A DNA stretch of 55,723 nt, taken from contig CAYFIY010000004.1 of assembly GCA_964343275.1 (NCBI GenBank), forward strand, positions 1 through 55,723, given 5' to 3'. The translations under genes and the position numbers were made by a program. The DNA is from Candidatus Hadarchaeota archaeon. Lineage in GTDB: Archaea > Hadarchaeota > Hadarchaeia > Hadarchaeales > Hadarchaeaceae. How positions within the stretch are numbered: position 1 is the first letter of the stretch; each line of letters begins with the position of its first letter. This document shows positions 1-55,723 of the stretch, piece by piece. A model generated the notes under the pieces. It was not told where the DNA came from, did no database searches, and saw only the letters and a program-made list of their open reading frames with translations.

Positions 1-74
1 GCTCGCGGTGGATTTAAGATTCGATAGCAAAATATACAATAATACTCGTGTATTCAGGTGGAGGGCTGAAGCAA

Positions 75-2768
75 ATGAAACATTGGCACAGCTTAAAGGC
101 CGGAGAGGTTCTATCAGCCTTAAATGTCAAGGAAGGAGGCTTGAGCAGCGAGGACGCACAAAAACTCCTACTGGAGGTTGGCCCGAACGAGCTGAAGGAG
201 GAGAAAAGAAAGTCTCCGGCTTTGCTCTTCCTTCATCAGTTCAAGAATATATTGATCATTATATTATTGATTGCCACAGGACTTTCGCTCATCCTGGGCG
301 AGGTCTATGACGCTTTGGTTATTGTGTCGATAGTCGTGGTTACTGCCTTTCTGGGGTTTTCCCAAGAATATCGGGCGGAGAGGGTCTTGGATGCCCTGAA
401 GAGGATGACCGCCCCGACGACCTTCGTCATGCGCGATGGCAAGGAAGTGCAAATTCAGGTCCAAGAGGTGGTACCTGGTGACATCATCTTGCTTTCTACG
501 GGTGATAGGGTCGTGGCTGACGCCAGGCTGATCGAATCCGTCAATATAAAGACCGACGAATCGTCGCTGACCGGAGAGTCAATTCCGGTGGAGAAGTATA
601 CAAATCCTGTTCTGGAGGAAACTCCAGTCTCTGACAGGAAGAATATGGTTTATGCCGGGACGGCTGTCGTTTACGGTCGTGGCAGGGCGGTGGCCACGGC
701 GACGGGCATGAACACCGAACTCGGTAAAATTGCCGAACTGGTTCAAATTACCCATAGCGAAGTAACACCTCTAGAAAGCAGGATGTCGAATGTCGGAAAA
801 TGGCTTGGGGGCATATCCGTCGTCGTTTGTGTCATGGTAGCGTTTTTAGGTATCTCTAGGGGATATCCTATCCTATTGATGTTTTTATGGGGGGTGAGCC
901 TCGCGGTGGCGGCGGTCCCGGAGGCATTGCCCGCGGTTGTGACCGGTGCTCTCTCCGTAGGGATGCGGCGCATGGCCAAAGTGAACTCCATAGTCAGGAG
1001 GCTTCCGGCAGTTGAGACGCTGGGAAGCACTAGCGTTATCTGCGTGGACAAAACTGGGACCATGACCAAGGGCGAGATGACTGTTCAGGAAGTTTACGTA
1101 AACGGCAGAACGGTTAAGGTCTCTGGAGTTGGGTACGAACCGCGGGGGGAATTTTACTTTAAAAATAAAAAACTCGAACTCGAGAAAGAGGGAGAGCTTC
1201 ACACTATTCTAAAAGCCGCTACTCTATGTAACGACTCGAGACTGGAGAAAGTGGAAGAAAAGTGGATAGTTAATGGAGATCCCACGGAGGGGGCTCTGCT
1301 GACGGTGGCGGCCAAGGTTGGACGGCAGAAGGTTGAGGTGGAGCAAAAAGAGCCACGCGTCGCAGAGATTCCCTTCTCCTCCGAGAGAAAACGTATGACC
1401 ACAGTACACAAGACAGCAAAGGGTAGAGCGGCCTACATGAAGGGTGCGCCCGAAGTGGTCTTGGGATATTGTACCAAGATTTATTCCAATGGAAAAGTGC
1501 GCGGGTTGTCCGAAAAAGACCGCAAGGAACTCATGAAGTTAAACGAGATCATGGCCGGCAAGGCATTGAGAAACTTGGGCATTGCATTCAGATATTTTCC
1601 CAAGAAAAGGACCTCGTTCAGTGAAAAGGATGAGACGGACTTTGTGTTCCTCGGCATGATTGGAATGATCGACCCCCCGCGGGAGGAGGTCAAGGATGCG
1701 ATCAAGCTCTGTAAAAAAGCCGGGATCAAGGTCGTCATGATCACAGGCGACCATAAATCGACCGCTGTGGCCGTGGCGAAAGAGTGTGGCCTCATGAGTG
1801 GAAAAGGGGCGAACAAGGTTTTGACTTGGGAAGAATTGGACAAGATCAGCGATGAGGATTTCACAAAGATAGTTGAAGATATCGCCGTTTATGCTCGGGT
1901 TTCTCCCGAACACAAGGTCAAGATAGTGAAGGCATTCAAGGCCCGGGGTGAAGTTTGCGCCATGACCGGGGATGGGGTTAACGACGCTCCGGCTCTTAAA
2001 ATGGCAAATATCGGCGTGGCGATGGGCATCACCGGAACTGAGGTGACCAAGGAGGCCTCCGACATGGTGCTAACCGATGACAATTTTGCTTCCATCGTCA
2101 AGGCAGTGAAGGAAGGCCGCGAGATTTGGGGCAACATCAAAAAATATCTTACCTACCTGCTTCAGTGCAACATCATGGAGATACTGGTGCTGACCAGCAT
2201 CATGATGCTCAGCCCGACCCCGCAGGCGGCACTGGCGCTTACCACTATCCAGATCCTCTGGATAAATTTGACCACGGACGGGTTGCCGGCGATAGCATTA
2301 GGCGTGGATCCGGGCGATCCGGATCTGATGGAGAGAAAGCCGAGGGATCCTAAGGAGAGCGTGTTCACCAAGGACGTGAAGATCTATCTGGCAGTGGTCC
2401 CGATACTGACGACCGCGCTCCTGCTGGTGGCATACTTCTTCACCGCGTTTGGCGGCAGCATAACCGCGGCACGCACACAGTTGTTCACGGCCATAATTTT
2501 GATCGAGCTGGGAATCGCTCTGTCTGCCCGCTCTCTGAAACATTCGGTTTTCAAGGTGGGTGTGTTCAAGAACAAGTTCCTCTGGCTGGCTATAGGCTCC
2601 TCCCTGTTGCTCCAGCTGATTGTGATGTTCACTCCTCAGCTTCACGGGGTATTCGACGTGACCTATCCAGGAGCCTCCGACTGGCTGGTGGCCATAGTCT
2701 TCACGGCGATAATTTTTTCCGGTATTGAATCGGGCAAGTACATCGCGAGCAAAATGCGTAGAACTTGA
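75..2768 (+). CDS. Cation-transporting P-type ATPase (P2A, Ca2+-ATPase-like)
   Basis: Motifs TGES, PEALP, DKTGT phosphorylation site, KGAPE, MITGD, MTGDGVNDAPALK, QILWINLTTDGLPA. ATG at 75 follows GGTGGAGG (ORF track starts at GTG 48). Confidence 0.95.
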   Translation: MKHWHSLKAGEVLSALNVKEGGLSSEDAQKLLLEVGPNELKEEKRKSPALLFLHQFKNILIIILLIATGLSLILGEVYDALVIVSIVVVTAFLGFSQEYRAERVLDALKRMTAPTTFVMRDGKEVQIQVQEVVPGDIILLSTGDRVVADARLIESVNIKTDESSLTGESIPVEKYTNPVLEETPVSDRKNMVYAGTAVVYGRGRAVATATGMNTELGKIAELVQITHSEVTPLESRMSNVGKWLGGISVVVCVMVAFLGISRGYPILLMFLWGVSLAVAAVPEALPAVVTGALSVGMRRMAKVNSIVRRLPAVETLGSTSVICVDKTGTMTKGEMTVQEVYVNGRTVKVSGVGYEPRGEFYFKNKKLELEKEGELHTILKAATLCNDSRLEKVEEKWIVNGDPTEGALLTVAAKVGRQKVEVEQKEPRVAEIPFSSERKRMTTVHKTAKGRAAYMKGAPEVVLGYCTKIYSNGKVRGLSEKDRKELMKLNEIMAGKALRNLGIAFRYFPKKRTSFSEKDETDFVFLGMIGMIDPPREEVKDAIKLCKKAGIKVVMITGDHKSTAVAVAKECGLMSGKGANKVLTWEELDKISDEDFTKIVEDIAVYARVSPEHKVKIVKAFKARGEVCAMTGDGVNDAPALKMANIGVAMGITGTEVTKEASDMVLTDDNFASIVKAVKEGREIWGNIKKYLTYLLQCNIMEILVLTSIMMLSPTPQAALALTTIQILWINLTTDGLPAIALGVDPGDPDLMERKPRDPKESVFTKDVKIYLAVVPILTTALLLVAYFFTAFGGSITAARTQLFTAIILIELGIALSARSLKHSVFKVGVFKNKFLWLAIGSSLLLQLIVMFTPQLHGVFDVTYPGASDWLVAIVFTAIIFSGIESGKYIASKMRRT

Positions 2769-2821
2769 CCAGGCTTCATCAACTAAAATTTATTTTTACT
2801 TGTTCGCGATAATTTGCTTGG

Positions 2822-3826
2822 GTGCGTGAATTGATAGAGATCATCGTGCTGGTTGCCGGATTTTTCGTAGCTTGGAATATAGGCGCAAATAATGCCGCCA
2901 ACTGCGTCGGGGTATCGATAGGCGGTCAGGTCCTGTCTTTTCGCAGAGCTATCTCAATAGTGATAGTCTTTGTCATTTTGGGCGCGCTCCTAGAGGGGTG
3001 GAAAAATATGAGAACCGTCGGCGAGGGAATCATACTTCCGGGCCAGGTAGGCGTGAACCCGCTTTCTGCCGTACCGCTTGTAGCCGTCGCCAGTCTGATC
3101 GCCGTAGGGTTGTGGATGTTCATATCAACCTGGCGTGGCATCCCCATGTCGGTTTCTTTGTCCACCGTAGGCTCGGTGATCGGCGCCGGGGTTCTGATAA
3201 CTGTGATGCGGCCAGAGCTGGGTGTGGTCATCCAGTATGAGAGGCTTGGTCTCATCGCTTTCTCATGGGTGTTGAACCCGATGATTGCGGCCAGTATGGC
3301 ATTCGTCGTTTTCAAAGCCGTGAGCATGTCTCTGCGGCGGATAAAAAACGTGGTGCTATTCGATCGTGTTTTGAGAGGGATGATTTTGGTGGCGTCCGCC
3401 TACAGCGCCTATGTTCTCGGTGCTAACGATGTGGGTGCGTCCGCCGGTGTTATCTTCGCTTTCTTTGGCGGCTCCTCCCAAATCATCGCCGTCTTCGGTG
3501 CCGTTGCCTTGGCGGTCGGAGCAGTTACCTTCAGCCGTAGGGTAATACTGACGGTAGGTTCGGGAATAGTAAGCGTCGATCCCATCCTTGCATTCGCCGC
3601 CCAGTTTGGAGCAGCGCTGACGGTCTGGTCGTTCGTTCAGTTCGGCATACCGGTGTCCACCTCGGAGGCCATCATCGGTGGCATAGCCGGGGCGGGGTTG
3701 TTGAAGGGCGCCTCCACGGTGAGCAGGAGGAAGCTCGTTCAGATAAGTGTGGCATTGATATTGGCTCCCATCGTGGCTCTGGTGTTTTCATTTGGAATCG
3801 GCTGGCTGCTACTGGGCTTGTCGTGA
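2822..3826 (+). CDS. Inorganic phosphate transporter, PiT/PHO4 family
   Basis: Two PiT signature repeats (GANNAAN, GANDVG), GIPVSTS motif, multi-TM hydrophobic protein. Confidence 0.9.
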   Translation: MRELIEIIVLVAGFFVAWNIGANNAANCVGVSIGGQVLSFRRAISIVIVFVILGALLEGWKNMRTVGEGIILPGQVGVNPLSAVPLVAVASLIAVGLWMFISTWRGIPMSVSLSTVGSVIGAGVLITVMRPELGVVIQYERLGLIAFSWVLNPMIAASMAFVVFKAVSMSLRRIKNVVLFDRVLRGMILVASAYSAYVLGANDVGASAGVIFAFFGGSSQIIAVFGAVALAVGAVTFSRRVILTVGSGIVSVDPILAFAAQFGAALTVWSFVQFGIPVSTSEAIIGGIAGAGLLKGASTVSRRKLVQISVALILAPIVALVFSFGIGWLLLGLS

Positions 3827-3872
3827 TTTCTTAATTCACGGTTATTTTCAGCCGAAAATGATAATTGTAAAA

Positions 3873-4580
3873 TCAAGCCGTCAGGGTAAAAGTCACTATG
3901 GCTATGTAATCGCTCATGTCTTCGGCCCGATCGCTTATGTTGCCTAACCTCCGGATGACATCGGCGAGCTGGACGACACTCAGCGGGTCGAAGAGTTTCT
4001 CAAACCCGTACAGGTCATTCAACAGCCTCTCTTCGATGAGATCAACTTCGTGCTCCAGGATATCGACTTCGTTGGCTTTTGTCAGCGCAATTTCAATATC
4101 GGTCGTCAGCGCGTTGATGGCCTCTTGAAGGACTTCGACCGTCTGAGTTGTTCTTTTGGCCATGTCGACGACTATGAGTTTCCACTCCCTTATCTCCTTG
4201 TTCTTCTTCTCCGCTTTTTTTATGGCTGTCAAGAGATGCTCCCTCAGTAGGATGGCGCGCACGGTCCCCTCCGTCGTGTCAGCGACCTTGTCCAACCCCT
4301 CGGCTAGCCCGGCCAAGTTTCCGCGAAATGCCGGCAGGAAAGCACCCTTAGCGAGCATGCTCATGAAATCTCTCCTCCCATCGTCGGCCGTGGTTTCCAA
4401 CTCCGAGAGCTCCCTTCCAAGCTTCTGCGCTAGTACGAAATCTTTCTCCGAGAAGTAAGCCACTATCAGTTCCTCGAACTTCTTTACCACATCGGCGATA
4501 CATTTAGCGTTATTTTTCAAAATTTTGAAGGCCTCTTGTTCCTTTCCCCCACCAATTATGGCCAGCGCAAAAACTTCCAA
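3873..4580 (-). CDS. DUF47 / PhoU-like phosphate transport regulator
   Basis: Helical protein with ELETTADD and LEHEVD...ISDRAED repeats and GAFLPAFR motif; adjacent to PiT. Confidence 0.85.
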   Translation of the reverse strand: MEVFALAIIGGGKEQEAFKILKNNAKCIADVVKKFEELIVAYFSEKDFVLAQKLGRELSELETTADDGRRDFMSMLAKGAFLPAFRGNLAGLAEGLDKVADTTEGTVRAILLREHLLTAIKKAEKKNKEIREWKLIVVDMAKRTTQTVEVLQEAINALTTDIEIALTKANEVDILEHEVDLIEERLLNDLYGFEKLFDPLSVVQLADVIRRLGNISDRAEDMSDYIAIVTFTLTA

Positions 4581-4622
4581 AAGGTCACCTTCTCTCGTAT
4601 ATCTGCCTACTTTTTTAAAGCC

Positions 4623-5111
4623 CTACCTCTTTGGTCTCCTCACCAGCTGAGAGTCGCAGATCAGGCACCTGGATGTGTTGGGTGGATAGTTTCCTCCGCA
4701 GGCTGGACAAACCGCCTCCCAGCGCAACACCTCTTTGATCCCAGGCATCACCACCCGTCGGTAGGGGATTTCTAACAAGCTGGCCAAGTTCTGCATGGCG
4801 TAGTCGTCGGTTACCAGCTCCGACTCCTTGTTCTTGAGGTCCAACGCGACGGCGAGCAGCTTGATATCAGTATTTGAAACGGTGTCGCCCGTCTGGTCCA
4901 CTTTATTGCGAACTTCGCCAAGGGAAATCTTGGACGGTTCCGAAATCAAGATCTTTCCTGTCAACACCGCGGTCTCGAACTTAAGCTTGGAGTAGAGATC
5001 TCTAGCTTCATCTAGCACCTCCTTCACCGTTACCTGATTTGCGTCCAAAAGTCCCGGAGATAGACCCGCGATGACTGCGGAGGTGTCCAGAACCATGGTC
5101 TTTCGTGTCAC
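4623..5111 (-). CDS. nob1: NOB1-family PIN-domain endonuclease (pre-rRNA processing)
   Basis: VLDTSA PIN start, SNTDIKLLA, VTDDYAMQN, C-terminal CPAC...CLIC zinc ribbon. Start GTG 5111 overlapping the NAD kinase stop (or ATG 5096). Confidence 0.9.
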   Translation of the reverse strand: MTRKTMVLDTSAVIAGLSPGLLDANQVTVKEVLDEARDLYSKLKFETAVLTGKILISEPSKISLGEVRNKVDQTGDTVSNTDIKLLAVALDLKNKESELVTDDYAMQNLASLLEIPYRRVVMPGIKEVLRWEAVCPACGGNYPPNTSRCLICDSQLVRRPKR

Positions 5112-5923
5112 TAGAGCTTCTCCCTTGTCTTGCGGTAGAATTCCGCGCACCTGCAGAAGCGGGCCGGCGCACCTGATTTTTTCACTTCGACCCTGCCACA
5201 GTTCTTGATATTGGCTCTCGGGATTCCGTCCACCACAACCAGTGCGTCCCTTCTAGGATGGGTTGTTTCTACGGCTACGCGGCTTTCGGCTGGAGCGACG
5301 ATGGGGTGGGGCGTTGGATGAGCAGGGCAGATGGGTACCACCAGTATGGCATCTATCCGTGGATCTATCGCCGGCCCTCCAGCTGCGTAAGCGTATGCTG
5401 TGCTTCCGGTTGTGGTGGCCAAGATTACGCCGTCGCAGCGTACATCCATGGCCGTGTTGCCGTCGATGGTCACTTTCAGGTCGACGGTTTTTCCTGGATT
5501 GGCCGAAGATACCACCACGTCGTTGAGCGCGTGTGGTAATTGTTTTCCATTGGCCGAGCCCGCCAGCATCTGGCGTTCAATGTGCTTAAACCCACGTCCG
5601 AGGAGAACATTGAGGTAGGTTTGTACCTCGTTCGGTTCGATGTCGGCCAGGAAACCACGGCCGCCAAGGTTGATGCCGAATATGGTAACGTTGGGGGCCA
5701 ATTGCTGGGCCAATAGGACAGTGCCGTCGCCTCCTACGGTGATGACTGCATCTGCATTTCTCAGGTCCGGTAGCGTTCCCGGTCGTTTTTTCAGCGCCTT
5801 GGCCAGACCTGGCTCCAGAATTATTTCCTGTCCTTTTAACAGCCTCATCACCCTGCGCACCATACCTAAGGCAGTGGCGTCATGGCGAGCTATGATTCCA
5901 ATCCGCAAGTTTTCACTTCTCAT
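5111..5923 (-). CDS. nadK: NAD(+) kinase
   Basis: GGDGT, GINLGGRGFL, ALND, DGVILATTTGSTAY motifs. Confidence 0.93.
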   Translation of the reverse strand: MRSENLRIGIIARHDATALGMVRRVMRLLKGQEIILEPGLAKALKKRPGTLPDLRNADAVITVGGDGTVLLAQQLAPNVTIFGINLGGRGFLADIEPNEVQTYLNVLLGRGFKHIERQMLAGSANGKQLPHALNDVVVSSANPGKTVDLKVTIDGNTAMDVRCDGVILATTTGSTAYAYAAGGPAIDPRIDAILVVPICPAHPTPHPIVAPAESRVAVETTHPRRDALVVVDGIPRANIKNCGRVEVKKSGAPARFCRCAEFYRKTREKL

Positions 5924-5945
5924 CTTCCATTGTGCTAATTTTGCG

Positions 5946-5958
5946 CCAAGTTTTTAAG
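5946..5958 (+). promoter_or_regulatory. Putative BRE/TATA promoter of aIF5A
   Basis: ccaag-TTTTTAAG about 30 nt upstream of ATG 5987 in the divergent intergenic gap. Confidence 0.45.
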
Positions 5959-5986
5959 CATTAGGTGGAAAATACAAGGGGATTAT

Positions 5987-6376
5987 ATGAAAGATGTGTA
6001 TGAAGTAGGAAAGCTCAAAGAAGGTCGTTTTATCGTGGTCGACGATGAGCCGTGCCGCATTGTCGGGTTTTCAACTTCTGCGCCTGGGAAGCACGGGCAC
6101 GCTAAGGCCAAGATCGATGCCATTGGACTGTTCGATTCCCAAAAGCGCTCAATCGTGAGGCCGACCAGCGCTAAGGTCGAGGTCCCGATTATCGAGCGAG
6201 GCAGCGCCCAGGTCCTTGCCATCGTTTCTAATAACGCCCAGCTGATGGATCTCATCACTTACGAGACCTTCGAGTTGCCCATACCCGTCTACTTCCGTGG
6301 GGATGTCAGCGAGGGGTCAGAGATTGAGTATGTGCAGGCGCTGGGCAGAAGAAAAATAGAAAGGGTTAAGAGCTAA
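5987..6376 (+). CDS. eif5a: Translation factor aIF-5A
   Basis: Hypusine loop PGKHGHAK, QLMD...YETF. Confidence 0.96.
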   Translation: MKDVYEVGKLKEGRFIVVDDEPCRIVGFSTSAPGKHGHAKAKIDAIGLFDSQKRSIVRPTSAKVEVPIIERGSAQVLAIVSNNAQLMDLITYETFELPIPVYFRGDVSEGSEIEYVQALGRRKIERVKS

Positions 6377-6386
6377 AAATCAAAGG

Positions 6387-6415
6387 TGTGGCAGTAACTT
6401 TTGGCCACTACCACA
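6387..6415 (-). terminator. Hairpin between the convergent aIF5A and histone-fold genes
   Basis: Minus-strand RNA UGUGGUAGUGGC-CAAAA-GUUACUGCCACA forms 12 bp including 3 G-U pairs (full pairing only on the minus strand), followed by a U-rich tract. Confidence 0.55.
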
Positions 6416-6432
6416 AAAATTTTTATTTAAGT

Positions 6433-6597
6433 TTAAAGGTCTACTCCCCTTAAGGTCTTTCTGCCATTCCCCTTCGCTCGGGATATTGCCTTCTTGACGT
6501 TCGCAGCTACTTCACTGTCCAGAGCTTTGAAAAAATCGTTGCTTGCCCTCATTCCCTTCATCATGTTTCTTATGGCAGACTTCACAACATAAGCCAT
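6433..6597 (-). CDS. Short histone-fold protein (54 aa; truncated-alpha3, DUF1931/face-to-face-like), missed by ORF track
   Basis: Manual translation MAYVVKSAIRNMMKGMRASNDFFKALDSEVAANVKKAISRAKGNGRKTLRGVDL with RAxxNGRKT..xDL histone-fold end. GGAGGTG SD and TATTTAAA box upstream, hairpin downstream. Confidence 0.88.
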   Translation of the reverse strand: MAYVVKSAIRNMMKGMRASNDFFKALDSEVAANVKKAISRAKGNGRKTLRGVDL

Positions 6598-6664
6598 TTA
6601 TTACACCTCCGTTTCGTTGTTTTAACGTGTTTTTCGAAGGTTTAAATATTGCTGTTTACTGGCT

Positions 6665-7516
6665 TTAGCGCCTCTTTCTGAACCCTCTGATGAGCTTTCG
6701 CATCTCTTCGGGCGGCATCTCGTAGCTTTGTGCCAACGTGGGGAATTTTCCCGACCTGACGTCCCGCTTGAATGCATCCAAAGCTTTCTTGACATCATCG
6801 TCCATTTTGGCGTACCGCTTTGCGAACTTGGGGACGTTGGGGCCGGTCAAGCCAAGCAGGTCATGAATCACCAGAACTTGACCGTCGCAATAGGGGCCTG
6901 CGCCGATTCCTATAGTTGGGATATCGATTTTCTCGGTGATCAACTTTGCCAACTGCCAGGGCATGCACTCCAAGACTAGGCTGAATACTCCGGCGCGTTC
7001 CAGCCTTCTCGCGTCCTCCAGGATATTGCGGGCGGAGGACTCGGTCCTGCCCCGGACCCGGAACCCGCCGATCTGATGGATCCACTGTGGCGTCAGTCCC
7101 AGGTGCCCCATGACCGGTATACCTGAATCGATTATGAATTCAATCTTCTTGATCATTCTGCGACCGCCTTCGACCTTCACGGCCTCCGCGTGCCCTTCTT
7201 TTAAAAAACGACCGGCGTTTCTGATGGCTTCCTCCGTGCTCGCTTGATATGACATGAAAGGCATGTCTCCCACCACTAGGACCCGTTTCACGCCGCGGGA
7301 AACAGCTTTTGTGTGGTGGAGCATTTCGTCCACCGTTACAGATAGTGTGTTCTTGTAGCCCAGCATCACGTTGGCGAGGGAGTCACCGACTAACACGGCG
7401 TCCACTTCTGCATTGTCCACCATGCGGGCGGTGGCGTGGTCGTAAGCGGCAACCATCACCACGCGCTCACCGGTCTCCTTCATGCTTTGGATGGTGTGTG
7501 TTGTTATCTTATCCAT
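6665..7516 (-). CDS. panB: 3-methyl-2-oxobutanoate hydroxymethyltransferase
   Basis: AYD, LVGDSL, DMPF, VKVEGG, GHLGLTPQ, IGIGAG, DGQVLV motifs. Start taken at ATG 7516 (MDKITT). Confidence 0.95.
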   Translation of the reverse strand: MDKITTHTIQSMKETGERVVMVAAYDHATARMVDNAEVDAVLVGDSLANVMLGYKNTLSVTVDEMLHHTKAVSRGVKRVLVVGDMPFMSYQASTEEAIRNAGRFLKEGHAEAVKVEGGRRMIKKIEFIIDSGIPVMGHLGLTPQWIHQIGGFRVRGRTESSARNILEDARRLERAGVFSLVLECMPWQLAKLITEKIDIPTIGIGAGPYCDGQVLVIHDLLGLTGPNVPKFAKRYAKMDDDVKKALDAFKRDVRSGKFPTLAQSYEMPPEEMRKLIRGFRKRR

Positions 7517-7873
7517 AGTATCCCAATTGCATACGTGTAGGTTGATAACATAGGATAAAAAACAGTGTCGGTGTGTTATCGTCTCTTGAAACATGACGGG
7601 AAGATTTCTAGATTTCTGCGAATTATATAAAAAGCGAAAATTCTATTATCAAGACTCATGGATGTGATGTCTTCGATTCGGGACCACCACCCCAAATTTG
7701 CACCCTAAAAATTGCCTTTCCTCAAAAGACGGTTGGCCTCCGAAGGTACGTAGAACGTATCTGCTAATTTTGGAAAATCAGACTGGCGTCTTTCGAGATG
7801 GCATCACAATAAGCATCGCGATTTCATTGCGCAGTGGATTCAAAAGTCGACACCCCGGCTGAACGATCTCGGT

Positions 7874-8035
7874 GTTGCATGGGAGCTGGAGTTTGCGATT
7901 TTAATCGGCAGTGTTTAAATCATGCCCGAATACTACCCAATTTTCTTGAGCAGCATGAACATATCATTCATTATTTTTGCTGCCCTTTGTTTTCAGGGGA
8001 TGTTTGCGTCCATTTCGTGAGGCAGGCTACAGTAG
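7874..8035 (+). pseudogene. C-terminal remnant of an MFS (DHA2-like) transporter
   Basis: Frame reads FAILIGSV*IMPEYYPIFLSSMNISFIIFAALCFQGMFASIS*GRLQ*, recalled as the typical ...IGxVQITPEYYPxFL...FxxLCFxGIFASLARG C-terminus. Stops at 7916 and 8018 fall where Q and R are expected. Confidence 0.6.
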
Positions 8036-8113
8036 TATTCGACCGACTCTTGAAGGCGATAAATAAATTGAGATGGAACAGATTAGTTTAAGGAAAAAAT
8101 AGGGCACTTGGAG

Positions 8114-8671
8114 TCACGCTATTTTCGCAGCTGGGTTGGAGATGGTTGGTTGGACCATTCGCCACTCGTTTTTCAGTTGATAGAGTTTTCCCGACCTCAA
8201 TATTAATAGCATTGAGGAGACGAACAGCGGCCAGACTAGGGCGTTTATCATTGGTGCTCCGAAGTAGGTTATCTGCTGCAACGGATTTGATGATGTCCAA
8301 GTCCAGAGGTTAAAGTAGAGGGCAAGAGGTTCGAGTACTGCATCGATCCCTACCCCGGCGAGCACGCCGAGCTTGATTGATCGGAATCGCCGCATGGCCA
8401 TGAAACCAGCGTAGACGGCTATCACCCACCCGCAGGCGATAGCAACGGGGAATCCTCCGGGAAGCCAGAGCGCGTAGTTCTCGGCGGGGTAGAAGAATCC
8501 ACGTAACGACCACATGTAAAGCGCCTCCATCACCCAGCCCGCGAAAAATGGCAGGCTGAAAAGAAACAACGTTCGTTTCAGACCACCGACTTTGTAGCTG
8601 TGCACCATCGCCACTACACAGGACCCAATCGCGGCGGCCTCGAAAAGATTGGTTGTCATATCATTCCCCAC
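8114..8671 (-). CDS. Membrane protein, carotenoid biosynthesis (CruF/DUF422-like) family
   Basis: Pattern E...Y...GFPVAIACGW...D..LEP.A....WTW....FGAPMINALVW with several TM segments; function here unproven. Confidence 0.6.
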   Translation of the reverse strand: MGNDMTTNLFEAAAIGSCVVAMVHSYKVGGLKRTLFLFSLPFFAGWVMEALYMWSLRGFFYPAENYALWLPGGFPVAIACGWVIAVYAGFMAMRRFRSIKLGVLAGVGIDAVLEPLALYFNLWTWTSSNPLQQITYFGAPMINALVWPLFVSSMLLILRSGKLYQLKNEWRMVQPTISNPAAKIA

Positions 8672-8977
8672 TTTAGTTTTTGAGGCTATACGGCTTATTA
8701 CATTAGGCGAAAAAGCAGGATTGAATAGCTCGGAATGGGTGTTATTTGCAGTTTGGTTCGATGGTGCCCCTCATTATTTGTAATGGTAGAGGATACCTAC
8801 TCTAATTTCTTTTTCAAAGCTACTTTCCAACTTATAAATTTGCGAGTTTTTTATATTCGTTTTCTATACTTATCATGACCTTTTTGTAAGAATCTTGGAT
8901 TTGAGAACCGTCTATTTGTTCGTACAGTATTTCATGAGTAAGGTTATTTTATCCGAAAAAATCTATCGATAAATAAT

Positions 8978-10087
8978 TCACTTTTTACCCAAGAACTTCT
9001 GCCCCTCGACTTCATTAAGCTTGGCCGGCAAGTACTCGTTGACCACGTAGGCCAGCCCGTACCTGGCAAAGGCCTGCTGCTCCGCTTTCTTGCCTATCTC
9101 CAACATCTTCTTGATCTCATCCTGCCAGAATTTTGTGTTGTAGCGCGGGTCCCTAGCCAGCTGCTTCAGGCGGTTGACGTCCAGATCCCGCAGCTTATCC
9201 GTGGGCAGCTTGTAGTTGACGATGTCGCTGGCCGACACGCCGATGTACTTGGCGTCCGGCACCGCGAGTTCATGATTGATGTAGGCCAGCTTGGCGCTGC
9301 CCGAGATGATGACCATGGCGATGTGGAAGCCGAACGGATCGCCGTCGCAGTTGAGATAAATAGGAAGACCAAGCTCCTCGTTGACTCGCTTCAAAAACCT
9401 TCTAGTGGCACGGGCCGCTTGCCCCTTCAGTCCAACAATTAGAGAATCGAACTTCTTCCAGGCCTTTTCCTGTACCAGCCTGTGGTACATACCCATGGTC
9501 TCCACAGCGATCACCATCTTGGCATTGCATCTGGTGAAATCTACATCGTCGATGGTTGGCGGGATGGTGTATCCACCCCTTCCCGACTTGGTGGCGTCGA
9601 TTTTCACATTTCCCTCGCGCACGACTAATTGACCAAAAACCGCAGCCCCATCCTCTTCAGGAGTCAATCCCAAATTTTCCCTCTTCAGACCGAAGGTAGA
9701 CTCTAGGTCCTCTACGATGGCGTCAGACTCACTCTGCTCGTTGAATGGACCTGCCTCCCAGCCCTCCGCCGTGTAATACATCTCCCTTAAGGTGGCGAAC
9801 TTTCCGCTCTGGATGAGGTCCTTGGCGAAGTCCGCCGCGGTGAGCAGCTGGGCTACCTTCTTCACCTGCGACATGCTCCCTGCCGACCGGATGCCGAACT
9901 TTGGCCCTAGGACGAAGTAGCGGTTCTTCTTGTCGTAGATGATGTTGGTGGTGCTCCGAGACGGTATCTTCAGCTTGGGAGGCCGGGCGTTGCGGATGTC
10001 CTCCACCACTTCATGCCCCAGCTGGGTAAGATCCTCCAGCGCCTTCTTTCTGTGCTGCTCCTGCGTGTGGGCCTTCTTCTTAGGCAT
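8978..10087 (-). CDS. top6A: DNA topoisomerase VI subunit A
   Basis: TLREMYY catalytic Tyr motif, QSESD, AVET, DGDPFG TOPRIM motif, KAEQQA. ATG 10087 overlaps the top6B stop region. Confidence 0.96.
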
Positions 10088-11648
10088 GCTCCTCACCGGT
10101 GGCTTTCTTCAACAGGGCCTTGATGTCGGGCTCCTTGACCATGGCCAGCTTGGACGCCTTCTGGGCGATGACCGGGAGATACTGCTCGAACACCCCGGCT
10201 CGCTCCTTCTTCTCCTTGGCTCTGATCCTTTTGAATAGGAACTTCTTCACCTCTCTGGCCGCCTCCATTATCGCCATCCTGATTTCGCCGATGATCTCGG
10301 TCCCGTCTGCGATGGACTGCTTGCCCGTTGAGGCGTAAGGCACGTAGGCGGATGAAACGTTTACCAAGAGTGTTAGGGGTGATGAGTCCACATCCACCCC
10401 GTAGCGTCTCCAGTCGACGCTACGCACGGAGGCAGTTATGGCGCATCCGCCTTGGTCGAAAATCAGCGGTGCGCGGTTGGCAAACCTGATTAGATCCACG
10501 CCGGTATCGTTATCCATTCCCTCGTTATCCAACCTTCCCCCCACCGACTTGCCGGAATTGCCTCCGTACGCTATACCCACCTCCACTATGAATGGCAAAC
10601 CGCCGCGGTAGACTTTCGGCGGTCGGGTGATGGTGTGCAGGAACTCGGGATTCAGGATCTGGCGCATGCCGTTCTCCAGGTCGGTCTTGTCTATCGGCCT
10701 AAGACCCGATGTGGGGGGCGCCATGAGCTTGACATGCTTAAAAGAGGAGACTATGCGCTCGGCCTGCTCCCAGGTCAATGTGGAAGGTGTATTGTTAGGT
10801 TTCACCTTCGCCAGTCCGCAGACCTCCATGGCCTTCCGCTTGCTGACGCGCGACAACTCGTTGGAGAGTAAACTGGAAACAGACCTGGCCTTGGTGTGCC
10901 TCGCCAGCACCAGCAAGTCGTCGGACATTATCCCCCAGGGATGCAGCGGCATGGGTTTAGGCCGTTCGGGGATCTTGGTGGTGGAGTTCTCGAAGATGGT
11001 GAGCACTCCGTCCGGCTCTACGAAGCTGATGCGGGCGTGGGGGTTGGTTATGGCCGTCATCCTGATGTAGTTGAAGGGACCGTAGCGGGAGCGCATATAG
11101 ACCACGTCCTTGGCTTCAATCTCTACCCTGGTGCCCCTCCATTTCCCCTTCAGTTTCTCCCTGCGCAAGACCTTGCCCTCGTTCTTATCCACGTCTATCA
11201 TCACGTCCTCACGGATCACCTCACCGTTGCCGGTTGAGGTCATGACCGTGGTCGGCCTGCCTGAGGTTATCTGTCCGAACATGGTCGCTCCGCTGACACC
11301 GATCCCCTGCTGTCCGCGCTGCTGGGTGGTGCGGTGTAGCTTAGTGCCCGCTAGCATCTTTCCGAAGACGTCAGGGATGTACTGCTCCGGTATGCCAGAG
11401 GCGTTGTCCTCGACCACGATCTTGAGGTGCTCCGGATCATCGTTGACTCGTTTGATGCTGATGTCGATCGTGGGTAGGATCCCAGCCGCCTCCGCGGCGT
11501 CGATGGAATTGGTGATCCCTTCATGGACTATTGTGGTAAGCGACCTGATCTTGCCTGTGTACCCCAGCATGGATGCGTTCCTACGGAAGAATTCGCTGAC
11601 GCTGTGCTCCCTGAACTCACCGAAAAGTTCGTCAGCGACCATCTTCAT
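10080..11648 (-). CDS. top6B: DNA topoisomerase VI subunit B
   Basis: [41 protein letters not shown] motifs, [14 protein letters not shown]. Confidence 0.96.
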
Positions 11649-11663
11649 GATGCGGTGCCTTCC

Positions 11664-11831
11664 CTATTTTTTGGCATTATTTATCAACTCCTTGATCGCC
11701 TCGTTTATGGTGATCCTTCTACCCCTCTTGAGCTGTAATTTTGACACCACTTCCAGCAGTTTCCTGTGTGTGGTGTCTTCGACCTTGAGAGTAACTTTAC
11801 TCGCTTTACTCACATTATTCACATTACTCAT
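11664..11831 (-). CDS. Small ribbon-helix-helix-like DNA-binding protein (up to 55 aa), missed by ORF track
   Basis: Manual translation MSNVNNVSKASKVTLKVEDTTHRKLLEVVSKLQLKRGRRITINEAIKELINNAKK: alternating beta-strand VTLKV, helix, G-turn, T.NEAI..LI helix. Ends 15 bp before top6B. Start could be an internal GTG. Confidence 0.72.
   Translation of the reverse strand: MSNVNNVSKASKVTLKVEDTTHRKLLEVVSKLQLKRGRRITINEAIKELINNAKK
11796..11831. repeat. Four tandem degenerate 9-bp repeats (minus strand ATGAGTAAT GTGAATAAT GTGAGTAAA GCGAGTAAA)
   Basis: Seen directly: tttactcgc, tttactcac, attattcac, attactcat at 11796, 11805, 11814, 11823, covering the RHH gene start. Confidence 0.75.
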
Positions 11832-11905
11832 AATAATATAGTTATTATTGATATTATATTAACTATTCGGCCTTTTTCTCTCGAAATAACTCAAGAAAGC
11901 GCCAT

Positions 11906-12439
11906 TCATAACCATGGAAACGGCTTGGCCTTCAACTGCCGGCGCTTTCGTTCCAGAAACCGGTAAACAGTCGAGTGCATTGCGCCACCAAGGAGCATAC
12001 CGATGGCCTCTCGGAACACCACCAGCTGCTCGGCCGTCCCGATAGCGGCAACGGTTTTGCCGTAGACAGAGATACAGGTCTCTGTTGTCCGTTCCATGAT
12101 CTCTCTAGTCCTACCCTTTTCCCCTATCAGCCTGCCTCTGAGCCTTAACATGGCGCGTCCGGAATCTCCGGCGAAATCAGTGATGTCGATGATATCCAAA
12201 TACTGGTCGTCGTCCAGCAGCCTGAGCGCGCGTCTGGAGCTGAAACCCCTGGCTATGGCCTTCATGATCTCCTGGGCCTTTAGTGCTCCGATCGGGTCGT
12301 TGCCGGCTTCCACCTTGACGCTGAAGTTTTCGGTGTCGAAAAACAGCTTGGTGTTGGTCTGTCTTTCGATCTCGTGCTTGGTCTCTCCGTTGGGGCCGAT
12401 CGCCACTCCGATTCGCTCCCCAGGAATGCGTATGTACAT
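11906..12439 (-). CDS. KH-domain pre-rRNA processing protein (Dim2/Pno1-like)
   Basis: RIGVAIGPNG and GRLIGEKGRT KH loops, AIARGFS, ISVYGKTV, GAMHSTVYRFL. Confidence 0.92.
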   Translation of the reverse strand: MYIRIPGERIGVAIGPNGETKHEIERQTNTKLFFDTENFSVKVEAGNDPIGALKAQEIMKAIARGFSSRRALRLLDDDQYLDIIDITDFAGDSGRAMLRLRGRLIGEKGRTREIMERTTETCISVYGKTVAAIGTAEQLVVFREAIGMLLGGAMHSTVYRFLERKRRQLKAKPFPWL

Positions 12440-12558
12440 CAGTTACACCTAATAAGTTCTCTCATTTCATGTTTCTCGGTATGGGCGTCCCGAATTTTTA
12501 AGTCCATTCCTCCGACAGAAACATTTATTTGTTATTAACTAAAATATCATGCGGTAAA

Positions 12559-13173
12559 ATGGATCTGAACTCAATCAAAAATCTAGGAGTTATAGGATCT
12601 ATTTTGATCGTGATCGCCCCTATTTTGATCTCGATCACCAGTCTGGGGCTTGGATTATTCCCTGTTCTGATAGGCATAATAGGTTGGGTATTGGTGCTAA
12701 TAGCTTTGAAGAAGCTGTCGAATCACTATCGCGACGCGAGCATCTTCAAAAACGCTCTTTACGGGGTCATAGTGGGCGTAGTGGGGGTGGTTGTGACTAT
12801 AGCCGCGATGGTGGCGAGATTATTATCCGTGTTGTCTATGAAGGGGATCGCTTTAACCGATGTAACCAGCTTGGACAAACACGCACTGGCATTTAGCAGC
12901 TTGACCAAACCGGGAGTTCTATGGAATCCTATCCTGGCACTTATCGTACCCATAGTGGTGGTGTTCCTCATCTTTTCCATCGTTTCGGCCATCTTCTTCA
13001 GAAGGTCGTTGAGAATCATTTCCACCAAGACCAGGGTGGACTTGTTCGACACTGCAGGATTGGTGATGTTGATAGGGGCATGTTTGACCATTATCATGGT
13101 GGGCGTTTTCGTAATATGGGTAGCGTGGATGTTAGTTGCCGTAGGGTTCTTCTTAATCAAGACAAAGAAATAG
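12559..13173 (+). CDS. DUF996-family membrane protein
   Basis: KNLGVIGSIL...LIALKKLSNHYRDASIFKNAL...LFDTAGL..LIGA.LTIIMVG pattern with multiple TMs. Confidence 0.8.
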   Translation: MDLNSIKNLGVIGSILIVIAPILISITSLGLGLFPVLIGIIGWVLVLIALKKLSNHYRDASIFKNALYGVIVGVVGVVVTIAAMVARLLSVLSMKGIALTDVTSLDKHALAFSSLTKPGVLWNPILALIVPIVVVFLIFSIVSAIFFRRSLRIISTKTRVDLFDTAGLVMLIGACLTIIMVGVFVIWVAWMLVAVGFFLIKTKK

Positions 13174-13181
13174 TAATAGCG

Positions 13182-13197
13182 CCAAAATTTTATTAAT
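13182..13197 (+). promoter_or_regulatory. Putative BRE/TATA promoter of tRNA-Ser(UGA)
   Basis: ccaaaa-TTTTATTAAT about 45 nt upstream of the tRNA 5' end. Confidence 0.45.
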
Positions 13198-13238
13198 AAG
13201 GAAAAATCTTAACCTACTCCGGGTAGAGTAGTGATTCG

Positions 13239-13328
13239 GCCGGGGTAGCCAAGTCAGGTTTAAGGCGCACGCCTTGAGAGCGTGTGGCCCTTCGGGCCTC
13301 GGGAGTTCAAATCTCCCCCCCGGCGCCA
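13239..13328 (+). tRNA. tRNA-Ser (anticodon UGA)
   Basis: Acceptor GCCGGGG/CCCCGGC, anticodon arm CACGC-CTTGAGA-GCGTG, long variable arm GGCCC-TTC-GGGCC, TTCAAAT T-loop, G discriminator, encoded CCA. Confidence 0.96.
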
Positions 13329-13408
13329 TTTCGCTTTATAACTTGACGAATCACCAAACACTCGAACTCAAACACATACTAATTAACAGCAGAGATATTC
13401 AATGTTGG

Positions 13409-13834
13409 ATGTTGAAGAAGATGATAGTTGGATTACTTGTAGTCATTGTTATAATAATCGCTACGTTTTTCATAGTAACTTAGCCTGCTCCAGAGTCAAC
13501 GTCTACCACAACCCCAACCGTGTCCCTGACGATATCCACGACCACTCCACCTCCGATCCTGGAAATAATAGCGTTCGAGGGAACCGGCAATAAAGCGACT
13601 GATGTGTTCACCTTGAAAAAAGGAATATCAATATTTCATGTAATTTACGACGGCTTCGACCACTTTGCTATATGGCTTTACAATGATAGAGGCAGCTTGG
13701 TTGAAGTTTTGGTCAATCGAATGGGTTCTTTCGCGGAGAGTAAAACGATAGAGGTTACGGACTAAATATTAAGTGTATCGCTAGGAATTCACTACTTCAG
13801 TATAAAAAACGATGGCGATTTGTAAATCATCTTA
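13409..13834 (+). pseudogene. Degraded membrane-anchored/secreted protein (signal anchor, Thr/Pro linker, small beta domain)
   Basis: Single frame MLKKMIVGLLVVIVIIIATFFIVT*PAPESTSTTTP...FEGTGNKATDVFTL..G...LVNRMGSF...D*ILSVSLGIHYFSIKNDGDL*II with stops at 13481, 13763, 13823. Confidence 0.65.
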
Positions 13835-13877
13835 GGACGGGGATAAGAATCAGACACTGGTAGTCATCTCCTTATAT

Positions 13878-14834
13878 CTATCTGCTGGGGATAGCGAACT
13901 GGATCAGAAGTTCCATAAAGTGAGGGTGGGTTAACTCGTGTGGCGAACTTTTCATAAATTTTCTCAGAGAGCTGATGGTGGTGAAACTCATTCTACTCAA
14001 CTGAACGTCAGAAAAATTCACTATTTCATATCTATAGAACTTAAACCTGTGTGGATATTTCTCATTCTTCAAGTTTTCGTCTGGCCAAACAACTCCAAAT
14101 CGACGTTTTTTCGCCTGAGCGACAGTTTTCTCGTTCCAGTAATTCTTCCTTACTCTGAAAGCCGAGATATTCTTGATCGCCATACTGGGATTTTTTTTGA
14201 TCAGCCGGTAAAATCTCGTTTCCGATAGCCTTGGGGTGAAATAAGGGGGCCCGTTGGAAATAGGACCAAAGAAAATGATTAAATCATTTTTTTGAAATCC
14301 ACTTATCTGGGGTGCTTGATTGAATCTTCCCTCCGTAAAACCCCAAATTCCTTTTTTGAGTCCCACTTCGAGGTTCTTCACCATCTCCCTTGTTACAAAA
14401 ACGACCCAGATTTTTTGGTATTTCCGTTTAAATACTGTCTCCTCATGGAAACTTTTGACAGTCTCGTAGAAAATCTTGCCGGCGTTTGTCTTGAACCACT
14501 TCTTGAAATGTTTTTGATTGACAGGGATTTGCCGTAAGTTACAAATTTCCACATCTTTGTTGAACACCACGAGAAAACCGCCCCTCTTGACAAAATCACC
14601 GTGTCTCCTGGGATTCTTAGCATCGTGATCATAACGGCTCGATAACCACTCTACCTCGGCAGGAGTCGGTTTGCCGTCGATGGTGCAAATTAAATCGGGA
14701 AAATTATCAAATCCCTCGGGATTAAAACTGCAACCCTCGATGGATTTTCCCTCGTCGCCCATCCTAAGCATGTAATGGGAGCAATTTTCTTTAAAATAGA
14801 GTTGTAAAACCTTTTCATCGATCCATTTTGGCAT
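13878..14834 (-). CDS. Putative PD-(D/E)XK nuclease fused to a C-terminal EVE/PUA-like domain
   Basis: N-terminal E..LQ...FPDL...AEVEWLSSRY.H nuclease-like core. C-terminal KIW...NLEVGLKKGIWG...KNDLIIFF...VWPDE...YPHRFKF, typical of EVE domains. Confidence 0.7.
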   Translation of the reverse strand: MPKWIDEKVLQLYFKENCSHYMLRMGDEGKSIEGCSFNPEGFDNFPDLICTIDGKPTPAEVEWLSSRYDHDAKNPRRHGDFVKRGGFLVVFNKDVEICNLRQIPVNQKHFKKWFKTNAGKIFYETVKSFHEETVFKRKYQKIWVVFVTREMVKNLEVGLKKGIWGFTEGRFNQAPQISGFQKNDLIIFFGPISNGPPYFTPRLSETRFYRLIKKNPSMAIKNISAFRVRKNYWNEKTVAQAKKRRFGVVWPDENLKNEKYPHRFKFYRYEIVNFSDVQLSRMSFTTISSLRKFMKSSPHELTHPHFMELLIQFAIPSR

Positions 14835-15050
14835 TAGGTCACAGCCTTAAAGCTTAGTTTCCATCTTAACTGGTTAAAACCACCAAATCAGCTTTTCGGT
14901 ACGTCTCTTTAACTTATCTGGATACTTGTCAGCGTCGCGCCGCAAGAGACCAAATTCACGGGGGAACCGCTGGGGTTTTAGGTGAAATCGAGATAAGAAT
15001 AGGTGTTGTTTTCATGGAGCTGGGAATATGAACGCAATAGGTAGTCTTTC

Positions 15051-15797
15051 GTGATCAGGGCAATGATTTTTGACATGGACGGAGTGCTTGTGGCGACGGA
15101 AAAACTCAAGGCCTTGTCCTATGCTCGCGCCGCTAGTAAAATGTCGCCTTCTACAGTTGAGGAGGAGGTCATCGAGTCCTACAAGGAAGTGGTAGGAACC
15201 GAACGCGAGGAAATGGCCAAAGCTTTATTCCGGAAGTTTGACCTTGAGGAAGCGGCCAAGCCGCGTATGGCCGAATTCGGGGTCAGCGCTCCTTGGCAGG
15301 CATTCCTGCAAATGAGGCTAAGAATCTACGAGGCAATTGTGTCTGACCCCGAAGTTCTACGCCAGAGTCGAATACCATACAACATTTCCCTTTTGGATGA
15401 GGCCCGTCGTTATGGATGCAGCATGGCTCTGGTCACTATGTCTCGCAAGGACGCGGTGCAGCGCGTGCTTGAGGCGATCGATCTGAAAGATGCTTTCGAA
15501 GTTGTGGTCACGCGTGAGGATGTGAAGAAGGGCAAGCCGGATCCAGAGATATATAAATTGGCCATAAAGAATCTGGGCGCGCACCCTGCTGAATGTTTGG
15601 TTATTGAGGATTCGGCTGCAGGGGTAAATGCCGCGCTAGCATCCGGGGCATGGTGTATTGCCGTACCAACGCCATTCACCCGCGACATACTTCACGCCGA
15701 ACACTTGATTGAATACCGATGGATAGTAGATGATCCGAATAATTTAGTCCAAGTTGTAAGACGTATGTTTGAGGAGAGAAGACAAGAATTAACTTGA
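15051..15797 (+). CDS. HAD-family phosphatase
   Basis: FDMDGVL, VTMS, KPDPEIY, VIEDS..GV motifs. Confidence 0.92.
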   Translation: MIRAMIFDMDGVLVATEKLKALSYARAASKMSPSTVEEEVIESYKEVVGTEREEMAKALFRKFDLEEAAKPRMAEFGVSAPWQAFLQMRLRIYEAIVSDPEVLRQSRIPYNISLLDEARRYGCSMALVTMSRKDAVQRVLEAIDLKDAFEVVVTREDVKKGKPDPEIYKLAIKNLGAHPAECLVIEDSAAGVNAALASGAWCIAVPTPFTRDILHAEHLIEYRWIVDDPNNLVQVVRRMFEERRQELT

Positions 15798-16351
15798 TTA
15801 GTTGAAAAATCCTAGCTTGAAAAAATTAAAAATAGCTACTTTTTTACGTGTTTAGCATGCCATTCCATCTCTTCAAGAGTGGGAGTTAGTTTCACGCCTA
15901 CCAAGTACAAAAACACTTGTGTTGAAGAGTCTCAGGCAGCGGAAAGAGAACGCAAATCGTTTAACATTTGTTCTTTGTCACTTCCAATCGATTTCAGGTA
16001 ATTTCTAAATGAGCCGAATTATTGTTACAAGTCTGGACGGAATATTCAGAGTCAAGGACGGCATTTTAAAGCGAACCAATATAATTATCGGCAAAAAACA
16101 TAAAATAGCCTTTTTAAAAAATATAAGCTGGGACAGCTTCCGGATATCAAAGGGGCCATAAAATCACTGAAGAAAGTTAACTGAAGATTGTTTGCGATTA
16201 TTTGTCCACCGCGTCGGCCTTTCCGTCGACCACAGATTTAGAGGCTGAGTTCAAGACCTAGTAAGATTTAGCGTTAATTCAGTGGACCGATGGTCGGATT
16301 TGTTAATAATTTCTGTAAAAAGGTTTAAGCCACCCAGAGAGATGATAAGCC

Positions 16352-17533
16352 ATGAAATCGGCAATAAAAAACGATGGAAAAAAACCAATCTATTTGGACA
16401 CCAATCTTCAGATTATTTTCGGAGTTAGTCTGACTTCGGTTTTGGGACTAAGCGTAATCACTCCAGCTTTTCCAAGTATAGTAGCTGAACTAAATATAAC
16501 ATCTCAGGAAGTTGGGCTGCTCATCTCAGTATTCACCTTTCCGGGCATCGTGTTTAATCCCATCCTAGGTGTTTTTGCGGATCGTTTTGGCAGAAAGAAT
16601 ATTATGGTTCCCTCATTGATGCTCTTTGGGTTTGCAGGGGGGGCAAGTTTTTTTGCCGCCGATTTTAACCAGTTACTGATACTGCGTTTCTTTCAGGGGG
16701 TGGGCATAGCTCCCCTGTGGCCACTCGCCTTCACGATCATAGGCGACATTTTCTCAGGCAAGAGGCGCTCTGCAGCCGTTGGCTACAACGTCGCCGTAAT
16801 TGACATTGGTCTAGCAAGTTTTCCGGCAATCGGTGGGGGTCTGGCCATGCTGGGTTGGCATTATCCCTTCCTCCTTTATTTGGTTGCCATCCCAGTTGGA
16901 TTAATCGTTTTATTTTCTTTGAAAAATCCTGAACCAAAAAATAAGCCTCACCTCAAGAAATATCTAAGTAATTTATCAAGAAATCTTAAAAATAGCCAGA
17001 TAGCTGGCCTCATAACCATTGGTGCCTTTAACTTCATCATCTTCAGTGGAGTATTCCTGACATATTTTCCACTCCTAATTGGAAATTCATTTGGCGCATC
17101 TCCACTCGTAATCGGCATAGTTATGACGATCATGCCGGCCGCAGCTGCATTTACGTCTTCACAAATGGGAAAATTAACAAAAATTTATTCGGAAAAAAAT
17201 ATACTAAAGGTCGCATTTCTACTCTATGCCGTGGCATTGGTTATTATTCCGTTCGTCGACAATCTCTGGTTGTTTCTCATTCCTTCTGTGATCTTTGGAG
17301 TTGGATTTGGTCTCAGCGACGCAGGTAGAATGGCATTTCTGATAAGGTTGGTGCCCATTATCCGCCGAGCTACATTAGTATGTGCAGATGAAACGTTTCT
17401 AGTGTCTGGAATAACCTTGGGTCCGCTGATAATGAGTGTTATTTTTGGCATCTGGGGAATGAGTGCTGTTTTTTATGCGGGTGCTGCGTTTTCGATATTT
17501 TTGGTGGCATGGACAGTTATTACATTAAGATAG
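16352..17533 (+). CDS. MFS transporter
   Basis: Motif A GVFADRFGRK, RFFQGVG, about 12 TMs. Confidence 0.92.
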   Translation: MKSAIKNDGKKPIYLDTNLQIIFGVSLTSVLGLSVITPAFPSIVAELNITSQEVGLLISVFTFPGIVFNPILGVFADRFGRKNIMVPSLMLFGFAGGASFFAADFNQLLILRFFQGVGIAPLWPLAFTIIGDIFSGKRRSAAVGYNVAVIDIGLASFPAIGGGLAMLGWHYPFLLYLVAIPVGLIVLFSLKNPEPKNKPHLKKYLSNLSRNLKNSQIAGLITIGAFNFIIFSGVFLTYFPLLIGNSFGASPLVIGIVMTIMPAAAAFTSSQMGKLTKIYSEKNILKVAFLLYAVALVIIPFVDNLWLFLIPSVIFGVGFGLSDAGRMAFLIRLVPIIRRATLVCADETFLVSGITLGPLIMSVIFGIWGMSAVFYAGAAFSIFLVAWTVITLR

Positions 17534-17736
17534 AGTCGGCTCAACCGATGCGTAGCGGTTTGCACTAAGCGCAGCTCGTGTGTGTTAAAATCAATAATGT
17601 GTTCAAGTACGTGAAGCTGTAGCTGGCTGGACTGAAGAACTGGCAAAAAAACGTCCATGTTTGCGTTGGGCCAAATAAATTTAATTTCTCAAAAACGTCA
17701 ATGGTAAGTTTAATAAATTAACGCCTTGATGACTCT

Positions 17737-18135
17737 TTGATGGTAAAAGGTAAATTTACAGTTAGACATAATGGCAGAATATGGCTTAAAGCGGATTATG
17801 ACTATCTTACTTCCACAGACTTGGAATATTTGCTCAGGTCAGTTCGTGTTCCACTAATCAAAGAACTTAAACGGAGGAAATTGGTGGGCAGAAGAGACGC
17901 TTTGCATATTCGGGCCATTCACACCCCGAGAAGCATAGAAATAGATATTCTTATTGTATTGGTGGTGCCTATCTCCGTCAGTGTTTTGGAGTCGATATTA
18001 AAAAAGGCTGCTAAAAAAATCAGGATAAATTTCCGCGAAAAAACAAAAATGAGTAGATTTAGAAAAGTAAATATTGAATTCTTTTCCTATCGTAAAGTAG
18101 TTACAGAGTTTACAGACAAATTCAATGTTGAATAA
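17737..18135 (+). CDS. Hypothetical basic protein with one hydrophobic segment
   Basis: 132-codon ORF in AT-rich DNA with an upstream TTTAATAAA box; no recognised motif. Confidence 0.55.
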   Translation: MMVKGKFTVRHNGRIWLKADYDYLTSTDLEYLLRSVRVPLIKELKRRKLVGRRDALHIRAIHTPRSIEIDILIVLVVPISVSVLESILKKAAKKIRINFREKTKMSRFRKVNIEFFSYRKVVTEFTDKFNVE

Positions 18136-18217
18136 CAATTCACTTTATTCTAATAGCGCGCTGAGGTAAAAATAAATGTTAAACTATGTCATCTAAGTGC
18201 TGAGTGTAGGGAATAGT

Positions 18218-19078
18218 ATGGATGAAATGAGAGGTAAAGTATGCATAGTGACTGGCAGCAGCTCAGGAATTGGGAAAGAAATAGCCTTAGCTTTAGCGAA
18301 TATGTCTGCAACCGTGGTCAATGTTGTGCGAAATCGAGAACGTGGAGAAAAAGCCTTGAATGTGATAATCAATAAGACTGTAAGTCACGCGGCCGATTTA
18401 ATGATTTGTGATATATCCTCAATGGAGTCGATTAAACAGTTCGCTAATGAATTCAGGCACAAGTACGATAGACTTGATGTGCTAATCAACAATGCCGGAA
18501 CCTTCGTCGGTAAAAGACAAATCACAATAGACGGATTTGAGCGAACCTTGGCGGTTAATTACCTCGCTCCTTTTCTTCTTACGCACGAACTGCTTCCATT
18601 GCTAAAATCTAGTGTTCCGTCCAGGGTGATCAATCTAGGCTCAGGATTGCACGGAAGGGGAAAGATAGATTTCGACGATCTTCAAAGCGAGAAGGAATAC
18701 GGAGCCGCGAAAACATATGCTAAGTCAAAACTGATGTTGGTAATGTATACTTATGAACTAGCTAAGCGTTTGGAGAGCATTGGAGTTACTGTGAATATAG
18801 TTGAACCTGGTTTTGTTGCGACAAACCTTGGAAAGAACAGTGGAAGTCGCTTGTTGTCTTTGGTGTTTAGTATGACGCGTCCATTTCAGATCAGCGCAAA
18901 AAAAGGTGCTGATCCCATCGTATACTTGGCATCGTCAGACCAGGTCAAGGACTTGACCGGTAAGTGCTTTTTAAAATTGAGAGAAAAAACCACAGCCAAA
19001 ATATCTTATGATCGGGAAATGCAAAAACTTCTCTGGGACGCCACGTTCGAACTCTTAGGATTGTCACAAAAGAATTAA
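18218..19078 (+). CDS. SDR-family oxidoreductase (retinol dehydrogenase-like)
   Basis: TGSSSGIG, NNAG, YAKSK (YxxxK), PGFVAT. Confidence 0.93.
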   Translation: MDEMRGKVCIVTGSSSGIGKEIALALANMSATVVNVVRNRERGEKALNVIINKTVSHAADLMICDISSMESIKQFANEFRHKYDRLDVLINNAGTFVGKRQITIDGFERTLAVNYLAPFLLTHELLPLLKSSVPSRVINLGSGLHGRGKIDFDDLQSEKEYGAAKTYAKSKLMLVMYTYELAKRLESIGVTVNIVEPGFVATNLGKNSGSRLLSLVFSMTRPFQISAKKGADPIVYLASSDQVKDLTGKCFLKLREKTTAKISYDREMQKLLWDATFELLGLSQKN

Positions 19079-19127
19079 ATCTAAAAAAGATTCAAGCGCA
19101 GATAAAAGTTTGAACTGTGGGAAAATA

Positions 19128-19688
19128 ATGAAAAATTCTTATTTGAATAATCATTTTAGAGCGAAGATTTTTGCCGTTGCAGCGATTTCGACAGCTTTGC
19201 TTATGGCGATATCTGGATTTTGGTATTTCGCCACGGTTGAAGGAACACTAGGTAATGGTAGCGATACTGTGGGCATAGAACTGGGTCAGATTGCTCCAGA
19301 CTTCATCTTGGTTGACATCGACGGCAATACTTCTAGCTTGGGAGATCATACTGGGCAAGTGGTTATATTGGATCTCATGGCAACCTGGTGTCCGCCATGT
19401 ATAACGGAGATGGAACACCTCAGCCAAATCTTCGGAGATTATAGCGCTTCAGTGGTGATAATGTCTATCGACGTGGACCCGACGGAAACGGATGAGATGA
19501 TACGCCAGTTCAAGATAGATTACGGAAGAGACTGGATATTCGCCAGTGGGTCCAGCGTGGGAATCACATACGAGCTAAATGCTATCCCCACCATATACAT
19601 CGTCGACAAGCTAGGGCACATTGCGTACAAAAACGTTGGCCTTACGCCAGCCTCCGTGCTCGAGGCCGAAATTGAAAATATTCTGTAG
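19128..19688 (+). CDS. TlpA/ResA-like membrane-anchored thiol:disulfide oxidoreductase
   Basis: N-terminal TM, APDF, ATWCPPC, cis-Pro AIPT. Confidence 0.9.
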   Translation: MKNSYLNNHFRAKIFAVAAISTALLMAISGFWYFATVEGTLGNGSDTVGIELGQIAPDFILVDIDGNTSSLGDHTGQVVILDLMATWCPPCITEMEHLSQIFGDYSASVVIMSIDVDPTETDEMIRQFKIDYGRDWIFASGSSVGITYELNAIPTIYIVDKLGHIAYKNVGLTPASVLEAEIENIL

Positions 19689-19700
19689 GCCGCTGCTTTT

Positions 19701-20375
19701 ATGGTCGACTTCCCGCTCCTCTCGCTCGCCTTCGGTGCTGGCCTTATCACCTTCTTCAGCCCTTGCGCTTATGCGATGCTGCCGGCTTATATCACCTACC
19801 ATCTTAGTCGCCGCGAGACTAAGAGTGGTTCAGTTTACCGTTCCTACCTAGAAGGAGCTAAAGTGGGTGGCGCAATGTCCCTAGGCTTTATGCTATTTTT
19901 ACTGGCCGTGGGCACCATAGTCTCATTTGCAGGTGTCCAGATCGGTCAGTATCTATCACATGCGGCGATAGTGGTTGGAGTGATACTAATCGTGCTCGGC
20001 GTCCTTTGGTTGGCCAAAGTTAGATTATCTTTTCTGGTCTCGCTTCGAGTTCCGATCAGGAATGGATGGCTATCTTTTTTTGCATTTGGTATCGCCTACG
20101 CAATTGGATCGGCTACTTGTGCCCTCCCCGTATTTCTTCTGGTAGTATTTGCTGCGGTGATATCAGGAGGGATCATATCAGGTCTCTCGATCTTCCTCTT
20201 ATATTCGCTAGGGATGATCGTGGTGATGATTCCATTGTCCATCGCGGTTTCTACATCGAAGGATTTGATCCTGCAACGGTTTGAACGGATATTGCCCCAT
20301 GTGCGTAAAATTGGTGCGGTGACCATGATCATCGCTGGGATTTATTTGATTTCCATCCAAGTATTCGTTTTATGA
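19701..20375 (+). CDS. ccdA: CcdA/DsbD-type transmembrane electron transporter
   Basis: FFSPCAYAMLPAY and SATCALP catalytic Cys motifs; follows TlpA. Confidence 0.88.
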   Translation: MVDFPLLSLAFGAGLITFFSPCAYAMLPAYITYHLSRRETKSGSVYRSYLEGAKVGGAMSLGFMLFLLAVGTIVSFAGVQIGQYLSHAAIVVGVILIVLGVLWLAKVRLSFLVSLRVPIRNGWLSFFAFGIAYAIGSATCALPVFLLVVFAAVISGGIISGLSIFLLYSLGMIVVMIPLSIAVSTSKDLILQRFERILPHVRKIGAVTMIIAGIYLISIQVFVL

Positions 20376-20479
20376 TTCAATTGTGCATTTAGTAGTCAGC
20401 AGTTCGGAAAAATATTTGGTTTTTGGGGTAAGTTAGAGATATTTACTGTTTTAGATAACAATTAGATAGGGGTAATTCA

Positions 20480-20905
20480 TTGAAGTGCTTCGAATGGGTC
20501 GAACACCCGTCTGACATCGGTTTCCGCGCATACGGACGAGACCTATCAGAGGCCTTCGAGAACGCTGCGCTCGCCTTGTTCGAAATAATGACGGACACCA
20601 GTAAAGTTGATCCGCGCAGGGAGGTTAAGTTTGACTTGGAGTCGGAGGATGAGGGGGCGCTGTTATACGATTGGTTGGACAGGTTCCTTTACCTCCACGA
20701 TTCAGAGAACCTGCTGTTTTCAAAATTCAGCGTTGAGATATCTAAAAACCAAGGACGCTTGAAACTTTCGGCGCAATCTTGGGGCGAGACTTTTGAACTG
20801 TCAAAGCATCTCGATCGAACCTCAGTCAAAGCTATGACCTACCACATGATGGAGATCAAACAAGAGACGGACAAATGCTATGTGCAAGCGGTCGTAGATA
20901 TATAG
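20480..20905 (+). CDS. Archease
   Basis: EHPSDIG, EAFENAA, VKAMTYH, C-terminal VVDI; precedes rtcB. Confidence 0.95.
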   Translation: MKCFEWVEHPSDIGFRAYGRDLSEAFENAALALFEIMTDTSKVDPRREVKFDLESEDEGALLYDWLDRFLYLHDSENLLFSKFSVEISKNQGRLKLSAQSWGETFELSKHLDRTSVKAMTYHMMEIKQETDKCYVQAVVDI

Positions 20906-20957
20906 TTAACCAAAAAAGGTAATTTAACGAAACATCAAAATTAAGCTAGGTGAGTAA

Positions 20958-22439
20958 ATGGGAGAGCACACTAATGCGGGCATGGGTCGTTGGAAAGATG
21001 TCATAAAACAGGTAGATGAACTGAGGTGGGAGATACCTAAGGAGTACAAACGTGGGATGAAGGTTCCTGCGAGGATTTACGCAGACGCCGAGATGCTCAA
21101 CGAGATGACCAAGGACCTGACACTGGAACAAGTCTCGAACGTATCTTTTCTACAGGGTATTTACAAGTACTCTATAGCGCTGCCCGATGGGCACCAAGGG
21201 TACGGATTCCCGATTGGCGGCGTAGCTGCTACTGACGCCGAAACCGGTGTTGTCAGTCCAGGTGGTGTGGGGTACGATATCAACTGTGGTGTACGGTTGT
21301 TGCGGACGGACATAGTAAAGAATGACGTTACTCCTAAGCTTCGCGATCTCGTCGAAGCCATGTTCCGGAACGTGCCTTCAGGCTTGGGAAGCAAAGGCAA
21401 GGTCAGGGTTACTCCAGAACAGCTCGTTCATGTTTTGGAGAGGGGGGCACGTTGGGCTGTGGAGAACGGTTATGGCTGGGATGAGGATCTGGAGCGTCTC
21501 GAGGAGGGTGGAGGGATGTCAGGGGCGTCCGCAAAGAACGTAAGTATGGAAGCAAAACGACGAGGTTATCCCCAGCTTGGTAGCTTGGGAAGCGGTAATC
21601 ACTTCATCGAAGTTCAGACAGTTGATAAAATTTTCGATTCTGACGTGGCGAGAAAGTTAGGTATAGATCAAGAAGGACAAGTCACGGTGATGATACATAC
21701 AGGTTCCCGCGGGCTGGGACATCAAGTCTGCTCCGATTACCTTCGAAACATGGAGCGGGCTGTGCACAAGTATAACATAGAACTACCTGACCGTGAGCTC
21801 GTCAACATGCCCGTGAGCTCCCCCGAAGGGCAGGATTATCTTTCGGCCATGAGGTGTGCAGCAAACTTCGCATGGACAAACCGCCAGATGATTGTGCACT
21901 GGGTCAGGCAATCATTCGAGAAGGTAATGGGAAAGGATGCGGAAACTCTGGGCCTCCATATAATCTACGATGTTGCTCATAATATTGCGAAGCTCGAGGA
22001 TCACGAGGTAAATAGCGAACGCAAGAAGGTATGCATTCACAGGAAAGGAGCGACCAGGGCTTTTCCACCGGGTCATCCCGAAGTACCATCGATCTATCGC
22101 AATGTAGGACAGCCGGTGTTAATTCCCGGAGATATGGGTACCGCTTCTTACCTGATGGTTGGCACGGCACAGGGCATGAATGAAACCTTCGGTTCTACTG
22201 CACACGGCGCGGGGAGACATATGAGTCGTACCGCGGCCCTGCGTAGATTCAGAGGTGAGGAAATCAAGAGCAGGCTAGAAGCTGAGGGGAGAATAGTTAG
22301 AGCCGCAAAGATATCGATCGTCGCTGAGGAAGCGCCAGAAGCCTACAAAGATATCGATAAAGTTGTAGACATATCCCATAGAGCAGGAATAGCCAGAAAA
22401 ATAGCAAGGTTGGTACCAATGGGTGTTGCCAAAGGCTGA
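20958..22439 (+). CDS. rtcB: tRNA-splicing ligase RtcB
   Basis: PDGHQGYGFPIGG, GYDINCG, GSGNHF, HTGSRG, HRKGAT, HGAGR, EEAPEAYK; no intein. Confidence 0.97.
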   Translation: MGEHTNAGMGRWKDVIKQVDELRWEIPKEYKRGMKVPARIYADAEMLNEMTKDLTLEQVSNVSFLQGIYKYSIALPDGHQGYGFPIGGVAATDAETGVVSPGGVGYDINCGVRLLRTDIVKNDVTPKLRDLVEAMFRNVPSGLGSKGKVRVTPEQLVHVLERGARWAVENGYGWDEDLERLEEGGGMSGASAKNVSMEAKRRGYPQLGSLGSGNHFIEVQTVDKIFDSDVARKLGIDQEGQVTVMIHTGSRGLGHQVCSDYLRNMERAVHKYNIELPDRELVNMPVSSPEGQDYLSAMRCAANFAWTNRQMIVHWVRQSFEKVMGKDAETLGLHIIYDVAHNIAKLEDHEVNSERKKVCIHRKGATRAFPPGHPEVPSIYRNVGQPVLIPGDMGTASYLMVGTAQGMNETFGSTAHGAGRHMSRTAALRRFRGEEIKSRLEAEGRIVRAAKISIVAEEAPEAYKDIDKVVDISHRAGIARKIARLVPMGVAKG

Positions 22440-22448
22440 AACATTATT

Positions 22449-23291
22449 ATGTCAGAAATTGTCACCTCAATTCTTTTACCAGCTTCATTTGTCAGCGATT
22501 CTACGGACATTCGTCAGAAGACATTGAAGATAGGACTAGTTGGCCGCGCGCTGGCGGTTTTTCGAGTTAAGAAAGTCTGTATATTCAACGACGACGAACC
22601 CAACCTACGAAATCAAACAAGCGAGGCGAAGACAATAGAATTGATATTGAGCTACATGGAAACGCCTCAGTATTTACGCAAGATGATATTTCCACACAGG
22701 GACGAACTCCGCTATGCCGGATTGCTTTATCCACTGAGAACGCCTCACCATCCGCTTCAGAGGGAGAGAGATAAAACAGGCGATTACCGCGAGGGGGTGG
22801 TTATTAAGACAGGTAAAAGAAGCATCCTAGATGTCGGACTGCCGGAGAAGGCTGTAGTCGAACAGAAGCTAAACTCAGGTAGACGCTTGACAGTTAGGCT
22901 TGATAAAAAAACAGACGGCTTCGTAAGCGCCGTTCCCGTTTCGCGTGGGGATGTCACCGAATACTGGGGCTACGAAATCGGGTTAGCTAAGAACCTTTCG
23001 GAGGGCTTAAAAATTATAAACGCCGAGTACTACATCGGGACTTCACGGAGAGGACAAAATTTATATGAAGCTGTAAATGTGATAAAGAGTAGCATTAATA
23101 GTGGTGTGGCAGTGGCATTCGGAGGTCCCTCTGCGGGACTCTTCGAGATCTGCGAGCGCCAAGGCGTCGATGCGCGGGAACTGTTCGACGTCGTTATAAA
23201 TACGATACCGAATCAAGGCACCGCAACAGTTAGGACAGAAGAGGCGCTTGTAGCCACGCTCTCGCTGCTGAATGCGCTCATCGAGGGATAA
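22449..23291 (+). CDS. SPOUT RNA methyltransferase (DUF171/MTH1-like)
   Basis: YMETPQYLRK, LRTPHH, YWGY, NTIPNQGTATVRTEEA; conserved position upstream of rpl3. Confidence 0.92.
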   Translation: MSEIVTSILLPASFVSDSTDIRQKTLKIGLVGRALAVFRVKKVCIFNDDEPNLRNQTSEAKTIELILSYMETPQYLRKMIFPHRDELRYAGLLYPLRTPHHPLQRERDKTGDYREGVVIKTGKRSILDVGLPEKAVVEQKLNSGRRLTVRLDKKTDGFVSAVPVSRGDVTEYWGYEIGLAKNLSEGLKIINAEYYIGTSRRGQNLYEAVNVIKSSINSGVAVAFGGPSAGLFEICERQGVDARELFDVVINTIPNQGTATVRTEEALVATLSLLNALIEG

Positions 23292-23292
23292 A

Positions 23293-24303
23293 ATGGGAAA
23301 ACGAAAACACCATTCGAGGCTGGGTTCGCTCGCCTACAAACCTCGCGTGCGAGCCTCTGCACCAGTAGCTCGTATAAGAGCTTGGCCAGTGGAAGCAAGG
23401 CTGGGCCTGCAGGGAATGGCAGGTTATAAGGCCGGGATGCTTAACCTCTTTTTAATAGACGATCGCAAGGGATCTCCCACTAAGGGACAAGAAATAAGCG
23501 TTCCCGGTACAGTGGTGGAGGCTCCACCTTTGGTAGCTTGTGCGGTCAGGCTGTATACATCAGGAGAAGATGGTTTGAATTCAATCGGGGATTTCTGGGC
23601 GGGAGAACTTCCAAAGGATCTTAACCGTGTAATTAAAAGGCCTAAGAAATTTGACGCTCAAAAAGCACTTGAAAAAGCGGAATCTTTGGTGAAGGGAGGC
23701 AATGTTTCTGATGTCAGGATTTTGCTCTGTACCCAGCCGCAGTCGTCCAACCTTCCCAAGAAAAAACCAGATCTCATGGAGATACGCGTAAGTGGAGCTT
23801 CTATAGATGAAAGGTGGAACTATTCTAAGGCCCTGTTGGGGAAGGAGGTTCGTGCAACTGATGTTTTCAATGAGGGGGGGTATGTCGACGTAATCGCGGT
23901 GACCAAGGGCAAAGGATTTCAGGGTCCGGTTAAACGATGGGGGATTAAGATCTTGCCCAGAAAGACCCAAGGAGGCCGCCGGCAGGTTGGTTCGATAGGT
24001 CCATGGTCTCCCCCTCGGATTATGTGGACGGTACCTTCAGCCGGTCAGATGGGTTATCATCGGCGTACGGAACATAACAAGCAAGTTTTGAAGATCGGCA
24101 ATGATGGGAAAGAAGTTACTCCAAAGGGAGGCTTTCTGCGATATGGTCTCGTAAGGGGGGACTTTATCATCCTCGCCGGTTCGGTGCCTGGGCCGGCGAA
24201 AAGGCTCCTGCAGCTGAGACGCTCATTGAGACTTCATATGGGAGTTACCACTTCTACACAGTCACTCACTTACGTCAGCACAGCTTCTCAACAGGGGGCG
24301 TAG
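23293..24303 (+). CDS. rpl3: 50S ribosomal protein L3
   Basis: GSLAYKPR, GYKAGM, TKGKGFQGPVKRWG, GQMGYH. Confidence 0.97.
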   Translation: MGKRKHHSRLGSLAYKPRVRASAPVARIRAWPVEARLGLQGMAGYKAGMLNLFLIDDRKGSPTKGQEISVPGTVVEAPPLVACAVRLYTSGEDGLNSIGDFWAGELPKDLNRVIKRPKKFDAQKALEKAESLVKGGNVSDVRILLCTQPQSSNLPKKKPDLMEIRVSGASIDERWNYSKALLGKEVRATDVFNEGGYVDVIAVTKGKGFQGPVKRWGIKILPRKTQGGRRQVGSIGPWSPPRIMWTVPSAGQMGYHRRTEHNKQVLKIGNDGKEVTPKGGFLRYGLVRGDFIILAGSVPGPAKRLLQLRRSLRLHMGVTTSTQSLTYVSTASQQGA

Positions 24304-24305
24304 CG

Positions 24306-25088
24306 GTGAAGGTTCAAGTTTTTTCTCTCGGTGCGATGGCTGTTGAAGATATAGAGCTGCCGGGCGCATTTGGGTCCGATGTGAGACCAGATGTTATTAA
24401 TCGGGCTGTACTCGCTGCGCAGTCCTCAAGGATCCAACCATGGGGATCGAACGTGATGTCGGGCAAAAGGACGACGGCGGAAACTTGGGGTAAGGGACGC
24501 GGTGTTTCTAGGACAAGGAGGGTTAAAGGGTCTAGATCTCCGGCGGCGGGGAAGGCAGCATTCAACCCACATACTGTTGGGGGAAGGCGAGCTCATCCTC
24601 CCAGAGTTGAGAAAGTGCTCATTGAAAGGATAAACAAAAAAGAGCGTCTCTTCGCGATAAGATCAGCCATAGCGGCGACTAAGAATAAAAGCTTGGTAGC
24701 TTCTCGCGGTCACCTAATCGAAAACTTGCCGGATCTTCCGATAGTAGTCACGGATGAGATAGAAGGTTTGAGGAAGACTAGGGACATGCGGGTGTTTTTG
24801 AAAAAACTAGGCTTGGGGAAAGAACTTGAGCGTGTTCATGGAAGTAAGCGCATACGAGCCGGGGTAGGAAAAATGAGAGGGAGGAAATACAGGAGGTCGG
24901 TGGGACCCTTGTTGGTCATTGGCGAGGACAAAGGGGTAAGCCTGGCCATAAGAAACCTTCCAGGCTTCAGTGTGGTCAAGGTTACAGAGCTAAACTCGGA
25001 GCTATTGGCCCCTGGTGGAGTACCGGGCAGATTGACTATTTGGACCAGATCCGCCTTTAAGAAACTTGCGGAAAGGTTGATTACATGA
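24306..25088 (+). CDS. rpl4: 50S ribosomal protein L4
   Basis: AETWGKGRG, GGRRAHPP, RAGVGKMRGR, LLAPGG.PGRL. Confidence 0.97.
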   Translation: MKVQVFSLGAMAVEDIELPGAFGSDVRPDVINRAVLAAQSSRIQPWGSNVMSGKRTTAETWGKGRGVSRTRRVKGSRSPAAGKAAFNPHTVGGRRAHPPRVEKVLIERINKKERLFAIRSAIAATKNKSLVASRGHLIENLPDLPIVVTDEIEGLRKTRDMRVFLKKLGLGKELERVHGSKRIRAGVGKMRGRKYRRSVGPLLVIGEDKGVSLAIRNLPGFSVVKVTELNSELLAPGGVPGRLTIWTRSAFKKLAERLIT

Positions 25089-25348
25089 AGGATCCTCAGT
25101 CGGTCATACTCTACCCGCAGGCCACAGAGAAGTCCGTTAAGCTGATAGAATCGGAGAACAAACTGATTTTTATCGTGGATAATAATGCCTCCAAATCAGA
25201 CGTCAAGATGGCGATTGAGTCTCTGTTCGATGTGAAGGTGAAGGACGTGTCGACTGAGGTAACTCCCGAGGGGCGTAAACGTGCGTATGTCAAGCTTTTC
25301 CCGGAGTTCATGGCCGATGAGATTGCATCTAAGCTTGGGATGATTTGA
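25085..25348 (+). CDS. rpl23: 50S ribosomal protein L23
   Basis: TEKS..LIE.ENKL.F.V, KRAYVKL. Confidence 0.96.
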   Translation: MKDPQSVILYPQATEKSVKLIESENKLIFIVDNNASKSDVKMAIESLFDVKVKDVSTEVTPEGRKRAYVKLFPEFMADEIASKLGMI

Positions 25349-26055
25349 TGGGCAAGCGGACGAGATCTCAGCGACCCGGGGATGGTTCCCCGACCTACAG
25401 AGCGAAATCTTGGAGGAGGTTAGGCGAAATTAGACTGCCACCCCCCGAACAGACCGGCGAGGCGATAGTAGTTGATATCGTTCATGATCCTGGAAGGAAT
25501 GCACCGATCGCGAAAATAAGATATGGAGATGGTCAAGAGCGACTGGTCTTGGCCCCGGAGGGAATTATGGTCGGCGACAGACTGAACGCCGGAATTTCAG
25601 TGGAATTAAAACATGGAAGCATCATTTCCCTCGCAGAAATCCCGGAGGGAACACCGGTTTACAATATAGAGTCAAGAGTAGGAGATGGTGGAAAATTTGT
25701 TAGGTCATCAGGTTCACAAGCGATACTGATAGGTCATGACGTGGGCAGAGCTACTGTTCAGCTCCCGTCTGGTGAGATAAAAGATTTTAATCCCAGATGT
25801 CGCGCAGCCATAGGCGTAGTTGCCGGCGGTGGTCGTTTGGAAAAACCATTTGTAAAAGCCGGAAGTCGACATCACGCGTTTCTAGCAAAGGGGAAACCAT
25901 ATCCCCATGTTCGTGGAGTGGCCATGAATGTCGTAGATCATCCATTTGGGGGGGGCAGAGGGAAGCACGCCGGCAGGCCGAAGACAGTCTCCCACGGCGC
26001 CCCGCCCGGCCAGAAGGTAGGGTTAATATCAGCTAGGAGGACAGGTAAGAGGTGA
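25348..26055 (+). CDS. rpl2: 50S ribosomal protein L2
   Basis: HDPGR, VRGVAMN..DHPFGGG, PPGQKVG. Confidence 0.97.
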   Translation: MGKRTRSQRPGDGSPTYRAKSWRRLGEIRLPPPEQTGEAIVVDIVHDPGRNAPIAKIRYGDGQERLVLAPEGIMVGDRLNAGISVELKHGSIISLAEIPEGTPVYNIESRVGDGGKFVRSSGSQAILIGHDVGRATVQLPSGEIKDFNPRCRAAIGVVAGGGRLEKPFVKAGSRHHAFLAKGKPYPHVRGVAMNVVDHPFGGGRGKHAGRPKTVSHGAPPGQKVGLISARRTGKR

Positions 26056-26059
26056 ATAG

Positions 26060-26455
26060 ATGCCGAAGAAGTTCTCATACCGAGGGTACTCACTGGAGGA
26101 GCTACAAAAGCTTCCATTGGATGACTTTGCGAAGCTCATCCCTTCGCGTCAACGAAGGTCACTGACAAGGGGTTTCACGCCAAAACAGAGGAAGTTGATA
26201 GAAAGGGCGCGTGCCGCCAGGGCTTCAGGTAGGGAGGCGCCTATACGGACCCACAACAGGGATATTGTAATCATCCCGGAGATGGTTGGTTTGAAATTCT
26301 CCGTTCACAATGGAAAGGAATTTACAATGATTGAGGTCAAGCCTGATATGGTCGGGCACCGCCTAGGCGAGTTCTCGCAGACGAGAAAGAGAGTCAATCA
26401 CGGAACTCCGGGAATAGGCGCGACTAGGAGCTCTTTGTACGTGCCGTTGAAGTGA
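26060..26455 (+). CDS. rps19: 30S ribosomal protein S19
   Basis: FSYRG, RTHNRD, HNGKEF, GHRLGEF, GATRSS. Confidence 0.97.
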   Translation: MPKKFSYRGYSLEELQKLPLDDFAKLIPSRQRRSLTRGFTPKQRKLIERARAARASGREAPIRTHNRDIVIIPEMVGLKFSVHNGKEFTMIEVKPDMVGHRLGEFSQTRKRVNHGTPGIGATRSSLYVPLK

Positions 26456-26459
26456 TTAT

Positions 26460-26903
26460 ATGCCTAAATCAGGTTATTCCGTCAATGTAGATGGTCCAGC
26501 TGCTATGGCTATCGGGAATGAGAGAAGGATATCTCCCAAGCATGCTATGGAGGTTTGTCGGGCAATCAGGGGCATGAGCTTGAGGGGTGCGAAAGAATAT
26601 CTGGGGGCGGTACAAATAAAGAAAAAATCGGTTCTTTTCATCAGACATCGAAAGAAGATTCCCCATCGAGGGGCAGGTGGTGCCGGAAGATACCCGGTGA
26701 AGGCAGCACGGGAGATTTTAAAGGTATTGTATAACGCTGAAGCCAATGCAGGTTATAAGGGCTTGGATGCGGAAAATCTTCGAGTTGTCCACGCCAGCGC
26801 TTACAAGGGTATTACTATTCCGGGTTATATTCCAAGGGCGATGGGGCGGACATCACCCGCCAACACGCCTCTGACCAACATAGAGATAATTCTTAAGGGT
26901 TGA
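26460..26903 (+). CDS. rpl22: 50S ribosomal protein L22
   Basis: ISPKH..EVC, GRYPVKAA, PRAMGR. Confidence 0.96.
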   Translation: MPKSGYSVNVDGPAAMAIGNERRISPKHAMEVCRAIRGMSLRGAKEYLGAVQIKKKSVLFIRHRKKIPHRGAGGAGRYPVKAAREILKVLYNAEANAGYKGLDAENLRVVHASAYKGITIPGYIPRAMGRTSPANTPLTNIEIILKG

Positions 26904-27616
26904 CATCAGTGCCAGTCGAACGTACTTTCATAAAAAAAGGCATTAAACGCGTCGAGCTTGAAACTTTTTTGGCAAATGAACTTGAGCGCGCGGGTTACGG
27001 CGGGGTTGATATAAGGAGAATTCTCACCGGTACAAGAGTGGCAGTCTACGTGGAAAGGCCTGGAATGGTGATAGGTCGGAAGGGAAAAAGCATCAAGCAA
27101 CTCACAGATGACCTCGAACAAAAATTCGGATTGGAAAAACCTCAGGTAGAGGTTGTGGAGATTCCCAACCCACAACTGTCAGGACCGATAATGGCTAAAC
27201 GCATAGCCTTCTCATTGGGGAGGGGGATAAAAGTGCGAAGGGTAGGGCACGGCATGGTCAGGACTATCATGGGCGCTGGAGCGAGGGGGGTAGAGATCGT
27301 AATTTCCGGAAGATTTGCTGGGGAACGTTCGAGAACCGCAAGGTTTTACCAAGGATACTTGAGCAAGGCTGGCGAGCCCGTAAAAAAATTTGTCAGTCAT
27401 GGTCAAGCCGTGGCGAAGTTGAAACCAGGGATAGTTGGTATAAAGGTCGGTATAATGCCTCCCGACATTGCCCTACCCGGTGAAATTAAGGTACCGGAAG
27501 TGGAGGCTAAAACTCACGAAGCGGCGACTAAGGAGCAGCCCACACACGAAAAGGTTGAAAAGGATGCGGGACTAGTCTCTGAGGAAGGTGCCCAAAATGG
27601 CAACGATAAAAGTTAA
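26900..27616 (+). CDS. rps3: 30S ribosomal protein S3
   Basis: RAGYGG, RPGMVIGRKG KH loop, GARGVEIVISG. Confidence 0.97.
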   Translation: MTSVPVERTFIKKGIKRVELETFLANELERAGYGGVDIRRILTGTRVAVYVERPGMVIGRKGKSIKQLTDDLEQKFGLEKPQVEVVEIPNPQLSGPIMAKRIAFSLGRGIKVRRVGHGMVRTIMGAGARGVEIVISGRFAGERSRTARFYQGYLSKAGEPVKKFVSHGQAVAKLKPGIVGIKVGIMPPDIALPGEIKVPEVEAKTHEAATKEQPTHEKVEKDAGLVSEEGAQNGNDKS

Positions 27617-27806
27617 GGAAATCAGGGCCATGAGTGGAGAAGAGATGTTAGAAAAGCTAAGGGAACTTAGAGGGGAACTGGCCAGAGCGCGGGCCACGGC
27701 AGCCGCGGGGGGGTCGCTGGAAAATCCGGCGAAGATACGCGAGCTCAAGCGAGGGGTTGCAAGAATGCTCACAATTTATAAAGAAAAACAAAAAGGAGTT
27801 GCATAA
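27597..27806 (+). CDS. rpl29: 50S ribosomal protein L29
   Basis: EIRAMS, ENPAKIRELKR..AR.LT. Confidence 0.95.
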   Translation: MATIKVKEIRAMSGEEMLEKLRELRGELARARATAAAGGSLENPAKIRELKRGVARMLTIYKEKQKGVA

Positions 27807-28117
27807 TCTCGCGAGAAATCTGCAAGGTTTGTGGATTACCTAAGGAGCTTTGTGTTTGCGAGGAGATCGCTCGCGAACAGCAACGAATAACTGTCTACTC
27901 CATAAAGCGAAAGTTCGGTAAAATTGTAACAATTATCGAGGGGCTGAATGAGAAACAAATAAGCATCAAGGATCTCGCCAAGAGACTCAAGTCCAAACTC
28001 GCTTGCGGCGGAACATCTAAAGATGGTAGAATTGAGCTCCAAGGGCGACATAAAGAACGAGTCAAAAAAGTGCTGATAAATATGGGATTCTCCCAAGAGA
28101 TGATTGATATTAGGTAG
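27806..28117 (+). CDS. sui1: Translation initiation factor aIF1 (SUI1) with probable non-canonical ATC start, missed by ORF track
   Basis: Manual translation (I/M)SREICKVCGLPKELCVCEEIAREQQRI...KRKFGKIVTIIEG...LKSKLACGGT.KDGRIELQGRH...MGF. Canonical position between rpl29 and rnp1. In-frame TAA at 27779 upstream and no ATG/GTG/TTG before the conserved N-terminus. Confidence 0.93.
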   Translation: MSREICKVCGLPKELCVCEEIAREQQRITVYSIKRKFGKIVTIIEGLNEKQISIKDLAKRLKSKLACGGTSKDGRIELQGRHKERVKKVLINMGFSQEMIDIR

Positions 28118-28124
28118 GGGCACC

Positions 28125-28397
28125 ATGTCTGTTACTACAAAAAATATTTTGCGACACGAGCTTATTGGGCTCGAGGCTCAGGTCATAAGTAGTTCTGACC
28201 ATACATTACTGGGGACCTTTGGCAAAATCTTGGACGAGACGCGCGGCATCTTGGTGATAGAACACCTGTCGGATGCAAAATTTATCTCCAAATCAGGATC
28301 TACTTTTGAGATAAGATTGCCTGACGGCCAGAAAGTAGCCGTAAAGGGTGATAAGCTGGTGGGGCGGCCTGCGGAAAGGGTCAGGAGGAAGAGGTGA
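28125..28397 (+). CDS. rnp1: Ribonuclease P protein component 1 (Rpp29)
   Basis: [25 protein letters not shown]. Confidence 0.94.
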
Positions 28398-28401
28398 AAA
28401 C

Positions 28402-28716
28402 ATGGTGGGATTAGGAATCAAATCGCCCACGGAGAAGTGTTCTGATATTAAATGTCCCTTTCATGGGCGTCTATCGGTAAGGGGTAGGGCTTTCGAAGGT
28501 GTGGTAGTGAGCGATAAAATGCTACATGGGATTACCGTTGAGCTGCAGGGCATGCAACATGTGTCAAAGTACGATAGGTACGAGAGGCGGACCTCAAAAT
28601 TTCATGCCCATAATCCCGTCTGCATTTCTGCAAAGGTTGGTGACAAAGTAAAGATTATGGAGTGCCGAAGGCTTAGTAAGACGAAGTCCTTCGTTGTAGT
28701 TCAAAAGGTGGTCTGA
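28402..28716 (+). CDS. rps17: 30S ribosomal protein S17
   Basis: [32 protein letters not shown]. Confidence 0.96.
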
Positions 28717-28720
28717 GGGT

Positions 28721-29146
28721 ATGGGAAGGAAAGGTATTGGCACGGCGATAGGTGAAACCGCTGTTAATCCGACGCGGGCACTTCCAGTCGGTGCTAGACT
28801 TTTCTGTGCGGATAACACTGGCGCGAGGGAAATTCAGATAATAAGCGTTATGGGATACAAGGGCAGGCGCGCTGCATTAGGGATCGCTGGAATTGGAGAC
28901 AGGGTCGTTGCCTCTGTAAAGAAGGGTACTCCTGAATTTAGGAAACAGTTAGTTCAGGCAGTAATAGTCCGTCAGATCAAGGAATACCGGCGTAAGGACG
29001 GAATGCACGTAAAGTTCGAGGACAATGCGGCCGTGCTCGTCACGCCCGAAGCTGCCCCACGCGGGTCGGAGCTGAAAGGTCCTATGGCCAGAGAGGCCGC
29101 AGAGAGATGGCCGAAGATTGCAGGGATAGCCTCAATCGTGGTGTGA
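28721..29146 (+). CDS. rpl14: 50S ribosomal protein L14
   Basis: [30 protein letters not shown]. Confidence 0.97.
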
Positions 29147-29149
29147 ATT

Positions 29150-29512
29150 ATGGTTTCCAAACAGCCTAGGAAGCAACGCGCCAATGTTTATTCGCTGCCA
29201 CTACACAAAAGACGTGATCTACTATCAGCTCGTCTCTCAAAGGATCTAAAAGAAAAATATAATATCCGTTCGTTGCCCATCAGAAAGGGAGACCGAGTAA
29301 AGGTGCTGTTGGGTGATTTCAAGAAAGTAGAAGGGGAGGTCCTAAGTGTTGACACCAAACGTCAGCTGATAGAAATACAGGGACTTTCCGTCACAAAGAC
29401 AGACGGCTCTCAGGTGAATAGACCGGTTCATCCTTCAAACGTGGTTTTGTTAAAGATTGTTGAAGACAAGGAACGATTGCGCATGGGTGAAGGGAGGTTA
29501 AAGGTTGGCTAA
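29150..29512 (+). CDS. rpl24: 50S ribosomal protein L24
   Basis: SKQPRKQR, IRKGDRV, HPSNV. Confidence 0.96.
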   Translation: MVSKQPRKQRANVYSLPLHKRRDLLSARLSKDLKEKYNIRSLPIRKGDRVKVLLGDFKKVEGEVLSVDTKRQLIEIQGLSVTKTDGSQVNRPVHPSNVVLLKIVEDKERLRMGEGRLKVG

Positions 29513-30233
29513 GAAAGGCGGAGGCAGGCACCTAAAAAGGTATGGCGCGTCTAGGGCTGTAATCTTGCCCAGGAAGTCCTTTGTTTGGACGACTAAGCCT
29601 GAGCCAGGGCCGCACACGACAGTTAGCTCGATACCGCTCCGGCTTGTGATACGTGATTATTTATCGATAGCTCATAACGCGAGGGAAGCCGATAGGGCAA
29701 TATATGCAGGCGCCGTATCAGTGGACGGGATAATTAGGCGCTCGCCTGGTTTTGCTGTAGGACTCATGGATGTCGTGCAGATATCTTCGCTAGGCCGTGT
29801 CTATCGTGTACTATTAGATCATAGAGGACGTCTGGTTCTTTTCGAGACAGATCCATCTGAGGCCTCGGTCAAGCTATGCAAAGTGGTCCGTAAGCAGAAC
29901 GTAAAGAACAAAAAAATTCAACTAACTCTTCACGACGCGAAAAACTTCATGGGAGATCTTTTGGAATACAAACCAGGGGATGTCGTAAAAATTTCTTTTC
30001 CAGAACAAAAAATGATTGAGCGATTACCGTTTGAGGTTGGTAGCCTAGCCATGGTGACAGGTGGCAGAAATGTAAGCAGAGTGGGCAGGATCTCTGAGAT
30101 AAAGTTGATTTCGGGTACCCAATCAAATATAGTTACCCTTAATGACGACAGCGAAACTTTTCAGGCACCAGAGCACTACGTTTTTGTTCTGGGCAAGGAA
30201 AAATCAGCTATTGATTTGCCGGTGAGAAAATGA
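29505..30233 (+). CDS. rps4e: 30S ribosomal protein S4e
   Basis: HLKR, PGPH, AVGLMDV, LHD..N, TGG.N..RVG. Confidence 0.96.
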   Translation: MAKKGGGRHLKRYGASRAVILPRKSFVWTTKPEPGPHTTVSSIPLRLVIRDYLSIAHNAREADRAIYAGAVSVDGIIRRSPGFAVGLMDVVQISSLGRVYRVLLDHRGRLVLFETDPSEASVKLCKVVRKQNVKNKKIQLTLHDAKNFMGDLLEYKPGDVVKISFPEQKMIERLPFEVGSLAMVTGGRNVSRVGRISEIKLISGTQSNIVTLNDDSETFQAPEHYVFVLGKEKSAIDLPVRK

Positions 30234-30736
30234 ATCCGATGAGAGAGATCAGAGTGGAAAAGATAGTACTAAACATTGGTACTGGCGAAGGCGGTGAAAA
30301 GTTAGACAAGGCGGAGAAAGTACTCGGTGTGATTGCTGAGCGGAGGCCCAAGCGAACTTATGTAAAAAAATCCATTAGGGATTGGGGAATCAAGGAAGGA
30401 GAGCCGATTGGTTGCATGGTGACTTTACGCAGGGAGTCAGCCATCAAAGTATTGAAAAGTTTACTTGATGCTGTCGAAGAAAAAATTAAAGCTGATTCGT
30501 TCGACGACGGTGGCAACTTATCATTTGGCATTAAGGAGCATATCGATATCCCGGGGATGTCATATGATCCAGATATTGGGATATTTGGCATGGACGTGTC
30601 AGTAGTCCTGGAAAGGAGGGGCTACCGAATAAAAAGGAGAAGCCGACGTCCCAAGTCGGTTCCGAGAAGTCACAAGATCACCACAGGAGAAGCGATAAAT
30701 TTCATGAGTGAAAAATTTAAAATAGAGGTGCTATAG
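30230..30736 (+). CDS. rpl5: 50S ribosomal protein L5
   Basis: NPMR, NIGTGE.G, GNLSFGIKEHID.PG..YDP.IGIFG. Confidence 0.97.
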   Translation: MNPMREIRVEKIVLNIGTGEGGEKLDKAEKVLGVIAERRPKRTYVKKSIRDWGIKEGEPIGCMVTLRRESAIKVLKSLLDAVEEKIKADSFDDGGNLSFGIKEHIDIPGMSYDPDIGIFGMDVSVVLERRGYRIKRRSRRPKSVPRSHKITTGEAINFMSEKFKIEVL

Positions 30737-30883
30737 TTGTCTAAAAGGAAGTACGGGAAAGGAGCGCATAAATGTACGCACTGTGGCAGCCATGGTCATA
30801 TTTACCAACAGCACGGACTAAATCTCTGCCGTCGATGCTTTAGAGAACTAGCTCCAGAAATGGGATTCAGTAAATATAGCTGA
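30737..30883 (+). CDS. rps14: 30S ribosomal protein S14 (Zn-binding, S29e-type), missed by ORF track
   Basis: TTG start after GAGGTG; [48 protein letters not shown]. Confidence 0.95.
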
Positions 30884-30892
30884 GGTATTGTA

Positions 30893-31282
30893 ATGTCAGT
30901 AGACTCTCTTGCCAACACTCTTTCTAAAGTCGATAACTACGAACGCGCTAGGAAGCGAGAAGTCGTTGTATCACCTGCGTCTAAACTGGTTCGAGAAGTC
31001 TTACAAATAATGCAAGAAGAAGGTTTCATCGACGCGTTCGAATTCATCGACGATGGACTCTCCGGGGAGTTTAGGGTCGAGTTGAAAGGCAAGATAAACC
31101 GATGCGGGGTAATAAGGCCCAGATATGCTGTTGGGAAGGACGAGTATGAAAAGTGGGAAAAGCGCTATCTTCTGGCCGCGGGGTTTGGGGCCCTCGTAGT
31201 ATCGACTTCTAGAGGGATGATGACTCACACGAAGGCGAAGGGGTTAGAACTTGGCGGAAGACTGATCGCGTATGTTTATTGA
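30893..31282 (+). CDS. rps8: 30S ribosomal protein S8
   Basis: PASKL, G.INRCG.I.PR, STSRG.MTH, GGRLIAYVY. Confidence 0.97.
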   Translation: MSVDSLANTLSKVDNYERARKREVVVSPASKLVREVLQIMQEEGFIDAFEFIDDGLSGEFRVELKGKINRCGVIRPRYAVGKDEYEKWEKRYLLAAGFGALVVSTSRGMMTHTKAKGLELGGRLIAYVY

Positions 31283-31610
31283 ATTTGTCATCTAGCGCTT
31301 CAAGTGTCTAGACTGTATCTCTCCGTGACTTTTTTGTTATTCAAATTCAGTAAGCTTTTTCATCTTAAGTCTTGGCCAATCTTGATCGATTATGTGAGTT
31401 TTAGTTTCACGGAAGAAATCAACTTAGGCTATAACTATTCCACAACTAAAACATTACAGCCTTTTTCGCATCTAGTGAGTTGTCTAGAGGGCAAATAAGA
31501 TATAACTAGCGTGTTATCTCTGGATAACTGAAAGCTAAGAAATTGGTATGTACGTGAGAATAAGTCCAGGAAAATTGAGATGTTATTTGGGAGATAGGAG
31601 AACCTTCACG

Positions 31611-31619
31611 TTTTTAATA
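31611..31619 (+). promoter_or_regulatory. Putative TATA box upstream of rpl6
   Basis: TTTTTAATA about 45-50 nt before ATG 31663, at the end of a 380-bp gap. Confidence 0.4.
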
Positions 31620-31662
31620 GAGAAACACTGAAAGTAGACGGGATGAGTAGAAAGGGTCGATT

Positions 31663-32193
31663 ATGGTGCCCATATCACGGGAAAAGATAGATTTGCCTGA
31701 AGGCGTAGAGGCAAAGGTTACTGACAATAATATCGAGGTTAGCGGACCTAAAGGTAAAGTTTTAAGAACATTTAATGATCCTGAGATGAAGATAGAAGTC
31801 GAAGGCCATACAATTTTGGCTGAGATAGGATCCGTGCGACGCAAGAAAAGAGCTATGATGGGAACTTTTAGATCACACATTTTGAACATGGTCAAAGGAG
31901 TGACTGAGGGATTTATCTACAAATTGCGGGTGGTTTACTCTCATTTCCCAATATCAATAAAGGCAGACGGAAAACGTGTTATAATTAACAATTTTCTTGG
32001 AGAACGGTCACCAAGAGTTGCCTACATTGCAGGCGACGTTACGGTCGAGATAAGCGGCGAAGATTTGCTTGTCAAGGGAATAAACAGAGATAATGTAGGA
32101 CAGACAGCGATTAACATAGAATCAGCGACCTCAGTTAAATACAAAGACAAAAAAACATTCCAAGACGGTTGTTACATATGTGAGAGGTCGTGA
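31663..32193 (+). CDS. rpl6: 50S ribosomal protein L6
   Basis: GPKG, YSHFPI, NFLGE..PR, VGQTA..IE, FQDG.YI. Confidence 0.97.
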   Translation: MVPISREKIDLPEGVEAKVTDNNIEVSGPKGKVLRTFNDPEMKIEVEGHTILAEIGSVRRKKRAMMGTFRSHILNMVKGVTEGFIYKLRVVYSHFPISIKADGKRVIINNFLGERSPRVAYIAGDVTVEISGEDLLVKGINRDNVGQTAINIESATSVKYKDKKTFQDGCYICERS

Positions 32194-32551
32194 TAAATTG
32201 GTGAAAAAGAGATTGCCAGAGTTCAAGCGTCAAGAGTGGTTCAGATTCAAGAAGTTGGGGACAAAATGGCGTAAACCAAGAGGCAGTGACAGCAAGATGC
32301 GGGTGCGGATGAGCGGAAGAGGTAAGATGGCATCCATGGGGTATAGGGTTCCCAAAAATACAAGAGGGCTTCATCCCACTGGTTTGAAAGAGGTATTGGT
32401 AAAAAACACGATGGATCTCGCGGGGATTGATACCAGCTGTCAAGTCGTAAGGATATCTTCGGGTGTGGGTAAAAGAAAGAAACAACAGATTTTGAAGAAA
32501 GCTGATGAACTCAAAATAAGGGTATTAAATCCAGGAGTTAATAGAGCATGA
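32180..32551 (+). CDS. rpl32e: 50S ribosomal protein L32e
   Basis: PEFKRQEW, WRKPRG.DSKMR, RGLHP.G, VLNP. Confidence 0.96.
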   Translation: MRGRDKLVKKRLPEFKRQEWFRFKKLGTKWRKPRGSDSKMRVRMSGRGKMASMGYRVPKNTRGLHPTGLKEVLVKNTMDLAGIDTSCQVVRISSGVGKRKKQQILKKADELKIRVLNPGVNRA

Positions 32552-33006
32552 AACTAGACAAAAAGAAAAGGCTAGCGGCTAATATTCTAGGGATAGGTGT
32601 GAACAGGGTCTGGATAGACCCGACCCGCTCCGTGGATATTTCATTAGCGATCACCCGCAATGATATACGCGGTCTTATAAAACAAGGGGCCATTAAGGCA
32701 AATCCGGAAGTTGGTATCAGTAGAGGTAGACTGAGGAAGAGGCTTCTAAAAAGAAAAATTGGCAGGCGTGGCGGCCCTGGCTCCAGAAAAGGGGCAATTG
32801 GTGCGAGGACACCAAGGAAGGCCAAGTGGATAAGGACAGTTCGCCCGTTGCGCTCAAAGCTGAAAGAGATAAATAAAGAAGGTGTGGTCAGTTCAAGTGA
32901 CTACAGGAAAATTTACCGCATGATAAGCGGCGGCGTCTTCAAGAGCAAGGGACACCTTGAAACTTATCTAAAGGAAAGAGGAATTTTGAGGCGAACGAAT
33001 GACTAG
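32548..33006 (+). CDS. rpl19e: 50S ribosomal protein L19e
   Basis: KRLAA, RVWIDP, GISRGR, GPGSRKG, GGVFKS. Confidence 0.96.
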   Translation: MKLDKKKRLAANILGIGVNRVWIDPTRSVDISLAITRNDIRGLIKQGAIKANPEVGISRGRLRKRLLKRKIGRRGGPGSRKGAIGARTPRKAKWIRTVRPLRSKLKEINKEGVVSSSDYRKIYRMISGGVFKSKGHLETYLKERGILRRTND

Positions 33007-33595
33007 AGTAGGTCCACGCTACAGGGTAGAATTTAGGCGGAAGAGGGAAGGAAAGACAGATTACCGGCGAAGGCTAAGACTTTTGAGATCGAAAAAGCCG
33101 AGGTTTGTTGTGAGGATTTCGCTTAGGCACATTTCAGTTCAGGCTATCCAGTTCACACCCACGGGGGACGTCACGAAAGCTTCCGCACACACTAAAGACT
33201 TGGAAAAACTTGGTTTCAAAAATGGAACCTCAAATTTGCCGGCAGCCTACCTAGTGGGTCTGCTTTGTGGTTACCGCTCCGTCAAATCTGGAATTGGAGC
33301 AGCTGTTTTTGATATAGGGGAACATGGTTCCACACCCCGGGGCAAAATTTTTGCGGTCCTGAAAGGTGCTATAGACTCCGGGCTTGAAATACCGCATGAT
33401 GTAAAGGTACTTCCTTCAGAGGATACGATTAGTGGTTCAAGTATTTCCTCGTATGCCATTAAACTCAAGGAAAAAGACGAGAAGGAATATAGGTCCAAGT
33501 TTTCAGTTTATCTATCCCTAGGGCTGAATCCAGAAAATATATCCGATCACTTTAATTCGATTAAACGGGAAATAATCTCGCAATTTGGTGAGTAA
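32999..33595 (+). CDS. rpl18: 50S ribosomal protein L18
   Basis: RRKREGKTDY, NLPAAYLVG, GAIDSGLEIPH. Confidence 0.96.
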   Translation: MTRVGPRYRVEFRRKREGKTDYRRRLRLLRSKKPRFVVRISLRHISVQAIQFTPTGDVTKASAHTKDLEKLGFKNGTSNLPAAYLVGLLCGYRSVKSGIGAAVFDIGEHGSTPRGKIFAVLKGAIDSGLEIPHDVKVLPSEDTISGSSISSYAIKLKEKDEKEYRSKFSVYLSLGLNPENISDHFNSIKREIISQFGE

Positions 33596-34291
33596 ATGAG
33601 GGGAAAGAGACAGGGAAAGAGACAGTTTAAAAGAGAGTTCAGCAAAGAGTTGTGGCAACCTCGTACAATTATCGGTAAAGAGGTAAAAGAGGGGAAAATA
33701 ACTGGAATCTCACAAGTTCTGCGTAGCGGAAAGCCCTTTAAAGAGCCAGAGGTGGTTGACGCTCTCATGCCGAACATGGATGAGGAGATTCTCGATGTGG
33801 GGTTGGTCCAAAGGATGCATGAATCTGGCCGAAGGATTAAGTATAGGGTAGTATCTGTTGTCGGCAACCGCGACGGAATCGTGGGAGTGGGGCATGGAAG
33901 CGCCAGAGATATCGGTTCATCGATCAGAAAATCCACTACCATAGCTAAACTCAACTTAATAGAGGTTGCTAGGGGTTGTGGTAGTTGGGAATGCGGTTGC
34001 GGACGTAGCCACTCGATACCATTTGATGTCACCGGTAAAAGTGGGAGCGTCAAGGTTTCGATTAAACCGGCTCCTCGTGGGCTCGGTATAGCTTCGGCGA
34101 AGGTTCCAAGAACCATTCTAAAAATGGCAGGGGTCCAGGATGCTTGGACGAGATCGGAAGGGGAGACCCGCACCACGCTCAATTTTTCCTTGGCCGCACT
34201 GGATGCTCTAAAACAAACCACCAAGATGGCTTTGAGCGAGAAGTACAAGGAACACGTCACGATTGGGAAGGCGGATGAAACAAGTGGTTAA
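33596..34291 (+). CDS. rps5: 30S ribosomal protein S5
   Basis: W.PRT..G, VQRMHESGRR, RGCGSWEC, PAPRGLG. Confidence 0.97.
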   Translation: MRGKRQGKRQFKREFSKELWQPRTIIGKEVKEGKITGISQVLRSGKPFKEPEVVDALMPNMDEEILDVGLVQRMHESGRRIKYRVVSVVGNRDGIVGVGHGSARDIGSSIRKSTTIAKLNLIEVARGCGSWECGCGRSHSIPFDVTGKSGSVKVSIKPAPRGLGIASAKVPRTILKMAGVQDAWTRSEGETRTTLNFSLAALDALKQTTKMALSEKYKEHVTIGKADETSG

Positions 34292-34748
34292 ACTGGCCGT
34301 AATTAAACTTCGTAGCGGTATCAACGCTCGTACGGAGGTCAATGATACTCTGAATTTAATAGGCTTGACACGGGTTAACCACTGTGTTATACTTGATAAT
34401 GATCCATCCCGACTAGGTATGTTGAGGAAAATCAAGGATTTTGTAACTTGGGGAGAAATTAAGCCTGAAGTTCTAGAAATTTTAATAAAAAAGCGAGGAA
34501 GGCTATCGGGCGATAAACGAGTTACAAATGAGACCGTAAAATCAACGAAAAAATTTCAGACCATAGCCGAGCTGGCTGTCGCGGCAAGCGATGGTGGATA
34601 CGATCTCAAAGAGGCTGGAGTGAAGAAGGTTTTCAGGCTTCATCCCCCTAGGGGCGGACATAAGTCAACTAAACGTCCCGTCAAAGACCTGGGTGATTTG
34701 GGATATCGCGGGGAGCAAATAAACGAGCTACTCGATAGGATGATTTAG
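34275..34748 (+). CDS. rpl30: 50S ribosomal protein L30
   Basis: DTL..I.L.RVNHCV, GML.KIKD.VTWGE, FRLHPPRGG, LGYRG. Confidence 0.96.
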   Translation: MKQVVKLAVIKLRSGINARTEVNDTLNLIGLTRVNHCVILDNDPSRLGMLRKIKDFVTWGEIKPEVLEILIKKRGRLSGDKRVTNETVKSTKKFQTIAELAVAASDGGYDLKEAGVKKVFRLHPPRGGHKSTKRPVKDLGDLGYRGEQINELLDRMI

Positions 34749-34757
34749 GGTTATTCT

Positions 34758-35198
34758 ATGACAACACGTAAGCGGAGAAAAGTCCAGACCCAGCGCGGCA
34801 GACGTACCCATGGCAGCGGCTGTTCTAAACGAGGACGCGGTAGCGGAGAAAGAGGTGGAACAGGGATGAGTGGAGGGCATAAGCACAAATGGTCATATCT
34901 TATTAGGTATAGTCCAGACTACTTTGGAAATCATGGATTTATTCGTCCGACAGCAGTGCGGAGCAGTGTAAAAGCCATAAATATCGGGGAGCTAGACGAG
35001 CGCCTTGATGGGCTTCTGGACCTGGGTCTGGCCAGACGCGATGGAGAGAGATTCTTCATCGATGTGGCTAAGTTAGGTTTTGATAAAGTCCTTGGCAGCG
35101 GTCAAGTAAAACATCCATTGGACGTTAAGGCAAAGTCTTTCGTGGGCTCGGCTAAGCGCAAGATTGAAGAGGCTGGCGGCAAGGCTATCGCTAGGTGA
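34758..35198 (+). CDS. rpl15: 50S ribosomal protein L15
   Basis: RGRRTHG, RG.G.RGG.G, FG.HGF, KVLGSG, KIEEAGG. Confidence 0.96.
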   Translation: MTTRKRRKVQTQRGRRTHGSGCSKRGRGSGERGGTGMSGGHKHKWSYLIRYSPDYFGNHGFIRPTAVRSSVKAINIGELDERLDGLLDLGLARRDGERFFIDVAKLGFDKVLGSGQVKHPLDVKAKSFVGSAKRKIEEAGGKAIAR

Positions 35199-36670
35199 AA
35201 GCGATGGTGGAAGAGGGAAAGTCTCGCTCGATACTGTATGCGCTAGAACCAGCCGTTCGCAGGTTACCTGAAGTAGAAGTTCCCAAGAAACGGGTTCCCT
35301 TCAGGCAGAGGTTCATCTGGACGGGAGTGGCTCTAGTAATCTTTTTTGTAATGACTCAAGTTCCAATTTACGGTATAAGCCAGCGTGAGCCGTTCGTGGA
35401 TACGAATGGAAATGGTGTTTTTGATTTTGTTGACCTTGACGGGAATGGAGTTATGGACCTCGGCGAAGATGCCCTAGAAGAGTTCACTGATTTGAACGGC
35501 AATAGCATCTGGGACATGGGAGCACAGGATTTCTTCGGTCAGCTGAGATTTGTACTGGCTAGTCATTCAGGTAGTCTAATGGAGCTGGGTATAGGACCCA
35601 TCGTTACTGCCGGCATCGTGATGCAGCTTATGGTAGGAAGCAAGATCATAAAATTAGATCTGTCCAAGGGAGATGATCGTGCTCTGTTCACTGGGGTACA
35701 GAAAATTCTGGCTGTAGTTATGGGGGTGTTCTCAGGGGCTATGCTGGTGGTCGCTGGGACATATGGTCAGAGTTTGTCTTTATTTAGCTCAACAGGGGTT
35801 CTGATCGTATTTCAACTTACTCTGGGCGCGATCGTCGTGATTTACTTAGATGAGGTAGTTTCTAAATACGGCTTCGGCAGCGGTGTCAGTCTCTTTATAG
35901 CTGGAGGTGTTTCAATGACTGTAATCTGGCAGGCGTTAAATCCAACTAGCGGAGTCATCCCAAACCTAGCTGGCACAATAGTTGGTAGTGGGGATGTCAT
36001 TAGCTCTTTCTTCAGGCCAAATCTACCAAACATGGTGGGGTTGACAGCGACGATAATTATATTTTTGATAGTTGTCTATGCCGAAAGCATGAGAATTGAG
36101 ATTCCTCTCGCATACGCGAAATTTGGAGGAGTCAGAGGTAAGTACCCGATAAGGTTCCTGTACACATCGAACATTCCAGTGATTTTGGCCATGACCGTGT
36201 TTGCAAACATGAGGATTTTTTCGGCCGTCTTAAATGCTCCGTGGATAACCTACTACACTACTCCCCCCAGCGGACTGGCTCAAGTAGCTGCCGATCCTAT
36301 TCGCGCTGTCTTTTATATGGTCATTCTAACTGGTGTTGCAATGGGTTTTGCTTGGTTGTGGGTCAACATGACAGCAATGGGACCGAGGGACGTGGCAAAG
36401 AAGCTTGATTCATCTGGTATGCTAATCCCCGGGTTCCGTCGAGACGTGAGGGTCATGGAATGGGTTTTGAGTAGGTACATCATGACGGCAGCTTTGTTGG
36501 GAGGGGCGTTCGTGGGATTTCTCTCAGCAGGCGCAGACTTTTTAGGAGCTTTAGGCAGCGGGACGGGTATTTTACTAACCGTTGGTATCATGTACAACCT
36601 TTATCAAGAGATAGCTAAGGAGCAAGTAGCAGAAATGTTCCCAGCTATGAGGAGGTTGTTCGGTGAGTAG
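35195..36670 (+). CDS. secY: Preprotein translocase SecY with an inserted Dx[DN]GNG repeat module
   Basis: LMELGIGPIVTAG, GFGSGVSLFIA, YPIRFLYTSNIP, IPGFRRD, GSGTGILLTVGI. Start GTG 35195 or ATG 35204. Confidence 0.97.
   Translation: MKAMVEEGKSRSILYALEPAVRRLPEVEVPKKRVPFRQRFIWTGVALVIFFVMTQVPIYGISQREPFVDTNGNGVFDFVDLDGNGVMDLGEDALEEFTDLNGNSIWDMGAQDFFGQLRFVLASHSGSLMELGIGPIVTAGIVMQLMVGSKIIKLDLSKGDDRALFTGVQKILAVVMGVFSGAMLVVAGTYGQSLSLFSSTGVLIVFQLTLGAIVVIYLDEVVSKYGFGSGVSLFIAGGVSMTVIWQALNPTSGVIPNLAGTIVGSGDVISSFFRPNLPNMVGLTATIIIFLIVVYAESMRIEIPLAYAKFGGVRGKYPIRFLYTSNIPVILAMTVFANMRIFSAVLNAPWITYYTTPPSGLAQVAADPIRAVFYMVILTGVAMGFAWLWVNMTAMGPRDVAKKLDSSGMLIPGFRRDVRVMEWVLSRYIMTAALLGGAFVGFLSAGADFLGALGSGTGILLTVGIMYNLYQEIAKEQVAEMFPAMRRLFGE
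35387..35521 (+). repeat. Three in-frame F-x-D-x-[ND]-G-N-[GS]-h-x-D repeats inside secY
   Basis: EPFVDTNGNGVFD / FVDLDGNGVMDLGE / EEFTDLNGNSIWDMG between TM1 and the plug helix. Confidence 0.85.
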
Positions 36671-36681
36671 CGAGGCAATAT

Positions 36682-36770
36682 ATGGCATGTGTCATCGATC
36701 ATCGGAATCGATGATCCTAAACAGGAATGGAGGATTAAAAAAGGTGAGCAGTAATATACGTTCAGCGTAA
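36682..36770 (+). pseudogene. Possible 3' remnant of archaeal adenylate kinase
   Basis: Lies where adkA usually sits (secY-adkA-DUF106). Fragments MAC... and MILNRNGGLKKVSSNIRSA* loosely resemble the AdkA C-terminus (MAYA...KII.NR.G.LE.A). Confidence 0.3.
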
Positions 36771-36779
36771 GGTGGATTT

Positions 36780-37604
36780 ATGAGAAAAGCGATCATGGTT
36801 GCGATAATGGTAATTTTTATATCCTCTTCTCTGTTGAGCGTAGGATTGGTAAAGGCCCAAGAACAGGACAAGGAAGAGGCTCTCTGGGGCGTAATCAACA
36901 AGTTGGATATAGCCGCTTCATCCCTTAGGAAAAACGACATACAGCCAGCTCTAGCTTCTATTAGAAAAGCCGCCGGGGAGTATGAATCCAATCTCAGTCC
37001 GAGTATTTCCAAGGTAGATAATTCCCTTGATGCCCAAATTAAAGAGGATTTCACCGCCGTTTCCCAAGGCGTACCCGAAGAAGATGTCTTTTCACTGAGG
37101 AGCAAGATAATCGAAGCCGCCGCACTGATAGATGTCCATATACCTCCGGTGTTTATCTATTCACTCTTCATAGTTTTTGCGATCGGGATCTTGGTGGCAT
37201 TTTTTACCAGCTATGTTTCAAAGCGAATGGTTAATTGGGAAATGGTCAAACAGAATAAGGCAAAGATGGATGAATATCGTAAGGAGCTCTTAGCCGCCCA
37301 GAGAAAGCGCGATATGAAGGCCGTTCACAAGATACAGGAAAGGCAACCAGAGATAAATCAACTTCAAAAAGAATACATGTCGCAGACTTTTAAGCCAACA
37401 ATATTCATAATGGTGCCCCTCTTTCTGTTGTGGATTTTAATGCTTCCGGCTTTTAGGGGGTGGGTCGTTGCTTGGATGCCATTTATTCGAATAGACATTC
37501 CATTCATGGGTCCATTGGTGACTTTCGGTGTGGGTTGGTGGTACGTCTTAACCAACCTAGGTTTCTCTCAAATATTCCGGAAGATAATGGGAGTTGGAGC
37601 TTAG
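36780..37604 (+). CDS. DUF106 / EMC3-TMCO1 (Oxa1 superfamily) insertase with extra signal peptide and extracellular domain
   Basis: C-terminal TM, cytoplasmic coiled coil, KPTIFIMVP and GWWY...FSQIFRKIMG, in the conserved position before rpl34e. About 120-aa N-terminal extension beginning with a VKA|Q signal-peptide pattern. Confidence 0.88.
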   Translation: MRKAIMVAIMVIFISSSLLSVGLVKAQEQDKEEALWGVINKLDIAASSLRKNDIQPALASIRKAAGEYESNLSPSISKVDNSLDAQIKEDFTAVSQGVPEEDVFSLRSKIIEAAALIDVHIPPVFIYSLFIVFAIGILVAFFTSYVSKRMVNWEMVKQNKAKMDEYRKELLAAQRKRDMKAVHKIQERQPEINQLQKEYMSQTFKPTIFIMVPLFLLWILMLPAFRGWVVAWMPFIRIDIPFMGPLVTFGVGWWYVLTNLGFSQIFRKIMGVGA

Positions 37605-37862
37605 ATGCCGGATCGAAAGCAGAGATCAAGAAGCCGCAAAAGACATCAGGTCAGAACTCCCGGCGGGCTGACAAGGCAACATTATAAACGAAAAAAAGAA
37701 CGTGCAGCTAGATGTACTTCCTGCGGCAAACTTCTCGGTGGCATACCAAAAATAAACATCAGGAAGCAACCGCGCAGTTCAAGGACACCAAATAGACCTT
37801 TCGGTGGTTATTTTTGCTCGGCTTGCGTGCGTAACGTGATAAAAGAAACTGCAAGAGCTTGA
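37605..37862 (+). CDS. rpl34e: 50S ribosomal protein L34e
   Basis: RTPGG, CTSCG, PNRPFGGYFCSAC. Confidence 0.96.
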   Translation: MPDRKQRSRSRKRHQVRTPGGLTRQHYKRKKERAARCTSCGKLLGGIPKINIRKQPRSSRTPNRPFGGYFCSACVRNVIKETARA

Positions 37863-37866
37863 GCTT

Positions 37867-38406
37867 ATGGTTATAATTGCCGTGAGCGGTCTACATGGCG
37901 CAGGAAAGACCACAGTTACTAAAATTCTTGTGAAAAAGTTCAAGCAGTTGAGATACGTTTGTGCAGGGGATATCTTCAGACAGCTAGTCAAGGAACGCAA
38001 GATGACTTTGAAGGATGGATCAAGGTACGCGGAGCTTCATCCCCACGTTGATCGAATGATAGATCGCCGCATCTCCGACGTCGCTAGGGAAGGGAAGGTG
38101 CTAATCGACGCTCGATTAGCTGGATGGATGGCCAAAAAAGCAGACCTCAAGATACTACTCACCGCGCCCATAAAAATCAGGATCAAGCGCATAGTTCATA
38201 GGGAAGGTAGAAAATATCGTGATGTATATGAGGAAACGATAAAAAGGGAAAAAAGCGAAGCAAAAAGGTTTAAGAAGTTCTATAATATAGATGTGAATAA
38301 TCGTTCTATCTTTGATTTAATCATCAACACCGAACGTTTGACACTATCGGAAACTACGAAAATACTTGTAGCCGCCATTAATGCGGTGAAGAAAAGGAGG
38401 CGCTAA
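37867..38406 (+). CDS. cmk: Cytidylate kinase
   Basis: SGLHGAGKTT P-loop, AG.IFR, D.RLAGW, RE.SE..R...Y.ID. Confidence 0.93.
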   Translation: MVIIAVSGLHGAGKTTVTKILVKKFKQLRYVCAGDIFRQLVKERKMTLKDGSRYAELHPHVDRMIDRRISDVAREGKVLIDARLAGWMAKKADLKILLTAPIKIRIKRIVHREGRKYRDVYEETIKREKSEAKRFKKFYNIDVNNRSIFDLIINTERLTLSETTKILVAAINAVKKRRR

Positions 38407-38407
38407 A

Positions 38408-38641
38408 ATGGTAATGGAGATCGGTCGGGTCTGTGTGAAACTAGCAGGGCACGAAGCTGGTAAACGTTGCTTGATAGTAGATACTCTGGATAACACTTAT
38501 GTTGTCATCAGCGGACCTAGAATCAAGCGGAGACGTTGTAATGTTACGCATCTGGAGCCCACAGATAAAAAACTCGATATACAAAAAGGAGCTTCGGACG
38601 AAGAAGTGAAGAGTGCTCTTGAGGAACCTGTCCCGAGTTAG
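38408..38641 (+). CDS. rpl14e: 50S ribosomal protein L14e
   Basis: EIGRVCVKLAG.EAG, KRRRCN..HLEP. Confidence 0.95.
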   Translation: MVMEIGRVCVKLAGHEAGKRCLIVDTLDNTYVVISGPRIKRRRCNVTHLEPTDKKLDIQKGASDEEVKSALEEPVPS

Positions 38642-38650
38642 GTGTGAAAA

Positions 38651-39634
38651 TTGGCGAAGTTGCCTGCTGATATCAAGCGCGAAAAGCTAACAAGGGCCCA
38701 TGATGTAACCGACCTCGAATATGGTTGTGATCCGTCCAAGCGGTCAATTAAGGAACACATTAGATTGGGGATAATAAACCTCGATAAACCTTCAGGTCCC
38801 ACTTCTCATGAGGTAGTTGCTTGGATGAAGTTGTTGTTAAACCTTCGTCGTGCGGGGCATGGAGGGACATTGGATCCAGGGGTCAGTGGCGTACTACCTA
38901 TAGCCTTGGAGGACGCAACCAAGGTGACCCAAACCCAGCTTCTATCGGGTAAGGAGTATGTGTGTGCGATGCATCTGCATGGCGAGGTACCTCAACACAA
39001 GCTAGAACAAGTTATGCGAGAATTTGTGGGCGAGATATTACAGAAGCCACCTTTGCGTGCGGCAGTTAAGAGAGTAATCCGCATGAGAAAGATCTACTAC
39101 ATTGATCCTCTGGATGGAGAGGGTAGGGACGTTCTGATGCGGGTGGGATGCGAGGCCGGGACATACATTCGTAAGCTGACATATGACATGGGTGAGGCTC
39201 TGGGATCTGGCGCTCATATGAGTGAGTTGCGACGTACTCGGACCGGTCCATTCATTGAAAAAACATCGACTAAATTTCAAGATGTTGCCGATGCCTACGA
39301 ATTTTGGCGTGGAGAGGGGGACGAATCCAACCTGCGAGAAGTTATATTACCCGTGGAGGCCGCAGTTCAACACTTGCCTAAGATTGTAGTGCGTGATGGG
39401 GCGGTAGACGCGCTTTGCCACGGGGCAAGCCTTGCTGCACCAGGAGTGCTTACGGTTGAAACCGGCATCTCCACAGAGGACCTTGTTGCGATAATGACTA
39501 TAAAGGGTGAGCTGGTAGGACTGGCACGAGGCATGATGAGTTCCAAAGAAATTTACGAGGCAGAGCATGGAATCGTCTCTAAACCCGAGCGAATCGTGAT
39601 GTCGCCCGGGATTTATCCCCGAAAGTGGAAGTGA
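38651..39634 (+). CDS. cbf5: H/ACA RNA-guided pseudouridine synthase Cbf5
   Basis: DKPSGPTSHEV, GHGGTLDP, Q.PP.R.AVKR, GTYIRKL, C-terminal PUA domain. Confidence 0.96.
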   Translation: MAKLPADIKREKLTRAHDVTDLEYGCDPSKRSIKEHIRLGIINLDKPSGPTSHEVVAWMKLLLNLRRAGHGGTLDPGVSGVLPIALEDATKVTQTQLLSGKEYVCAMHLHGEVPQHKLEQVMREFVGEILQKPPLRAAVKRVIRMRKIYYIDPLDGEGRDVLMRVGCEAGTYIRKLTYDMGEALGSGAHMSELRRTRTGPFIEKTSTKFQDVADAYEFWRGEGDESNLREVILPVEAAVQHLPKIVVRDGAVDALCHGASLAAPGVLTVETGISTEDLVAIMTIKGELVGLARGMMSSKEIYEAEHGIVSKPERIVMSPGIYPRKWK

Positions 39635-39793
39635 ATGTCGAGATTATTGTGAATCAAAGATTAACATTTGTAGTTTTCTGCTCAGTTAAATTAACGAACA
39701 TAATTTTTTCAAATACGAAAATTAAAAAATTGATACGAAGCTTGAAATTTTTATTATGGGGCATTTAAGCTTAAAAATGTAATTTCACTGAGG

Positions 39794-39883
39794 GCCGGGG
39801 TAGCCAAGCCAGGTTTAAGGCGTGCGCCTGGAAAGCGCATGGTCCATTGGGCCGCAGGGGTTCAAATCCCCTCCCCGGCGCCA
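39794..39883 (+). tRNA. tRNA-Ser (anticodon GGA)
   Basis: GCCGGGG/CCCCGGC acceptor, TGCGC-CTGGAAA-GCGCA anticodon arm, long variable arm, TTCAAAT T-loop, encoded CCA. Confidence 0.96.
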
Positions 39884-40065
39884 CAATTCCATTTTTTCTG
39901 GTTACTTTAGTCTTCTGATGATATCGATTGATTTGTTCATTGATTAAACTAATTATGCTCATTCTTCGTCTGCGCTAAATTTTCTTTATTCTGTGAAGTT
40001 GTGTACTATTAGTTAATAATTTTCTTAATTAATTTTTCTTTGATCGAGCGCATGTTAAAATGACA

Positions 40066-40396
40066 TCATTTCGGAGGCAAAAGAGGAGCTAAGTCGACGG
40101 TCCGTTTCACCTACTTCGCTAGTTCTCCGTTCATCTGGTATCCATCGGGGTCGACAAACACGAACCCTCTGAGTGGTTTACCCGTGAAATCCATAGTCCG
40201 CGTATTCTGCTCGGTTAACGCCTTTGCATAATTCTCTGGGTCGATGCGGATGATTAAGCTGTTTTTCACCAAGGCACAACACTTACTGCAGTTTAGCATG
40301 GATGTAATACTACCAAATATTTTCTTTTCAGTTAAGCTTTTCTTTCTCGTCAATATTTTCCGGTTAGGTTAGCAAGTTTTTCGTCGTATACTACAT
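40066..40396 (-). pseudogene. TfoX/Sxy N-terminal-domain family pseudogene
   Basis: YDEKLA, then a frameshift, then RKIL...TEKKIFG...MLN..CC...RIDPE.Y..AL.....MDFTGKPLRGFVFV...LAK*V...LPPK. Internal TAG at 40111-40113 sits where Trp is expected. Confidence 0.8.
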
Positions 40397-40584
40397 AATA
40401 ACCGTTCTATGCATTGGGCAACCATGATGTTAAAATATAGCATTTTTTGTTTAAAGTTAAGCTAAGGATGGCAACTAGTGTCGCCGACGATACTTTGCAT
40501 TGTAGTGGCGTCTAGTGATCGATGATGGTTTTGTTTGGTAAGATTTAATTAAGCAGACTTCAAAATAATCAATTGAAGAGGATT

Positions 40585-41022
40585 ATGAAAATTACTAGCT
40601 CTGTTTTTAAGCATGATGGGAAAATACCGTCAAAGTATACTTGTGACGGTGAAAACATCTCACCTCCACTTCAATTCGTAGATGTTCCAACTGAATCCAA
40701 GATTTTAGCGTTGGTTATGGATGACCCCGATGCACCTATGGGGACGTTTGACCATTGGGTGGTGTGGAACTTATCCCCTGATTTGGAGTCGATCGAGGAA
40801 GGGGAGGAACCAAAGGGAGTACAAGGAACTAATGGTTTTGGAAATATGGGCTATGGTGGTCCATGTCCACCCAGCGGGGAACATAGATATTTCTTCAAGC
40901 TTTACGCGCTGAAAGTCAAGATAGACCTACCAGTGAGTTCGAGAAAGAAGGAATTGGAGAATGCGCTAGAAGGCAACGTGATCGAGCAAGCAACACTGAT
41001 GGGAAGATATAGTAGAAGCTGA
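40585..41022 (+). CDS. YbhB/YbcL (PEBP / Raf kinase inhibitor-like) protein
   Basis: YTCDGENISPPL, DDPDAP..TFDHW, GYGGPCPP, HRYFFKLYAL. Confidence 0.94.
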   Translation: MKITSSVFKHDGKIPSKYTCDGENISPPLQFVDVPTESKILALVMDDPDAPMGTFDHWVVWNLSPDLESIEEGEEPKGVQGTNGFGNMGYGGPCPPSGEHRYFFKLYALKVKIDLPVSSRKKELENALEGNVIEQATLMGRYSRS

Positions 41023-41151
41023 GTACTTGGCAATTCATCTCGAGTCACGGACCTTTTTATCTGAAGCTAGTTCGTAAAAATTTGTCCGCTACCAACGCTT
41101 AATAAGTAGTCGCTTAAGGAGTAATATAGTAAAAGATCTAATGGGGTATTC

Positions 41152-41637
41152 ATGGCCGAGTTCAAGCACATAGTACGAATGGTCGGGAAGGATCTGTTAG
41201 GCGGAAAGAACGTACAGCTGGGGATGTCAGACATCAAAGGTGTTAACATAACATATGCGAGGGCGGTGGCTCACTTAGCCGGGATTGACCCCTTCGCTAA
41301 ACTCGGAAATCTTAGTAAAGAGGATATCGAGCAGATTGAGAAGATACTGAAGAATCCAGCTGAACATGGGTTTCCAGTTTGGATGTTTAACCGGAGAAAA
41401 GACTATGAATCTGGCAGGGATATCCATATTATCGGTGGTGATGTGGCCATTACTCTTCGCTCAGATATCCAGAGAGAACGACGTATACGCAGTCGACGAG
41501 GGATACGACATGAGCTCGGGCTACCAGTGCGCGGGCAGCGAACACGAACTACGGGAAGGAAGGGGCTAGTAATTGGCGTAAAACGTAAAGATATTAGGGT
41601 ACGAGAAGAGGCCGCAAAAGCTTCAAAGGAGAAATGA
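41152..41637 (+). CDS. rps13: 30S ribosomal protein S13
   Basis: [25 protein letters not shown]. Confidence 0.97.
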
Positions 41638-41674
41638 GAAAACTGTAGAGACGTATTGGCTTTGGTGGTCATTG

Positions 41675-42265
41675 ATGAAACGACAGAGAAAGAAGTATCT
41701 TAGGCCTTCTCACCCTTGGGTAAAGGAGCGCATGGATTCCGAGGGCGGCGTACTCAGACAATTTGGTCTCCAAAGAAAAGAGGAGATATGGCGGGCCGAA
41801 CCCCTTTTGCGAGATTTTAGGAAACAAGCCATAAATTTGTTGGCTGCATCAGGACAGCAAGCTGAGAAAGAGACAAAACAACTTCTAGCTAGGTTGCGAG
41901 GATTGGGTCTCGTTCTGGAAGAAAATACTCTAGACGATATTCTTGGGCTTTCTTTGAACAAACTACTTGACAGAAGGCTTCAAACCGTTGTTCAAAGAAA
42001 AGGGCTAGCCCGAACAATGCGGCAGGCTAGACAGCTTGTCGTTCATGGCCATATCGCGATATCAGGAAGGCGCATTGATGTACCCAGTTACTTGGTACCC
42101 CTAAGCGAAGAGTCTCAGATCTGCTACGCTGGTGACAAAAAATTCGAAGATATTCAACCTGAGGATACTCACGCCATCACGGAACTAAAAGAGGATCTAG
42201 ATACGAAGGCAGAACCCGTTCCTGTGGAAACCGATAAAGAAGTGCCTAAGGAGGGAGTGGAGTGA
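41675..42265 (+). CDS. rps4: 30S ribosomal protein S4
   Basis: [29 protein letters not shown]; acidic C-terminal tail. Confidence 0.96.
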
Positions 42266-42651
42266 CGGATGGAAAGTGGGGCATAGCTCATATCTATTCA
42301 TCTTTCAGTAACACCATGATTCACATTACTGACCTCACGGGAGCCGAGACAGTTTCGAGGTTTTCTGGTGGGATGATAGTAAAGGCTGATAGGGAGGAGT
42401 CTTCGCCTTACGCAGCAATGCAGGCAGCATCGAGGGCGGCAGTAGAGGCCATGGATAAAGGATTTAGCGGCGTGCATATTAAGGTACGTGCACCCGGTGG
42501 TAACGGATCTAAGAGTCCCGGGCCAGGCGCACAGGCGGCGATAAGAGCGCTCGCAAGGGCCGGTCTTAGGATCGGGCGAATAGAGGATGCGACGCCTGTT
42601 CCACATGATGGATGCCGAAAGAAAGGTGGCCGACGTGGCCGTCGTGTTTAA
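42262..42651 (+). CDS. rps11: 30S ribosomal protein S11
   Basis: [37 protein letters not shown]. Confidence 0.97.
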
Positions 42652-42759
42652 TTAATTCAGGTCAATTAATTTTTTAGTTCTAATTTTTTTTACATGTGCC
42701 TTGGGTTGTGAGTTAAAAATTGTCACTATGCCGAATAAAATCATGTAGTGAACATTATT

Positions 42760-42773
42760 CGAAAGCTTTAAAA
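42760..42773 (+). promoter_or_regulatory. Putative BRE/TATA promoter of tRNA-Lys and the rpo operon
   Basis: CGAAAG-CTTTAAAA, a good match to the archaeal BRE-TATA consensus, upstream of the tRNA. Confidence 0.5.
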
Positions 42774-42832
42774 GGCATTTGCGTCGACGTTAAATAGCGT
42801 AATGCATAATAAGAAATTCTGACCGCTTTCTG

Positions 42833-42907
42833 GGGCCCGTAGCGCAGTCTGGTTAGCGTACCGGCCTTTTAAGCCGGCAGCCGAGGGTTCAAATCCCTCC
42901 GGGCCCG
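42833..42907 (+). tRNA. tRNA-Lys (anticodon UUU)
   Basis: GGGCCCG/CGGGCCC acceptor, CCGGC-CTTTTAA-GCCGG anticodon arm, GAGGG-TTCAAAT-CCCTC T arm. CCA not encoded (followed by CCT). Confidence 0.95.
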
Positions 42908-42933
42908 CCTGCGAAACGGGTAGAGGAAAATAT

Positions 42934-43173
42934 ATGCCAGAACAAATGAAAGTTAGCCGGCACGTACTGGTGCCAAAACATGAAATACTTTCTAAGAATA
43001 AGGTAGATGAATTACTTAAAAAATATAAAATAACCGTCTACCAGCTCCCCTTGATAGAAAGCTCTGACCCAGCTGCCAAAGAGATAGGAGTAAAATCTGG
43101 CGACGTAGTGAAAATTACTAGGAATAGTCAGACCGCGGGAAAAGCGATCGTCTACAGGTACGCGGGGGAGTAG
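42934..43173 (+). CDS. rpoH: RNA polymerase subunit H (Rpo5)
   Basis: HVLVPKH, QLPLI..SDP, GDVVKITR.S.TAG...YR. Confidence 0.96.
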   Translation: MPEQMKVSRHVLVPKHEILSKNKVDELLKKYKITVYQLPLIESSDPAAKEIGVKSGDVVKITRNSQTAGKAIVYRYAGE

Positions 43174-43181
43174 GTGAGCCG

Positions 43182-46100
43182 ATGCAAGATACTTGGCCAT
43201 TAGTGGAATCTTTTTTCAATGAGAAAGGCATGGTTAGACAGCACTTATATTCTTATAATAATTTTATCGATCGAGGGATTCAACATGTTATAGACGAGAT
43301 AGGCGGGATTGAACTCGACATTGAAGGAATAGATGTGAAGTTTGGCCGTCTTCTACTTGAGCCTTCTTCAATAAAGGAAACAGACGGATCTCGTCCCTCT
43401 GTATTTCCCAGCGAGACAAGGCTGCGGAACCTGAGCTACACTGCTCCGATTAAGCTAGAGATGAGTTTAGTGAAAAGTGGAAACGAACAACCTTCAGAGG
43501 ATGTTTACATTGGGGAACTTCCGGTAATGTTGAAATCGAAAATCTGTAAGCTATCTGAGCTAAATGAAAAACAACTCATAGACGGTGGTGAAGACCCCCT
43601 GGACCCTGGCGGTTACTTCATTGTCAATGGGTCGGAGCGCGTGATTGTCACCCAGGAGGATCTTGCCTCCAATGCGATATTGGTCGAGCGGGACGAACAC
43701 CTCAAAACAGATGTTGCAAAGGTATTCTCCACACATCGAGGTTTCAGATCCTTGGTGGTGGTCGAAAGAAAACGAGGCAGCTTGTTGCGAGTGGCTTTTC
43801 CAGCTGTTCCGGGTCAGGTGTCTCTTGTGGTAATCATGCGGGCCCTCGGGCTTGAGAGCGATAGAGAAATCGTGGGAGCCGTATCCGAGGATCCGGAAGT
43901 CATTAGGGAACTTTTTGAAAACTTACAAGAGGCAATTGACGTTAAGAATCGTGATGATGCTTTGGATATAATAGGAAAAAGGGTGGCCATAGGACAGACC
44001 CAGGATTATAGGCTGCAAAGGGCTCAGGAGGTTCTTGACAAATACCTCTTGCCCCACCTAGGATCTGGTCCAACCGATCGTATCGCCAAGGCCTATTATT
44101 TGGCTAGGATGTCTGAACAGGTTATTGAGCTGTCTCTTAAGCGCAGGGATGTAGATGATAAGGATCACTATGGAAATAAACGACTAAAGCTCGCCGGGGA
44201 TCTGCTCGAAAATGTGTTCAGGTTGGCGTTCCTTAACCTTACTAGGGATATAAAATACCAGCTTGAGCGAGCATTCGCAAGGGGGCGGGATCTAAATTTG
44301 AGGACAGCCGCGCGTGCAGATGTCCTGACAGAGAGGATAAGGCACGCTATAGCTACCGGTAATTGGCCGGGGGGAAGAACTGGCGTCAGTCAGCTACTTG
44401 ACAGGACTAACTACATAGCGGCCATATCCCACTTGAGAAGAGTTGTTTCTCCCTTGAGCAGGAGCCAACCCCACTTTGAAGCGCGAGATTTGCATCCTAC
44501 CCACTGGGGAAAAATATGTCCGTGCGAGACTCCGGAAGGTCCCAACTGTGGGTTAGTCAAGAACTTAGCCCTGATGGCTGAGATTTCTACTGGGATGGTA
44601 GATGATAAGGTGGAGCGCTTAATTTACAAACTGGGCGTAAGTAAAATAACTAGAGGTAGCGAGCGAAAGGGCAAATCGACTGTGTACTTTAACGGTCGAT
44701 TAGTTGGAATAACTGAAAGTGGAGAAAATTTGGCAGATGAACTCAGACGTAACCGACGTCGTGGGGATTTGGAAGATCAAGTCAACATTGTCTACAGAGA
44801 GGACACCGACGAGGTGAGGGTCAACTCAGACGCTGGCAGAGTTCGCAGACCCCTAATTGTGGTGGATCAAGGAAAATCCAGATTGACTCCGGAGATCATA
44901 AAAAAAGTTAGAGATGGGAAGTTGGTTTGGAGCGATTTGATTAAGTCTGGCATCGTAGAGTATCTCGATGCTGAGGAAGAGGAGAATACGATCATCGCAA
45001 TTGACTTGGAAAATATAACTCCAAGTCATACTCATCTTGAGTTAAGCCAAATATCAATGTTAGGGATAAGCGCCGCCTTGGTGCCGTATGCCGAGCATAA
45101 CCAATCGCCCCGCAACACCTATGGTGCGAACATGGCTAAGCAAGCTCTAGGACTTACGACCACGGCTATCCATAAAAGAGTGGATACAAGGGGGCATTTC
45201 TTACACTACCCCCATCTGCCGATCGTCATGACCAAGGTCATGGATATAGTTGGATTTGATAGGAGGCCAGCTGGACAAAACCTCGTGGTCGCAATAGCAT
45301 CTTATGGCGGTTACAACATGGAGGATGCGCTCATAATTAATAGTGCGGCGATCGATCGCGGGTTTGGGCGCACCACCTTTTATAGGATATATGAGGGGGA
45401 AGAGGGGCGCTATCCAGGTGGCCAGGAGGATAAATTCGAAATTCCGAGCGAAGAAATCAGAGGGTATGCAGATGCAAGCCTCTATCGAAACTTGGGCGAG
45501 GAAGGAATAACTGAGGTTGAGTCAGGGATAAAGGGAGAGGATATACTCATAGGACGCACCAGTCCACCCAGGTTTTTGGAGGAGATAGACGAGTTCGGGT
45601 TGGCCGTAGAGCATGGGCGTCGCGAAAGTTCTGTTAGAGTTAGACCTAGTGAACAAGGTGTAATAGATATGGTTCTTGTCTCAACGACTTCTGAGGGCAG
45701 TAAGTTTGCAAAAGTTCGGGCCAGGGATCTCAGAATCCCAGAAATAGGCGACAAGTTGGCGTCTAGACACGGACAAAAAGGAGTAATCGGTGTCATGATG
45801 AACAGTTCTGATATGCCGTTCACCGAGGAAGGTATCACTCCAGATGTCATTATTAACCCGCACGCGATCCCGTCTCGCATGTCCGTTGGGCAGCTACTTG
45901 AGATGATAGCGGGCAAGGTCGCAGCATCAATTGGGGCAAGGGTGGATGGCACGGCTTTTTCTGGGGAGCCGGAAAAAGAGATTCGCAAGAAGCTGAAGTC
46001 TCATGGATTCAAACATTCAGGGAAGGAGGTACTTTATAATGGGATAACTGGCGAGGCTATACCCGTCGATATTTTCATGGGAGTTTGTTATTACCAGAAA

Positions 46101-46484
46101 CTACATCACATGGTAGCCGACAAGATTCATGCTCGGTCAAGGGGGCCAGTACAAGTACTCACCCACCAGCCAACCGAAGGAAGGGCGCGCGAGGGTGGTT
46201 TGCGTTTTGGTGAGATGGAACGCGATTGCTTAATCGGCCATGGCGCGGCGATGTTACTCAATGAACGTCTTTTGGACGCTTCCGACAAGTACACTGGACT
46301 GGTATGTGGTAAGTGTGGTTACTTTGCACTCTATGATAGACGCTCTGATCGGTCTTATTGCCCGCATTGCGATGATGATTCCGAGATATATGGAGTTCAG
46401 ACGTCTTACGCTTTCAAACTTCTAATGGACGAACTCAAATCTTTGGGCATGTCTCCTAGAGTACGGTTGAAGGATAAGGCCTAG
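43182..46484 (+). CDS. rpoB: RNA polymerase subunit B (Rpo2, unsplit)
   Basis: GGYFIVNGSE, ETPEGPNCGLVK, GDKLASRHGQKG, REGGLRFGEMERD, C-terminal Zn site. Confidence 0.98.
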   Translation: MQDTWPLVESFFNEKGMVRQHLYSYNNFIDRGIQHVIDEIGGIELDIEGIDVKFGRLLLEPSSIKETDGSRPSVFPSETRLRNLSYTAPIKLEMSLVKSGNEQPSEDVYIGELPVMLKSKICKLSELNEKQLIDGGEDPLDPGGYFIVNGSERVIVTQEDLASNAILVERDEHLKTDVAKVFSTHRGFRSLVVVERKRGSLLRVAFPAVPGQVSLVVIMRALGLESDREIVGAVSEDPEVIRELFENLQEAIDVKNRDDALDIIGKRVAIGQTQDYRLQRAQEVLDKYLLPHLGSGPTDRIAKAYYLARMSEQVIELSLKRRDVDDKDHYGNKRLKLAGDLLENVFRLAFLNLTRDIKYQLERAFARGRDLNLRTAARADVLTERIRHAIATGNWPGGRTGVSQLLDRTNYIAAISHLRRVVSPLSRSQPHFEARDLHPTHWGKICPCETPEGPNCGLVKNLALMAEISTGMVDDKVERLIYKLGVSKITRGSERKGKSTVYFNGRLVGITESGENLADELRRNRRRGDLEDQVNIVYREDTDEVRVNSDAGRVRRPLIVVDQGKSRLTPEIIKKVRDGKLVWSDLIKSGIVEYLDAEEEENTIIAIDLENITPSHTHLELSQISMLGISAALVPYAEHNQSPRNTYGANMAKQALGLTTTAIHKRVDTRGHFLHYPHLPIVMTKVMDIVGFDRRPAGQNLVVAIASYGGYNMEDALIINSAAIDRGFGRTTFYRIYEGEEGRYPGGQEDKFEIPSEEIRGYADASLYRNLGEEGITEVESGIKGEDILIGRTSPPRFLEEIDEFGLAVEHGRRESSVRVRPSEQGVIDMVLVSTTSEGSKFAKVRARDLRIPEIGDKLASRHGQKGVIGVMMNSSDMPFTEEGITPDVIINPHAIPSRMSVGQLLEMIAGKVAASIGARVDGTAFSGEPEKEIRKKLKSHGFKHSGKEVLYNGITGEAIPVDIFMGVCYYQKLHHMVADKIHARSRGPVQVLTHQPTEGRAREGGLRFGEMERDCLIGHGAAMLLNERLLDASDKYTGLVCGKCGYFALYDRRSDRSYCPHCDDDSEIYGVQTSYAFKLLMDELKSLGMSPRVRLKDKA

Positions 46485-50596
<4,112 letters not shown>

Positions 50597-50600
<4 letters not shown>

Positions 50601-51025
50601 CCATAAAATTTACAGCAGACGACATGCGTTATATAGCAATTTTTGAGGGTCTCACCGGCGCATCAGTGAAAGATTGCATTATCAGCGATGATGGCGGGAC
50701 CGTCACCCTTGTCGTTAATAAAGGCAATTTTGGGATAGCTATCGGACACGAGGGCGTCAAGGTTAAGAAAGCAATAAAGGTGATAGGGAAGGGTATCGAG
50801 ATTGTAGAATACTCCGAAGATCCGGTGGAGTTTTTGAAGAACGCATTTTTTCCTGCAGAGGTTATCGCGGTAAAAATAATCGAAAAAGATGGCAAAAAGG
50901 TGGCTGCGGTTAAAATAGATCCACATGACAAAGGCATAGCGGTGGGAAGACGTGGCAAAAAAGTCCAGGGAGCTAAAAAACTATTGAATCGGCATCACGA
51001 TATCCAAAATATCGTTCTTACGTGA
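50597..51025 (+). CDS. nusA: Archaeal NusA
   Basis: FEGLTGA.VKDC, AIG..G, VEYSED, AVGRRG KH motifs. Confidence 0.95.
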
Positions 51026-51066
51026 TTTATAAAACCAGAGCCGGATATTGATAATAAGTGATATAA

Positions 51067-51504
51067 ATGCCGAAAGCACCAAGGGGAGAATTTGCAGGGC
51101 GTAAGTTACATGTCAGCAGGCAGCGATTCAGGTGGAAAAGCGCTCAGTACCAGCGGCGGGTTCTGATGTTAGACGAAAAATCCAATCCGCTTGGAGGCTC
51201 TCCACAGGGTAAGGGTATCGTGCTGGAAAAAGTCGGTATTGAAGCCAAACAACCTAACTCCGCCATAAGAAAGTGTGTTAGGGTTCAACTCATCAAAAAT
51301 GGCCGCCAAATTACGGCATTCACACCTGGTGACGGTGCCATAGGGTTCATTGACGAGCACGATGAAGTGATGGTAGAGGGCATAGGCGGTGCAAAGGGCG
51401 GATCTTATGGGGACATTCCAGGGGTCAGGTACAAAGTAACCAAGGTAAATGGGATTTCTCTAATAGCGTTGGTCAGTGGTCGTAAGGAAAAACCAACTCG
51501 GTGA
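51067..51504 (+). CDS. rps12: 30S ribosomal protein S12
   Basis: [28 protein letters not shown]. Confidence 0.97.
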
Positions 51505-51505
51505 T

Positions 51506-52114
51506 GTGGTGAAGTTCAAATACTTTGGTGAATGGGATGTCGACGACGTCGAGTTTATGGATGCTGGCATCAGACAGTATATGCGTTTGGATCCTCCGCT
51601 AGTTCTGCACACGGGTGGGAGGCACGCCAGAAAGCAATTTGGAAAGGCCGGAGTACCAATCGTAGAACGCTTGATGAATAAGCTCATGCGGTCTGGTCCA
51701 GGTGCGAGGAAACTTGGTGGCAGAATTATACGTGGTGCTGGGGCAACCGGAAAAAAGCACAAAGCTTACAACATTGTTAATAAGTCCCTCAAGGTAGTTT
51801 CTCAGCGCACCAATAAGAATCCCATACAGGTTTTGGTCGACGCAATTCAGAATTCCGCGCCTCGGGAAGAGACTACTCGGATAAGTTATGGGGGGATTAC
51901 CTATTATATAGCGGTGGATTCCTCGCCGCAGCGAAGGCTGGATATAGCTTTGAAGAATTTGGCAGCCGGAGCTTTTTCGGCCTCATTTTCTGGCAAAAGG
52001 GGTATAGACGAATGTCTCGCCGACGAGCTGGTCATGGCTGCGAGCAACGATACCAAGAGCTTCGCCGTTTCTCGGAAAGAGGAGATGGAGCGAATAGCCA
52101 GGGGAGCAAGGTGA
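51506..52114 (+). CDS. rps7: 30S ribosomal protein S7
   Basis: PIVERL.N.LM, NPIQVL, APREETT, AVDSSPQRR.D, KEE.ER.A. Start GTG 51506 or 51509. Confidence 0.96.
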   Translation: MVKFKYFGEWDVDDVEFMDAGIRQYMRLDPPLVLHTGGRHARKQFGKAGVPIVERLMNKLMRSGPGARKLGGRIIRGAGATGKKHKAYNIVNKSLKVVSQRTNKNPIQVLVDAIQNSAPREETTRISYGGITYYIAVDSSPQRRLDIALKNLAAGAFSASFSGKRGIDECLADELVMAASNDTKSFAVSRKEEMERIARGAR

Positions 52115-52172
52115 GCAAAGCTTATTAAATTGACGATGCAAGGTGAAACAGTTGAAAGGAGGGAAATAGAAA

Positions 52173-53435
52173 ATGGGAAAGCCACACATGAACTTAATAA
52201 CAATAGGACACGTGGATCACGGTAAGTCCACACTATTGGGTAGGATGTTCTACGAGAAGGGATTTGTTAGGGAGGACGATATCAAGAAGTTTGAAGCGCT
52301 CGGCGAAAAGGGTAAGACTTTCAAGTTCGCTTGGGTCATGGATGCCTTAAAAGAGGAACGCGAGCGAGGTTTGACGATTGATCTGGCCCACAAAAAGTTT
52401 GAAACTGGTAAATATTACTTCACTGTAATAGACGCACCCGGTCATCGCGATTTTGTTAAGAACATGATAACTGGTGCCAGTCAAGCCGATGCAGCAGTCT
52501 TGGTGGTAGCCGCAGACGACGGGATAATGCCACAGACTAGGGAACACGCAGCTCTGGCCTTCACGCTTGGTATTGGCCAGCTTGTAGTAGCGATAAACAA
52601 GATGGACGTTGTAGGATACAAAGAGGATATTTTCAACAAAATCAAAGGTGAGATTACTGATCTCCTTAAGGCCGTTGGCTATAAGGACCCCGAGAAATTT
52701 ATATTCGTTGCGACATCGGCTTTCCACGGTGAAAACGTGGTGAAACGCGGTGAGAGCGTGAAATGGTACACTGGACCAATATTCTACGAGGCGCTGGACA
52801 GTTTTACTATACCACCTAAACCGGTTGACAAACCGCTGAGAGTTCCAGTTCAGGATGTATATTCGATTACCGGTGTCGGAACAGTACCCGTGGGCAGAGT
52901 TGAAACAGGCATAATAAAAATTGGGGAGTCCATAGTTTTCGAGCCAGCCGGAGTGACTGGTGAAGTCAAGTCTATTGAAATGCACCACGAGCAAGTCCAG
53001 CAGGCTGAGCCCGGAGATAACATAGGGTTCAACGTTCGCGGTGTAGATAAGACTACTATAAGACGTGGGGATGTCATCGGTCATTCAAAGGCACCACCAA
53101 CTGTTGTAAAAGAATTTACTGCTAGGGTGGCCATACTGCAGCATCCGACTGCCGTCACTGCTGGTTACACGCCGGTTTTTCACGCGCATACAACCCAAGT
53201 AGCTTGTACCATCTCCGAGATTAGCCAGAAGTTGGACCCGAAGTCTGGCGAAGTTGTGCAGGATAAGCCTGAGTTCATAAAGAAGGGAGATTTGGCGACA
53301 ATCAAGATTATACCTACAAAACCCATGGTTCTAGAAAAAGCAGCAGATATCCCGCAGTTGAGTCGATTCGCCGTGAGAGATATGGGGATGACTGTAGCAG
53401 CCGGCGTATGCGTCGATCTGACCCAGGGCAAGTAA
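52173..53435 (+). CDS. tuf: Elongation factor 1-alpha
   Basis: [38 protein letters not shown]. Confidence 0.98.
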
Positions 53436-53484
53436 ACAAATCTTTTATAGATTCCCCCCCCCAATATTTAGGGTTGGGATTGAA

Positions 53485-53793
53485 TTGCAGAAGGCGCGTA
53501 TCAAGCTATCGAGCAGCGACTCCATAAAGTTGGGCGAGGTGTGTAATCAGATTGCTGGGATAGCGGAAAGAGTAGGAATCAAAATTTCAGGACCAGTCCC
53601 GCTTCCGACCCGGCGGATAGTGATACCTACCAGAAAGGCTCCAGATGGTGAAGGCACCATCACTTGGGACAGGTGGGAGCTTAGGATTCATAAGCGTCTT
53701 ATCGACATGCAAGCGGACGAGCGGGCTATGCGACAGATTATGCGCGTTCAGGTACCTGAAGAAGTTTCAATCGCTATCGAGCTTAGGACTTGA
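53485..53793 (+). CDS. rps10: 30S ribosomal protein S10
   Basis: [28 protein letters not shown]. Confidence 0.97.
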
Positions 53794-53812
53794 ACGATTA
53801 CCGGATGCAGTT

Positions 53813-54592
53813 CTAGGTGAGCGATTCTTCTCTTATAATCTTATCAAAAAGCAATCTTGGGTCTGGGATTTTCCAACCGATTTTTTTAAAATATCTGGTC
53901 AAATTTGAGAGGTCGCGCATAAGCATTTCATGGGCGCTAGGATTTTTGACATCGGTAGCCATGGAGAAATCAATGATAATCGGTTCAGGTGATAGCATGA
54001 CGTTGTATTCGCTCAAATCAGAGTGTACGAGTCCAGCTCTTTGATAAAGTGTTTTGGTTACGTCGAATAATTTTTCAAAAGTTTTTCTTGGTGCTTGGAG
54101 TTTCACATTTTTCATAGTAGGGTAGGGCACCCCACTTTCCCCTATGAACTCCATGGCGAGCACATTTTTCTCGTGATCGATTGGCCTGGGAACTGAGATC
54201 CCCGCTTGATCTGCTCGTTGTAGGTTCTTGAATTCTCGTGAAACCCAACTGTAAATTACTCCTCTTCGGTCATTCGGAACTCTGCGGAAGCGAGAGTCTC
54301 CCGATAGATAACGGCGCATGGTTTTGAAGTTGGACGTGTCTATCCTGTAAATTTTCGCAGCCACAAAGTTACCTTTTTTGTCAATAGCACAGTATATGTC
54401 CGCTTCCTTCCCTGCTGAAATGGTTCCATAGAATACATCAAATACTTCCCTGTTGATGAGGCGGTAGAGGGCAAGTAAAGTCGAGCTGTCGAACACCCTA
54501 GCCATGATTTTATATGTTTCAGAATCTTTTTCTAAGCGATCAGTCTTTCTATGTTCTAGCTTATTCAGAATCACTTCTAAATCATCTTTCAA
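53813..54592 (-). CDS. rio1: RIO1 kinase
   Basis: ISAGKEA, KIYR, YLSGD.RF, W..REF.NL, LVHSDLSEYN, IDFS. Confidence 0.95.
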   Translation of the reverse strand: MKDDLEVILNKLEHRKTDRLEKDSETYKIMARVFDSSTLLALYRLINREVFDVFYGTISAGKEADIYCAIDKKGNFVAAKIYRIDTSNFKTMRRYLSGDSRFRRVPNDRRGVIYSWVSREFKNLQRADQAGISVPRPIDHEKNVLAMEFIGESGVPYPTMKNVKLQAPRKTFEKLFDVTKTLYQRAGLVHSDLSEYNVMLSPEPIIIDFSMATDVKNPSAHEMLMRDLSNLTRYFKKIGWKIPDPRLLFDKIIREESLT

Positions 54593-54602
54593 ATAATGCC
54601 TC

Positions 54603-54899
54603 CTACTCCCAGAGGCCCCTCCTTCTTAACGCATCCAACTGAGCTCTTTTATAGCGGTACTTTATATCCCCTCGTTTATCTCCCTGTACCACCCACGGTC
54701 GCACGGTGACCACGTCTCCTTCGCGTACCCACAATCGCTTACGTATCTTTCCAGGAATCCTGCAGTTTCTCACAAAACCGTCCTTACACCGCACGCAGAG
54801 GCGGTCGAAGCCGAACATTTGTTCGACCACGCCGAGAACTTCTCCAGGACGTGGCAACTGGATGCGCTCTACTTCTTCGTTGTGGCTCGTTGGTACCAT
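54603..54899 (-). CDS. eif1a: Translation initiation factor aIF-1A
   Basis: LP..GEVLG.V, C.DG..R.CRIPGK..KRLWVREGD, DI.YRY. ATG 54899 follows GGAGG. Confidence 0.95.
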   Translation of the reverse strand: MVPTSHNEEVERIQLPRPGEVLGVVEQMFGFDRLCVRCKDGFVRNCRIPGKIRKRLWVREGDVVTVRPWVVQGDKRGDIKYRYKRAQLDALRRRGLWE

Positions 54900-55723
54900 T
54901 TTTTCCCTCCTAATTTTCGATCCCAAAGTAGGCGGTTGACTCCATTTAGCATAGCTTGCACACTGGCCATGATAATATCTCCGTTCGTGCCCCTTGCTGT
55001 CACTATTCTCCTGCCATCGGTGAGCTTCACCACCACACTGACGACTGCATCAGTTCCACCTGAGATGGCGTCCACATGATACTCCTGCAAACGGATGTTA
55101 GAAATTCCACCTACTACCCTGCTTATGGCGTTCATGACCGAATCTACTGGGCCTACGCCTATTCCCGATTCCACGAAGTCCTTGTTTCTACACTTTATTT
55201 TCACCGAAGAGGTTGGAGTAACGCGGTTGCCGCTTACCACTGTGAGTTCTTCTAGCTTCACAGTTTCCTTGAACTCCTGACCCATTACTGCATCCACGAT
55301 CGCTCGAAGTTCAGTGTCCGTTACCATCTTCCCCCTGTCACCGAGGCGCTTTACCTGCTCGGATATTTCACCAATTTGTCTCCTACTCGGGCTTAGGTCC
55401 ATTCGTTTTAGTTCGTTCTCAATCGTGTGGGCACCGGAGAACTTACCGAAGACTAGCTTCCGTTTTTGGCCTACCGTTTCAGGAGGTACCGGCTCGTAAG
55501 TTGAGGGATGAGCAAGAACTCCGTGAGTGTGTATTCCTGCACCATGTGTGAAGGCGTTTTCACCCACCACAGGTTTAGTTGGCGATAATGGCATTCCGGT
55601 TATCCTCTCCACCAAATTTGAAACTTTGTAGAGCTGCTTCAGTTTGACACCGGTTTTATAACCGTAGAGTTTGAACAGAGCTGACATAACCTCTTCCAGA
55701 GCTGCGTTCCCACCTCGTTCACC
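54869..55723 (-). CDS. 2-isopropylmalate / citramalate synthase, C-terminal part (runs off the window)
   Basis: GERGGNAALEE, KPVVGENAFTH.AGIH.HG, YEP..PE.VG, GVGPVD regulatory domain. LeuA versus CimA not resolvable from this fragment. Confidence 0.9.
   Translation of the reverse strand, partial: GERGGNAALEEVMSALFKLYGYKTGVKLKQLYKVSNLVERITGMPLSPTKPVVGENAFTHGAGIHTHGVLAHPSTYEPVPPETVGQKRKLVFGKFSGAHTIENELKRMDLSPSRRQIGEISEQVKRLGDRGKMVTDTELRAIVDAVMGQEFKETVKLEELTVVSGNRVTPTSSVKIKCRNKDFVESGIGVGPVDSVMNAISRVVGGISNIRLQEYHVDAISGGTDAVVSVVVKLTDGRRIVTARGTNGDIIMASVQAMLNGVNRLLWDRKLGGKKWYQRATTKK

What the first reader, a model, noticed from the sequence alone, without database searches (positions are those of the whole stretch)
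27779..28117. aIF1/SUI1 appears to start at non-canonical ATC: candidate archaeal start-codon autoregulation circuit
Seen: an intact 103-codon aIF1 frame at its usual place after rpl29, bounded upstream by in-frame TAA (27779-27781). There is no ATG/GTG/TTG until codon 89. Where Met1 is expected the sequence reads GGAG-ttgca-TAATC-TCG: ATC (27806) overlaps the rpl29 stop like the usual TAATG coupling, 7 nt after a GGAG SD (ATA at 27803 is the alternative). Established: SUI1/eIF1-family factors and bacterial IF3 police start-codon selection; infC is autoregulated through an AUU start and eukaryotic eIF1 through a poor AUG context. Inference: an equivalent negative-feedback loop in archaea, where low aIF1 relaxes fidelity and permits AUC initiation of its own gene. 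I do not recall this being described for archaea, and gene callers would miss such genes.
Basis: partly seen in the sequence, partly recalled or inferred. Interest (0 to 1): 0.9.

Follow-up and report, generated by a model that had tools for sequence, protein, structure and literature searches.

The report
aIF1 gene with near-cognate start codon
In this uncultured Hadarchaeum archaeon the gene for aIF1, the factor that polices start-codon choice, has no normal start codon, and most of its relatives carry an unchanging CTG there, which suggests the factor may limit its own synthesis.

Summary
Window 27803/27806-28117 encodes an intact, single-copy aIF1/SUI1 between rpl29 and the RNase P p29 gene. 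No ATG, GTG or TTG lies between the in-frame TAA (27779) and codon 89. The only plausible starts are ATA (27803) and ATC (27806), and I could not choose between them.

The organism is a Hadarchaeum MAG. In its family, 34 of 45 genomes have CTG exactly where outgroups have ATG, usually 3 nt after the rpl29 stop and behind a GGAGGT Shine-Dalgarno. CTG is the only one of 38 amino-acid-invariant columns that is also invariant as a codon. One other genome (G015) independently has the window's ATA arrangement. All 128 non-Hadarchaeota loci examined have ATG or GTG.

Near-cognate initiation of aIF1 is therefore well supported. Self-regulation remains an inference. Roughly 1% of conserved genes in three Hadarchaeota genomes, including rpoK (ATT/ATA), arcTGT (ATT/ATC/ATA) and an FAD protein (ACG), also appear to start at near-cognate codons. 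aIF1 is thus not unique, and a generally permissive lineage is a serious rival.

No paper describing this was found. NCBI annotation already reads the CTG as Met, while JGI and Logan records give truncated proteins.

The parts
27597..27806 (+). rpl29 (ribosomal protein L29) coding sequence; stop TAA at 27804-27806
   Evidence: Pfam Ribosomal_L29 66.3 bits; ORF
27779..27781 (+). TAA in the aIF1 frame, which closes the frame upstream
27794..27801 (+). Shine-Dalgarno-like AGGAGTTG inside the rpl29 3' end; relatives have GGAGGTG at this place
   Evidence: GGAGGT present in 30 of 34 CTG-type relatives; alignment
27803..27805 (+). ATA, candidate start. It overlaps the rpl29 stop (ATAA) and is homologous to the ATG of the ATGA overlap in G017 and G042-G045 and to the ATA of G015
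27806..27808 (+).
   Evidence: spacing distribution (22 of 27 GGAGG-led starts lie at 6-9 nt)
27803..28117 (+). aIF1/SUI1 coding sequence (104 codons from ATA, 103 from ATC) with stop TAG at 28115-28117
27821..27859 (+). N-terminal zinc-knuckle Cys codons (CxxC...CxC); they lie upstream of any canonical start codon
   Evidence: aligned to chain 4mo0_A from its residue 3
28070..28072 (+). first in-frame canonical codon (GTG, codon 89); too late to give a functional protein
28125..28397 (+). RNase P protein p29 (rnp1) gene immediately downstream
   Evidence: Pfam RNase_P-MRP_p29 73.3 bits

Best explanation
aIF1 is made by initiation at a near-cognate codon: ATA 27803 or ATC 27806 in this genome, and CUG in most of the family. 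A Shine-Dalgarno sequence buried in the end of rpl29, and probably ribosomes terminating at the adjacent or overlapping rpl29 stop, place the initiation complex there. Selection keeps the weak codon. aIF1 is the factor that destabilises initiation complexes on non-AUG codons, so its own synthesis should fall when aIF1 is abundant and rise when it is scarce. That would be a homeostatic loop of the same logic as infC (AUU) in bacteria and eIF1 (poor AUG context) in eukaryotes. Shown here: the absence of a canonical start, the position, conservation and Shine-Dalgarno of the near-cognate codon, and the exclusion of the alternatives listed below. Inferred: that initiator tRNA reads the codon, that Hadarchaeum aIF1 discriminates against it, and that the loop has measurable gain.
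For: (1) No canonical codon lies between the upstream stop and the first Cys in the window, in G015, or in 27 of the 34 CTG-type genomes. The zinc knuckle and the whole protein are conserved at 77-83% identity, and chain 4mo0_A has only 2 residues before the aligned EIC. (2) The Met1 position is ATG in 19 of 19 outgroup-family genomes of the phylum. In family f1 it is CTG in 34 of 45. The other 11 are GTG 3, an ATG two codons upstream 5, ATA at that same place 2, and 1 unclear. Thirteen of 19 independent metagenome contigs also have CTG, 9 of them directly after two stops. (3) Among 32 distinct CTG-type genes of modal length, 38 columns have an invariant amino acid, and only column 1 (CTG) is invariant as a codon. 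The six other conserved Leu columns use 4-6 codons each, often TTG, which never appears in column 1. (4) GGAGGT lies 9-10 nt upstream in 30 of 34, and an in-frame stop lies two codons upstream in 32 of 34. (5) On a tree built without the junction, G000 sits among CTG-type genus mates (SH-aLRT 95) and G015 among ATG-type g9 genomes (96). ATA therefore replaced a usable start twice. (6) Passages in PMC4705826 and PMC6237735 state that S. solfataricus aIF1 discriminates against AUU and other non-canonical codons, and that IF3 and eIF1 are autoregulated through their own weak start sites.
Against: There are no expression, proteomic or ribosome-profiling data, so the feedback is pure inference. aIF1 is not the only gene of this kind. 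Of 576 well-aligned G000/G014 ortholog pairs, 42 lack a canonical start near the conserved N-terminus in one genome. Of the 32 of these that have a codon aligned to the partner's start, 14 carry a near-cognate codon there (CTG 8, ACG 2, ATC 2, ATA 1, AGG 1). rpoK has ATT or ATA in 24 of 30 loci, including family f4, where aIF1 has ATG. arcTGT has ATT/ATC/ATA in 14 of 19 f1 loci, and an FAD protein has ACG in 14 of 29 loci. The outgroup G025, whose aIF1 starts with ATG, also shows CTG (2), ATC and ATA starts among 353 pairs. Permissive initiation therefore predates, and does not need, the aIF1 CTG. Several lineages went back to GTG or ATG (g12, g9, g11, and possibly G026, G030 and G040), so the weak start is dispensable. 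In 7 of the 34 CTG-type genomes a GTG directly before the first Cys could serve instead. Related genomes are not independent samples.
Confidence: 0.5

Rival explanations
1. Near-cognate start without a dedicated feedback role. Hadarchaeota initiate permissively, so CUG, AUU, AUA and ACG work as ordinary weak start codons. The aIF1 CTG was fixed in the family ancestor and is kept only because it sets a low, constant output for a factor co-transcribed with highly expressed ribosomal protein genes. The window's ATA/ATC is one more drift event.
For: Near-cognate starts occur in about 1-1.5% of compared conserved genes in G000, G014 and the outgroup G025. There are G000-only changes such as DHQS TTG to CTG (29 other loci examined: TTG at the aligned position in 25, ATG in 1, TTG one codon upstream in 2, and 1 not alignable because the contig is cut) and RACo-like ATG to ATA. 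rpoK ATT/ATA is phylum-wide. The aIF1 start was repeatedly replaced by GTG or ATG.
Against: It does not explain why TTG, which is synonymous, one step away and common at other Leu columns, never replaces CTG in 34 genomes and 13 contigs. If aIF1 discriminates against near-cognates at all, as reported for S. solfataricus (passage seen), a near-cognate start on its own gene necessarily gives some feedback.
Confidence: 0.35
2. Assembly or sequencing error in the window: the real codon is ATG (ATGA or TAATG overlap).
For: The genome is a MAG with low depth (about 4-6 in the Logan contigs). A single base change would restore ATG at either candidate. S. solfataricus aIF1 was once mis-annotated as interrupted because of a sequencing error (passage in PMC8211752).
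Against: A separately assembled Logan contig of X1 matches 27551-28193 exactly, though possibly from the same sample. G015 has the same ATAA junction in another genus. The rest of the family lacks a canonical start anyway. G000 also has several other near-cognate starts.
Confidence: 0.05
3. aIF1 is made as an L29-aIF1 fusion by stop-codon readthrough, or by a +1 frameshift from the ATG of the ATGA overlap.
For: In 32 of 34 CTG-type genomes the stop two codons before CTG is in frame with aIF1. In 24 of 34, an ATG or GTG overlaps that stop in the -1 frame.
Against: In the window, rpl29 and aIF1 are in different frames. G009 and 9 metagenome contigs have two consecutive stops before CTG. G016 and G023 have no in-frame stop there yet keep CTG. 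Ten of 34 have GTA, ATA or another non-start triplet at the overlap position. Neither model explains an invariant CTG. No conserved RNA structure was found (consensus energy -1.39 kcal/mol, 0 compensatory pairs; z = -0.32).
Confidence: 0.03
4. The gene is a pseudogene, or yields an N-terminally truncated protein from an internal canonical codon.
For: JGI and Logan records predict 93-99-aa forms.
Against: It is the only aIF1 copy in each of the 65 genomes of the phylum that have a match, and the frame is intact. The first canonical in-frame codon ranges from codon 4 to codon 88 among CTG-type genomes and is codon 89 in the window. The truncated forms remove zinc-knuckle cysteines that are invariant.
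Confidence: 0.02

Closest known systems
Bacterial infC (IF3) autoregulation through its AUU start codon
   Same: A factor that rejects non-canonical start codons is encoded by a gene with a conserved non-canonical start, preceded by a Shine-Dalgarno sequence. The logic predicts negative feedback. (Passage in PMC4705826.)
   Different: IF3 and aIF1 are unrelated proteins. Here the codon is CUG (AUA or AUC in the window), the gene sits inside a ribosomal protein operon 3 nt after, or overlapping, the upstream stop, and no experiment exists. Near-cognate starts also appear unusually frequent elsewhere in these genomes.
Eukaryotic eIF1 (SUI1) autoregulation through a poor AUG context
   Same: eIF1 is the ortholog of aIF1 (Pfam SUI1), and its synthesis depends on a suboptimal start site that the factor itself discriminates against. 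(Passage in PMC4705826 citing Ivanov et al. 2010.)
   Different: eIF1 keeps AUG and weakens the flanking context in a scanning system. Here the codon itself is non-AUG and is positioned by a Shine-Dalgarno sequence and translational coupling.
In vitro discrimination by archaeal aIF1 (S. solfataricus, P. abyssi)
   Same: It supplies the biochemical premise that aIF1 disfavours non-canonical start codons. (Passages in PMC6237735 and PMC4705826.)
   Different: Those papers do not report a non-canonical start on the aIF1 gene or any autoregulation. The terms autoregul*, near-cognate, CUG, AUU and feedback have no hit in the review PMC7531240, whose single hit for 'non-canonical' concerns eukaryotic eIF5B. 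In PMC6237735 'autoregulation' occurs only in the reference list.
S. solfataricus P2 aIF1 annotated as a -1 frameshift-interrupted gene
   Same: It is an earlier claim of unusual decoding at an archaeal aIF1 gene. (Passage in PMC8211752.)
   Different: That case vanished on re-sequencing. The present pattern recurs in dozens of independently assembled genomes and contigs.

Membership tests
aIF1/eIF1/SUI1 (Pfam PF01253) | SUI1 domain above the curated cut-off | tested here: met
   70.8 bits against 25.5, profile positions 1-76 of 77
aIF1/eIF1/SUI1 (Pfam PF01253) | archaeal N-terminal zinc knuckle (CxxC...CxC) and full-length similarity to a solved aIF1 | tested here: met
   chain 4mo0_A, E = 2.7e-36, query residues 4-103 aligned to chain residues 3-102
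aIF1/eIF1/SUI1 (Pfam PF01253) | usual archaeal position between rpl29 and the RNase P p29 gene; single copy | tested here: met
fidelity-factor genes autoregulated through their own weak start site (infC, eIF1 type) | the gene's own start site is suboptimal | tested here: met
   no ATG/GTG/TTG before codon 89; only ATA or ATC is available
fidelity-factor genes autoregulated through their own weak start site (infC, eIF1 type) | the suboptimal start is conserved among relatives beyond neutral expectation | tested here: met
   CTG in 34 of 45 family genomes; it is the only codon-invariant column among 38 amino-acid-invariant columns. For the window's own ATA/ATC form there are only two genomes (G000, G015).
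fidelity-factor genes autoregulated through their own weak start site (infC, eIF1 type) | the factor discriminates against that class of codon | not testable with these tools
   reported for S. solfataricus aIF1 against AUU (passage in PMC4705826); unknown for Hadarchaeota
fidelity-factor genes autoregulated through their own weak start site (infC, eIF1 type) | synthesis responds inversely to the factor level, and the response is lost with AUG | not testable with these tools
   needs a reporter or toeprint experiment
programmed recoding (stop readthrough or +1 frameshift) giving an L29-aIF1 product | a frame relation and shift or readthrough site shared by all members | tested here: not met
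   the window is out of frame; some relatives have tandem stops before CTG; the overlapping triplet is not a start codon in 10 of 34; no conserved RNA structure

The most novel reading that the evidence does not exclude
Hadarchaeota run translation initiation at a lowered stringency. A standing set of genes depends on CUG, AUU, AUA or ACG starts: rpoK phylum-wide, and arcTGT, an FAD protein and aIF1 across the family, plus sporadic cases. Together these are about 1% or more of conserved genes. In Hadarchaeaceae the fidelity factor's own near-cognate start would act as the set-point that holds stringency low enough to keep this near-cognate regulon expressed. That would make autoregulation of start-site fidelity a convergent feature of all three domains of life.
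Probability: 0.3. Interest if true: 0.85.

Novelty: new variant of a known kind. Interest (0 to 1): 0.76.

Why it matters
Bacteria (IF3/infC) and eukaryotes (eIF1) both tie the level of their start-codon fidelity factor to a weak start site on its own gene. No archaeal counterpart turned up in the literature searches. A family-wide, nucleotide-invariant CUG on aIF1 would be the third, convergent example, and it could be tested in existing archaeal in vitro initiation systems. Practically, it shows that ATG/GTG/TTG-only gene callers truncate or lose an essential gene in this phylum, and probably about 1% of others, which affects completeness estimates and protein databases. It also marks Hadarchaeota as a natural system for studying relaxed start-codon selection.

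Tried and rejected
A genome-wide scan of G000 for codons at Shine-Dalgarno spacing and a scan of coding gaps were too noisy to count non-canonical starts. In one search, shadow frames hid aIF1 itself. These scans only supplied leads (rpoK, DHQS, a hexapeptide acetyltransferase at G000:C9:5175, which was not followed up).

The first, loose criterion for ortholog pairs (207 of 935 flagged) mostly caught alignments that ran a few residues into conserved 5' regions, rRNA regions and overlapping frames. Stricter filters and reading by eye were needed. The resulting figure of about 1% is not calibrated on any genome pair outside Hadarchaeota, so 'elevated' rests on my general knowledge.

Runs X3 and X5 did not cover the junction, so they say nothing about it.

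No closer relative than 83% identity was found in metagenome contigs, so the window's own ATA/ATC form could not be traced within its species.

ARAGORN on G000 found no initiator-type tRNA-Met, only one intron-containing elongator-like tRNA(CAU). This is uninformative in a 90% complete MAG.

No conserved RNA structure was found around the start.

I considered fetching a control genome pair from another phylum and surveying aIF1 start codons across all archaea. Supplementary files of papers were not consulted (closed) and are unlikely to bear on the claim.

Full report
WHAT IS THERE. The window (47.7% G+C) carries the archaeal ribosomal-protein cluster. By Pfam, the genes around the finding are S3 (26900-27616), L29 (27597-27806), SUI1/aIF1, RNase P p29 (28125-28397) and S17. 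The aIF1 frame opens after TAA 27779-27781 and closes at TAG 28115-28117. It contains no ATG, GTG or TTG until GTG at 28070, which is codon 89 counted from ATC 27806. The four zinc-knuckle cysteine codons (27821-27859) and the SUI1 domain lie far upstream of that codon. The solved aIF1 chain 4mo0_A aligns from its residue 3 to residue 4 of the window protein, so the true N-terminus must lie within a few codons of 27806. The near-cognate codons in that stretch are ATA (27803, overlapping the rpl29 stop as ATAA) and ATC (27806). AGG 27794 lies inside the Shine-Dalgarno sequence, and ATC 27818 lies directly before the first Cys. The gene is the only SUI1 match in the 1.40 Mb, 90% complete genome.

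IS THE SEQUENCE RIGHT. A Logan contig of run X1 covers 27551-28193 without a difference, but X1 may be the sample the MAG came from. A contig from an RNA library of another study (X8) covers 27798-27995 with one differing letter at an unreported position. The metagenome collection held nothing closer than 83% identity. Read-level confirmation therefore remains weak, and the case rests on comparison with relatives.

RELATIVES. Record titles place the window in Hadarchaeota, with genus-mates named Candidatus Hadarchaeum. I located aIF1 in 65 of the 66 species genomes of the phylum and read the junction in 64 of them; one is cut by a contig end.

- In the five outgroup families (19 genomes), an ATG sits four codons before the first Cys.
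- In the window's family f1 (45 genomes), that codon is CTG in 34, spread over ten genera.
- It is GTG in the three genomes of genus g12.
- Five genomes (G042-G045 and G017) have an ATG two codons further upstream that overlaps the rpl29 TGA.
- G024 is unclear; it has an in-frame GTG inside the Shine-Dalgarno sequence.
- The window (G000) and G015 have ATA at the position of that upstream ATG.

Of the 34 CTG-type genomes, 27 have no canonical codon at all between the upstream in-frame stop and the first Cys. The other 7 have only a GTG (Val) directly before the Cys. Of 19 Hadarchaeota-like metagenome contigs, 13 have CTG, 5 GTG and 1 ATG. All 128 loci from other archaea, mostly Thermoplasmatota, have ATG (121) or GTG (7).

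IS CTG A START CODON OR JUST A LEUCINE. Among 32 distinct CTG-type genes of modal length, 38 columns keep one amino acid (Met and Trp excluded). Only column 1 is also invariant as a codon. The six other conserved Leu columns each use 4-6 synonymous codons, with TTG in up to 16 of 32. The codon between the stop and CTG is free to vary (GAG 18, GCA 5, eight other codons, once TAG). GGAGGT lies upstream in 30 of 34, and an in-frame TGA or TAA lies two codons upstream in 32 of 34. The first downstream canonical codon wanders between codons 4 and 88. Together this is the signature of a start codon under nucleotide-level constraint.

It is also notable that TTG, a canonical start one step from CTG, never appears there.

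EXCLUDED ALTERNATIVES.

- Readthrough fusion with L29 fails. The window's two genes are in different frames. G009 and nine metagenome contigs have two consecutive stops before CTG. G016 and G023 keep CTG without an in-frame stop.
- A +1 shift from the ATG of ATGA fails because 10 of 34 have GTA, ATA or another non-start triplet there.
- No conserved RNA structure surrounds the site.
- A pseudogene or truncated protein is unlikely for a single-copy, intact, conserved gene.

THE WINDOW'S OWN FORM. A tree of the S3 3' part, rpl29 and aIF1, with the junction left out, places G000 within its genus among CTG-type genomes (SH-aLRT 95). It places G015 within g9 among ATG-type genomes (96). The six start states need at least 8 changes on this tree. 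The ATAA junction therefore arose twice. The simplest route is an in-frame ATGA intermediate followed by one G-to-A change, which also turns TGA into TAA.

Homology thus points to ATA 27803. Spacing points to ATC. In 27 confident GGAGG-led starts of G000 the gap is 6-9 nt in 22 cases. ATC lies at 6 nt, ATA at 3 nt, the relatives' CTG at 10 nt, and their upstream ATG at 3 nt. I cannot decide, and put it at roughly ATA 55 to ATC 40.

NOT UNIQUE TO aIF1. Following leads from crude scans, I compared stop-to-stop frames of G000 with G014, a CTG-type genome of another genus for which about 1.17 Mb was fetched. I then compared both with 0.8 Mb of the outgroup G025.

Of 576 well-aligned G000/G014 pairs, 510 have a canonical start at the conserved N-terminus in both genomes. 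Among the 32 one-sided cases with an aligned codon, that codon is near-cognate in 14 (CTG 8, ACG 2, ATC 2, ATA 1, AGG 1), against about 11% expected by chance. The cases I judged convincing by eye are listed below; Pfam domains reach the very N-terminus in those marked.

- DHQ synthase II: CTG directly after TAA in G000. Of the 29 other loci, 25 have TTG at the aligned position, 1 has ATG, 2 have TTG one codon upstream, and 1 cannot be aligned because the contig is cut.
- A RACo-like protein: ATA directly after TAG, against ATG in G014.
- An HtrA-like protease and an Mrp/Nuo antiporter subunit: CTG.
- A PUA protein: ATT or CTG.
- hisF: ACG.

Some near-cognate starts are old.

- rpoK has ATT (20) or ATA (4) in 24 of 30 loci, including family f4. 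One locus has ATG and five were not aligned at residue 1.
- arcTGT has ATT, ATC or ATA in 14 of 19 f1 loci, while outgroups use an upstream ATG or GTG.
- An FAD-dependent protein has ACG in 14 of 29 loci, and in 9 of those no canonical codon is available.

G025, whose aIF1 starts with ATG, also shows two CTG, one ATC and one ATA start among 353 pairs. Permissive initiation is therefore a trait of the phylum and is older than the aIF1 CTG. The rate of about 1-1.5% is not calibrated on other phyla.

MECHANISM. The most likely reading is that a Shine-Dalgarno-positioned complex, aided by the terminating rpl29 ribosome, initiates at the near-cognate codon with initiator tRNA. Passages I read state that S. 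solfataricus aIF1 discriminates against AUU and non-canonical codons. They also state that IF3 and eIF1 are autoregulated through an AUU start and a poor AUG context respectively (PMC4705826; PMC6237735).

A near-cognate start on the aIF1 gene should then be self-limiting. The invariance of CTG and the two independent ATG-to-ATA replacements suggest that the weakness is selected. Against a dedicated loop stand the many other near-cognate starts, the reversions to GTG or ATG, and the lack of any expression data. I give near-cognate initiation about 0.9 and a functional feedback about 0.5. The main rival, static tuning or tolerance in a permissive lineage, gets about 0.35.

WHAT IS KNOWN. Five literature searches returned no paper on a non-canonical start or autoregulation of archaeal aIF1. 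In the 2020 review PMC7531240 the terms autoregul*, CUG, AUU, near-cognate and feedback have no hit, and the single hit for 'non-canonical' concerns eukaryotic eIF5B. The 2021 recoding review PMC8211752 mentions only a frameshift annotation of S. solfataricus aIF1 that disappeared on re-sequencing. I saw passages of these papers, not the whole texts, and no supplements.

Public protein records show that NCBI annotation already translates the CTG as Met (102-aa proteins beginning MQEICK or MPEVCK). JGI and Logan records give forms of 99, 96 and 93 aa that start inside the zinc knuckle. The fact is therefore latent in the databases but, as far as these searches show, not described or interpreted.

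VERDICT. This is a new variant of a known kind of circuit, set in a lineage with unusually frequent near-cognate starts. Interest is 0.76.

Noticed in passing
G000:C1:38712-38906 (locus L227:413-607); relatives L260-L289: rpoK (RNA polymerase Rpb6/K, Pfam 36.1 bits) starts at ATT, 7 nt after a GGGGG motif just behind the thermosome stop. The same position is ATT in 20 and ATA in 4 of 30 loci across the phylum; 1 has ATG and 5 were not aligned at residue 1.
   Followed up: yes
G000:C16:14899-16011 (-) (L228); relatives L231-L259: 3-dehydroquinate synthase II begins with CTG directly after an in-frame TAA in G000. Of the 29 other loci, 25 have TTG at the aligned position, 1 has ATG, 2 have TTG one codon upstream, and 1 cannot be aligned because the contig is cut.
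   Followed up: yes
G000:C11:17923-19416 (-) (L351); relatives L396-L424: Archaeosine tRNA-guanine transglycosylase has ATT, ATC or ATA at the N-terminal position in 14 of 19 family loci. Outgroup families have an ATG or GTG 2-5 codons upstream.
   Followed up: yes
G000:C2:20726-22087 (-) (L353); relatives L425-L454: An FAD-dependent oxidoreductase has ACG at the position of ATG or TTG in 14 of 29 loci, including all 8 genomes of the window's genus. In 9 of the 14 no canonical codon is available. One outgroup locus (L454) has CTG.
   Followed up: yes
G000:C11:13872-15737 (-), C45:2555-3751, C2:48296-49807, C10:34297-34770 (L350, L352, L354, L355); also hisF in G000 and TyrRS in G014: Further likely near-cognate starts: a RACo-like protein (ATA against ATG), an HtrA-like protease (CTG against TTG), an Mrp/Nuo subunit (CTG against GVG-type GTG in G014), a PUA protein (ATT or CTG), hisF in G000 (ACG against ATG in G025) and TyrRS in G014 (ACG against ATG in G000).
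   Followed up: partly
G025 (outgroup family f2), C1 1-420000 and C2 1-380000: This outgroup, whose aIF1 starts with ATG, also has apparent CTG (2), ATC and ATA starts among 353 ortholog pairs. Permissive start-codon use is therefore not confined to the CTG-aIF1 family.
   Followed up: partly
G000:C9:5175-5609 (L229:176-610): A hexapeptide-repeat acetyltransferase has no canonical start near its N-terminus. ATT lies 5 nt after GGAGGGGGAG. It was not compared with relatives.
   Followed up: no
G000:C6:25835-25903 (-): ARAGORN calls a tRNA with anticodon CTA (labelled Pyl). This may be a false call and was not checked.
   Followed up: no
tree (loci L017, L021, L023): In the local S3-L29-aIF1 tree, the f3 genome G026 and the f4 genomes G030 and G040 (all with ATG starts) nest inside the f1 clade next to g12, g3 and g5 (SH-aLRT 99). 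This reflects either reversions from CTG to ATG or a gene tree that differs from the taxonomy.
   Followed up: no
public protein records P0004, P0020, P0035, P0047, P0063, P0089: Database aIF1 entries of 93-99 aa from JGI and Logan start inside the zinc knuckle. These look like gene-caller artefacts caused by the missing canonical start.
   Followed up: partly

What the first reader, a model, noticed from the sequence alone, without database searches (positions are those of the whole stretch)
35387..35521. SecY carries a triple Dx[DN]GNG calcium-binding-type module next to its plug
Seen: about 45 extra, very acidic residues (EPFVDTNGNGVFD-FVDLDGNGVMDLGE-DALEEFTDLNGNSIWDMG) between TM1 (…VPIYGI) and the plug/TM2 region (DFFGQLRFVLAS…GSLMELGIGP). 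The three copies keep the protein motif while codons have diverged, consistent with selection. Established: Dx[DN]x[DN]G loops bind Ca2+ in EF-hands, dockerins and surface-protein repeats; this SecY loop is extracytoplasmic, normally short, and connected to the plug that seals the channel. Inference: a Ca2+-sensing or Ca2+-stabilised translocon, or a docking site for a partner. I know of no described SecY with such a module.
Basis: partly seen in the sequence, partly recalled or inferred. Interest (0 to 1): 0.85.

Follow-up and report, generated by a model that had tools for sequence, protein, structure and literature searches.

The report
Calcium-loop module inserted beside SecY plug
A group of uncultured archaea (Hadarchaeota) carries, in the outward-facing loop just before the plug of its protein-export channel SecY, a conserved pair or trio of calcium-binding-type loops that has not been described for this channel and that offers a natural experiment on how the plug works.

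Summary
The ORF at 35195-36670 (+) is an archaeal SecY. Residues 65-110 are a 46-residue insertion (12 acidic, 0 basic) between TM1 and the plug helix, made of three DxNGNGxxD units.

- **Real:** it is present in 12 of 66 Hadarchaeota species genomes and in a contig from a second sample.
- **Conserved:** the putative ligand positions are nearly invariant, and non-synonymous divergence is as low as in the rest of SecY while synonymous sites are saturated.
- **Patchy:** relatives have 0, 2 or 3 units, never 1. At least 7 gains or losses are needed, and monophyly of the carriers is rejected.
- **Origin of the unit:** the EPFxDxNGNGxWDxG unit matches an unnamed tandem repeat of large bacterial proteins, some with surface-type domains, and resembles EF-hand / Dx[DN]xDG loops.
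- **Restricted:** within the phylum it was found strongly only in SecY and, in one genome, in the ectodomain of the neighbouring YidC-like EMC3/DUF106 protein.

The best reading is a calcium-stabilised, non-essential knob on the outer face at the base of the plug. Calcium binding and any gating role are inferred, not shown. A calcium-sensor role is unsupported. I rate it a new variant of a known kind, interest about 0.6.

The parts
34263..34748 (+). ribosomal protein uL30 gene (operon context)
   Evidence: Pfam Ribosomal_L30 3.4e-12
34758..35198 (+). ribosomal protein uL15 gene; its stop overlaps the GTG start of secY
   Evidence: Pfam Ribosomal_L27A 1.5e-13; ORF list
35195..36670 (+). secY, 491 aa
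   Evidence: Pfam SecY 2.8e-68; PDB SecY/Sec61 matches down to 3.1e-114; AF2 model pLDDT 83.6, Foldseek TM-score up to 0.84 normalised by target length (1rh5_A; 1rhz_A 0.82) to solved SecY/Sec61
35300..35359 (+). TM1 (residues 36-55)
   Evidence: helix 36-55 in the AF2 model; aligns to TM1 of solved SecY
35387..35524 (+). 46-residue insertion (residues 65-110), 12 acidic and 0 basic
   Evidence: unaligned against 3mp7_A and 1rhz_A; absent from 99 of 120 homologues; composition
35399..35434 (+). loop 1, DTNGNGVFDFVD (residues 69-80); its position 12 is position 1 of loop 2
   Evidence: D1 27/27, N3 27/27, N5 27/27, G6 26/27, D9 27/27, acidic position 12 in 25/27 distinct inserts
35432..35467 (+). 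loop 2 (middle unit), DLDGNGVMDLGE (residues 80-91); present only in 3-unit forms
   Evidence: absent as a 14-15-residue block from 2-unit forms; matches EF-hand loops of photoproteins; D1 14/14, E12 14/14, G6 11/14, D9 11/14
35489..35515 (+). loop 3, DLNGNSIWD (residues 99-107); 9-residue type with no acidic position 12
   Evidence: D1 27/27, N3 27/27, N/D5 27/27, G6 26/27 (this window has S), W8 25/27, D9 26/27
35525..35599 (+). plug region up to the GIGP motif (residues 111-135); plug helix 117-121
   Evidence: aligns to chain 56 onward of 3mp7_A and 60 onward of 1rhz_A; helix 117-121 in the model
36780..37604 (+). EMC3/TMCO1 (DUF106) YidC-like membrane protein, without the module here; its orthologue in genome G052 carries a 2-unit module in the N-terminal ectodomain
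   Evidence: Pfam PF01956 4e-22; 31% identity to L060:2262-3170, where about 30 extra residues hold the module

Best explanation
This is a genuine, selected domain insertion in SecY of a clade of Hadarchaeota (genus Candidatus Hadarchaeum and some relatives). Two or three tandem 11-19-residue units (EPFxDxNGNGx[WFY]DxG) sit in the extracytoplasmic loop between TM1 and the plug helix. The units are of the EF-hand-loop / Dx[DN]xDG kind and are related to an unnamed tandem repeat of large bacterial proteins, some with surface-type domains. Most likely the acidic loop crosses the membrane unfolded during SecY biogenesis. Outside the cell it then binds one Ca2+ per loop and folds into a compact, mostly coil knob, with paired loops as the minimal stable unit. 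The knob sits on the rim of the outer funnel, tethered 5 residues after TM1 and about 7 residues before the plug helix. Calcium would then be a permanent structural cofactor rather than a signal. The knob would stiffen or shield the base of the plug, favouring the closed, sealed state. It modulates channel function but is not essential for it. Shown: the insertion, its place, its conservation, its selection, its distribution and its sequence kinship. Inferred: Ca2+ binding, the fold, and the effect on the plug.
For: Position: 46 residues face one residue of solved SecY, and the plug blocks the periplasmic side of the channel (PMC2585858, abstract in the listing, passages). Reality: 12 of 66 phylum genomes, 9 of the best 80 loci in 185,579 species genomes, and the second-sample contig. 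Selection: over 28 genome pairs of the genus, the insert has mean pN 0.093 at pS 0.85, against 0.085 at 0.71 for the rest of SecY. L004 and L005 have identical insert proteins at pS 0.82. Ligand positions 1, 3, 5, 6 and 9 are kept in 26-27 of 27 distinct inserts for the first and last units. There are 0 one-unit forms among the 119 of 120 homologues that cover the loop, as expected if loops must pair. Motif: the insert matches EF-hand loops of obelin, mitrocomin and clytin at whole-sequence E 1.3e-4 to 9e-4. D1, N3, N5, backbone 7, D9 and D/E12 fit the EF-hand loop rules quoted in PMC3123361, which also reports that grafting such a loop suffices to create a Ca2+ site and that a Ca2+-binding insertion in an archaeal subtilisin is needed for folding. 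Kinship: profile hits to multi-repeat proteins reach E 4.5e-32, and 86 of the best 150 are such proteins with a median of 13 motifs. One carries SdrD_B domains, whose EF-hand loops bind Ca2+ (PMC3775735). Fold: the AF2 model has pLDDT 75-87 over residues 61-110, with coil and isolated bridges only. External Ca2+ is about 1 mM (PMC7276530), and the holding runs are labelled marine or seawater metagenome. That is well above the micromolar affinities I recall as typical for such loops (recalled, no call).
Against: There is no direct evidence of Ca2+ binding. Position 5 is Asn in every first unit, whereas the strict Dx[DN]xDG motif has Asp. The last unit has no acidic position 12, and this window has S at its position 6. 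Pfam EF-hand_1 scores only 11.6 bits against a cut-off of 25.4, and the individual stretches of the PDB matches are not significant on their own. No flanking helices are predicted, so it is not an EF-hand. The AF2 run had no ions and I could not inspect coordinates, so ligand geometry and contact with the plug are unverified. The module is dispensable: at least 7 gains or losses among 62 SecY sequences, and close relatives at 70% identity lack it. The middle unit decays in one subclade (D9 to Q in 3 of 14, G6 lost in 3 of 14). The same module in the N-terminal ectodomain of the EMC3/DUF106 protein of G052 argues that attachment to the plug itself may not be what matters.
Confidence: 0.55

Rival explanations
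1. Calcium sensor or gate: Ca2+ occupancy changes with the environment and switches plug mobility, coupling export or ion leak to external Ca2+.
For: EF-hand-like loops directly adjoin the plug helix. The loops differ in form (12-residue loops with acidic position 12 and a 9-residue loop without), which could give graded affinities. Eukaryotic translocons are linked to Ca2+ through Sec62 and TRAP-alpha (PMC7276530).
Against: The module faces the outside, where Ca2+ is about 1 mM, and the holding runs are labelled marine or seawater. Loops with the micromolar affinity I recall as typical would stay saturated. Close relatives do without it. The same module sits on another protein away from any plug. 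No regulatory partner was identified.
Confidence: 0.1
2. Docking platform: the Ca2+-folded knob is a binding site on the outer face of the translocon for a partner such as an S-layer or cell-surface protein, signal peptidase, oligosaccharyltransferase, the ectodomain of the YidC-like insertase, or emerging polypeptides.
For: Within 66 genomes of the phylum the module was found strongly only on two proteins of the export/insertion machinery, both times on the outer side (outer-side topology of the DUF106 N-domain is inferred from its signal-peptide-like start). The non-ligand positions (E-P-F before the loop, W8, G11) are also conserved, as a surface or packing role would need. Ca2+-dependent dockerins are a known precedent (recalled).
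Against: No Pfam dockerin hit at E up to 10. No cohesin in the 90%-complete genome. SecE shows no co-varying feature. No partner gene was identified. The DUF106 case is a single genome out of 120 homologues.
Confidence: 0.12
3. Tolerated passenger: a piece of a bacterial repeat gene landed in a permissive loop. Selection only keeps it foldable and harmless, so it gives the channel no function.
For: The distribution is patchy with at least 7 changes and rejected monophyly. The plug region tolerates deletions (PMC8675477 and PMC2585858). One subclade lets the middle unit decay.
Against: Constraint equals that of the rest of SecY across a genus whose synonymous sites are saturated. It is kept in 8 of 8 species of the genus. 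The same kind of module appears in lineage-specific flank contexts (P0031 against P0033 and P0038; P0015 against P0021) and in a second translocation protein, but was found in no other gene of 66 genomes at E below 0.03. A random passenger would not be expected to show that target bias.
Confidence: 0.18
4. Artefact: a mis-assembly or chimera in a metagenome bin.
For: The window comes from a 108-contig, 90%-complete genome.
Against: The insert is in frame and is present in 12 genomes, 20 database clusters and 9 named GenBank records including Ca. Hadarchaeum yellowstonense YNP_45. An independent run's contig covers it with 0 differences and no alternative joint.
Confidence: 0.01

Closest known systems
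Archaeal SecY / eukaryotic Sec61-alpha (solved: 1rhz M. jannaschii, 3mp7; I recall 3mp7 as Pyrococcus furiosus)
   Same: Full-length homologue: 3.1e-114 to 3mp7_A and Foldseek TM-score up to 0.84 normalised by target length. It has the same operon place after uL30 and uL15, and the plug and GIGP motifs are intact.
   Different: The TM1-to-plug loop is 46 residues longer. None of the 24 matched PDB sequences, 99 of 120 close homologues or 64 SecY-like cluster representatives has this.
Dx[DN]xDG / EF-hand-like calcium-binding loops (Rigden et al. 2011, PMC3123361), including the Ca2+-binding insertion of Thermococcus kodakaraensis subtilisin
   Same: A D-x-N-x-N-G-x-x-D core with an acidic position 12 in two of the three loops. 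It is an insertion into an existing fold of an archaeal extracytoplasmic segment, and there is no need for flanking helices.
   Different: Position 5 is Asn, not Asp. The loops are tandem and partly overlapping (D80 is shared). The host is a membrane channel. Binding is untested.
Unnamed bacterial tandem repeat EPFTDxNGNGxWDxx (for example P0124 of 1106 aa, P0137, P0121 with Big_1/invasin domains, P0122/P0123 with a PilX_N-like start) and the related loop of SdrD_B/GEVED domains
   Same: The same 15-16-residue unit including non-ligand positions. Profile E-values reach 4.5e-32. Where these proteins have any Pfam domain, it is a surface-type one (Big_1, invasin, SdrD_B).
   Different: Those proteins carry a median of 13 and up to 39 motifs in soluble or surface proteins, and the Atlas look-alike clusters are bacterial. 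Here only 2-3 units sit inside an archaeal membrane protein. No Pfam or NCBIfam model covers the repeat.
Calcium-linked accessories of the eukaryotic translocon (TRAP-alpha lumenal domain, Sec62 EF-hand, BiP sealing)
   Same: A Ca2+-binding or sealing element on or near the trans side of the Sec61/SecY channel (PMC7276530; PMC2585858).
   Different: Those are separate proteins with no sequence relation. This is an analogy only; here the element is built into the channel subunit.
Dockerin (type I) duplicated Ca2+-binding segments
   Same: Paired Ca2+ loops on an extracellular module used for docking (recalled).
   Different: There is no Pfam hit, no helices after the loops, the units are 11-19 rather than about 22 residues, and there is no cohesin in the genome.

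Membership tests
SecY/Sec61-alpha (PF00344) | Profile match over the curated cut-off and the 10-helix fold | tested here: met
   231 bits against a cut-off of 32.2. The AF2 model has TM-score (normalised by target length) 0.82 to 1rhz_A and 0.84 to 1rh5_A.
SecY/Sec61-alpha (PF00344) | Plug segment directly after TM1 (Plug_translocon PF10559, one continuous 35-position match) | tested here: inconclusive
   32 bits, over the cut-off of 22.1, but only profile positions 1-16 match (residues 48-69). The rest of the plug lies 46 residues further on.
EF-hand (PF00036 and relatives) | Profile match over the cut-off | tested here: not met
   EF-hand_1 E 0.23, 11.6 bits against 25.4. EF-hand_6 and EF-hand_5 are weaker.
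EF-hand (PF00036 and relatives) | Helix-loop-helix around a 12-residue loop | tested here: not met
   DSSP of the model shows no helix between residues 56 and 116.
EF-hand (PF00036 and relatives) | Loop ligands at positions 1, 3, 5, 9 and 12, with Gly at 6 | tested here: met
   Loops 1 and 2 read D-x-[ND]-x-N-G-x-x-D-x-x-[DE]. Loop 3 lacks position 12. The rules are as quoted in PMC3123361.
Dx[DN]xDG calcium-binding loop class | Linear motif D-x-[DN]-x-D-G | tested here: inconclusive
   D1, N/D3 and G6 are kept, but position 5 is N in 27 of 27 first units and 26 of 27 last units. Asn at position 5 is allowed 'less frequently' in EF-hands.
Dx[DN]xDG calcium-binding loop class | Demonstrated Ca2+ coordination | not testable with these tools
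   There is no ion-aware model with accessible coordinates. ITC, Tb3+ luminescence or a solved structure is needed.
Dockerin | Dockerin_1 profile match and a cohesin partner | tested here: not met
   No hit at E up to 10. Cohesin PF00963 is absent from G000, which is 90% complete.
Thrombospondin type 3, FG-GAP/VCBS and RTX repeats | Pfam profile match | tested here: not met
   None is listed among the 5 families with E up to 10 for the insert. The resemblance in overlapping loops is recalled, not tested.
Bacterial EPFTDxNGNGxWD tandem repeat (unnamed) | Significant profile similarity including non-ligand positions | tested here: met
   E 1.2e-4 for P0121 with the insert alone against 5.8 billion proteins. 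E reaches 4.5e-32 with profile A3. The units can be compared. Biased composition may inflate these scores.

The most novel reading that the evidence does not exclude
The paired DxNGNGxxD loops are a portable, calcium-folded 'exit-face' module that Hadarchaeota have recruited more than once and, as far as found, only into their protein-export machinery. It sits in the TM1-plug loop of SecY in at least two lineage-specific flank contexts, and in the ectodomain of the YidC-like EMC3/DUF106 insertase. On this reading it performs a specific trans-side job: a Ca2+-dependent latch or cap that seals the resting channel, or a binding platform for emerging chains. That would make it a built-in prokaryotic counterpart of lumenal translocon accessories such as TRAP-alpha or BiP, and the first metal-dependent element in a SecY channel.
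Probability: 0.15. Interest if true: 0.8.

Novelty: new variant of a known kind. Interest (0 to 1): 0.6.

Why it matters
SecY/Sec61 is one of the most conserved membrane proteins, and its plug region is short in every solved structure. Here a folded, probably metal-bound module sits directly at the hinge of the plug and is under selection. Natural 0-, 2- and 3-unit versions exist at 70-80% identity, which gives ready-made matched variants for testing how plug mobility, sealing and the outer funnel affect ion leak and translocation.

It is also a clean case of a short calcium-loop module moving between unrelated protein contexts. Rigden and co-workers raised that mechanism as a hypothesis and then set it aside in favour of convergence. 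If the module proves to act at the exit face, it would be a prokaryotic parallel to the calcium-linked lumenal accessories of the eukaryotic translocon.

Tried and rejected
**Complex prediction.** I folded SecY with the neighbouring EMC3/DUF106 protein and three Ca2+. The result was no verdict (score 0.00, controls not run). It counts neither for nor against binding.

**Fold of a bacterial repeat protein, P0137.** Mean pLDDT was 54.7, too poor for a fold search, so the structural class of the repeat remains unknown. Both structure-prediction jobs are now used.

**ESM Atlas.** The insert gave no usable hit. P0137 gave only 'hypothetical protein' clusters and Big_1/invasin clusters of bacteria.

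**Insert alone against the 5.8-billion-protein set.** This found only 2 of the 20 insert-bearing SecY clusters, so its sensitivity was low. I relied on the full-length search instead.

**SecE as a co-varying partner.** All are 55-58 residues from the first Met, with no systematic difference.

**Cohesin in the genome.** None found.

**Recent DNA transfer between SecY modules and the G052 DUF106 module.** Third-position identity is 0.36-0.46, which gives no sign of a recent copy.

**Recombination of a large N-terminal block.** Trees of the N-terminal and C-terminal parts both need 8 presence/absence changes, so block exchange does not explain the patchiness.

**RNA evidence.** No RNA holder was listed, so expression was not addressed.

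**Short 34-base matches in contigs of X1, X4 and X5.** These have unrelated flanks, come from other organisms, and are not evidence for this gene.

(regex found nothing; script error) were corrected. In one search the regex missed the last unit of P0002 and the middle unit of P0012. As a result, one 'last unit' row is really P0002's middle unit, and the middle-unit table has 14 rows rather than 16.

**Not consulted.** I did not ask for supplementary files of papers. Alignments in the supplements of Hadesarchaea genome papers could mention the insert.

**Literature.** For PMC3123361, PMC7276530, PMC3775735, PMC8675477 and PMC2585858 I saw only passages returned by 'find', plus the abstract starts in the listings. 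All other titles were seen in search listings only. The statement that no SecY with such a module is in print rests on searches of the held library only.
Full report
**1. What is there**

The window holds the end of an archaeal ribosomal-protein operon. The order is uL30 (34263-34748), uL15 (34758-35198), then a 491-codon ORF at 35195-36670, then an EMC3/TMCO1 (DUF106) membrane protein at 36780-37604.

The 491-aa protein is SecY. Pfam SecY scores 2.8e-68, solved SecY/Sec61 chains match down to 3.1e-114, and the AlphaFold2 model has mean pLDDT 83.6. The model superposes on 1rhz_A, 1rh5_A and Sec61 structures with TM-scores up to 0.84 when normalised by target length.

Against 3mp7_A the alignment breaks cleanly. 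Query 10-64 pairs with chain 3-54 and query 111-490 with chain 56-467. Residues 65-110 are therefore an insertion between the end of TM1 (helix 36-55 in the model) and the plug helix (117-121). The Pfam plug model is cut at position 16 of 35 for the same reason. The plug closes the periplasmic side of the channel (PMC2585858, abstract start and passages), so the insert is extracytoplasmic.

The insert has 46 residues, 12 acidic and none basic. It contains three units, FVDTNGNGVFD, FVDLDGNGVMD and FTDLNGNSIWD. Their DNA is only 19-20 of 33 bases identical.

**2. It is not chance and not an artefact**

In all 7047 six-frame ORFs of the 1.40-Mb genome, the pattern D.[DN].[DN]G..D occurs only in SecY, twice. 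Looser patterns occur at the rate of shuffled sequence but never more than once per ORF elsewhere.

The insert is found in the following places:
- 20 of the 120 best database homologues: 12 with three units and 8 with two. Another 99 have none and one is a fragment lacking the region.
- 12 of 66 species genomes of the phylum: genus g1 8/8, g9 3/6, g4 1/1. A further 46 genomes match the flanks only and 8 have no match.
- 9 of the best 80 loci from 185,579 species genomes. Eight are titled Hadarchaeum, Hadesarchaea or Hadarchaeota, including Ca. Hadarchaeum yellowstonense YNP_45, and one is titled 'Methanobacteriota archaeon'. The 71 others have the short loop. They include other Hadarchaeota, Bathyarchaeia, Asgard, Thaumarchaeota and Methanocella.

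A contig of run X3, from another sample than the probable source X1, covers 35250-35511 without a difference. No run shows a joint that skips the insert.

**3. Selection**

Among the eight genomes of the genus, synonymous sites are saturated (mean pS 0.85 in the insert, 0.71 elsewhere). Non-synonymous divergence of the insert (0.093) equals that of the rest of SecY (0.085). Unsaturated pairs give dN/dS of 0.01-0.08. One pair has identical insert proteins at pS 0.82.

Over 27 distinct inserts, the first unit keeps D1, N3, N5 and D9 in 27/27, G6 in 26/27, and an acidic position 12 in 25/27. The last unit keeps D1 and N3 in 27/27, N/D5 in 27/27, and G6 and D9 in 26/27, but has no acidic position 12. 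The middle unit (14 scored) keeps D1, N/D3, N/D5 and E12 in 14/14, but G6 and D9 in only 11/14 (with the two regex misses noted under Tried and rejected).

Non-ligand positions are conserved too: the E-P-F before the loop, the aromatic residue at position 8, and G at position 11. The refutation condition 'Asp/Asn positions not conserved in relatives' is therefore not met.

**4. What kind of module it is**

No Pfam or NCBIfam family covers the insert. The best hits are GEVED and EF-hand_1 at E 0.23, far below their cut-offs.

Against PDB sequences the insert matches the EF-hand loops of obelin, mitrocomin and clytin at whole-sequence E 1.3e-4 to 9e-4, through several individually weak stretches. 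Loops 1 and 2 obey the EF-hand loop rule: ligands at positions 1, 3, 5, 9 and 12, with Gly at 6. Asn is allowed at position 3 and, less often, at position 5 (PMC3123361, passages). No flanking helices are predicted. The module is therefore EF-hand-loop-like, of the Dx[DN]xDG class in the broad sense, and not an EF-hand.

The whole unit, EPFxDxNGNGxWDxG, recurs in tandem in large proteins. With the insert alone, P0121 (Big_1/invasin domains) scores E 1.2e-4. With a profile of TM1 + insert + plug, searched against 1.84 billion cluster representatives, 86 of the best 150 are such repeat proteins. They carry a median of 13 and up to 39 motifs, and E-values reach 4.5e-32. The other 64 are SecY-like proteins that match the flanks only, and none of them has a motif.

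Five of the repeat proteins have no Pfam family at all. One carries SdrD_B domains and one carries SpaA/GEVED. The look-alike Atlas clusters are bacterial 'hypothetical proteins', some with Big_1/invasin domains. Sdr B repeats contain a functional Ca2+-binding EF-hand loop that compacts the protein (PMC3775735, passage).

So the SecY insert is a 2-3-unit piece of a widespread, unnamed repeat found mostly in large bacterial proteins, some with surface-type domains. Because the similarity extends beyond the metal ligands, I favour common origin (acquisition) over convergence. That is an inference, and biased composition may flatter the E-values.

**5. History**

The 3-unit form equals the 2-unit form plus a 14-15-residue middle unit. 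No 1-unit form exists among the 119 of 120 homologues that cover the loop.

On a SecY tree built without the insert columns (62 rows), presence/absence needs 7 changes and the three states need 9. Holding the 20 carriers together costs 364.6 log-likelihood units (AU p 2.6e-38). Trees of the N-terminal and C-terminal parts each need 8 changes, so exchange of a large block is not the explanation.

Two observations suggest more than one insertion, or very precise exchange:
- Non-carriers nested among carriers keep the loop sequence typical of other non-carriers (for example P0021 and P0034, GIP.G..V.EFFGQ).
- The lone carrier P0031 keeps its own lineage's flanks (GR.PFFGQ, as in P0033 and P0038) around a divergent module (NLNG / NMNG).

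The root is unknown, so gains and losses cannot be told apart. Either way the module is dispensable.

**6. A second host protein**

A profile of the 2-unit module, searched in all six frames of the 66 genomes, hits strongly in 13 genomes. Twelve hits are in SecY. One is in the EMC3/DUF106 (YidC/Oxa1-like) protein of genome G052. That genome's own SecY lacks the insert, and the DUF106 gene lies two genes downstream of secY. Only three weak hits (E 0.03-0.05) lie elsewhere.

The G052 protein is the orthologue of the window's ORF 36780-37604 (31% identity, PF01956 in both). It has about 30 extra residues, GEPFTDSNGNGRYDEGEPFDDLNGNGVWD, in the N-terminal domain. That domain follows a signal-peptide-like start and precedes TM1, so I infer it is extracytoplasmic.

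It is the only one of 120 DUF106 homologues with the module, and it comes from a single contig of a 56%-complete genome. Its codons show no recent copying from any sampled SecY module.

One case is thin. Even so, within this phylum the module was found only on the outer face of two proteins of the export/insertion machinery.

**7. Mechanism**

*Shown.* A conserved, selected, acidic, coil-rich insertion of paired or tripled EF-hand-type loops lies on the outer side, 5 residues after TM1 and 7 before the plug helix. AlphaFold2 models it with pLDDT 75-87, with no helix or strand but isolated bridges at residues 67, 78, 93 and 97.

*Inferred.* Each loop binds one Ca2+. The acidic segment stays unfolded until it has crossed the membrane and then folds outside. 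Two loops are the minimal stable unit, as with paired EF-hands, which would explain the absence of 1-unit forms. Because the two ends of an inserted domain must lie together, the module forms a knob on the rim of the outer funnel and moves with, or restrains, the base of the plug.

[quoted passage not shown] A rigid knob at the plug's hinge would therefore most plausibly bias the channel towards the closed state or shield the funnel.

External Ca2+ is about 1 mM (PMC7276530), and the holding runs are labelled marine or seawater metagenome. I recall typical EF-hand-type loop affinities as micromolar (no call). I therefore expect permanent occupancy, meaning a structural rather than a sensing role. 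I give this reading 0.55.

*Rivals.*
- A tolerated passenger kept merely foldable: 0.18.
- A docking platform: 0.12.
- A Ca2+ sensor or gate: 0.10.
- An artefact: 0.01.

The DUF106 case pulls weight from 'plug latch' towards 'something done at the exit face'. It is the basis of the bolder reading in the section on the most novel reading.

**8. Comparison with what is known, and novelty**

Membership in the SecY family is met. Membership in the EF-hand, dockerin, TSP3, FG-GAP and RTX families is not met by their profiles. The Dx[DN]xDG class is met only in its relaxed form.

A Ca2+-binding insertion needed for folding is known in an archaeal subtilisin. Ca2+-linked accessories are known for the eukaryotic translocon. 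I found no report of a SecY or Sec61 with a built-in module of this kind in five searches of the held library, and none among SecY-like cluster representatives. Clustering at 50% identity hides members, however, as it hides this very clade.

I rate it a new variant of a known kind, with interest about 0.6. It is a real and unexpected feature of a very conserved channel, with natural matched variants for experiments. It is confined to uncultured lineages, it is dispensable, and its function remains inferred.

**9. Limits**

I could not read model coordinates. No ion-aware fold was available. The complex job gave no verdict. Supplements of papers were not consulted. No RNA run was listed.

Noticed in passing
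L060:2262-3170 (-) = G052:C6, two genes downstream of its secY: The EMC3/DUF106 (YidC-like) protein of a related genus carries a 2-unit copy of the same module in its N-terminal ectodomain, while that genome's SecY lacks it. It is the only one of 120 homologues to do so, and it comes from a single contig of a 56%-complete genome.
   Followed up: yes
window 36780-37604 (+): The Hadarchaeota EMC3/DUF106 proteins have a signal-peptide-like start and an N-terminal domain of about 100 residues before TM1. It is conserved in length across 48 aligned homologues. As far as I recall, the M. jannaschii homologue lacks such a domain. Its role is unknown.
   Followed up: partly
window 35385-35432: Contigs of runs X1, X4 and X5 with unrelated flanks match 34 bases here with 3-4 differences. 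Other organisms in marine or seawater metagenomes therefore encode near-identical EPFVDTNGNG-type units.
   Followed up: no
window 35195-35198: The GTG start of secY overlaps the stop of the uL15 gene by 4 bases. The database copy of the protein (P0001, 488 aa) starts at the Met three codons later, so the true start is unsettled.
   Followed up: no
G042 contigs C17 and C19: One 75%-complete genome of genus g9 has SecY N-terminal matches on two contigs, which suggests two strains or contamination in the bin.
   Followed up: no
P0231: A 481-aa Sec61-like cluster representative contains two copies of the plug region (two Plug_translocon stretches) separated by low-complexity sequence. It looks like a mis-predicted or rearranged eukaryotic gene.
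   Followed up: no
L127: A record titled Candidatus Hadarchaeum sp. (isolate DR5_53_9) has the short loop without the insert, so the NCBI genus label does not coincide with the 8/8 insert-bearing GTDB genus g1.
   Followed up: no
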